From: a virus | Taxonomy: Duplodnaviria > Caudoviricetes | Direction: 5' to 3' (one strand) | Length of the DNA stretch: 36,550 nt | IMG/VR virus record: IMGVR_UViG_3300032290_001420 | Location: 1-36,550 of that record | In this document: piece after piece, positions 1 through 36,550 of the stretch | Layout of the letters: every line of letters begins with the position of its first letter | Position numbering within the stretch: position 1 is the stretch's first letter | Notes under the pieces: generated by a model | Seen by the model: the letters and a program-made list of their open reading frames with translations, nothing else | What the model was told of the DNA's origin: nothing | Database searches by the model: none | Translations under genes and position numbers: made by a program

Positions 1-1
1 G

Positions 2-1006
2 GACGCAACTAAAATTGACACTGTTAACATGCCGTTTCAAGGTATTTGGTTAGATCCGACACATAGCAAAATTATTAGTGAAACTGGTTTTAATAGTTTT
101 CCTGTAGCCGTTGGAAGAAGCGCCAAAGGAACTGGTGAAGTTTACGGAACAGGGCAAGCAATGTATGCATTAGCCGACGCAAGAAGTTTAAACCGCATGT
201 GGTATGATTATTTTGAATCAATCCAAAAAATATTAAATCCGCCTTTAATTGTAAATGCTCAATTTGAAAAACAATTGAACTTGCAACCAAGAGCTTTAAA
301 TATGGTTAAATCACCTGTTGGCAATGGTCGGGCAGTTGAACCAATCAACGACAGTAAAGGAATTAATCCAGCTGTTGAATTAATAACGCAAAAACAAGAA
401 TCAATTAGAAAAATATTCTTTTTAGATAAATTATCGGTATTAGACGATCCAAGAGCTACTGCAACGCAAATATTAGAACTAAGAGCGGAAAGCTATAGAA
501 TCATGGGAAGTTTAGCTTCTTCATTGCAACAATATCTTGAATCAATTTTGGATAGAGTTTATGATATTCTTTTTAAATTATCTTACGCTCAAGATGGCAA
601 TTTTACGCTATTGCCTGATGCTCCGTTTCCTGAGATGCCCGATAAAATGAAGGGAACAACTGACGCAACTACAGGTAAAAAGATTTTTCCTAAAATGAAA
701 ATCGAATTTATTAACCCAGTTAATCAAGCAAATCAATTAGGCAAAAATAACTCGGTTGATGTGTTTTTAATGTCAGTTATGAATTTAGCTCAAGCAAATC
801 CAGCAATATTAGACACAATAGATTTTGACGAAATAGCCCGATATAAAGCGGATATTTTACAAATTGACCCTAAATTAATTAAAAATGCTTCTAAAGTTGA
901 TGAAGAGCGACAAGCAAGACAGCAACAAATGGCACAACAACAAGAAATGGTTGATGCTAACACCGAAGCACAAACATTAGCAACAATGAAACAAGCGGGG
1001 GTTTAA
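2..1006 (+). CDS. Portal / head-tail connector (T7 gp8-like), 5'-truncated
   Basis: Frame is open from base 2, so the gene starts outside the window. Has GEVYGTG, TATQILE and a Q-rich C-terminus typical of podovirus connectors, and lies upstream of scaffold and capsid. Confidence 0.92.
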   Translation, partial: DATKIDTVNMPFQGIWLDPTHSKIISETGFNSFPVAVGRSAKGTGEVYGTGQAMYALADARSLNRMWYDYFESIQKILNPPLIVNAQFEKQLNLQPRALNMVKSPVGNGRAVEPINDSKGINPAVELITQKQESIRKIFFLDKLSVLDDPRATATQILELRAESYRIMGSLASSLQQYLESILDRVYDILFKLSYAQDGNFTLLPDAPFPEMPDKMKGTTDATTGKKIFPKMKIEFINPVNQANQLGKNNSVDVFLMSVMNLAQANPAILDTIDFDEIARYKADILQIDPKLIKNASKVDEERQARQQQMAQQQEMVDANTEAQTLATMKQAGV

Positions 1007-1254
1007 TGATTGACGCAGAAAAACAATTACAGGAAAAACTTATAGAAAGAAAGCGAATATTTAACACAGTATTTGGCTCGGCAGAAGGTTTGATAGTTTA
1101 CAAAGATTTAAGAACGGCTTTAGTTATTAATCCCGAATTAATTTCTAGAGAATATACTTGCGATGATGTTTTAGCCTCACATTTACAAGTGGGAATGAGA
1201 CTTGCATTTCAATATATTGACGATTACTTAGATTTAAACACTATCAACAAATAA
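1006..1254 (+). CDS. Small conserved protein between portal and scaffold (Bbp19-like)
   Basis: TAATG coupling to the portal; VFGSAEG..VYKDL motif; position matches BPP-1-like phages. Confidence 0.6.
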   Translation: MIDAEKQLQEKLIERKRIFNTVFGSAEGLIVYKDLRTALVINPELISREYTCDDVLASHLQVGMRLAFQYIDDYLDLNTINK

Positions 1255-1262
1255 AAAAAATT

Positions 1263-2078
1263 ATGACAATTGAAAATCAAGTCGCACCTACTGCACCAAC
1301 GCAATCAAACCCAGTTAATGAAACTAATATTACTCAAAATACAGCACCAGCTACGCCAAGTTTTGATTTAAATTCATTTTTTCCTGAGGATATTAGAAAA
1401 GATGCCGATTTTGAAAGGCTTTCTAAAAACTTTCCTAAAGATTTATCGGCAATTGCTAAAGATTATTATCACAAAAATAAACATTTTGGCAAAGCTCGTG
1501 ATGTTGTCGAAGCAGAATTAAAAGCACAAATGGCACAACCATCAACATTTAAACCCGAAGATTACCAAATTAATTTACCTGAAGGCTATTCTATTGAAGA
1601 TAATATTGTTAATACAGCTAAAACAAAAGCCTTAGAGCTTGGAATTAAGCCCGAAGTAGCACAACAATTTCTTAATAGTATTTTTGAAGCCGACAGAACA
1701 CAAGAAATTGAACTAGAAAGACAAGCTTATGAAGCTAATAAACAAGCCTTAGAAAATATTAAAAAAGAATGGGGCTTTGATTACGAAAAAAGAGCGGATA
1801 TTGCCGAAAAAACTCTAATGAGTTATGTTTCGCCCGAAGATATGGAAAGCATTCACAATTTACCATTGGACCAAAAAGTTTTAATATCCAAAATAATGGA
1901 TAAAGTTGCTTCTAAAGTTAGCGAAGGTTCAATTGGCTCTATGTCAAAACCAAGAGATATGAATGAATCAGATTTTGAAGCAAAAAGAAGTCAAATTTCA
2001 AGAGATGAAAATTTGCCTGAATCCGTTAAACAACAAAAACTCTATGAATTATATTCAAGTTTTTATAATAAATCATAA
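1263..2078 (+). CDS. Capsid scaffolding protein
   Basis: P/T/N-rich disordered N-terminus, PEDY..LPEG and KKEWG.DY motifs, helical; immediately upstream of the capsid gene. Confidence 0.8.
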   Translation: MTIENQVAPTAPTQSNPVNETNITQNTAPATPSFDLNSFFPEDIRKDADFERLSKNFPKDLSAIAKDYYHKNKHFGKARDVVEAELKAQMAQPSTFKPEDYQINLPEGYSIEDNIVNTAKTKALELGIKPEVAQQFLNSIFEADRTQEIELERQAYEANKQALENIKKEWGFDYEKRADIAEKTLMSYVSPEDMESIHNLPLDQKVLISKIMDKVASKVSEGSIGSMSKPRDMNESDFEAKRSQISRDENLPESVKQQKLYELYSSFYNKS

Positions 2079-2084
2079 TTTTTG

Positions 2085-2112
2085 TTGACTTTTAATTTTG
2101 AGATTCTATTTT
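2085..2112 (+). promoter_or_regulatory. Possible sigma70-like promoter for the capsid gene
   Basis: TTGACT at 2085-2090, 16-nt spacer, then TATTTT; the -10 match is weak. Confidence 0.35.
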
Positions 2113-2120
2113 AGATTTAA

Positions 2121-2199
2121 ACATTGTCCGATGTAAAGTAAAAGGGAGCTTAATTTAAGTCTTTGAAATTAAGGGTAGCAATTAGGAGGGAGTAATCCC
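2121..2199 (+). promoter_or_regulatory. Structured capsid-gene leader (three hairpins)
   Basis: Hairpins at 2121-2134, 2149-2173 (CTTAATTT/AAATTAAG) and 2188-2199 (GGGA-GTAA-TCCC, GNRA loop). Confidence 0.45.
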
Positions 2200-2236
2200 C
2201 GATTTTTATTATTTTTTAATTCAAATATTTATATAT

Positions 2237-3157
2237 ATGGCATCTACTACAAATGTTATGCACTCAAAACAATTTAGCGACCAATTATTGGAAGCGGTGC
2301 AAATTAAACAATCGGCTCTTGAAATGTCTTGCTCAAGAAAAGAAATTTTTAAGGGTGAATCACTTTTTATTAATAAAATTGGAACTGTTGAGTTAGATAA
2401 AATTGACACTCTTAACGCAAAAACAGAAATTTCAGATATTTCTAACACTAGACGCAAAATTTCTTTTGATACTTTCAAAAAAACTGTCGCAATTGATAGA
2501 TACGATCAAAATCGTAGTGAAATTTATGGTTTAGACACTGGATATATTAATTCTTTAAAATATGCAGTTGAAAGAAAAAAGGAAGAAATTATAGCTAATG
2601 CGGCAACTTCTATTGCTTACGAAGGCAAAGAGGGAACTACTTCAGTTGCCTTTCCCGATGCAACTAATACTCTTTATCAAGATGCAACAGCTTCTACAAA
2701 TGGGACTTCTAACGAATCAGGAACTAAAACAGGTTTAACAGCTGATAAATTACTTCGTGCTATGTATGTTCTTCGTAAAAATATGAAAAACGGCAATATT
2801 AATGAAAAAATTTATTGCGCTTTATCAGAAGAAGAAGTTTTAGCATTAATGCAAGATAATAAAATTATTAACAGAGATTTTACTGCTGGTCAAGTTTTAG
2901 ATAAAGGCATTATTGGCTCTTGGTTAGGAATTAATTTTATTCGAACTCAATTGTTAAAAGTCCCTGCGGTAAATGTTAGAGAAATTTTACTTTATACTGA
3001 AAGTGCAGTTGCTTTAGGAATGCCTGGCGAAGTTATCACTAAATTTGGTGAAAACCCAGAAAGAAACTTTTTGTCTCAAATGCACATCGAATTAAATTTT
3101 GGTGCCGCTAGAATTGAAGATGAAAAAATTGTCAAAATTCGTGTTAAAACTGAATAA
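2237..3157 (+). CDS. Major capsid protein
   Basis: 306 aa, after the scaffold; IGSWLGINFI and FGAARIEDEKIV C-terminal motifs seen in podovirus capsids. Confidence 0.88.
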   Translation: MASTTNVMHSKQFSDQLLEAVQIKQSALEMSCSRKEIFKGESLFINKIGTVELDKIDTLNAKTEISDISNTRRKISFDTFKKTVAIDRYDQNRSEIYGLDTGYINSLKYAVERKKEEIIANAATSIAYEGKEGTTSVAFPDATNTLYQDATASTNGTSNESGTKTGLTADKLLRAMYVLRKNMKNGNINEKIYCALSEEEVLALMQDNKIINRDFTAGQVLDKGIIGSWLGINFIRTQLLKVPAVNVREILLYTESAVALGMPGEVITKFGENPERNFLSQMHIELNFGAARIEDEKIVKIRVKTE

Positions 3158-3182
3158 TCATTAATCTTAAATATATAATTTT

Positions 3183-3680
3183 ATGGCTGTAATAAACTCA
3201 AATGAAACAGTAAACTTAGCAAATATTGCTTTGGTTCCACCTGTATTACCATTGGCTAAAACTAATGGAGCGCCTGTTCAAGCTACAACTGCAATTGTAA
3301 GTGTAGCTACAAGCGATTCCGCAACTTCAACTTGGAGAGTTGCTAGACTTCCTTCAAATGCTTTGCTTCATCAATTAACAGTTTCAACAACTGCTCAAAC
3401 TGGAAGCACTGACTTTGATATTGGTATAGCATATAACCCAGATAAATTAAGTGGCGCATTAATTAATGTTAATTGTCTTGCTGATGCTTTAACTTTAGCA
3501 ACTGCGAGCCGTGCATTAGATGGCTTAAAAGATGTTAGCATTGCTAACTCAGGCAAAGAACTATGGGAATTAGCTGGTTTGACCGCTGATCCTCAATGTG
3601 ATTTAGATATTCTTTTTACTGCTAATACTATCGGCACTGCTGGTGGAACTGCTGGATTTAAAATTGAATATAAAGTTTAA
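3183..3680 (+). CDS. Capsid cement/decoration protein (Bbp16-like)
   Basis: 165 aa, A/T/G-rich beta-type sequence directly after the capsid gene. Confidence 0.6.
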   Translation: MAVINSNETVNLANIALVPPVLPLAKTNGAPVQATTAIVSVATSDSATSTWRVARLPSNALLHQLTVSTTAQTGSTDFDIGIAYNPDKLSGALINVNCLADALTLATASRALDGLKDVSIANSGKELWELAGLTADPQCDLDILFTANTIGTAGGTAGFKIEYKV

Positions 3681-3683
3681 TCT

Positions 3684-4253
3684 ATGACTTCAAAAACTGA
3701 ATTATGTAATCTTGCATTGTTAAAGTTAGGTAAGGGTCGTGTTCAAGATATTGACACTGACCCAAGCCAACAAGCTACTGACTTGAAACTTGCTTATGAT
3801 TTTGCATTAAATCAGATTTTGAACGAAGCCGAATGGAGTTTTGCGGTGCGTAGGCAAGCCTTAAATAAGCTTACCGAAACACCGCTTTACGAATGGAGCT
3901 ATAAATTTGCATTACCAACTAATCCCGAATATATTAAACTTATTTCTATTGAAAATGAACCCGATTACACAATAGAAGGAAAATATATATTGACTAATAC
4001 CGATAATATAAAAATTACCTACATTGCTAGAATTACAGACCCTAGTGAATATACATCAGGTTTTAAAAATGCTTTTGTTTTATTGCTTGCTACAAAAATA
4101 TGCTATAATTTAACTGGCTCGGATAGTAGAGAAAAACAATTATTATCCGAATATGAAAATGCTTTGTATCAAGCTATGACACAATTTAAAGCAATAAGAA
4201 ACGAAACACCTTTAACATCTAACGAATGGATTAATATAAGACAAAATGGCTAG
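3684..4253 (+). CDS. Tail tubular protein A / adaptor (T7 gp11-like)
   Basis: ELCNLALLKLG, WSFA and Y.FALP motifs; 189 aa; gene order. Confidence 0.85.
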   Translation: MTSKTELCNLALLKLGKGRVQDIDTDPSQQATDLKLAYDFALNQILNEAEWSFAVRRQALNKLTETPLYEWSYKFALPTNPEYIKLISIENEPDYTIEGKYILTNTDNIKITYIARITDPSEYTSGFKNAFVLLLATKICYNLTGSDSREKQLLSEYENALYQAMTQFKAIRNETPLTSNEWINIRQNG

Positions 4254-6459
4254 TGTTAATGAAATACAAACACGATTTAATACGGGTGAATTATCACCTA
4301 CTATTGACGGCTTAGTCGATTTTGAGCCTTTTTTTAATGGCGGTTCTATTGTTGAAAATTTTGATGTTCACCCTCAAGGCTGGTTATTTAGAAGAAAAGG
4401 CACAAAGTTTGTTAATGAAGTTAAAGACTCAACAAAAAAAACCAGAATTATCAGGTTTAAATATAATGTTGACCAAGTTTTAATTATAGAATTAGGGGCG
4501 GGTTATTTTAGATTTTATTCACAACAAGCATTAGTTTTAAGTGGCGGAAATGCTTATGAAGTAGCAAATAGTTTTTCTGAAAGTGATTTAGATTTTATTC
4601 GCTATGTTCAAAAAGATGATGTTATTTGGATGGTTCACCCCTTAAAAGGATTTTATAAATTAATTCGATTTAGTAATTCTAATTGGACTTTCTCGCAAAT
4701 TGATTTAATTGCTGGACCATATCAAAAAGAAAATATTTTACAAACTAGAACGGTTGCAATAAATAATCATGGACCAGTAGGAACAACAGGAACAATGACC
4801 GCAAGTGGACACACGCCATTTACTGCAAATCATGTTGGCAGTTTATGGCTTGTAAGAGACGGGGTTTATTATGCTTATCTTAAAATAACTGCTTTTAATA
4901 GCTCAACCAGCGTCAATTACATTGCTCAAAAAGAAATATCTTCGGCTATAGCAAAAACAGGATTATATACTTGGTCCGAGGGAGAATTTGGCTTACATCG
5001 CAGTTATCCAAGGGCAATAACATTTCACGAGCAAAGACTTGTTTTAGCTGGCTCAATAAATGAAACGCAAAAAATATGGTTTAGTAAATCCGCTGATTAT
5101 GAAAATTTTGATATAGATTATACTTCTATGACAGCCGATGACAGCTTTAATAGAACAATTGCAAGCTCAACTAACGATTCTATTTTATGGTTATTTAGTG
5201 ATGAAGTTTTGTTAATTGGTTGTAGCGATAGTGTTTGGAGAGCAAAGCCTTCAAATAATTCTGCTGGTATGTCAAATACTGATATTGATTTAAAACGACA
5301 AATTGCTTTTGGTAGTGAATGGGTTGACCCTGTCTATTGCGATTCAACACCTTTTTATTTACAAAGAGGCAAGCAAAAAGTAAGGGCAATAAATTATACA
5401 AACACCGAAGGAAAATACAAAGCTCAAGATGTTTCAATTAGAAGCAATCATATTACGGGAACAGGTTTAAAAAGATTTGATTATCAACAAAACCCAGTTT
5501 CAACAATTTGGGCTGTGCGTGAAGACGGGCAAATTGCAAAATTTGTATTTGAAGGCGATCAAGAAGTTAATTGCTGGACAAGATTTACAACAAATGGAAT
5601 TGTCGAAGATTTGGCAGTTATTCCATCGGCTAAAGAATATGACGAAATTTATATTTTAGTTAAAAGAACAATTAACGGCGTAGCAAAAAGATTTATTGAA
5701 GTTTTAGAACCTAATTTTAGTTATGATAATTTAAATTATGTTTATGTTGATTCATGTTTAACTTATAATGGAACACAAAACACAACTCTAACTATTGGAA
5801 GCGGAATAGCAACCGCAGGTAGCGCTATATTTTCTGCGTCAAGTGTTGGTAAAGAAATAAGAAATTTAAACGGCACGGGTAAAGCTAAAATTACCGCTTA
5901 TACTTCCACAACTCAAGTTTCTATAACAATAATTAGAGATTTTAACTCAAATTCTTTAACAGCTAATAATTGGGCAATCGCAATTCAAGAAGTAAGTGGA
6001 TTAAATCATTTGATAGGGGCAAGTGTAGAAGTTAATGGAGATGGAGCAACTGACCCTAAAAGTAAAACAGTAGATGCTGAAAGTAAAATAACTCTTGAAA
6101 ATTTTGCTTCAATAATTCATGTTGGGTTAAAATATAAATCAACCTTTACTTCATACCCAATTGAAAGTAAAAAATTATTACAAACTATCGGTTCACAACA
6201 AAATAAACAGTTGCGAATTACTGAATTGGCTATAAAGTTTTTTACATCAAGGGCGGGTTCTATTGTTATTGATGGGAAAACATTGCCAATAATTTCAAGA
6301 GATTTAAACGACAACATGAATGAAGCTCCGACTTTTAAAGATGGAGTAAAATTAATAAGTGTTGCTGGCGATTGGGGTTATGATAGAAAATATTCAATTA
6401 TACAAGAAGAGCCACAAGCAATGAACATTAAAAACATAACTTACGAGGTAAATATCTAA
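4246..6459 (+). CDS. Tail tubular protein B / nozzle (T7 gp12-like)
   Basis: FNTGELSP, RRKGT, YP...TFHEQRLVLA and IHVGL.Y motifs; 737 aa. Confidence 0.88.
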   Translation: MASVNEIQTRFNTGELSPTIDGLVDFEPFFNGGSIVENFDVHPQGWLFRRKGTKFVNEVKDSTKKTRIIRFKYNVDQVLIIELGAGYFRFYSQQALVLSGGNAYEVANSFSESDLDFIRYVQKDDVIWMVHPLKGFYKLIRFSNSNWTFSQIDLIAGPYQKENILQTRTVAINNHGPVGTTGTMTASGHTPFTANHVGSLWLVRDGVYYAYLKITAFNSSTSVNYIAQKEISSAIAKTGLYTWSEGEFGLHRSYPRAITFHEQRLVLAGSINETQKIWFSKSADYENFDIDYTSMTADDSFNRTIASSTNDSILWLFSDEVLLIGCSDSVWRAKPSNNSAGMSNTDIDLKRQIAFGSEWVDPVYCDSTPFYLQRGKQKVRAINYTNTEGKYKAQDVSIRSNHITGTGLKRFDYQQNPVSTIWAVREDGQIAKFVFEGDQEVNCWTRFTTNGIVEDLAVIPSAKEYDEIYILVKRTINGVAKRFIEVLEPNFSYDNLNYVYVDSCLTYNGTQNTTLTIGSGIATAGSAIFSASSVGKEIRNLNGTGKAKITAYTSTTQVSITIIRDFNSNSLTANNWAIAIQEVSGLNHLIGASVEVNGDGATDPKSKTVDAESKITLENFASIIHVGLKYKSTFTSYPIESKKLLQTIGSQQNKQLRITELAIKFFTSRAGSIVIDGKTLPIISRDLNDNMNEAPTFKDGVKLISVAGDWGYDRKYSIIQEEPQAMNIKNITYEVNI

Positions 6460-6917
6460 TGGTAGCACCTTATATTGCGGCAGCAGGAGCAGTTTTAAAT
6501 ATGGCTAGTAGCATTTATGGTGCTAATATGGCTAAAAAAGATTTAAAACGCCAAGCAATGGCTTTGGAAGACCAAGCTCGACTAGTAGAAGAGCAAGGGC
6601 AATTTCAAGCCATACAAACCGCAAAACAATTTGAAGGTTTACTTGGCGAACAAAAACTTTCTGTTGCTACCAGTGGTGCGGAAATGGAAGGCTCTGTTTT
6701 AAACATTTTTGATAAAACCATAGCCGACAAAGAACAAAACATTGCAATTATAAAAAGAAATGCTCAAATGGAAGCAAATCTTTTAAGACAGCAAGCACAA
6801 CAAGCAAGAAAACAAAGAAAAAAATTACTGCCTATGGCGATAATTTCAAGTCTTGGAAATACTGCTCAATCTGCTTCAAATTTTTCAAATATTGGTAATA
6901 AAACTATGACACAATAA
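6459..6917 (+). CDS. Internal virion (ejection) protein, gp14-like
   Basis: Hydrophobic A/G-rich N-terminus, Q/A-rich helices, ATSGAEMEGS motif; follows the nozzle gene. Confidence 0.7.
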   Translation: MVAPYIAAAGAVLNMASSIYGANMAKKDLKRQAMALEDQARLVEEQGQFQAIQTAKQFEGLLGEQKLSVATSGAEMEGSVLNIFDKTIADKEQNIAIIKRNAQMEANLLRQQAQQARKQRKKLLPMAIISSLGNTAQSASNFSNIGNKTMTQ

Positions 6918-6919
6918 TT

Positions 6920-8659
6920 ATGCCAAAAATACCTGACTCATACGGAATTATAGCGACACCATCGGCAAAAACTGACATTGCCATGCCAGATACTCAATCA
7001 TCACAAATGCTTGCAAATCTTGGTAATCAACTATCGGGTAATTTAATAAATATTGCTGGGCAAATGCAATATCAATCTATTAAAGAAGATGAAGCTTTTA
7101 ACGCCGCTCAAGTAGTTGATTTTAAAACAAAACTTGCCACATTTGAAAATGAAAAAAGAATTGCATTAAGCGAATTGCCAGCAAATGACCCAATGCTTTT
7201 TGATAAAACAAAGAAAACTTTTCAATCGGAAAGAGATTCTTTTATTAACAATTATACTAGTCAATATAAAGATAATCAAAGATTGTCAAGTTTAATTAAA
7301 AGACAAGCTGATGTTGAGGCTGTAGACTTTAATTTTGATGTTGATAGAACGCTTTCTGGCAAGAAAAAAGAATATGGAACAAATAAAATCTATGAAGGAA
7401 TTTATTCTGTAAATGAAAGACTGCAAAAAGGTGGTAATCCTACAAAATTATCAGGCGAATTAAATACAATTTTACAAACTGGCTTAAAATCAGGCTTAAT
7501 TGACCAAAACGACATAAACCGAGAAAGGGATAAACAAAAATCAATTATTCAAGATTTACAAATCCAATATGAAAAAACTAGACAAGCTAATTTAGTTGCT
7601 AATGGACAAGTATTTATAGACCCTAGCAATTCTGATGATAAAAAAATAGGTGAGTTAGCCTATCAAAATCAATTGCAAGAAACTTTAAAAAGAGGTGGAG
7701 ACCCAAACGCCACAACATTAAATTTTGTAAATAAAACAGGTTTTTTACCGCAACAAGTTAAATCAATTTGGAGTTCTCAATTAAACATGGGAAATCCAAA
7801 ACAAAAAATTGAAGCCGCTGAACAAATAACTCAAATTATAGAATCAAACCCAAGATTGCAAAATCAATTTAATTCTGATGATATTAATTTTGTAAACTCA
7901 ATTAAGACAAGGGTCGGATTAGGATTGCCACCTGAACAAGTGTTAAATTATGCTGAAAAAGAAATTAGCAAATATCAGTCAATGGATAGAATTGCAAAGG
8001 GACAAATTATTAACAATAAAGATACTAAAAAAATTATAGATAATTCTTTTGACGATTTAAAAGAAACCTTAACCGATAGAGGTTTTTTTTCTATCTTTAA
8101 AGCCGATCCAATTATTGAAGAAGGAATAAAAACTAAATATGAAACTTTAGTAAAAGATGCTTTTTTAAATGGTAATACAACTCCTGAAAGTGCTGTTGAA
8201 TTTGCAAAAACCAAATTACAAAGCGAATATAGAGTAAGCACAATTGGAAAACCTAGAGTAATGCAATATGCTCCTGAAGTTTTTTATGATAAATATAATG
8301 GTGGCGATACTTCTTGGATTAATAAACAACTAAAAACTGAAATTGCCAAACATACTTTAGTTCCAAATCTAGATAAACTAGAAAATCAATATATTTTAAA
8401 AGCCACAGAAAACACAATTAAAGGTGGAAAACCAAGTTATAACATTGTTAATATTGATAATTACGGAGCCTATTCTTTATTGTTAGATAATCAAAATCGC
8501 CCTGTTGTGTTTCAACCTGAAATTGAAAAAACCGATTTTTACAAAGAGGCTCAAAAAGAATATAACAAAGAGCGTCAATATACAAAACAAGATATACTTA
8601 ATCTTTTAAACGATAAAGTAATCGATGAAAAAAACAAAAAATATCGTAATTGGAAATAA
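6920..8659 (+). CDS. Internal virion protein, gp15-like
   Basis: MPKIP start, helical 579 aa, between the gp14-like and gp16-like genes. Confidence 0.65.
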   Translation: MPKIPDSYGIIATPSAKTDIAMPDTQSSQMLANLGNQLSGNLINIAGQMQYQSIKEDEAFNAAQVVDFKTKLATFENEKRIALSELPANDPMLFDKTKKTFQSERDSFINNYTSQYKDNQRLSSLIKRQADVEAVDFNFDVDRTLSGKKKEYGTNKIYEGIYSVNERLQKGGNPTKLSGELNTILQTGLKSGLIDQNDINRERDKQKSIIQDLQIQYEKTRQANLVANGQVFIDPSNSDDKKIGELAYQNQLQETLKRGGDPNATTLNFVNKTGFLPQQVKSIWSSQLNMGNPKQKIEAAEQITQIIESNPRLQNQFNSDDINFVNSIKTRVGLGLPPEQVLNYAEKEISKYQSMDRIAKGQIINNKDTKKIIDNSFDDLKETLTDRGFFSIFKADPIIEEGIKTKYETLVKDAFLNGNTTPESAVEFAKTKLQSEYRVSTIGKPRVMQYAPEVFYDKYNGGDTSWINKQLKTEIAKHTLVPNLDKLENQYILKATENTIKGGKPSYNIVNIDNYGAYSLLLDNQNRPVVFQPEIEKTDFYKEAQKEYNKERQYTKQDILNLLNDKVIDEKNKKYRNWK

Positions 8660-8661
8660 AA

Positions 8662-11600
8662 ATGGTTATATCAAAAGACTTAATAAATCCAGCACCAATT
8701 GATCCATTATTTGGTGAAAAAATAACGCAAAGCTCTAAAGCTATTGCCGATATACAAGGAATGGATTTTAATTATAAACCGCCTGAATATTCGCAAGGTC
8801 AAATAGCATTATCAGCATTTGAAAGAGAAAACACTGTTGCCTCTTCTATTATAGAAGGAAGTTATCAAGTTAAAGTTGATGACGCCCCAGACCCTGATTT
8901 TGATGTTGTTGATTATGTGGATACCGACATTAGAAATAGTGATTATGCCCCTTATTGGAAAGATTTTGCACAAGTTAAAAATTATAGACAAGCAAGTGCA
9001 TTAAAAGCTAAAATCGATAGGCAAAATGAAAATGAAAGAATTATTAATGAAAGCGACGGAGCTGGTATTGCTTGGAGTTTAGCTGCTGGTATTTTAGACC
9101 CCATTAATCTTATTCCTGTTTTTGGAGGAGTTTCTAAAGCTTATAAAACTGGTAAATATTTAAAAGGTATTGGTTTAACCGCTGGTGCTGGTGCGGTTGG
9201 TATGACAGCGAGCGAGGGAGTTTTACAAACTACACAAGAAACTAGAACATTAGAAGAAAGTGCTATAAATATTGGTGCTGGAACAATTTTAGCTGGTGCT
9301 TTAGGTGGTGCAAGTGCGATGTTATCAAAAAGACAATTTAATAATTTAGCTGATAAATTTAAAAAAGATTTAGACAATGAAACTGCCGATGTTTTTATAA
9401 ATCCCGATACTCAAAAATTAGAAATAAAACCAGATTCCGCAAGTGCCGCTAATGTCGCTGAATTTCAAGCAATAAGAAAATATTATGATGATGTTTTAAC
9501 GCCACAATTAAAAGCCGAAGGTAAAGAAGTTCCTGCTTTTACCACCTTTAAAAAACAACAACAAAGCCTAGCTTCAACAATAACACAAGATATTGCGGGA
9601 GCGGTAAATATTGGTAATGTAATTAAAGGGCAAAAATTATTAAAAAAAATAAACCTAATTGATAATTTAAATCCAATACAAAGATTAACACAAACACAAT
9701 TTGCAGTATCGCCTAGAGAAACTGCGGAAAAGTTAATGAAAACGGGTTTAATGTGGCAAAAAAACAAAATTGGAATTGCCTCTGCTCAAAGTGCTGAAAT
9801 AGCTAAAAAAACTCTACAAGCTCCTTATTTTAACAATTATAAACCAGTTGAAAACCAAGCCTATTATAATTTTAAAAAAAGAATTAAAAAAGAAGGTCCT
9901 TTAAACGAAACGGAAAATAATATTAAAAATGATATACAGTTTTTTGAAGAATTTTCAAGAGCAATGAGAAACGGCGATACAAGCAATATTCCTGAGGTAA
10001 ATCAGTTAGCAAAACTTGCTCGCAATGATGTTTTGAACCATCTTGGCAAAGAAGCGGTAAATGTTGGTCTATTAAACGAAAAAGTTTTAACTACTAAACC
10101 TAGAACGGCATTATCTTATTTTCCTAGATTATTTAATAGATTAAAGGTAATTGCTAGGGAAAATGAACTAAGGACATTTTTTATTAATAAAATTAAAACT
10201 GTTTTATTGCCAGAAATTAAAAAAGCCGAAGCACAAAAAGAATTAAATTTAAATTCACAAATTATTGATTTACAAACCCGTAAAGCCGAATTACAAGCTA
10301 ATCTTGATAAAGTTGTAAACGAAAAATTCCAAGAAGCACAAGTTGACGCTGTTTTTAATGAAGCCGATATTTCAACTGAAAATAAATTTATTTTCCAAAG
10401 AAATATATCTTGGGCAAAAGGTGGAGAAAAAAGTTTTGATGATTTTTTAGAAAAAATGGCGGAAGATTTGCCAGATAATTTAGATTTTCCAGCGGATAAG
10501 ATCGAAAAAGTTTATAATAAATATGTAAAAAATGATAATTTAATTTATACAAATGAAGAATTGGCGGATATTTTAGAAAAATATAAAACCGCCATTAAAA
10601 CTGTAAAATCTATTAAACCAAAATCTTTGTTAATTTTTTTAAGAGATAGGGGCGGTGTTGTTGATTTTGGCGGAAATTTAAAAGCAATGGGAATTACTAA
10701 CAAAACTTTACCAGGATTAATTAGAAAAGGTAAAGAGTTTGGTAATTTATTTGGAGCAGGTAAAAAAGAATATATTGACCTTGATGACGCAAGATTTGTT
10801 GCACACGAACAAGGATATTTTAGTGATTTTCCTCAAGATGGAAGCGGTGGACAACCTAGCATTAATGATTTATTGGATTTGATAAGAAGGGAAGTTGGAG
10901 GTGAAAAAATATACTCATTAGAAGATATTGATAAAATAGAAATAAAAAATAATGCTGAGAAATTAATAGAAGAATTAAACGAAATGGGAATCGATATTGA
11001 TAAAATTAATGAAGCAGTTTTATTAGAAAAAGGAAAAATTAAGAAAAAGTTTAAATATTTAAGCGGAGAAAATGTTGATAAAAAAACTTTAAGCAAAATG
11101 GATAAAGTTTTAGCTAAATCAGAAATTGACCTTTTAGAAAAAAAAGTAAATAAGTTAAAAAATAAATATACCGAAAATCAAATTAGCTTTAGATCTAAAT
11201 TTGAAGAAATAGGCGATGAAGATTCTTATGTAAACGAAATTACAAGCGACATAATCAACCAATTAAAAGGCGATGATAGATTAGGTTTAATTGATGACTT
11301 AGGAATTAAGGTTGCTAAAAGAGGACCATTGAAAGAAAGAACATTAAACTTTATTCAAGATAACGAATTAGAGCCGTGGTTAGAAAATGACGCAAGAAAA
11401 GTTTTAAATTATTATCAAAATACTTTAGCGACTGATATTGAAATTTCTAGGGCTTTTGATGGTGATTTAACTTTAGATGATGCAATCCAAAAAATTCAAG
11501 ATGAATATGCGGAAGTTATAGCAAAAACAACTGACCCTAAAATATTAAAACAAATTGACAAAGAAAAAAAGAGTGTAATTAATGATATTGAATCTGTTGC

Positions 11601-12816
11601 AAAAATAATGCGTGGAATGTATGCCCGCCCTGATAATCCCGACTCAATGATTGTTAGAGGGGGAAGAACAGCAAGGCAATATATTTATATCACTAAAATG
11701 GGACAAGTTGCACTTGCTTCAATAACTGATATTTCAAACCCCATAAGAAAATTTGGTTTAAGAACTTGGGCAAAAACATTACCAAACTTAATCACGAATT
11801 TAGAAGGTATTAAATTAAATGTTAAAGAAGCTAAATTGGCAGGAAATATACACGATATTACATCTCCCGAAAGAATGGCTAGTTTCTCGGGATTGAACGA
11901 TCAATTTGCAAGTAATCTTTCTAGTTTTGAAAGATACACCGAAAATGTTTCAAAATTTATGTCAAAAATAAATGCAATGCCAGTTTGGAATGATTCTCAA
12001 AAAGGTTTTACTTCTGTTTTGTCGCAACAAGAAATGATTAATGCAATTAATAAATATGATAAAATTACTGAAAAAAAAACAGCTTATTTGGGTTATTTAG
12101 GGATTGGTAGAGATAATTATAAAATTATTGCTGATGAATTAAAGCAACACGCTTATAAAAAAGGTAGATTGTTAATCGCCAATACTGAAAAATGGAATAA
12201 TCCCGAAGCCGTAAGAATATATAGAAATGCTTTAAATACTGATATTGATAGCACAATAGTAACCGTAGGTGCTGGTGATTTGCCTTTATGGATGCAAACC
12301 GAAGCAGGCAAAGTTGTTGGTCAATTTAAATCATTTGTTTTTGGTGCGACTCAACAAGTTTTAGTTGCTAGTTTACAACAAAAAGACATGGCAGTTTTAA
12401 ATGGCTTAATTTCTGCGGTTGGTTTGGGAATGATGGCTTATTACTTTAAGGCAAAATTAGCTGGAAGAGAAGTTTCAAAAGACCCTGAAGTTTGGCTTGC
12501 GGAGGGCTTAGATAGAAGCGGATATTTTGGTATATTATCCGATTACTCACATATTGCTGATAAAGTTGGTTTAGGAGCTTCTAGTCTTCTTGGAACTGGG
12601 GAATTATCAAGGTATCAATCAAGAAATATTGGAGCTTCTTTACTTGGTCCTAGTGTTGGACTTCTTGGAGATGCGGCAATATCAATTGGAGCTTTAAAAT
12701 CGGGTGAAATAAGCGAAGCTGATGCAAAAGCAATAAGAAGAATGATTTGGTTTAATAACCATTTTCTTTTAACTGGGGCAATGGATAATTTTGAAAAAGC
12801 TATTGCAAATCAATAA
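8662..12816 (+). CDS. Large internal virion protein, gp16-like
   Basis: About 1384 aa; the in-frame ATG at 8662 is preferred to the TTG at 8650. Has LDPINLIP, G/A-rich hydrophobic helices, QFKSF and LLGPSVG motifs. Confidence 0.8.
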   Translation: MVISKDLINPAPIDPLFGEKITQSSKAIADIQGMDFNYKPPEYSQGQIALSAFERENTVASSIIEGSYQVKVDDAPDPDFDVVDYVDTDIRNSDYAPYWKDFAQVKNYRQASALKAKIDRQNENERIINESDGAGIAWSLAAGILDPINLIPVFGGVSKAYKTGKYLKGIGLTAGAGAVGMTASEGVLQTTQETRTLEESAINIGAGTILAGALGGASAMLSKRQFNNLADKFKKDLDNETADVFINPDTQKLEIKPDSASAANVAEFQAIRKYYDDVLTPQLKAEGKEVPAFTTFKKQQQSLASTITQDIAGAVNIGNVIKGQKLLKKINLIDNLNPIQRLTQTQFAVSPRETAEKLMKTGLMWQKNKIGIASAQSAEIAKKTLQAPYFNNYKPVENQAYYNFKKRIKKEGPLNETENNIKNDIQFFEEFSRAMRNGDTSNIPEVNQLAKLARNDVLNHLGKEAVNVGLLNEKVLTTKPRTALSYFPRLFNRLKVIARENELRTFFINKIKTVLLPEIKKAEAQKELNLNSQIIDLQTRKAELQANLDKVVNEKFQEAQVDAVFNEADISTENKFIFQRNISWAKGGEKSFDDFLEKMAEDLPDNLDFPADKIEKVYNKYVKNDNLIYTNEELADILEKYKTAIKTVKSIKPKSLLIFLRDRGGVVDFGGNLKAMGITNKTLPGLIRKGKEFGNLFGAGKKEYIDLDDARFVAHEQGYFSDFPQDGSGGQPSINDLLDLIRREVGGEKIYSLEDIDKIEIKNNAEKLIEELNEMGIDIDKINEAVLLEKGKIKKKFKYLSGENVDKKTLSKMDKVLAKSEIDLLEKKVNKLKNKYTENQISFRSKFEEIGDEDSYVNEITSDIINQLKGDDRLGLIDDLGIKVAKRGPLKERTLNFIQDNELEPWLENDARKVLNYYQNTLATDIEISRAFDGDLTLDDAIQKIQDEYAEVIAKTTDPKILKQIDKEKKSVINDIESVAKIMRGMYARPDNPDSMIVRGGRTARQYIYITKMGQVALASITDISNPIRKFGLRTWAKTLPNLITNLEGIKLNVKEAKLAGNIHDITSPERMASFSGLNDQFASNLSSFERYTENVSKFMSKINAMPVWNDSQKGFTSVLSQQEMINAINKYDKITEKKTAYLGYLGIGRDNYKIIADELKQHAYKKGRLLIANTEKWNNPEAVRIYRNALNTDIDSTIVTVGAGDLPLWMQTEAGKVVGQFKSFVFGATQQVLVASLQQKDMAVLNGLISAVGLGMMAYYFKAKLAGREVSKDPEVWLAEGLDRSGYFGILSDYSHIADKVGLGASSLLGTGELSRYQSRNIGASLLGPSVGLLGDAAISIGALKSGEISEADAKAIRRMIWFNNHFLLTGAMDNFEKAIANQ

Positions 12817-12852
12817 AATATATGTATTTTTAACAAAAAAAATTTAAAAAAA

Positions 12853-14367
12853 ATGACAATAACATCAAATATTTTAAGGAGAGATTATACAGCAAATGGG
12901 GTAAATACTTCTTATGCTTTTGACTTCCCTATTTTTTATGAATCAAATGCAACTCCTAAATTCTCCCTAGAGGTTATTGTTGCCGATACGACTGGTGCGG
13001 AAACGACCAAAATTGAAACTACCGATTATACAATAACTTACAACACAACCGATTATGTAAACGGCGTAATAAATCAAGGTAATGTTGTTTTTAATACCGC
13101 TCCCGCAAATAATTATACAATTTCACTTTTAAGAAAAGTAAATTTTACGCAAAATAATGATATTACAACCTCAGGAAGTGATGCTTTGCCAGGGACGGCT
13201 TTAGAAGGTTCTCTAGACAAATTAACTTTAATGTTATTAGAGCAAAAAGAAAGTTTAAATCGAGTTTTTAAATTACCTAAATCATCGTTATTAGATAATA
13301 TTGAATTTCCTATTGGTGCAAGCCAAGCCAATCAAGTAATTACAGTTAATAATGCTGGCGATAATTTAACCACAAAAGATTTAGCTGATGTTGGATTAGC
13401 TCCAGTTTCAACTTATATAAAAACATTACTTGATGATACAACAGCTTCACAAGCCCGCACTACTCTTGATGCACAACAATTAAATGCAAACTTAACTGCT
13501 TTAGCTGGTTTAACAGGTGCTTTAAATAAACTTTTTTATTTTACTGGAAGTGGAACAATGGTTCTTCAAGATAGATTAGCCACCACCACCAACCAAGGCG
13601 TTGCTTATCTAAACAACCCAATCACCATAGCAAATAATGCAACAACTCCAAATACTGATATTGATTTTAGCGGTGGTAAGTTTGATTTTAGCGATGGTTC
13701 GGGACAAGCAATTGCTTCAGCTTTAACTAAAAGATTACAATCAAGTGGTTCATGGAGTGCTGGAGCTGGCGGTAATTTGCTTTTAAGTGGTGCAAGAGCA
13801 AATAGTTCAACTTATCATCTTTATGCAATGGCTAAGGCTGATGGGACTACTGATTACGGTGCATTGCTTGGTGTAGCAAATACAGATCCAAATCCAACAA
13901 GTGTATTGCCTAGCGGGTATACTAAATTTAATCGTGTCGGATCAATATTAACAGATGCAAGCGGGAACATAAGAGCATTTACTCAAAATGAAAAACTTTT
14001 TAGTTTAATTACTCCATTAATTTCGCAAAATGTTAATATTTTGACTAATAGTAGACTTCCTTATTCTATTGATGTTCCCGTTGGTATAAAAACACTTGCA
14101 AATATTTACGGAAGTGTAAATAAAAATGTAAGCGGATCTTCACAAACTTATATTTCTGATTTAGCTACTACCGATATCGACCCAACAACTTTATCGGGGT
14201 TTTATACGATGGTTTGTAACATTTCATATAATTCAAATGCTGAAATTTGGAGAACTACAAACAAATCTGCACAAATCGGAATCAGATCCAATAATAATGG
14301 CGGAGCAAATTCAACCCAAATTTTAATAATGACTTTGGGCTGGTATGATAATTTACTTAAATATTAA
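12853..14367 (+). CDS. Tail fibre (T7 gp17-like N-terminal anchor)
   Basis: YTANG..TSYAFDFPIF and LEGSLDKLT anchor motifs, LLDDTTASQARTTL segment, beta-rich C-terminus. Confidence 0.85.
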   Translation: MTITSNILRRDYTANGVNTSYAFDFPIFYESNATPKFSLEVIVADTTGAETTKIETTDYTITYNTTDYVNGVINQGNVVFNTAPANNYTISLLRKVNFTQNNDITTSGSDALPGTALEGSLDKLTLMLLEQKESLNRVFKLPKSSLLDNIEFPIGASQANQVITVNNAGDNLTTKDLADVGLAPVSTYIKTLLDDTTASQARTTLDAQQLNANLTALAGLTGALNKLFYFTGSGTMVLQDRLATTTNQGVAYLNNPITIANNATTPNTDIDFSGGKFDFSDGSGQAIASALTKRLQSSGSWSAGAGGNLLLSGARANSSTYHLYAMAKADGTTDYGALLGVANTDPNPTSVLPSGYTKFNRVGSILTDASGNIRAFTQNEKLFSLITPLISQNVNILTNSRLPYSIDVPVGIKTLANIYGSVNKNVSGSSQTYISDLATTDIDPTTLSGFYTMVCNISYNSNAEIWRTTNKSAQIGIRSNNNGGANSTQILIMTLGWYDNLLKY

Positions 14368-14378
14368 TTTTTAATTTT

Positions 14379-14999
14379 ATGATTATTTTTAAAGAAATAG
14401 AAACGGGAAGAATTATTGAATTTAAAACTCAAGAACAAGTTGGATTAATGTTTGGCGATTTGACAAAATATTCTAACATTACTGATACTCAAGAGGGTAA
14501 AAATTATTTGCTTCAAAAAGCAAAAGACGAAAAACTTGCTCAACTTGAAGCATTTATTTTATCTAAAAAAACTGAGAAATACACATCTCATTTTGCACCT
14601 GAAATTATAGATGGCTCTAAAATCGGAGCTGAAGTTAAGTTTTACTGGCATGTCGACTCAATTCCAAATAGCAATTTAACGCCTGAAAGCGTATTAAATA
14701 AATGCACCATGGATTATGTTAGTTGCAATGATTATGCTAGGAAAACTGGCACGGATTATGCTAGCGAAAAAACAGCTTACAATAATTGCGTGAAGCAAAA
14801 AATTGTTCCTTACCCAACAAAGATTATTAAAGATGGTAAAGAACAAGCTGGCGTAGTTAATATTTTACCTGTTGCATTTTCTATAGCTGATCATATTCAG
14901 AATAGAGAAATCAACAATAATAAACTTTTAAAACTAAAACAACTTGAAATCAACAATTGTAAAACTGTTGAGGAAGTCGAAGCAATTAAATTTGAATAA
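14379..14999 (+). CDS. Tail fibre assembly/chaperone-like protein
   Basis: Follows the fibre; LQKAKDEKLAQL and C-terminal INNCKTVEEVEAIKF resemble DUF4376-type proteins. Confidence 0.55.
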   Translation: MIIFKEIETGRIIEFKTQEQVGLMFGDLTKYSNITDTQEGKNYLLQKAKDEKLAQLEAFILSKKTEKYTSHFAPEIIDGSKIGAEVKFYWHVDSIPNSNLTPESVLNKCTMDYVSCNDYARKTGTDYASEKTAYNNCVKQKIVPYPTKIIKDGKEQAGVVNILPVAFSIADHIQNREINNNKLLKLKQLEINNCKTVEEVEAIKFE

Positions 15000-15001
15000 T
15001 T

Positions 15002-15376
15002 ATGGAATGTAAAATTCAAAAACATTTAAAAGTCGAAATTGTAGATGGAAGATTCTTTTTGCAAGAAGATTTTATTTATATTTTTGAATATTTAGGCAAA
15101 GAAAATAGTATTATAGTTCCAGCGGGCTTTAATACCGATGGTTTTTCGACGCCTAAGTTATTTAAACCATTTCAAAGTGAAACGGGCAAAGGGATTGAAA
15201 TCGCTGTTGTTCATGATTTTTTATACTCAAAACAATCTCCCGAGCATATTACTAGAGCCGACGCCGACATGGCTTTTTTACAAGGGCTTGAATGTTTAGG
15301 AGTTAGCAAATTTAAACGCTACGCAATGTATATTGCAGTTAGATTATTTGGTAAATCAAAATATAAGAAACGATGA
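15002..15376 (+). CDS. DUF1353 family protein
   Basis: VPAGFNTDG.S.P, AVVHDFLY, RADAD..F and MYIAVRLFG motifs. Confidence 0.85.
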   Translation: MECKIQKHLKVEIVDGRFFLQEDFIYIFEYLGKENSIIVPAGFNTDGFSTPKLFKPFQSETGKGIEIAVVHDFLYSKQSPEHITRADADMAFLQGLECLGVSKFKRYAMYIAVRLFGKSKYKKR

Positions 15377-15666
15377 ATGAATTTGTCGCTATATTTAATT
15401 TAATGAAGCAGGCACCTGAATTTTCGGTAATGGTTGGTGCTATTGTTATTTATTTGTTATACGATAAAAACAAGAGTTTTTTTATAATACGAGACAACAA
15501 GCATAAAGAAAAGATGGAGAATTTTTTTGCTGAAAAAATAAAAGATTCGGAAAATAGATTGCAGGAAAATATGAAGCATTTTGTTGTAGAGCAAATCAGC
15601 TTCTTAGAAATAAGAATGAAAGATTATATTGACCAAAAATTTAAAGATTTAAAAAGTGGACTTTAA
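15373..15666 (+). CDS. Single-TM membrane protein (lysis region)
   Basis: One hydrophobic helix plus a charged tail; ATGA overlap with the upstream gene. Confidence 0.55.
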   Translation: MNEFVAIFNLMKQAPEFSVMVGAIVIYLLYDKNKSFFIIRDNKHKEKMENFFAEKIKDSENRLQENMKHFVVEQISFLEIRMKDYIDQKFKDLKSGL

Positions 15667-16093
15667 GCAATTTTTAGAACAAATTAAAGGACTAACCGAT
15701 CCCGCAATATTTGCCGTAATTGCTAAATTTGCTATTGCTTTTTATTTTTTAAAGCTTCTATTCAAAGGATTTAAAGAACTTTTAAAATTTATTTTTGCAG
15801 TTAAAGAAAAAAAAGAGGGCTACGAAGAAATGCAAAAAAATTATGAAGAATTGCAAAAAACTAATTTAGAAAATAAAGAACAAATTGCACAATTAAAAGA
15901 AGTGGGTGAAAAAGCAAGTATTGCAAACGAAAAAAGAGATTTAAAAACCCACAAACTATTAGAAGCTTTTCAAATCGATTTAAACGCCTACAAACAAAGA
16001 ACTCATGCAATCGAAAACGAAAAACATGCTTTAGTTGATTTAGTTAAATCAAACATGGAATTAATTCAAAAAATGGAGAAATATGTTAAGTAA
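15656..16093 (+). CDS. Single-TM coiled-coil protein (lysis region)
   Basis: GTG start, N-terminal TM and a long E/K coiled coil. Confidence 0.55.
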   Translation: MDFKQFLEQIKGLTDPAIFAVIAKFAIAFYFLKLLFKGFKELLKFIFAVKEKKEGYEEMQKNYEELQKTNLENKEQIAQLKEVGEKASIANEKRDLKTHKLLEAFQIDLNAYKQRTHAIENEKHALVDLVKSNMELIQKMEKYVK

Positions 16094-16304
16094 AGAAAGT
16101 GGAGCAAAAGCTTATTCAATTATTTATTTACTTGCTTTATTATCTTATTTAATCTTTATTTGGATTGACATTTCTGAGCCAATCAAGCAAGAAACATTTG
16201 ACAATTTAGGAAAGTTTCTATTTTATGCTGGAAGTGGTTTCTTTGCGATTATTGGCTTAGGAAACATTAATTTATTAACTGGACTTTTAAAAAAGAATGT
16301 TTAA
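16083..16304 (+). CDS. Putative holin
   Basis: 73 aa, two TM segments, basic C-terminus, upstream of the spanins and endolysin. Confidence 0.6.
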   Translation: MLSKESGAKAYSIIYLLALLSYLIFIWIDISEPIKQETFDNLGKFLFYAGSGFFAIIGLGNINLLTGLLKKNV

Positions 16305-16581
16305 TTTTATTTTACCACTAATTCTTAAATCCAAAAACTTTGCAATCGGAGTTATTGGAGTAATTTTGTTTTTATTTATTCTTGGCTTTGTTAATAATTA
16401 TTTTGAGGTTCAAAACAAAGTTAAAGAGTATGAAAAAATTGAAGAAGAAACAAAAGAATTTCACCAAGAAAAAATCCAAGAATTAAAAACAACTCTTAAT
16501 AAAGCTAAAAATGCTAAAAAAATTGACTATAATGATGGCGGTAATATTGATGATGACTTCTTGCTCAAAGCCCTTGAGTAA
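16297..16581 (+). CDS. Inner-membrane spanin (Rz-like)
   Basis: N-terminal TM plus coiled coil; overlapped by the lipoprotein gene. Confidence 0.65.
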   Translation: MFNFILPLILKSKNFAIGVIGVILFLFILGFVNNYFEVQNKVKEYEKIEEETKEFHQEKIQELKTTLNKAKNAKKIDYNDGGNIDDDFLLKALE

Positions 16582-16774
16582 AAGTTTATCACAAGAACAA
16601 CTGCAAGAATATATTAACACGCTTCCTGATTATCCTAGGCGTAATACTTTTAGTAAAGAGGAGCAAAAAAGAATAGCATCAACACCTGTTCGCTTCAAGG
16701 TTTGGGCAGAGCAGATGTTGATTTTTTATAAATGTTTAAAAAATAATAATTGTCATGAAAAAATTGATTCTTAA
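16511..16774 (+). CDS. Outer-membrane spanin lipoprotein (Rz1-like)
   Basis: MLKK-hydrophobic-MTSC lipobox; starts inside the Rz-like gene in another frame. Confidence 0.65.
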   Translation: MLKKLTIMMAVILMMTSCSKPLSKSLSQEQLQEYINTLPDYPRRNTFSKEEQKRIASTPVRFKVWAEQMLIFYKCLKNNNCHEKIDS

Positions 16775-17309
16775 GCGTTATTATTGCAATAACGGTAATT
16801 ATAGCGAAGTAAAAAAAGAAGGTAAAATTTTTAAATATGGCACAACAATTGGAGCTGTCATTGATCCATTAAAACCAAATCTCCCTCCTTTACTTTACAC
16901 TATTGAACCAGCCAAATTTTACGAAAACAAAGAAAACAATTCAGATAATTTGGCTACCAAAAAAAATGAATCTAGCTGTATTTTATCTGACGCTTATCAA
17001 TGTATAATGACGCTTTCTAACCGCTTCAAAACTAAATTATATTTAGTCAAAAATACAAAAGGAAGAGCGGGCGTAAGATTACACGGCGGAAATTCAATTG
17101 ACGATTCTCAAGGTTGCATTTTGCCAGCAACTACGTTAATTCAAAACTTTTCAAAAGCAGGAATAGTTTATGATTGGTATGGAAGCCAATCTGTCAAAGC
17201 TTTAGAAAAACTTTATGAAATTGTCGATAAAGAAGAATTTGTTTTAGAAATTGATGATGAAAATCAAGAAGAAAATTATAAACTAATAACCAAATATAAA
17301 TCATGCTAG
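16755..17309 (+). CDS. Putative endolysin, DUF5675 family
   Basis: LILKR, YTIEP, SCI, GRAGVRLHGGN..DSQGCIL motifs; lies in the lysis cassette. Confidence 0.75.
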   Translation: MKKLILKRYYCNNGNYSEVKKEGKIFKYGTTIGAVIDPLKPNLPPLLYTIEPAKFYENKENNSDNLATKKNESSCILSDAYQCIMTLSNRFKTKLYLVKNTKGRAGVRLHGGNSIDDSQGCILPATTLIQNFSKAGIVYDWYGSQSVKALEKLYEIVDKEEFVLEIDDENQEENYKLITKYKSC

Positions 17310-17722
17310 TCTTTTTAATACTATTTTTATTTGCCTCAACTGCACAGGCACAAGAGCAAATGTATGTCTACAAACCTTTAAAGGTAACCGACGGAGACAC
17401 GATTAAAATCGATGTTTCTAAAGAATCGCCTTTAATTAAAAAGCTTGGTTTAAGCGTTAGAATTAACGGCATTGATACGCCAGAAAAAGGCTCAAGGGCT
17501 AAATGTAAAAAAGAAAATGAATTAGCAATTCAAGCAACTAAATTCACAACTGATTTAGTTGGCAATAAAGAATTGCTTTTAACCCCAATAAAATGGGATA
17601 AATACGGCAAAAGGATTATCGCTAATGTTAAAGTCGGTGGCGTCGATATTGGTCAAGAATTGCTTAAAAGAGGACTTGCAAGGGTTTATGGTGGCGATAA
17701 GAAAAAAAGCTGGTGCCATTAA
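17303..17722 (+). CDS. Thermonuclease (SNase family) with signal peptide
   Basis: VTDGDTI, VRINGIDTPE, DKYGKR and GLARVY motifs; hydrophobic N-terminus ending in AQA. Confidence 0.9.
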   Translation: MLVFLILFLFASTAQAQEQMYVYKPLKVTDGDTIKIDVSKESPLIKKLGLSVRINGIDTPEKGSRAKCKKENELAIQATKFTTDLVGNKELLLTPIKWDKYGKRIIANVKVGGVDIGQELLKRGLARVYGGDKKKSWCH

Positions 17723-17871
17723 ATAAAGCGAATTAAAAGTTGCAAAACCTCACATATAAACATTAAAACCAGTCCAAATAGACCAAATTTATTGGTTATT
17801 TCACAATTACACATAAAAAAACAAAATCCTATACCATATAAAATAGATAAAAATAATCCTAATATTAACAT
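17719..17871 (-). CDS. 50-aa two-TM membrane protein (below ORF-track cutoff)
   Basis: Hand translation MLILGLFLSILYGIGFCFF...LLIRFI; GAGG SD; its stop shares TTAA with the nuclease stop. Confidence 0.55.
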   Translation of the reverse strand: MLILGLFLSILYGIGFCFFMCNCEITNKFGLFGLVLMFICEVLQLLIRFI

Positions 17872-17883
17872 TTAAACCTCTAA

Positions 17884-18144
17884 TTATAAATTGCGAAAAA
17901 GGATTGCTAAAATCCACCATAACACTAAAGCCCAAAATAGACAACAAACATACAATAACGGTTCGCCATTTAAAATATTATATGAAATTATTGTTAATGG
18001 CGTGATTACCCCAATCGTTATACAAACCAAAGGTGCAAGAGCAACCAAGCCATAGTATTTAGATTCTTTTTCATAAGCTTCCTCATCATAAAAAACTTTT
18101 GCATTATTTTTTATTTCTTTTAAATAATATTTTAATTCTTCCAT
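17884..18144 (-). CDS. Two-TM membrane protein
   Basis: Two hydrophobic segments; GAGG SD. Confidence 0.65.
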   Translation of the reverse strand: MEELKYYLKEIKNNAKVFYDEEAYEKESKYYGLVALAPLVCITIGVITPLTIISYNILNGEPLLYVCCLFWALVLWWILAILFRNL

Positions 18145-18723
18145 TTAAACCTCTATAAAATTGTTTTTAATTTCTTTAAGAACGACATCTCTAAAAAAAA
18201 TAGGATTGTTAGTAATATAAGCATCAAAACCCATCGAATTCAGCTTTAAAAACCAGTCTAATTGTTCTTTTGTCAAATGTATTTCGCTTGGCGATCCTAT
18301 TCTTTTTACTTCGCAAAAAGCGGTATCTCTATAGTTTATATTTGAAGCATAAAAATACATAGAAACATCGGGGAATCCCTTCCTTGAACCCTCCGACTTT
18401 TTTCTTGCAAATTTAGCCATTCTTTGCCCGTTAGATAAATTTCCAGCGGCACTATCCCCATTATCATTCTGAACAAATTCAAGCTCGTTAAATTTATTCA
18501 ATTGCTTCAATTCGTATTGTAATAGCACCGCTTGTTTATAAAAATATTGTTGCATGTCGCTTTCTTTTAATTGCGACAATTTATAAATAAGTAATTCGTT
18601 AGGAGTTTTTGGCTCTTTTGGAATATCTTTATTAAACAAGAAATTAATTTTGTGCAAAAATTCCTTTGGCACTAATTTATCAATGTTTTTAATATCTATG
18701 TAATCGTTTTTATAATAATTCAT
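18145..18723 (-). CDS. VRR-NUC-like PD-(D/E)xK nuclease
   Basis: EG.RKGFPDV, FCEVKR and LTKEQ.DW...L..MGF motifs. Confidence 0.75.
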   Translation of the reverse strand: MNYYKNDYIDIKNIDKLVPKEFLHKINFLFNKDIPKEPKTPNELLIYKLSQLKESDMQQYFYKQAVLLQYELKQLNKFNELEFVQNDNGDSAAGNLSNGQRMAKFARKKSEGSRKGFPDVSMYFYASNINYRDTAFCEVKRIGSPSEIHLTKEQLDWFLKLNSMGFDAYITNNPIFFRDVVLKEIKNNFIEV

Positions 18724-19096
18724 ATTCTTTTCTTAATTCATTATATTCATTTAATCTTTCCTTAAATTTATCAGAGTTGATAAAATCATTAAGTTCATCG
18801 TAATATTTATCTCTCATTATCCAGTTTCTACCATAATGCCAAGTTCTTTTAAAATATCCCTCATTTTCGTCAAAATAATTTAAAAAAATATAATATTCCC
18901 AAGCGTATTCAGTAGTAATACCGTATTGAGCTTTAATATATTCTTCACCAAATGTTTGAAGCCCAATTGGTCTACCATCTTCTAAATCAATTTCATTGCC
19001 GTAAAAATTAATAAATCTAGCTTTTTTAAGCTTCTGTTTTAATTCTTTTTTAGCTTTGTATTTTTTCCAGAATTGCATAATATTTTTATATAACAT
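18710..19096 (-). CDS. Hypothetical protein
   Basis: Tightly packed ORF in the operon; start uncertain (possibly MQFW). Confidence 0.6.
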   Translation of the reverse strand: MLYKNIMQFWKKYKAKKELKQKLKKARFINFYGNEIDLEDGRPIGLQTFGEEYIKAQYGITTEYAWEYYIFLNYFDENEGYFKRTWHYGRNWIMRDKYYDELNDFINSDKFKERLNEYNELRKEYELL

Positions 19097-19787
19097 TTTT
19101 TAATACTTTTTCAATTTCTTCCATATGTGAAAAATGTGGAGCATGCCCGCAATTTTCGATAATATGCAATTCAAAATCTTTAATTCTTTCGGCAAATAAT
19201 TTTGCTTGCGAGCTTGCAACTACTTCATCGTTTGCACCACTAAAACAAATTGTCTTAGGAAATTTTTTAAAATTAACATCGAAACAAGAAAAATCTCTTA
19301 AATGTAAAAGTTTTTGCTCCAAAGCATAACAGCTTAAAACATTTAAATCTTGAATCTTCATTTTGTCAAAAACAAGATCGGCGTTTTCATCGCCACTTGC
19401 ACTCATCGCAACTAAATTTCGCATTGTAGCTTCAGGATATTTTATGAAACCATTAAAAAAACTATAAAACATTTCTTTCGGCATTCCAAATTTATTTGTT
19501 TCATTTTCGACAAATTGAAATATTGGAGCAATTAAAATTAAAAGCTTTGTTTTTAATAGCTTCTTTTTAATTAAATTAATAGCACAATGCGTGCCAAGGC
19601 TCCAAGCGATAGTAATATCATATTCTTTACAACTTTTATAATTTCTAGGAGTTATTCCATCGCCAAAATTACTACTAATTACATAATCGTAAGTCTCAAA
19701 CTCAGCATCTTTAAAGATGTTTTTAAATTCGTTCTCAAGTGTTTTTGGTTCTTGACCCCAGCCGTTAAGGCAAAGTATTTTTTTCAT
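19086..19787 (-). CDS. bioH: Alpha/beta hydrolase, BioH-like pimeloyl-ACP methyl ester esterase
   Basis: LNGWG, AWSLG nucleophile elbow, GANDEVV (Asp) and GHAPH (His); 233 aa; AAGGAG SD. The fold is secure and the BioH specificity is inferred. Confidence 0.7.
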   Translation of the reverse strand: MKKILCLNGWGQEPKTLENEFKNIFKDAEFETYDYVISSNFGDGITPRNYKSCKEYDITIAWSLGTHCAINLIKKKLLKTKLLILIAPIFQFVENETNKFGMPKEMFYSFFNGFIKYPEATMRNLVAMSASGDENADLVFDKMKIQDLNVLSCYALEQKLLHLRDFSCFDVNFKKFPKTICFSGANDEVVASSQAKLFAERIKDFELHIIENCGHAPHFSHMEEIEKVLKNVI

Positions 19788-19805
19788 TTTACTCCTTTTT
19801 AAATT

Positions 19806-20126
19806 TTAATCATACCAAATTCTAATTATTCCACCGACAATACTAAACTCGTCTGGCGTTGGTAAATGACTCCCTCCGTCTATGCGATTTCTAGCAATCT
19901 TTACATCGATAAAAATTTCCATGTCGCCTATTTCAAATCCTAACCAATCTAATTGATTGATAGTTTTAAAAATATCGATAAATTTAATATCTGCATTGCC
20001 ACATACTATTGCATTATCTTCGCAATCTTCATCGATAATATCCCCCTCTAAATGCCATTTATATTTCATTTCTTTTACAAGCCACTTTCTTTTTTCGGCT
20101 TGCGATAAATTTTGTAAATTTTCCAT
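19806..20126 (-). CDS. Hypothetical protein
   Basis: Acidic ORF ending IRIWYD; AAGGAG SD. Confidence 0.65.
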   Translation of the reverse strand: MENLQNLSQAEKRKWLVKEMKYKWHLEGDIIDEDCEDNAIVCGNADIKFIDIFKTINQLDWLGFEIGDMEIFIDVKIARNRIDGGSHLPTPDEFSIVGGIIRIWYD

Positions 20127-20153
20127 ATTTTACTCCTTTTGTTGTTATTCTAG

Positions 20154-20207
20154 TTGATAATCAAAATTGTTTGTTTCTTAAAAACAATTAAATTTGATAA
20201 TCAAATT
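20154..20207. repeat. Two copies of the palindrome TTGATAATCAA, 40 bp apart
   Basis: Copies at 20154-20164 and 20191-20207 (AATTTGAT-A-ATCAAATT) in an intergenic gap. Confidence 0.6.
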
Positions 20208-20745
20208 ATTTTTGTTGATAATAATTAACCATTTCTTGCATTTCCTGATTCGTCAAAATCAAGTTAAGCCAACCTCTTTCTCGCCCCAATTCATGAACCT
20301 TTTCGATTAACTCCTGCATTTCCTCAAGAGTTGCATCAGCAAATGAAGCTGGGACTCGAAAATACTTTTGCAAACCTTCGACTAAAGATTTTATTTCTTT
20401 AATCGTGATATTTTTACCCTCTAATTCCTTTTCTCTCCTGATTCTCAATGCCTCCGCTAAAGCCTCGTCAGCATTAGCCAATCGAGTATAATTAATATTA
20501 TATTTTAGTCTTTCCTTAGCATTTTCATTGCTAACCTTAAACCCCAAGCTTTCCGACATATAATTCCCGTAAATCTCGCAAAGCTTATGTATTCCCTTAA
20601 GCTGATCGTAAGACTTAGATTTAACAAAAGGTTTAAATTCAACCTGAAATTCTTTGCCTTTTTGCATTAAATCCTTGGTATGCATATAAACCTTGTCGCC
20701 AAACTCCATTTTATCAGATTCGAGGGTAAAGATAAATTTAGTCAT
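20206..20745 (-). CDS. NinB/Orf-like recombination protein
   Basis: KSYDQ...IH.L and SFADATLEEMQELIE..HELG.ERG motifs; downstream of RecT/YqaJ; ATG 20745 has a GGAGGG SD. Confidence 0.6.
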   Translation of the reverse strand: MTKFIFTLESDKMEFGDKVYMHTKDLMQKGKEFQVEFKPFVKSKSYDQLKGIHKLCEIYGNYMSESLGFKVSNENAKERLKYNINYTRLANADEALAEALRIRREKELEGKNITIKEIKSLVEGLQKYFRVPASFADATLEEMQELIEKVHELGRERGWLNLILTNQEMQEMVNYYQQK

Positions 20746-20764
20746 ATATTTCCCCTCCAATTTG

Positions 20765-21784
20765 TTAATATTTAATTGTTAATTTCTTTACTGATTTTAC
20801 ATCTCCGACAGTCATTAATTTAGCTTTCTCAATTGCTTCATTAATACTTGTTTCGTCATGATAACTTTCATTGCTATATTTTGCCTCAATTTCAAATTGA
20901 TTAGATTTGAATCTTGCAAATTTATAATCTTTCATAGATTGCCTAACTTGTTCTTTAATTTCTTTATCAAGTTTTTCATACTCTTTCTTTGCTTCTTCAA
21001 GCTCTTTTAATCGTGCTAATTTAGCCGACAAATTGCTTTCAATAGGTAATTCAAGAGTTCCTTTCTCAAGTGCCAAAAACTCGTCAATTTGCTTATCTTT
21101 TTTAGTTTTATCAGCCTCGTCTTTATTAAATAAAGTGCCTTTCTCAAATTCAGCACTAAACCAAATTAAGCTTGCAGTTAATGCTCGAACCATTTTTGGG
21201 TCTAAGCCAACTTTAAAAGATTTTGAATCTAATATTTGATGCTCTTTATTAATTGTTTTAACTCCTGCAATATGAACTTCGCAAATTTCTTTTTCATGAA
21301 GCCATAATTGAGCTTGAGTTTGAATATAGTAATTAAAAGGTAAACCATCATTCTCAATTTTAAACCACTGGCTTATGTCAGTTGTTTTGCACTCAAGAAT
21401 TGAGTTGTTGCTTAAAATATAATCAATTGTTGCTCTAAACGGAAATTTACAATTTTTAATTATTTTATCTTTTGCTGTTTGAGATTCGGTGATTTCATCA
21501 TACGATCTGTTTAAATTAAAATAGTTGTCTTTTACCGCCTCTTCCATTTCTTTGCCTCGCGACATAGCTTTATTATTTGTAAACTCATTAAATCGTTTAA
21601 ATTGCTCTCTATTGAGCATTAATTTTTTACCAAGCGAATATCTTGTTTCAAGATAATTAGGCATTGCTTCTAGTTTTTGGCTTATTGTTTCGCTAATTAA
21701 ATTTTCAGCAAATAAGTTAGCCGAATATTCTTTTACGATGCCAGCAATTTCGCTGGCACCGATAATTTGAAATCTATCTTTCAT
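20765..21784 (-). CDS. YqaJ-like (lambda exonuclease family) exonuclease
   Basis: IGASEIAGI, RG.EME, RATIDY, LECKT and YYIQ.QAQL motifs; coupled to RecT. Confidence 0.85.
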   Translation of the reverse strand: MKDRFQIIGASEIAGIVKEYSANLFAENLISETISQKLEAMPNYLETRYSLGKKLMLNREQFKRFNEFTNNKAMSRGKEMEEAVKDNYFNLNRSYDEITESQTAKDKIIKNCKFPFRATIDYILSNNSILECKTTDISQWFKIENDGLPFNYYIQTQAQLWLHEKEICEVHIAGVKTINKEHQILDSKSFKVGLDPKMVRALTASLIWFSAEFEKGTLFNKDEADKTKKDKQIDEFLALEKGTLELPIESNLSAKLARLKELEEAKKEYEKLDKEIKEQVRQSMKDYKFARFKSNQFEIEAKYSNESYHDETSINEAIEKAKLMTVGDVKSVKKLTIKY

Positions 21785-22623
21785 TATTCACCCTCCTTAG
21801 CAACTCTAAATTCTTCTGTTTTTATAGCGTCAATTTCTTCTTGAGTCAATGTAGTTTCTTGTTCTTCAACAACCTCATTTTCAGCTTCAAAATCAACTTT
21901 TGGTAAATCATTAATAACTTTTGGTTCTGATTTAGTTTCTTGATTTAAACCAAAATTTTCATTATCTTTATTAACAAGATTATCTATCTGCTCATTGTTT
22001 AAGCCCGCAAATATTACTTTACAGCCTCTTCGGATAATAGCCACCTTTGCTTTTTCTTCAAACCAATCTTTCCAAATAAAATCTTGTTTGGCACTTTTCC
22101 TAATGTTGATAATTTCTGTTTTAGAAACTGTTTCAATTTTAGCAATTTTTCTATTACCAAGAGTAAAAGAAATATAACAATAACCGCCAATAATTTTATC
22201 TTGTCCAGCAAAAGGGTCTTTAATCGTGTGCGTGTATTCTTCAATATCACCATCCTTTCTAATTGAAAAAATATCACCTTCTTTTACAAGATTTACAACA
22301 ATATTTGCGTCAGGAAAAGCTCTTTTAATTGCAAAAATAAATCCGCGATAACCAACTTGTAAATTAACATTAGTTCCGTATTTAACCAAATGACAATGTT
22401 GCCTTGAATCAATTTCAAGTCCTAAATCTATCGCTTGCTTTACTGCGGTTAAAATTGAAAGAGGCGTGCAAATTGATAAATCTTTTTTTGGATCTGATTT
22501 GCTTTTAGTGATTTCAAGTAATACTGATTTAATATATTTATTAGCATCGCCATTATAAAATTGAGGTAATTTCTCCGATAATGTTGTTTCGATTTTTGAA
22601 ATTGTTGTTATTGCATTTTTCAT
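21784..22623 (-). CDS. recT: RecT family single-strand annealing protein
   Basis: CTPLSI, LGLE, LVKYG, QVGYRG, VKEGD.F and W..WFEE.AK..IIRR motifs. Confidence 0.9.
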   Translation of the reverse strand: MKNAITTISKIETTLSEKLPQFYNGDANKYIKSVLLEITKSKSDPKKDLSICTPLSILTAVKQAIDLGLEIDSRQHCHLVKYGTNVNLQVGYRGFIFAIKRAFPDANIVVNLVKEGDIFSIRKDGDIEEYTHTIKDPFAGQDKIIGGYCYISFTLGNRKIAKIETVSKTEIINIRKSAKQDFIWKDWFEEKAKVAIIRRGCKVIFAGLNNEQIDNLVNKDNENFGLNQETKSEPKVINDLPKVDFEAENEVVEEQETTLTQEEIDAIKTEEFRVAKEGE

Positions 22624-22676
22624 ATTTTTTTTTGTTAAGTTAATAATTAAGTTTGTTTTGTGGTGTTTTTTTTAAA

Positions 22677-23129
22677 TTATTCTGATTTTGATTCAAGATC
22701 CTTGACAAAAACATCGAGATATTTTTCACAATATTCTTTTTTACTCTTCAAAATTTTAATGTTTTCCTCTGTTTTTCTTATTTCTTCATCAAACCACTTC
22801 ATAATTTCTTCTTTTTTTGCCAATGGCGACCAGTCAATTGCTGGAACAATTTCATATTTTTCTGATGTCTTAGTATTAACTGAAGCGAATTTTAATTTTG
22901 GGTCGCTATAGCCAGTTTCTAAGTAGCAGACTTCAATGGTTGGAAGAGAAGGAAAATTTTCAAAACCAACAATTACTCCATGCCAAACTGTGTGGGCAGA
23001 ATATTCTTTAACTAAAATTTTGACTTTTGAGCCAATTTTTAAGTCTGTGTGGATTTGAGTTGCATGTCGCAAGTCTATTTCCATTTTTACACCATTAATT
23101 TCGATGGTGTGTTTTGTATTTTCTGTCAT
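22677..23129 (-). CDS. Hypothetical phage protein (possible SH3/Tudor-like barrel plus coiled coil)
   Basis: LKIGSKVKILVK...GVIVGF pattern; first gene behind the promoter at 23187-23215. Confidence 0.65.
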   Translation of the reverse strand: MTENTKHTIEINGVKMEIDLRHATQIHTDLKIGSKVKILVKEYSAHTVWHGVIVGFENFPSLPTIEVCYLETGYSDPKLKFASVNTKTSEKYEIVPAIDWSPLAKKEEIMKWFDEEIRKTEENIKILKSKKEYCEKYLDVFVKDLESKSE

Positions 23130-23186
23130 ATATTTTTTAAGTTAAGTTAATATTTTTAAAAAGGTTTTTATGTGGTGCTTGCAATC

Positions 23187-23215
23187 ATGATATTACTAGC
23201 TTAATTAATAGTCAA
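23187..23215 (-). promoter_or_regulatory. Sigma70-like promoter for the recombination operon
   Basis: TTGACT-17 nt-TATCAT on the - strand, intergenic. Confidence 0.7.
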
Positions 23216-23235
23216 GAATTATTTTTAAAAATCTT

Positions 23236-23568
23236 TTATGTATTAAAATCGGGTTTATCATTATAAGCCCATTTTTTAATTAAATTATAATTATTTTGCA
23301 TTTGCGAAGCTACTTGAATTCCTAAACAGTCTTTAAAAAGATAATCTACTTGATCTTGATTCTTTCCATCAAATAAATCTTCTAAACTAATTTCTTCATC
23401 AAGCTCCGTATCTTTAATAATTATTTCATATTGATACCCCTTTAAAAGAGTATAAATTCTTGATAACTTTTCATAATCATCAGATAAAGGCTTTATCTTA
23501 TCCATGTTTCTATCTTCTACATGTAAATATCCTTCCGCATCTATTCTTTGTAAATCTTTTTTAGCCAT
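23236..23568 (-). CDS. Hypothetical protein
   Basis: ORF in the operon, starting just after the upstream stop. Confidence 0.65.
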   Translation of the reverse strand: MAKKDLQRIDAEGYLHVEDRNMDKIKPLSDDYEKLSRIYTLLKGYQYEIIIKDTELDEEISLEDLFDGKNQDQVDYLFKDCLGIQVASQMQNNYNLIKKWAYNDKPDFNT

Positions 23569-23569
23569 T

Positions 23570-23872
23570 TTACTTTACCCCCAAAATTTCGTTCATTTTA
23601 TCCGACAAAACACTTTTAGTTTCATCAGCCCATTTATAACACAAAATCACTGTCCCTTTTTTCTTTTTACCTTTACCCCTAAAATAATAATCATGGTAAT
23701 TGTGCCTAGCTTTATCATCAACCGCATTTGCTACCTCAATTGCGTCAATTATAGCTCTCAAATTTTCGGGCTTAATATCAAGCTTTAAAGCTAATTGATT
23801 TATGTTTTTTGCTTCAACAAAACCTTTTGTCTTGATTGAAGCTAAAATATAGGCTGTTTTGGTTTCTTTCAT
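23570..23872 (-). CDS. Hypothetical protein, possible HTH
   Basis: NINQLALKLDIKPENLRAII is HTH-like; TTAACTT motif upstream. Confidence 0.55.
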   Translation of the reverse strand: MKETKTAYILASIKTKGFVEAKNINQLALKLDIKPENLRAIIDAIEVANAVDDKARHNYHDYYFRGKGKKKKGTVILCYKWADETKSVLSDKMNEILGVK

Positions 23873-23875
23873 TTG

Positions 23876-24031
23876 TTAAAAGTTAATATTAATAATTTTG
23901 CCGTCCGTTTTTTCCGATTTTTCAGAAAAAAGCTTTGGCTCTTTGCTAGTTCCGACAATATCTTTCTCAATTTTAGCTAAAAGTAATCGATTTGATATTT
24001 TTATTATAACATTTTCAGCGGTATCGTTCAT
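23876..24031 (-). CDS. 51-aa hypothetical protein (below cutoff)
   Basis: Hand translation MNDTAENV...KIININF; TAATG-coupled to the HicB-like gene; fills the gap exactly. Confidence 0.55.
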   Translation of the reverse strand: MNDTAENVIIKISNRLLLAKIEKDIVGTSKEPKLFSEKSEKTDGKIININF

Positions 24032-24330
24032 TATTTTATGAATATAGGTTGATATTTAAAAACATTATCAGGATATTCTTTTTTAACCTGCTCCAATGTC
24101 TTAGGCTCAGGCAATTCCTCATCATATTCACGAATAAAGCTCACATGAAACTCTAACGCTTCATGTGCCATTTCTATTGCGTCCTTAAGGTCTTTACCTA
24201 CACTTACGCAACCGTCAAAGTCGGGGAATACTACGCCAAAATTTTTGTCAATTACTGCTATATATTTTTTTATTTCGAGTCTTTTTGTAATGTCTTCTAT
24301 TTTTTTTTCTAAAATTTCTAATTCGTTCAT
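24031..24330 (-). CDS. hicB: HicB-like antitoxin domain protein
   Basis: YIAVI..FGVVFPDFDGCVSVG.DL.DAIEMAHEAL.FH......EELPEP matches the HicB signature. Confidence 0.85.
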   Translation of the reverse strand: MNELEILEKKIEDITKRLEIKKYIAVIDKNFGVVFPDFDGCVSVGKDLKDAIEMAHEALEFHVSFIREYDEELPEPKTLEQVKKEYPDNVFKYQPIFIK

Positions 24331-24334
24331 ATAT

Positions 24335-24712
24335 TTAAAATTTAATTAAGTTTTTTTCAAAAAGCAAAATAATGAATCGCCCTACAGTGTCGGCTAGTGA
24401 TTCATTTTTTTCAGATTCCATTTGACCATGGATATAATTTTCAGAAAGAAAAATATAATCATTCTCATCTAAATAATAAATCCAGTTTGAAACGCCAAAA
24501 CATATTTCTAAAGTAAACTCCTTACCGTGTTTATTAGTCATTTTTTTAGGCAAAACATCAAGCAAAGTCTCTAAATCGTAAGCTCTAAATCCATCAAGGT
24601 GTGTTTCAAATGGACAGCAACAATCCTTAGAAGTCCAAACCCAAAATGCTTGCCTTGAGAACCCAATCTCAGCAAGCTTTTTTGATATTTCGTAATTCGT
24701 TGTTTTAGTCAT
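24335..24712 (-). CDS. Hypothetical protein
   Basis: Start moved to ATG 24712 (MTKTT), which has a GGAGGGG SD inside the upstream gene end. Confidence 0.65.
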   Translation of the reverse strand: MTKTTNYEISKKLAEIGFSRQAFWVWTSKDCCCPFETHLDGFRAYDLETLLDVLPKKMTNKHGKEFTLEICFGVSNWIYYLDENDYIFLSENYIHGQMESEKNESLADTVGRFIILLFEKNLIKF

Positions 24713-25037
24713 TTTCCCCTCCCAATAATTCATAAATAGCCCTTTGCGTCTCTTCCGATTGCTCTTCGAGTGTTGGTTTGGTTAAGTCCCAAGATAAATT
24801 TTTAATATCAAATTCCAAAGAACAATCATTTTCTTCACCAAACCAAATGTCGCGAGTATAGCCACACTGCCTGATAGCAATTAAGACTCTATCAAGCGTA
24901 AGGTCTTTGCCCATTAATTCTTCCAATCGATTTCCTCCATATTTAAAATATTCTTTATCCAAAGCCTCTTCATAATTCTCAGTCCCATTAACCGCACAAA
25001 TAATTTTCCTGCGATTAAATTCTTGGATTTCTGTCAT
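24705..25037 (-). CDS. Hypothetical protein
   Basis: Start moved to ATG 25037 (MTEIQE) with a GAGGGGAG SD; WDLTKPTLEEQSEET motif. Confidence 0.65.
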   Translation of the reverse strand: MTEIQEFNRRKIICAVNGTENYEEALDKEYFKYGGNRLEELMGKDLTLDRVLIAIRQCGYTRDIWFGEENDCSLEFDIKNLSWDLTKPTLEEQSEETQRAIYELLGGEND

Positions 25038-25038
25038 A

Positions 25039-25605
25039 CTATCTCCCCTCATTCATTTCCCAAAGCCTTTCCGCTCTTGTAGCTTCTTTCTCGCTTTCTG
25101 TTTGGTTTTCCGCCCAGTATTCATCAAGCTTATCTTGAATTGCTTGGTTGATTTTTATCGTTTGTCTTTTCGATAAATAAACTTCGTATTTACTTATGTA
25201 AAGAAAAATATTTTCGCTCGGGTAGTGTTTTTTTTCATGAAATTTGCGAATATTAAAAGTAATGTTAATTAATTTATTAATCGCTGTTTGTAAATCACCT
25301 TCTGCCCCTTTAACAACAACTTGATAAGATTCACTATTTAAAACAATTTCTTCCGCATCTTTAGTTAAAAGTTTAATTAATCTTTCCTGTAAAAAATCAG
25401 TGATTCTTTGATTTTGACTTGGTTTAAATCCTCTTAATTCGCTCGCATCTTCGCCATGGATTGTCTTTTCAATGTAGCGAGCATAGGCGACATAAGGAAT
25501 ATTAGGATTGCTATTGTTTAAAGATAACCTAACAAAACATTCATCGAAAATGTCGTTAGCATATTTCTCAAATTCTTCTCTTGTTTTAAAAATTTTAATG
25601 TTCAT
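25039..25605 (-). CDS. Hypothetical protein
   Basis: 188 aa; TTAACTT motif upstream. Confidence 0.65.
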   Translation of the reverse strand: MNIKIFKTREEFEKYANDIFDECFVRLSLNNSNPNIPYVAYARYIEKTIHGEDASELRGFKPSQNQRITDFLQERLIKLLTKDAEEIVLNSESYQVVVKGAEGDLQTAINKLINITFNIRKFHEKKHYPSENIFLYISKYEVYLSKRQTIKINQAIQDKLDEYWAENQTESEKEATRAERLWEMNEGR

Positions 25606-25630
25606 ATTTTTTTTGTTTTAAGTTAATATT

Positions 25631-25716
25631 GTGCGGTCTTTCCCAGCTGTATAGCCGTTTTTGACTGGTGCGAATTTTACTTCGTTCAAAAACCACTTGC
25701 GAGAATGACTCGCCGA
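25631..25716 (-). ncRNA. Candidate structured RNA element (unassigned)
   Basis: GCGAG-TCATT-CTCGC hairpin; GTTTTTGA/TCAAAAAC stem enclosing CGAA-GTAAAA-TTCG; terminal ACAGCTGGGAAAGACCGC. Confidence 0.45.
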
Positions 25717-25719
25717 ATA

Positions 25720-25916
25720 AGTATTTATAAAGTGGCACATTTTTTACTAAAATATGAATTGCAATTCAATATTTTTTCATTTTGTTAAGTTCCGCATACC
25801 GTATGACAATCTAGGTTAGTATGCCTCCCTAATTCACTAAAGTTTCTTAGAAAGTAGATTGCGCGTCTCCGACGCACCCCCAATACTATTATAGCTGTGC
25901 CACCATTTAAATATTC
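25720..25916 (-). ncRNA. Candidate ~190-nt structured RNA downstream of the tRNAs (unassigned)
   Basis: Closing stem GTGGCACA/TGTGCCAC, several internal helices and a potential GCATAC/GTATGC pseudoknot. Confidence 0.55.
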
Positions 25917-25923
25917 ACGATTT

Positions 25924-25999
25924 TGGTTGGTAGAGAGGGATTTGAACCCCCGACACGCGGATTATGATCCCGCTGCTCTACCAACTGAGCTACCTACCA
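25924..25999 (-). tRNA. tRNA(CAU), probably elongator Met
   Basis: 76 nt; acceptor TGGTAGG/TCTACCA; D-arm GCTC/GAGC; anticodon arm GCGGG-ATCATAA-TCCGC; TTCAAAT T-loop; encoded CCA. Confidence 0.93.
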
Positions 26000-26000
26000 A

Positions 26001-26076
26001 TGGTATCAGATAATGGATTTGAACCACCGACCCAAACATTATGAGTGTTTTGCTCTAACCGCTGAGCTAATCTGAT
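26001..26076 (-). tRNA. tRNA(CAU), Ile2 (lysidine) or Met
   Basis: 76 nt; acceptor ATCAGAT/ATCTGAT; anticodon arm AAACA-CTCATAA-TGTTT; TTCAAAT T-loop; encoded CCA. Confidence 0.93.
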
Positions 26077-26124
26077 ATTTACGATTTATATTTTTAAAAG
26101 TTTTTTTATCAACCTTCGCAACCT

Positions 26125-26153
26125 ATATTATACAAGGCTTTTTATTATGTCAA
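26125..26153 (-). promoter_or_regulatory. Sigma70-like promoter for the tRNA/ncRNA cluster
   Basis: TTGACA followed by TATAAT (15-nt spacer) or TAATAT (17-nt spacer). Confidence 0.7.
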
Positions 26154-26172
26154 GCATTATTTTTAAAAATGA

Positions 26173-26847
26173 TTAAAATAAATTTCCTTGCCTTAATTCT
26201 TCTTCAATTCTTTTACACATTTTATCAAAATATTCATTGTCAAGCTCGCAACCAATTAATCGTCTTTTTGTTCTAATGCAAGCAATTGCGGTTGTTCCCG
26301 AGCCTAAAAAACCATCAAAAATTAAATCATTTTCTTGGCTATAATTATTTAAACACCAGTTCATTAAAGCCACTGGTTTTTGAGTGGGGTGAAATCTTGT
26401 GCTGTCTTGCGGTGCGTATTCAAACAATTTCGCATTTTTATTAAAACTAGTCCAAGCATATTCCGCCATTGCCATTGAAAAATTTTCGCTAATTGTTAAT
26501 TTTTTCCAAATTAAAAAACATCTAGTTGGGGGTAAAGAAAAGTAATTTCCACCCCAAATAATTTGCTCTTTTGAAATTCTAAAAATTTCATCAAAAATTT
26601 CTTGCTCTGGTGCAATGTCCCAGTGTTTTACTTTACTTTCATATTTATTAGCCCAAGTCCCGCCAGTTCTTGTTGCTTTTATTTCATATTTTTCAAATAC
26701 TCCACCAACGCCCGCATTACATCCCCCTCCATAAGGCGGATCAGTCAAAACCAAATCAATTTCTTTGTCTTTTAAATCTTGCATAACATCGAGACAATCG
26801 CCATTAAACAAAACTATTCGCCCGTTTAAAAATTCTTGTTTATTCAT
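26173..26847 (-). CDS. DNA methyltransferase (N6-adenine/N4-cytosine, beta class)
   Basis: GDCL, LTDPPYG, HPTQKP, DGFLGSGTT and GCELD motifs. Confidence 0.93.
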   Translation of the reverse strand: MNKQEFLNGRIVLFNGDCLDVMQDLKDKEIDLVLTDPPYGGGCNAGVGGVFEKYEIKATRTGGTWANKYESKVKHWDIAPEQEIFDEIFRISKEQIIWGGNYFSLPPTRCFLIWKKLTISENFSMAMAEYAWTSFNKNAKLFEYAPQDSTRFHPTQKPVALMNWCLNNYSQENDLIFDGFLGSGTTAIACIRTKRRLIGCELDNEYFDKMCKRIEEELRQGNLF

Positions 26848-27061
26848 TTTTTTTAAAAATAATTATATTTTTTATTTCAAGCTCAAAGTTATTGAAAAAA
26901 TCTTTAACTTCTCTTTCCAAAATAACCCCACAAGACCTTATTTTTTCAGTTGTTATATCGTCATGTTCTACAGTAAAATCTATTAAGTCCTCCTCAAGTT
27001 TAATAAGTTTTTTAATTTTAATTATTTGCTCAATATTTTGTTGGCTAAGTTTTATTTCCAT
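26840..27061 (-). CDS. Hypothetical protein
   Basis: Overlaps both neighbours in the operon. Confidence 0.55.
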   Translation of the reverse strand: MEIKLSQQNIEQIIKIKKLIKLEEDLIDFTVEHDDITTEKIRSCGVILEREVKDFFNNFELEIKNIIIFKKNE

Positions 27062-27387
27062 GATTTTAAATATTTGTTTTTAGCCATTTTATATAAAAAC
27101 TTTGCCTGCCAGTTCCAAAGATCAAATTTACATTCATCTTTTAAAACTTCATAACTTATAGAATCCTCCCAAACTATTTTACAAAAAATAATTTTACCAA
27201 AAAATTTATCATTAAAATAATAAGAATAAAAAATCTTTAATTCCCCCTTGTCTTTGATTCCGCATTTATTTCTTTTAATCAAAATTAATAACACTATAAA
27301 ATTAAATATTTTTCTCATGTTACTAATGCCCCTACTATTACAATTAAACATGGTAAAATTACAATTACTAATTCCATATATTTTCAT
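27052..27387 (-). CDS. Hypothetical protein
   Basis: Overlap-coupled ORF; start uncertain. Confidence 0.5.
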   Translation of the reverse strand: MKIYGISNCNFTMFNCNSRGISNMRKIFNFIVLLILIKRNKCGIKDKGELKIFYSYYFNDKFFGKIIFCKIVWEDSISYEVLKDECKFDLWNWQAKFLYKMAKNKYLKSWK

Positions 27388-27713
27388 TTTAAGTTAATAA
27401 CATTTACTAATTCTAATTGTGATTTCGGAATTACTTCGTCAATCCACTGATTCTTAATAATACAGCTATCCGCACTTGAGAGAATAATCTTTGCTTGCGA
27501 ATAGCCTTTTAATGCCTCTGCCTTATCAACTCCTCTTATATTTTCTTTTTCAAGAAAATTATCGAGTATAATAAAGCTAAAAATATTATTTTTAAGCTCA
27601 ATAATTGCATCAACAAAATTATCAACGCAAGTTAAATTAACTTTTAATATTTTAGCTTGATGTTTTAACAACATTGTTAAAATTTCGGAATCCTCAATTA
27701 ATAGAATTTTCAA
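27384..27713 (-). CDS. Stand-alone response-regulator receiver (CheY-like) protein
   Basis: KILLIEDS, FIILDN (phospho-Asp), IILSSA (Ser/Thr) and VIPK (Lys); 109 aa; TTG start. Confidence 0.8.
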   Translation of the reverse strand: MKILLIEDSEILTMLLKHQAKILKVNLTCVDNFVDAIIELKNNIFSFIILDNFLEKENIRGVDKAEALKGYSQAKIILSSADSCIIKNQWIDEVIPKSQLELVNVINLK

Positions 27714-27913
27714 GCTTCTCCTTCACATAAAATAAACCTACCGTTACCGTAAGTCCTACCATTGAACATAGGGTCGTCGCCTAAGGGGTCTTTTTCGTCT
27801 ACTTCAAAACGACCATCTTCAAAACAATTAATCCACTTTCCATAATATCCAAAATCCTCACCAAGTTTAAGGCGTTTGCCCGTCTTTGGTTCGACTAAAT
27901 GTAGTTTTATCAT
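27710..27913 (-). CDS. Hypothetical protein
   Basis: 67 aa; TTAACTT motif upstream. Confidence 0.6.
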   Translation of the reverse strand: MIKLHLVEPKTGKRLKLGEDFGYYGKWINCFEDGRFEVDEKDPLGDDPMFNGRTYGNGRFILCEGEA

Positions 27914-27934
27914 ATATTTTAATTTAAGTTAATA

Positions 27935-28393
27935 TTATTTTTTTACCCACTCAGTTTTTACAATTTCTTTTGGGATTACTTCTCCCTCAAATTCAGCTTT
28001 GGAATAATAATAGTTTCCAGAAAATTCCGTTGAAAATCTATAAAACTTCCCAGTTGGAATATGCTTCATTATTTGGATTTCATAAACATATTTCGGATTG
28101 ATATCTGCATCTCTTTCAGATTTTACCAATTTAAGTTCATCAAAATCGTCAGGGGTTTTAGCTTCTGTAATCTCTCTTACAATTTCTTCAATTGTTTTTG
28201 GCTTTTTAAACATATCAATCAATATGTCATTATTTATTACAATCCCAATTTTATAAAGCAGGTTTTCGACATCATCGTTTACCCGATAATCTATTTCTTC
28301 TGTATAATAATTATCAACATTTGTTTTTTCGTAATTTTTATCTGAAAAATCATTAATTAAATTTTCTATTTCTTTTTTCATAGTTTCGGTCAT
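27935..28393 (-). CDS. Hypothetical protein
   Basis: 152 aa, acidic; TTAACTT motif upstream. Confidence 0.65.
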   Translation of the reverse strand: MTETMKKEIENLINDFSDKNYEKTNVDNYYTEEIDYRVNDDVENLLYKIGIVINNDILIDMFKKPKTIEEIVREITEAKTPDDFDELKLVKSERDADINPKYVYEIQIMKHIPTGKFYRFSTEFSGNYYYSKAEFEGEVIPKEIVKTEWVKK

Positions 28394-28398
28394 ATTTT

Positions 28399-28614
28399 TT
28401 ATTTTTTAAAGTTAATAATAAACTCATCTAGGTTAAAAGATGAATTTTGTTTTATAATTTCGTCGATTTTCTTAAAATTACCCGCCGATATTAAAGCTTC
28501 ATATTGCTCAACGCTGTCGAAGTATTTTAAAAAAATATCTCTGTTATGATGGTAAAGTTTCGCTTTACTTGCATTTTCAATAGTATTTGCAAGTATGTGT
28601 TTAATATGAATCAT
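28399..28614 (-). CDS. Hypothetical protein
   Basis: Start moved to ATG 28614 (MIHIKH), with a GGGAGG SD at the end of the DnaB gene. Confidence 0.6.
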   Translation of the reverse strand: MIHIKHILANTIENASKAKLYHHNRDIFLKYFDSVEQYEALISAGNFKKIDEIIKQNSSFNLDEFIINFKK

Positions 28615-29908
28615 TTGCCTCCCAGAATTTGCTTTGTTTGCCGTTAAAGTTAAATAAAATGTCCCCGCATTCACCCTCACGATTCTTAGAAACAATTATA
28701 TCTGCTTTGCCTTTTACATTATTATAGCATTTAAGCCAATCTTCATAATGCTTTGAGTGTTCGGGAACTTTTTCTCGCTCTAAGAAATATTCCTCTCTAT
28801 GCGTAAACATAACTATGTCCGCATTTTGTTCTATAGCTCCTGAGTCCCTTAAGTCGCTTAGGATTGGTCTTTTATTTTCTCTCGAATCTCCAGCTCTTGA
28901 TAATTGCGACAAGGCGACAACAACAATATTGAAGTCTTTTGCTATTTTCTTTAAACCTTCGGCAATTCTTGATATTTGTTGCTCTCTTGAAAATTCCTTA
29001 CCCGAACTTGCGATTAATTGTAAATAGTCAATGCAAATCATTTTAATATCATTCTTAAGCATTGCCCGTTTAATCTTGCTTCTAATTGTTAAAAGATTAA
29101 TGCCATTTTCTTGATCGAGAATCAAATTATAATCTTTCCAAGTGTGCCTATTATTTTCTATTGATAGCTTGTCCGCTTCGGTTGTTGCTCCGATTTTTAA
29201 TCTATAAGCACTTGCTCCAGTTGTTTCATTTAGAAACTTTCTTGCCAAGCTTTTGTCCGATACTTCCATTGAAAAAAATAAAACTCCATAGCTTAAAGAA
29301 ACATTTTTAGCAAAGTTTAAACAAAATGTAGTTTTTCCGCTCGATGGTCTGCCACCGATAATAACTAAATTACCAAGCTCAAAGCCTCCAGTTAGAATAT
29401 CTAATTTATCAAAGCCCGTAAAGATTAATTCTTTTTGATGATTAGATAAAACATCATCAATAACTTTGTCAATCTTTTTAGGCTGATTAGACATGTTTAT
29501 TGATATGTCGGCTATGTCTCCCTCTAATTTTGTTTTAATAGCATCAAAATCGCTTGTTTTATCGCTTATAATTAAATTTAATATCTTTTTTAGCTCTCTT
29601 ATTTGCCATAACCTAATTACTTCATTTGAATAAGATTCCATATCAACCAATCCACTAGTAGCATTGGATAGGTTTTTAATAATCTTAACATCAATTCCAT
29701 TGTTTTTAACAAATGTTGAAATAATCCTAAAGTCAACAACTTCACCAGCTCCAATTCTTTTAATGACTTCTTCAAAAATCTTTTGATAATCATCGAAGTA
29801 AAAATGTTTAGCTTCAAGATTTGGTGATTTTAACAAATACATGTTATTTGAAAGAATAGTTCCCAGTAGGGCTTCTTCTATCTCTTGATTAAAATTTTCT
29901 TGTTCCAT
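28601..29908 (-). CDS. dnaB: Replicative DNA helicase
   Basis: GGRPSSGKT Walker A, FSMEV, IDYLQL, ALSQLSR, LRDSGAIEQNAD and KNREG motifs. Confidence 0.96.
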   Translation of the reverse strand: MEQENFNQEIEEALLGTILSNNMYLLKSPNLEAKHFYFDDYQKIFEEVIKRIGAGEVVDFRIISTFVKNNGIDVKIIKNLSNATSGLVDMESYSNEVIRLWQIRELKKILNLIISDKTSDFDAIKTKLEGDIADISINMSNQPKKIDKVIDDVLSNHQKELIFTGFDKLDILTGGFELGNLVIIGGRPSSGKTTFCLNFAKNVSLSYGVLFFSMEVSDKSLARKFLNETTGASAYRLKIGATTEADKLSIENNRHTWKDYNLILDQENGINLLTIRSKIKRAMLKNDIKMICIDYLQLIASSGKEFSREQQISRIAEGLKKIAKDFNIVVVALSQLSRAGDSRENKRPILSDLRDSGAIEQNADIVMFTHREEYFLEREKVPEHSKHYEDWLKCYNNVKGKADIIVSKNREGECGDILFNFNGKQSKFWEANDSY

Positions 29909-29909
29909 G

Positions 29910-30539
29910 CTATTTATCTAATAAATGTTGATATTGACTTAAGAATTTAGGCTCTTCATTTGTTTTAGAGTTGCTGTTAAAGTTATTCCCTTCCCAAGTT
30001 CTAATACACGCTTTCCAATCTTTCATTGCATTTTTACCAACTTTCCAACCATTAGCTTCGTAGTAATTGAAAAATTTATTTACATCAACATTGTTTTTTC
30101 TTTCTAAGCAATAATCTTTAATTTCTTGAATAGTTGGTTTTATGAATTTTTTAGTTTTATCAGAATTATTCTTAATCTCACTTTTATTCTCATTCTTATT
30201 TTCACTCTCACTCTCACTCTTACTATCATTATCTGCTACTTTTGCTACCTTTTGGTAGCTTTTGCTAGCATTTGCTACCTTTTGCTTACCACCTAACGAA
30301 CCAGCTTCACGCCTAGCTTCACAGGTTTTTTTGTATATTTCCTCGTCTCTTTGAAATTGATTTATGAAAGGAGTTATTGCCATCTTTAAGCCAAAATCTA
30401 ATTCTGGTAAACAACCTTTTTCTTGGTAAAATTTAATTGATTTTATAAAAATTCCTGCTTGCTCATTGGACATTTCATCGAGAATAACTAAGCTGTCTTT
30501 GTGAACAATAAAACTTTTACGATTGTTTTGATTTGTCAT
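29910..30539 (-). CDS. Replication initiator (DUF6291-like N-terminus, lambda O analogue)
   Basis: KSFI...EQAG, REAG.LGG, FIKPT.QEI..YC and [21 protein letters not shown] motifs; adjacent to DnaB; carries internal repeats. Confidence 0.8.
30231..30290. repeat. Six 10-bp tandem iteron-like repeats (probable origin)
   Basis: atctgctact, tttgctacct, tttggtagct, tttgctagca, tttgctacct, tttgcttacc. Confidence 0.75.
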
Positions 30540-30765
30540 AACTTTCCTTGATTAACTTTTCTTGAATTTTTTTATTAAAATTGTCTTTGTAATTCCAAAG
30601 AATAGATTTTATATTAGATTTACTTAAAGGTGTAATTTTTTCAGCTTCAAGTATTGGCATTATATAGCCTACTAGCTTCTTCATTTCCTCAGTTGATAAA
30701 TCCTCTAAATCTTCCATAACTTCACTTGAATTACTTAACTTTGCAAAAAAATTTTGCTCTTTCAT
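30517..30765 (-). CDS. Hypothetical protein
   Basis: 82 aa; overlaps the initiator start. Confidence 0.6.
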
Positions 30766-30796
30766 AATATTTATTAATTTTTGTTAGTCAAATTGT

Positions 30797-31261
30797 TTAT
30801 TGTAAATTGTGATTAATATGTTTATACCAACTATTTTCTAGCTTTACAAGTTCGATTGGATATAAATACTTTTTTAATTCTTGATAAAGTAATTTTAAAG
30901 AATTAAGTATGGCAATATTTTCGATTTTTTTATTGCTTAATGAGTCGTTTTCAAAAATTGTAATATCATCATAATTTTTACCCGAAACAACTTTGTAAGC
31001 AAAATCAAAGTCCTCAAAAGTGTTTTTAAGCCCGTCTTTTTCTTCATGACATAAAGGCAAGTTCCACCGAAATTCTCTTAGCTTTAGATAATAACCAGTA
31101 TGAGGAAAATTGTACTCATATATTCCAATTCTGGGCTTATTTTGCTCTACTTGTAATTTAAACCAAGTTATCATGTGCCTAAAAGTAGTTCCACCAAAAG
31201 TTTTATAAAATAAATCATATTGCTGTTGACTTTCTATAAATGCTTTTTCCTTTTCGTTCAT
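30797..31261 (-). CDS. Hypothetical protein, first gene of the replication operon
   Basis: Start moved to ATG 31261 (MNEKEK), with a GGAG SD 6 nt upstream. Confidence 0.65.
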   Translation of the reverse strand: MNEKEKAFIESQQQYDLFYKTFGGTTFRHMITWFKLQVEQNKPRIGIYEYNFPHTGYYLKLREFRWNLPLCHEEKDGLKNTFEDFDFAYKVVSGKNYDDITIFENDSLSNKKIENIAILNSLKLLYQELKKYLYPIELVKLENSWYKHINHNLQ

Positions 31262-31675
31262 ATTACGCTCCACGCTTTGATTTTGGCGAGGTCAAGCGTG
31301 GATTCTTGACCCCATAAAAAAATATAAACCTGATCCACCAGATTTAAAGAAGGAAAGCTACTAACTTTATTACCGCTGTATCTCATCAAGCAGTTTTGCT
31401 GTTCGCTTTCCAGCGATGAAGTCAGGCAACCGCATTTTTTAAAAAAAACGTTGACTCCATCACAAGTAAGCGAAGAGGGGATATGAAACCCCCCTTTGCC
31501 AAAATATTAACTTTGTTAAATAAATTCTTTCTTAATTTGTTGGTAGAGGGCAGATTTTTCCGCTTTCTAACAAATAGTTATTATTAATATTATAAATCAT
31601 ATTATCAATGGTTTTTAACCAGTGATAATCTTGGCTTGCACTGGAAATGCAAGCTTCAAATAGAATTTAACAAAA
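31262..31675 (-). ncRNA. ~410-nt structured leader / cis-regulatory RNA
   Basis: No ORF of 60 aa or more; about eight helices in two closed domains; G-U pairs mostly favour the - strand; kissing-loop and anti-SD complementarity. Confidence 0.65.
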
Positions 31676-31678
31676 AAC

Positions 31679-31707
31679 ATACTAAAATTTTAAAATCTAT
31701 AAGTCAA
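31679..31707 (-). promoter_or_regulatory. Sigma70-like promoter for the leader and replication operon
   Basis: TTGACT-17 nt-TAGTAT; the predicted start coincides with the first helix of the leader. Confidence 0.65.
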
Positions 31708-31867
31708 TATCTTTTTGATTTTCAATAATTGCCGAAATTGCATCTACTATGATATTTATCAATAAGCAAATACAAATAATAATAAAAATCCCAAATAAAA
31801 TATAGTTCGTATAAGCTAGAGCCGTGCCGAATAATAATAAAATAAGTGTTAAATAAAGTTTTTCCAT
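31697..31867 (-). CDS. 56-aa membrane protein (below cutoff)
   Basis: Hand translation MEKLYLTLILLLFGTALAY...QKDIDL; two hydrophobic segments. Confidence 0.55.
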   Translation of the reverse strand: MEKLYLTLILLLFGTALAYTNYILFGIFIIICICLLINIIVDAISAIIENQKDIDL

Positions 31868-31879
31868 ATGTTTTAATAA

Positions 31880-32224
31880 TTATAATTTTAAACCTAATAA
31901 TTTTACTAAGAGTTTTATCCTTTTTTTTATGACATATTTTGTAAAATGAATTTCAAAAAAATTAGGGTTAAAAATCCTTAATTTTAATTCTGTTAATTTG
32001 CCCGCTTCACTAGTTTGTAAAGTAATAAATATTGCTTTTGCATATTCGTTATGTTCAATTTTCCAATTAACCGAATAAGAACTAAATTCTTTTAAATTGT
32101 CGTTAATTAAAAAAAGAGTTTGAAATAAAGCTCTATCTTTAAAAGCATCAAAAGTATATTCTTCTGGAGTAAAGCCAGAAAATATAAATGTTTTTGCTTC
32201 GTAAATGTTCATATAATTTTCCAT
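31880..32224 (-). CDS. Hypothetical protein
   Basis: GGAG SD; packed in the operon. Confidence 0.6.
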   Translation of the reverse strand: MENYMNIYEAKTFIFSGFTPEEYTFDAFKDRALFQTLFLINDNLKEFSSYSVNWKIEHNEYAKAIFITLQTSEAGKLTELKLRIFNPNFFEIHFTKYVIKKRIKLLVKLLGLKL

Positions 32225-32225
32225 A

Positions 32226-32525
32226 TTAATTCTCCCAATTCGTTGATAAATGATAAGTGCAATTTTTGCACTTAACTTTAAATTCGTTAATTTGATTTTG
32301 TGCGTGTTGAATCGCTACGGCATCATAATCGATCTGACGAGCTAATTGCTCATTTTTATCATATAACTCACGCAAGCGTGTTTCTAATTCAATTTTATCG
32401 ATATTTTCAAGTGATTTACAATTAATTTTGTATTTTTGTAAATTAAAAATGTAAAGTGCGAGAATTATTGATAAAAGTATAGCGCCAAAAGTTATGATTT
32501 TTTTGTTATTGTTTGAAATTTTCAT
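32226..32525 (-). CDS. TM-anchored coiled-coil protein with C-terminal CxxC
   Basis: N-terminal TM, coiled coil and CKNC. Confidence 0.6.
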   Translation of the reverse strand: MKISNNNKKIITFGAILLSIILALYIFNLQKYKINCKSLENIDKIELETRLRELYDKNEQLARQIDYDAVAIQHAQNQINEFKVKCKNCTYHLSTNWEN

Positions 32526-32551
32526 ATTTTTTTTACTTTAAGTTAAAATTG

Positions 32552-32666
32552 TCGCAAGAAACATCAAAATGTTTCGGGCAAGCGTAGTTATAGTAAGTTT
32601 CGACCGTTAGTTTATTATTTTTATTTGCGTAAAAGTGCGAGAATAAACTAAGCGTGATGATTGCGA
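32552..32666. other. Structured intergenic element
   Basis: TCGCAA/TTGCGA closing stem, GAAACAT-CAAA-ATGTTTC hairpin and TTAGTTTATT/AATAAACTAA stem. Confidence 0.45.
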
Positions 32667-32680
32667 ATAAAAAAAAGATT

Positions 32681-32920
32681 TTAATCATTTTCACCTCCAA
32701 TCAATTCATTTAATTTAAAACCTGATGCCCTTTCAAATTCGGCAACTACTTTTTCTTTATAAGTTTTTTCGCCCCGCCAAAAAAAGACTGTATTTTCAGG
32801 AGCAAACATTTCTTGAGCTTGTTTTTGCCAAAAATTTCTATTATTTTCTAAAACAATTTTTGCGTCATCCGACAATGTTTTTTTTCTTTTTAAAAAGTCA
32901 AATTTAAGTTGTTTAGTCAT
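32681..32920 (-). CDS. Hypothetical protein
   Basis: Overlap-coupled, with an SD. Confidence 0.6.
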   Translation of the reverse strand: MTKQLKFDFLKRKKTLSDDAKIVLENNRNFWQKQAQEMFAPENTVFFWRGEKTYKEKVVAEFERASGFKLNELIGGEND

Positions 32921-33125
32921 TTTTCCCCCTTTTTAAAGTTGATATACCGTTTGCGTCGGCGATTCGTTTAATTTCCCGCTTAGTTATCGTAAAATGATAA
33001 TTATTGCTTTCGTCAATTAAAGATTTTGTGCCACCTACGCTACCGTTTCTAAGCTTAAGGGCTTCTTTTACTTGTGTTTCAACTGTTATTTCTAGAGTTG
33101 ATTTGTGTTTAAGTTTTATAATCAT
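32913..33125 (-). CDS. Hypothetical protein
   Basis: TTAACTT motif upstream. Confidence 0.6.
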   Translation of the reverse strand: MIIKLKHKSTLEITVETQVKEALKLRNGSVGGTKSLIDESNNYHFTITKREIKRIADANGISTLKRGKND

Positions 33126-33126
33126 G

Positions 33127-33567
33127 TTATTTATTAGTTAAAGTTAATAATTCTTGTTTATAATCTTCAATTCTTGTTAAAAATTGATTTATAAAATCTT
33201 GTTTATTTTTTTCAAAAACAATTTTTAAAGCCTCTTGAAATCGGGTTTTATTAAAAAAATTTGGCAAATAAATCTCAAAGAAAAAATATTTATAATCAGA
33301 AATACGCATTTTAATATTACTTTTTTCTTTCCAATATTTTTTCTGAACAATTATAAAATTATCTTTCGAAATTGTTTCAAAAAAAGATGAATCCGTTATA
33401 TTTTTTATTAAATTTTCAATTGTTTTAATTTTAAATTTTAATTTATCACATTTGTTTTTTTTTGAACGATTTTGCCGAATTTCAAGACGCTTTTTATTAA
33501 GTATTTCTTTTTGCTCTAGTTTTGGCAAAGATTTTAAGCTATCTTTTATTTGCCTCATTGTTTGCAT
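33127..33567 (-). CDS. Hypothetical basic protein
   Basis: 146 aa, K-rich, packed in the operon. Confidence 0.6.
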   Translation of the reverse strand: MQTMRQIKDSLKSLPKLEQKEILNKKRLEIRQNRSKKNKCDKLKFKIKTIENLIKNITDSSFFETISKDNFIIVQKKYWKEKSNIKMRISDYKYFFFEIYLPNFFNKTRFQEALKIVFEKNKQDFINQFLTRIEDYKQELLTLTNK

Positions 33568-33568
33568 A

Positions 33569-33757
33569 TTATTTTAAAATTTGGTTAATAAATGTATCGA
33601 CAAGAACAGCAGTGAGTAAAAGCCAAAACCCGTAAAAGTGGAATTTGTCTACTCGTTGCTTACGTATACGATTTTGCTTGTTTTTTTCACTAATTATGTG
33701 TTTGTTTTTTTCGTAATGCTTTTTAGAATTTTCTCTTTGTTTTTTATTTGTTTTCAT
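33569..33757 (-). CDS. Small basic protein with C-terminal TM
   Basis: Start moved to ATG 33757 (MKTNKK), which carries the TTAACTT motif. Confidence 0.55.
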   Translation of the reverse strand: MKTNKKQRENSKKHYEKNKHIISEKNKQNRIRKQRVDKFHFYGFWLLLTAVLVDTFINQILK

Positions 33758-33768
33758 ATTTTTTAAAG

Positions 33769-33936
33769 TTAATTGTTTAAAAATTTGTAGCATTCAATAA
33801 AGCCCGCAATGAAGAAGGCTTCTTCGTTAGCTGTGCGTTTTTCCTGTGCAACCTCAAATATTTTAACTGCTACTATTCCCGCTTCTTCTACAGTATTCAT
33901 TGGAAGTTTTTTAATTTCTTGTATTTCTTGTTTCAT
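33769..33936 (-). CDS. 55-aa hypothetical protein (below cutoff)
   Basis: Hand translation MKQEIQEIKKLP...AFFIAGFIECYKFLNN; TTAACTT motif upstream. Confidence 0.65.
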   Translation of the reverse strand: MKQEIQEIKKLPMNTVEEAGIVAVKIFEVAQEKRTANEEAFFIAGFIECYKFLNN

Positions 33937-33947
33937 AAAATTTTAAG

Positions 33948-34106
33948 TTAATTGTTAATATTCCAGACTTCAGCGATGACGGCGTGAAGCTTTTTAGAAT
34001 TAAATTGTAAATGATTTTCAAACTCAACTTTGTATTGTTTTGATTCGTGCGATTGCTTGAATAAAAAGATTGCGATTAAAGCGATCGTTAAAAATACTTT
34101 ATACAT
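33948..34106 (-). CDS. 52-aa protein with N-terminal TM/signal
   Basis: Start moved to ATG 34106 (MYKVFLTIALIAIFL), overlapping the upstream stop. Confidence 0.5.
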   Translation of the reverse strand: MYKVFLTIALIAIFLFKQSHESKQYKVEFENHLQFNSKKLHAVIAEVWNINN

Positions 34107-34401
34107 TTTTGAAAGCCCCCGTTTCTTTTTTAAAAGATTCATTGAATTTGAATTCTGCACGAAGCAAAATTAAAGACTTTTCATTGCCATCTTTAGCTTC
34201 GGCAAGTAGCTCCAGCCAATGATTTTTTTCATTTTCGTTGCTTGCCCAGCCGTTATTTAAAGCAATTTCAACTTCTCTAAAAAAAGCATTATTCATCATT
34301 AAAATGGATTGAATTCTGTGACTTTCTACATTGATTTTTGTTAAACGATTTTCAAGATTTTTCTTGATTGTCAATAGTTTTTCTAATTTTGTTTTTTTCA
34401 T
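34099..34401 (-). CDS. Hypothetical protein
   Basis: 100 aa; TTAACTT motif upstream. Confidence 0.65.
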   Translation of the reverse strand: MKKTKLEKLLTIKKNLENRLTKINVESHRIQSILMMNNAFFREVEIALNNGWASNENEKNHWLELLAEAKDGNEKSLILLRAEFKFNESFKKETGAFKNV

Positions 34402-34451
34402 ATTTTTTAAGTTAAGTTAATAAATGGGTTGCGTGGTGTCGCCGTTAGTAA

Positions 34452-34778
34452 TTATAAATCTTTTAATTTTTCTTTTTCTCTTGAAATAAAATCAGGGTTT
34501 AAAAAATCGCCTTGATTTAATGCTATGTTATGAAGTTCAATTAATTTATCTTTTGTTAATCTGTTAATTTTGCCATGTTCAAAACTTTTTTTCTGGCTAA
34601 AATCAAGGACGGTAGAAAGGCAATTGTTTAATCTTTTAAACATGGTCGCCGTTGTTTTAACCGTTGAAAGTGATTTTGAAGATAAACCATTAAATTTTGA
34701 TGTTGTTATTTGCAAAACAAAATTATCTTCTAAATTTATTTCAGTTGTTGCGCTGTTATTTTCAATTTTTATGTTCAT
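34452..34778 (-). CDS. Hypothetical protein
   Basis: 108 aa; TTAACTT motif upstream. Confidence 0.65.
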   Translation of the reverse strand: MNIKIENNSATTEINLEDNFVLQITTSKFNGLSSKSLSTVKTTATMFKRLNNCLSTVLDFSQKKSFEHGKINRLTKDKLIELHNIALNQGDFLNPDFISREKEKLKDL

Positions 34779-34831
34779 ATATTTTTAATAAAAGTTAATA
34801 TTTAAAACGGGTTTTTCGTGGCGGTATTTCA

Positions 34832-35209
34832 CTAAGCTTTTAAAGGCTCAACCTGATTTTTTGTAAACAAATAACATTTGCAAAAACGATTAAAAGAATT
34901 TTCTGAATCTTCGCCCGTGATTATGTTTTTGCCTTTTACTTTTATTTGTTTCGGTGAGGAAAAAAAGACAAAAGCTTTCTCGCCTTTTTTAACACTAAAG
35001 CCTTTAGAAATCCAGCCCTTAAAAGTTGCCATTTCTTGATTTTCTAAGCCATAAATCTTCTTAATAAAATAATTTAAAGGCTCGCCAGCTTCGGTGGTCA
35101 TGTCTTCGATTGCTTTTGTTTTCATGATTCGAGCCAATCCCGCGATTCTTAATAAATCGGCGTAGGCTTGGTCTTTTTTAAGTTCGGTTTTTAAATTTTC
35201 GTTTTTCAT
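34832..35209 (-). CDS. ArdC-like N-terminal ssDNA-binding domain protein
   Basis: ATFKGW...GFSVKKGEKA and YLFTKNQV match the ArdC/DUF1738 pattern; no metallopeptidase domain. Confidence 0.75.
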   Translation of the reverse strand: MKNENLKTELKKDQAYADLLRIAGLARIMKTKAIEDMTTEAGEPLNYFIKKIYGLENQEMATFKGWISKGFSVKKGEKAFVFFSSPKQIKVKGKNIITGEDSENSFNRFCKCYLFTKNQVEPLKA

Positions 35210-35237
35210 ATTTTTTATTTTAAGTTAATATTAATTG

Positions 35238-35333
35238 TTAATTGCTAATTTTGATAATGTTTCCAATCCGAAAAATAAAGCGATTGTTTATTTTTGATTT
35301 TGTAAAACTGATGTTTAAAAATTTAAAAGACAT
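35238..35333 (-). CDS. 31-aa small ORF, first in the early transcript
   Basis: MSFKFLNISFTKSKINNRFIFRIGNIIKISN, preceded by the variant TATTAACTC motif. Confidence 0.4.
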   Translation of the reverse strand: MSFKFLNISFTKSKINNRFIFRIGNIIKISN

Positions 35334-35387
35334 ATTTTTTAGTTTGAGTTAATATTTGAAATAAATTTAATTTATTTCGTTAGACAC

Positions 35388-35416
35388 ATTATGAATCATT
35401 AAATTATTAATGTCAA
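35388..35416 (-). promoter_or_regulatory. Main leftward (early) sigma70-like promoter
   Basis: TTGACA-17 nt-CATAAT at the head of the - strand arm. Confidence 0.75.
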
Positions 35417-35684
35417 GCGAATAAATGAATTATTTTAATGATTGTTCAAAATGGGATAAGACTAGAGAGACAAGGGCTCGCGGGAATATTAAAAGATAAT
35501 GATAAAAAAAAGATTAAAAATAATTTGTGAATAAAATGAATTAGATTGTTATTAAAAAGAGTGGATTATTAGAAGTTAATAAAAGTTAATTTGGATAAAA
35601 TGATGTCAAGAGAAAAATAGGGGTTGTATCAAAATAGAAAAATAGGCTTTCTAATTTACTCTCTCTAAGCTAGAAAAAAAACTA

Positions 35685-35712
35685 TTGATTTTTAAAATAA
35701 AGTTGTTATAAT
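35685..35712 (+). promoter_or_regulatory. Rightward sigma70-like promoter
   Basis: TTGATT-16 nt-TATAAT with an extended TGn. Confidence 0.6.
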
Positions 35713-35830
35713 CTAATTTGCCAAATTTTAAAAAATTTGAAACTATTAAAATTTAATAAATATAATATATTTAATTAATATATATATAGGAATTTATGAA
35801 ATAAATTCCGAAAAAAAAATAATAAAAACA

Positions 35831-36184
35831 ATGATTGAATATTTATTAAAAATCAATGATAAATACAAGAAAAACAAAGTAAATTCTGCAGTGATACAAG
35901 CTGAATTCTACGCAAGATGTAAAGAAGAAAATATTATTTGTTATCTTGAGTATAAAGAAAGAAATTCAAGATTCGATGCTTTAATATTTGATAGAGATTT
36001 AAATAAAATTGCTATTGTTGAATTTAAGAGCTACGCAAGCAAAGAAAAAAAAGGCATAAAAAACACAAAACAAATAAAAAAATATTTATCTTATAATTTA
36101 CCCGTTTTGCTTGTTGTAAGACATGAAGAGATAGAAATAAATATTACAAAACTAAAATTGTTTTTGAAGAATAAATCTAATTGA
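35831..36184 (+). CDS. Small PD-(D/E)xK nuclease-fold protein
   Basis: E....RFDALIFD.....AIVEFKS ... KQIKKY pattern. Confidence 0.65.
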   Translation: MIEYLLKINDKYKKNKVNSAVIQAEFYARCKEENIICYLEYKERNSRFDALIFDRDLNKIAIVEFKSYASKEKKGIKNTKQIKKYLSYNLPVLLVVRHEEIEINITKLKLFLKNKSN

Positions 36185-36290
36185 CTTTTTAAAAGAAATA
36201 AAATGAAATGATTTTTAGTGAGATATATTGATTAAAAGTTTTATTCATCTAACTTGAACATCGCGCACGCGTTAAAATAAATGTAAAAAA

Positions 36291-36550
36291 ATGTTAAAAA
36301 CTCGAGAAATTGCAGATAGAAAAAAAATAAGTCGTCAAGAAACTATCGAATTATTAAATGAACATAAAGAAGCATTATTTAAAGACATATCTAACAATGT
36401 ATCTTATAGACAAATCGCAGAAAATTTTAATATTCATTTAACAAATTTACATCACTATTTAAATCTAGAAGAAAATCAGCAAGCAAAAGATTTAGCTCTA
36501 AAAATAGCTTCTTACGATATGCTAGACAACGCAGAAAGCGAATTGCACAA
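36291..36550 (+). CDS. Probable terminase small subunit, 3'-truncated (not in ORF track)
   Basis: Open from ATG 36291 to the window end: MLKTREIAD...VSYRQIAENFNIHLTNLHHYL (HTH-like)...; position is upstream of where terL and the portal start would lie. Confidence 0.65.
   Translation, partial: MLKTREIADRKKISRQETIELLNEHKEALFKDISNNVSYRQIAENFNIHLTNLHHYLNLEENQQAKDLALKIASYDMLDNAESELH

Follow-up and report, generated by a model that had tools for sequence, protein, structure and literature searches.

The window, by which we mean the whole stretch of DNA analysed, comprises 36,550 bases of a virus record that is 91% complete and has 30% G+C. Podovirus-type head and tail genes lie on its + strand, and a long - strand arm carries genes for DnaB, RecE/RecT, NinB, a methyltransferase and two tRNAs. 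The runs that contain the region are mostly freshwater or plankton metagenomes. Three genes of the - strand arm, downstream of a 441-nt leader, concern us here:

30797..31261, - strand: first ORF after the leader, 154 aa, no family, in a hypervariable slot
29910..30539, - strand: putative replication initiator with a DUF6291 N-terminus
28601..29908, - strand: DnaB-like replicative helicase (phrog_19, E 1.3e-88)

The initiator owes its putative label to its place ahead of DnaB. The slot of the first ORF is filled by 11 protein families among 43 leaders (two of 45 leaders are too short to score); these ORFs vary in length, and the target sequence described below precedes the ORF. It had been proposed that the operon leads to the initiator, and this holds: wherever 2.4 kb or more of sequence follows the leader (20 of 20), the initiator gene begins 0.4-2.3 kb 3' of it, and in the distant locus L008 it begins directly after it. 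A promoter-like 10/12 match at 30791-30764 could serve the initiator separately, bypassing the switch in this genome. Despite this possible bypass, L008 shows, as far as its sequence goes, a geometry of direct control over the initiator.

Among relatives (G001, G002 and G004; L454-L460), the early/replication arm and its leader occur next to three different head-tail modules, and the initiator and DnaB types are swapped as well. A scan with the element pattern over one genome per species found no prophage and no host, its three matches being read as chance. At window positions 19086-19787 there is a BioH-like alpha/beta hydrolase gene, possibly a phage-borne biotin-pathway gene. Many of its 143 homologues (E up to 0.001) are named pimeloyl-ACP methyl ester carboxylesterase and several are on 30-54 kb contigs; they carry no organism names and hence give no clue to the host. 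Two tandem CAU-anticodon tRNA genes (25927-26076) lie 2 nt apart, each with an encoded CCA, and as a dimeric precursor the pair would also need RNase P. Many - strand ORFs between 17700 and 35200 have a TAACTTAA-type A/T motif ahead of them in place of a Shine-Dalgarno sequence. Further, a HicB-like gene without a visible HicA partner and a lone response-regulator receiver domain occur at 24031-24330 and 27384-27713.

The upstream part of the leader, with the ORF that overlaps its promoter, contains the following features:

31697..31867, - strand: 56-aa hydrophobic ORF; the -35 box of the leader promoter falls in its last codons
31679..31707, - strand: predicted sigma70-type promoter TTGACT-17-TAGTAT, from a 9/12 match and conserved geometry
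31512..31675, - strand: optional 5' hairpin cassette outside the conserved switch (fold and comparison)
31474..31495, - strand: G/C-rich first hairpin, sequence swapped between lineages, position kept
31402..31473, - strand: long hairpin with a variable stem and a conserved GGUUG(C) at 31431-31426, just 5' of the 3' arm (comparison)
31372..31394, - strand: hairpin with both stem arms swapped between lineages around a GAURAGA-type loop (comparison)

The leader is predicted to fold at -123.3 kcal/mol (z = -5.98), a stability reached by none of 100 shuffles. A promoter at its start was part of the preliminary description. The match alone is at chance level, with 47 promoter-like sites in the window against 46.3 expected, but its geometry is conserved: of 29 distinct homologous sites, all picked by their TTGAC, 27 have TAnnnT at a spacing of 16-17 nt. 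The -35 box sits in the conserved last codons of an upstream ORF that is otherwise divergent; among 13 homologues at 30-88% identity, D55 is invariant and I54 nearly so.

The two closed domains that had been drawn in the leader proved not to belong to the conserved element. From the 5' domain (31512-31675) only the last 70 nt recur, in two other contigs among the fetched loci, and the contigs of relatives skip the domain. Of 27 leaders that share the upstream type of the window, only 10 have the TTTTGGC arm described as closing the 3' domain, and compensating changes are never seen in it. The 5' cassette (about 31512-31677) is also seen with another downstream neighbour, in contigs of two RNA runs and one DNA run, and may be a separate mobile RNA module. 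The assembled contigs of the two RNA runs are short pieces that all lie outside H2. The GGUUG(C) bulge and the GAURAGA loop are carried on fully swapped stems, and GGTTGC also occurs upstream in L008; one may speculate that they are a protein site or an antitermination element.

The core of the element lies at the 3' end of the leader:

31325..31346, - strand: H1, an 8-bp hairpin (alignment A2); its loop GUGGAU (31338-31333) is an upstream copy of the target
31314..31324, - strand: linker rich in U with AU at its 3' end, predicted 5' leader for RNase P
31314/31313, - strand: predicted RNase P cut between these two positions
31288..31313, - strand: H2, a 9-bp hairpin with G1-C as first pair (alignment A2); antisense loop at 31304-31297
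31284..31287, - strand: GCCA, a tRNA-like discriminator plus CCA and predicted 3' end of a 30-nt RNA (31313-31284)
31268..31277, - strand: target, overlapping the GGAG ribosome-binding site, defined by pairing with loop 2

All coordinates of the preliminary description are correct on the - strand: H1 at 31345-31326 with loop GUGGAU, H2 at 31313-31288 with loop AAUCCACG, the 9-nt complement 31302-31294 / 31277-31269, GGAG at 31271-31268, the ATG at 31261 and the arms TTTTGGC / GCCAAAA. Both hairpins are present in the minimum free energy and in the centroid structure of the leader. Loop 2 can pair either with loop 1 (the kiss) or with the target, whose CGUGGA (31274-31269) would supply stem 2 in an H-type pseudoknot. 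When the last 110 nt were shuffled 5000 times with dinucleotides preserved, a three-way core of at least 5 nt appeared 47 times, a 9-nt pairing 7 times and both together never.

Pattern-based and protein-based scans matched 137 loci, many of them on the same contig, which left 34 distinct intact cores. Sixteen loci were not parsed, 13 of them from three contigs with a deletion form and three cut by contig ends. As a check on pattern bias, loci were fetched through the upstream 99-aa protein alone. This gave 26 loci, of which 23 reach the end of the leader; 20 of these are intact (12 of the GUGGA class and 8 of the GUGCG class) and three have the deletion form.

Three-way covariation of loop, loop and target had been set beforehand as the test of the switch, and it is present. 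In all 34 distinct cores, and additionally in L008, a 5-nt core is identical in loop 1 and the target and complementary in loop 2. This concordance represents perhaps three to four independent changes, since the classes are inherited as an 85-nt block and the rows are related. Three compensated classes of putative specificity are found, GUGGA, GUGCG and GUGCA; for the first two, predicted pairing inside a class exceeds pairing across them by 3-7 kcal/mol. The 9-nt pairing with the target that had been described exists in the window, but what is conserved is 6-7 nt and not the full nine.

The stems were studied in alignment A2, which holds 30 of the first 32 cores (L227 and L003, with long or odd linkers, were left out). 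All eight pairs of H1 and all nine of H2 are 100% paired in the 30 rows. Double changes occur at six of the nine H2 pairs and three of the eight H1 pairs; the four lower pairs of H1 are invariant and thus carry no information on covariation. H2 has six stem haplotypes, plus that of L008. Between loop 1 and loop 2 a U-A pair is swapped for G-C (12 vs 18 rows). Between loop 2 and the target there are G-C/C-G and U-A/C-G swaps; this is an undercount, since MAFFT misaligns the target of class C as well as the GUGCG kiss, and the same misregister makes four rows appear unpaired at two positions in the kiss. None of 500 shuffles reaches the covariation score. The GUGCG class has regained its match to the target in two ways, one being a register shift that keeps GGAG and the other losing it. 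We consider it very likely that the alternative pairing is functional.

The exchanges also bear on the idea that the hairpins act as DNA, as origin hairpins or as a recombination cassette, and not as regulatory RNA. The leader is indeed a mosaic and adjoins a slot in which genes are swapped. However, both stems show G-U pairs of the transcribed strand exchanged for A-U and G-C, the position of the target is tied to start codons and the ends of H2 are tRNA-like, which makes an element of this kind hardly credible.

The deletion form, present in three contigs (L006:1095-1172, L007 and L234:4385-4462), retains H1 and loop 2 with an altered 3' arm of H2. The CCA and the target are gone, and the remainder is fused to a short ORF ahead of the initiator. 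Two different loop types are represented. It looks like a natural constitutive variant. That these three contigs persist despite the loss of CCA and target counts against the model presented below.

Additional antisense sequences occur further upstream in two loci. The first leader hairpin of L082 (about 2760-2800) and of L004 (about 3740-3775) bears an extra AUCCACG, a second GUGGA-class antisense copy; in L004 it mismatches the phage's own loop class.

L008, a distant phage locus, was fetched through the initiator protein and then matched by the core model just ahead of the initiator. The match is weak (E 0.27, or E 0.02 in a smaller search). In our reading, loop 1 is GUGCAG, loop 2 is CUGCAC and the target GUGCAG ends 1 nt before the initiator AUG, which adds the third loop class. 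The L008 loop pairs with GUGCG-class targets at -8.8 to -9.2 and with its own target at -9.9, so that these two classes may not be orthogonal. Stems and spacer (loop 3) differ from those of the main family, yet AU/G and C-ACCA are kept (the slash marks the predicted cut). In about 2.5 Mb of fetched loci, a general scan for loop-loop-target arrangements matched 11 places outside the family, and of these only L008 has RCCA; a version of the scan without bulges missed L008. With a second model, run on 50 whole records from more distant phages that carry an initiator, L008 was the only match (1/50). These records represent 50 of the 70 loci L008-L077, all of which were searched as loci with the first core model. 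A match at L482:902-976 was judged to be chance.

The ends of H2, a feature missed in the preliminary description, read AU/G...C-GCCA in all 34 cores and likewise in all 20 intact loci fetched by protein only. This scope matters for the count in cores, because GCCA was fixed in some of the search patterns. The layout AU/G...C-RCCA is that of the acceptor end of a tRNA precursor. Among the 13 strong hairpins of the window, H2 alone has the full end motif. The same scan recovers P4 CI but misses P1 C4; further matches at window 13106-12997 and at two places in relatives were judged to be chance. A point against the model given below is that pseudoknot-free folding leaves RCCA largely paired in three of nine full leaders, the window included (unpaired 0.10-0.23). 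E. coli RNase P cuts hairpin-like substrates that have no T loop, CI and C4 among them, according to PMC5499578 and a list in PMC11143913. For short hairpins, PMC12710915 describes good cleavage with U-1 and G73 and anchoring of the substrate by RCCA; among its pMini3bp hairpins, the G73 variant with U-1 has the highest rate quoted. These model minihelices resemble H2 in being short hairpins with U-1, G+1, G73 and a 3' CCA. They are synthetic, whereas H2 would be a natural RNase P minihelix with an antisense loop. The RNase P site is probably real, judged from these sequence features, and the conserved ends suggest host RNase P as the trigger, with the hairpin as the likely factor acting in trans.

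The ends can also be explained without RNase P. A purely cis-acting switch, kinetic or triggered by a protein, would consist of competition between kiss and pseudoknot, and RCCA would be kept for contacts in loop 3 of the pseudoknot or as a protein site. The geometry suits an H-type pseudoknot in cis, other conserved upstream loops could bind protein, and in the main family the stretch 3' of H2 is nearly invariant beyond GCCA, so that L008 alone separates RCCA from its neighbours. However, L008 changes loop 3 wholly and keeps RCCA and AU/G. Further, the first pair of H2 is always G-C, whereas six of the nine pairs show double changes, and P4 CI bears the same flanks. We regard such a switch as unlikely.

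The preliminary description had named P4 CI, P1 C4 and IncI plasmids as analogues. The two phage systems fit, by order, ends and classes, and IncI does not. Complementary copies lie 5' and just 3' of the antisense hairpin on one predicted transcript in all 34 cores and in L008, the same order of upstream copy, antisense RNA and downstream copy as in P4 CI. In P4, GCGUGAGAA occurs upstream and again just after CCA, and the downstream target follows 5 nt on. CI has the flanks AU/G and C-GCCA, as H2 does; its UUCUCAC bulge is situated just 5' of the 3' arm, as are the antisense bases of H2. A GUG/CAC core is common to both, and both stand ahead of an operon with replication genes. The upstream copy in P4 acts as a cis decoy, and from its likeness to P4 seqA and P1 a1 the H1 loop would be a decoy or a target. 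The differences are in size and context. P4 CI has a 16-17 bp stem, two inner hairpins and two recognition sequences, while the RNA from H2 would measure about 30 nt and has a single stem of 9-10 bp with a single loop; unlike P4, there is no kil/icd-like first gene here and no integrase was found. PMC4825925 describes CI as a product of leader processing that base-pairs with seqA and seqC and shuts off the replication genes by termination.

P1/P7 C4 is likewise an antisense RNA between two targets with a ribosome-binding site as target. In the P1 record a1/b1 are upstream, then follow c4, a2 at 3 nt downstream and b2 before icd, an upstream/downstream order as here. According to PMC5320573, RNase P cuts C4 to about 77 nt and the RNA occludes ribosome-binding sites; four nucleotides set the specificity of P1 versus P7 C4, a few compensated bases thus giving types that do not cross-react. 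C4 is listed as a motif in PMC2864571. The processing that is established for C4 is, for H2, predicted from its ends, where a U/G start, a paired first base and a CCA-like 3' end are present as sequence motif. C4 measures about 77 nt with three stems and ends in ACCU, against a 25-26 nt hairpin with one loop that ends in RCCA for H2. Further, C4 controls icd-ant, an antirepressor for a protein repressor, and not an initiator operon as here.

The element therefore appears to resemble P4 CI and P1 C4 in order, ends and compensated classes without being a member of the Rfam C4 family, as it fails the covariance model and the three-stem fold. Rfam C4 (RF01695) has no match in the window, either at the gathering threshold or at E up to 10, and none at E up to 1 in the loci of five relatives; the P4 control scores 74.9 bits. 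A fold of three stems, about 77 nt long and with two recognition sequences, is absent here. Across Rfam, only two tRNAs are found in the window, with chance-level matches in the leader. BLAST against 50,697 phage records gave short A/T-rich matches only, and in a 9-stem pattern scan chance matches swamp those listed. A literature search, with most subscription papers beyond its reach, returned no description of this element.

The Rfam results also weigh on a ligand-sensing riboswitch. SAM-II and preQ1 are riboswitch classes of the H-type pseudoknot kind, and here too a pseudoknot would cover the ribosome-binding site; the conserved upstream loops, moreover, have no explanation. Such a switch is nevertheless very doubtful: Rfam gives no match in window, leader or five relatives' loci, the three classes differ in their core by Watson-Crick swaps and share no invariant pocket apart from GUG/CAC, and the downstream genes are not metabolic.

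For the control of IncI/IncB repZ, a loop-mediated long-range pairing sets translation of the initiator, as we propose here by inference. PMC8053102 describes the control of IncI repZ, and as in IncI, loop-loop pairing would free the start region of the initiator. The plasmid pseudoknot, however, is activating, depends on a leader peptide and is prevented by a counter-transcript, and there is no support for any of these features here. A promoter of at least 10/12 on the opposite strand within 170 nt was found by a promoter scan in one of 44 leaders against 2.9 expected, and that 170-nt stretch is the hypervariable ORF, with no conserved leader peptide. An IncI-type mechanism, with a counter-transcribed antisense RNA blocking an activating pseudoknot, is thus highly improbable.

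We moderately favour a miniature switch of the P4 CI / P1 C4 type for the replication operon that host RNase P would process. In each new round of transcription, H1 and H2 would be made before the target, so the kiss would form first and leave the start region open; with the kiss in place a ribosome could load as the start region emerges (ON). A cut by RNase P between H1 and H2 would remove the decoy. The freed loop 2 would then pair with the target, forming an H-type pseudoknot (stem 1 of 9-10 bp, stem 2 of 6-7 bp, loop 3 of 11-14 nt) that hides the start region (OFF). Since the pairing of loop 2 with the target is equal to or stronger than that with loop 1 in six of six representatives, OFF would be the resting state. 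From geometry, a cis H-type pseudoknot would fit here and not in CI or C4, which have a long stem and a very short spacer.

Trimmed back to CCA, the hairpin would become a 30-nt RNA that could act in trans, pairing with loop 1 or with the target on transcripts made later; we are evenly divided on whether it does so. Accumulated mini-RNA would also let loop 2 close the pseudoknot over the start region. Shut-off would in this way grow with time and copy number and be specific for each loop class, and downstream genes would follow by translational coupling or polarity.

Action in trans only, as in P4, would make loop 1 a second target, and the processed RNA would mainly cause premature termination, at H1 and a U tract or through Rho. 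A U-rich tract does lie 3' of H1. The H1-H2 linker spans 7-49 nt among the 34 cores, and the 7-nt minimum leaves little room for a 6-bp kiss in cis unless H1 frays at its base. Termination through pairing with seqA and seqC is what PMC4825925 describes for CI. H1, however, is weak (about -4 to -6 kcal/mol) and not called as a terminator, a 49-nt insert follows it in one relative, and the target is always a few nt from the AUG of 11 unrelated ORF families. We find this variant rather improbable.

Genes typical of temperate phages were sought as a clue to what the switch would be for. No tyrosine integrase was found in five relatives, nor any integrase among the 55 window proteins; S24 repressor, resolvase, ParA and HTH_3 were not found in five genomes that are at least 90% complete, one of them with terminal repeats. 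Small proteins that by eye resemble helix-turn-helix proteins exist, and a divergent repressor may be among them. As none of these markers was found, a role in lysogen-type immunity is without support, and the purpose may instead be timing or copy control.

Tentatively, we suggest that in these phages without recognisable integrase or repressor RNase P could be a clock. Its cut would flip the kiss into the start-codon pseudoknot and free a 30-nt RNA that would keep count of genome copies and shut out co-infecting phages with the same loop class. If true, replication and exclusion would be under RNA-only control, by an element less than half the size of C4 and portable across three unrelated head-tail modules.

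Antisense control by an RNase P-processed RNA has been described in a few enterobacterial phages, where the RNA measures 77 nt and has two loops. If the reading is true, the form in this abundant uncultured family of freshwater phages, with 30 nt and a single loop, would be a minimal version of this logic, and it would add a natural minihelix to the substrates of RNase P. The whole switch takes 85 nt, comes in natural sequence classes and could serve as a set of small translational switches. Further, if true, such control possibly exists in phages that are not classic lysogens.
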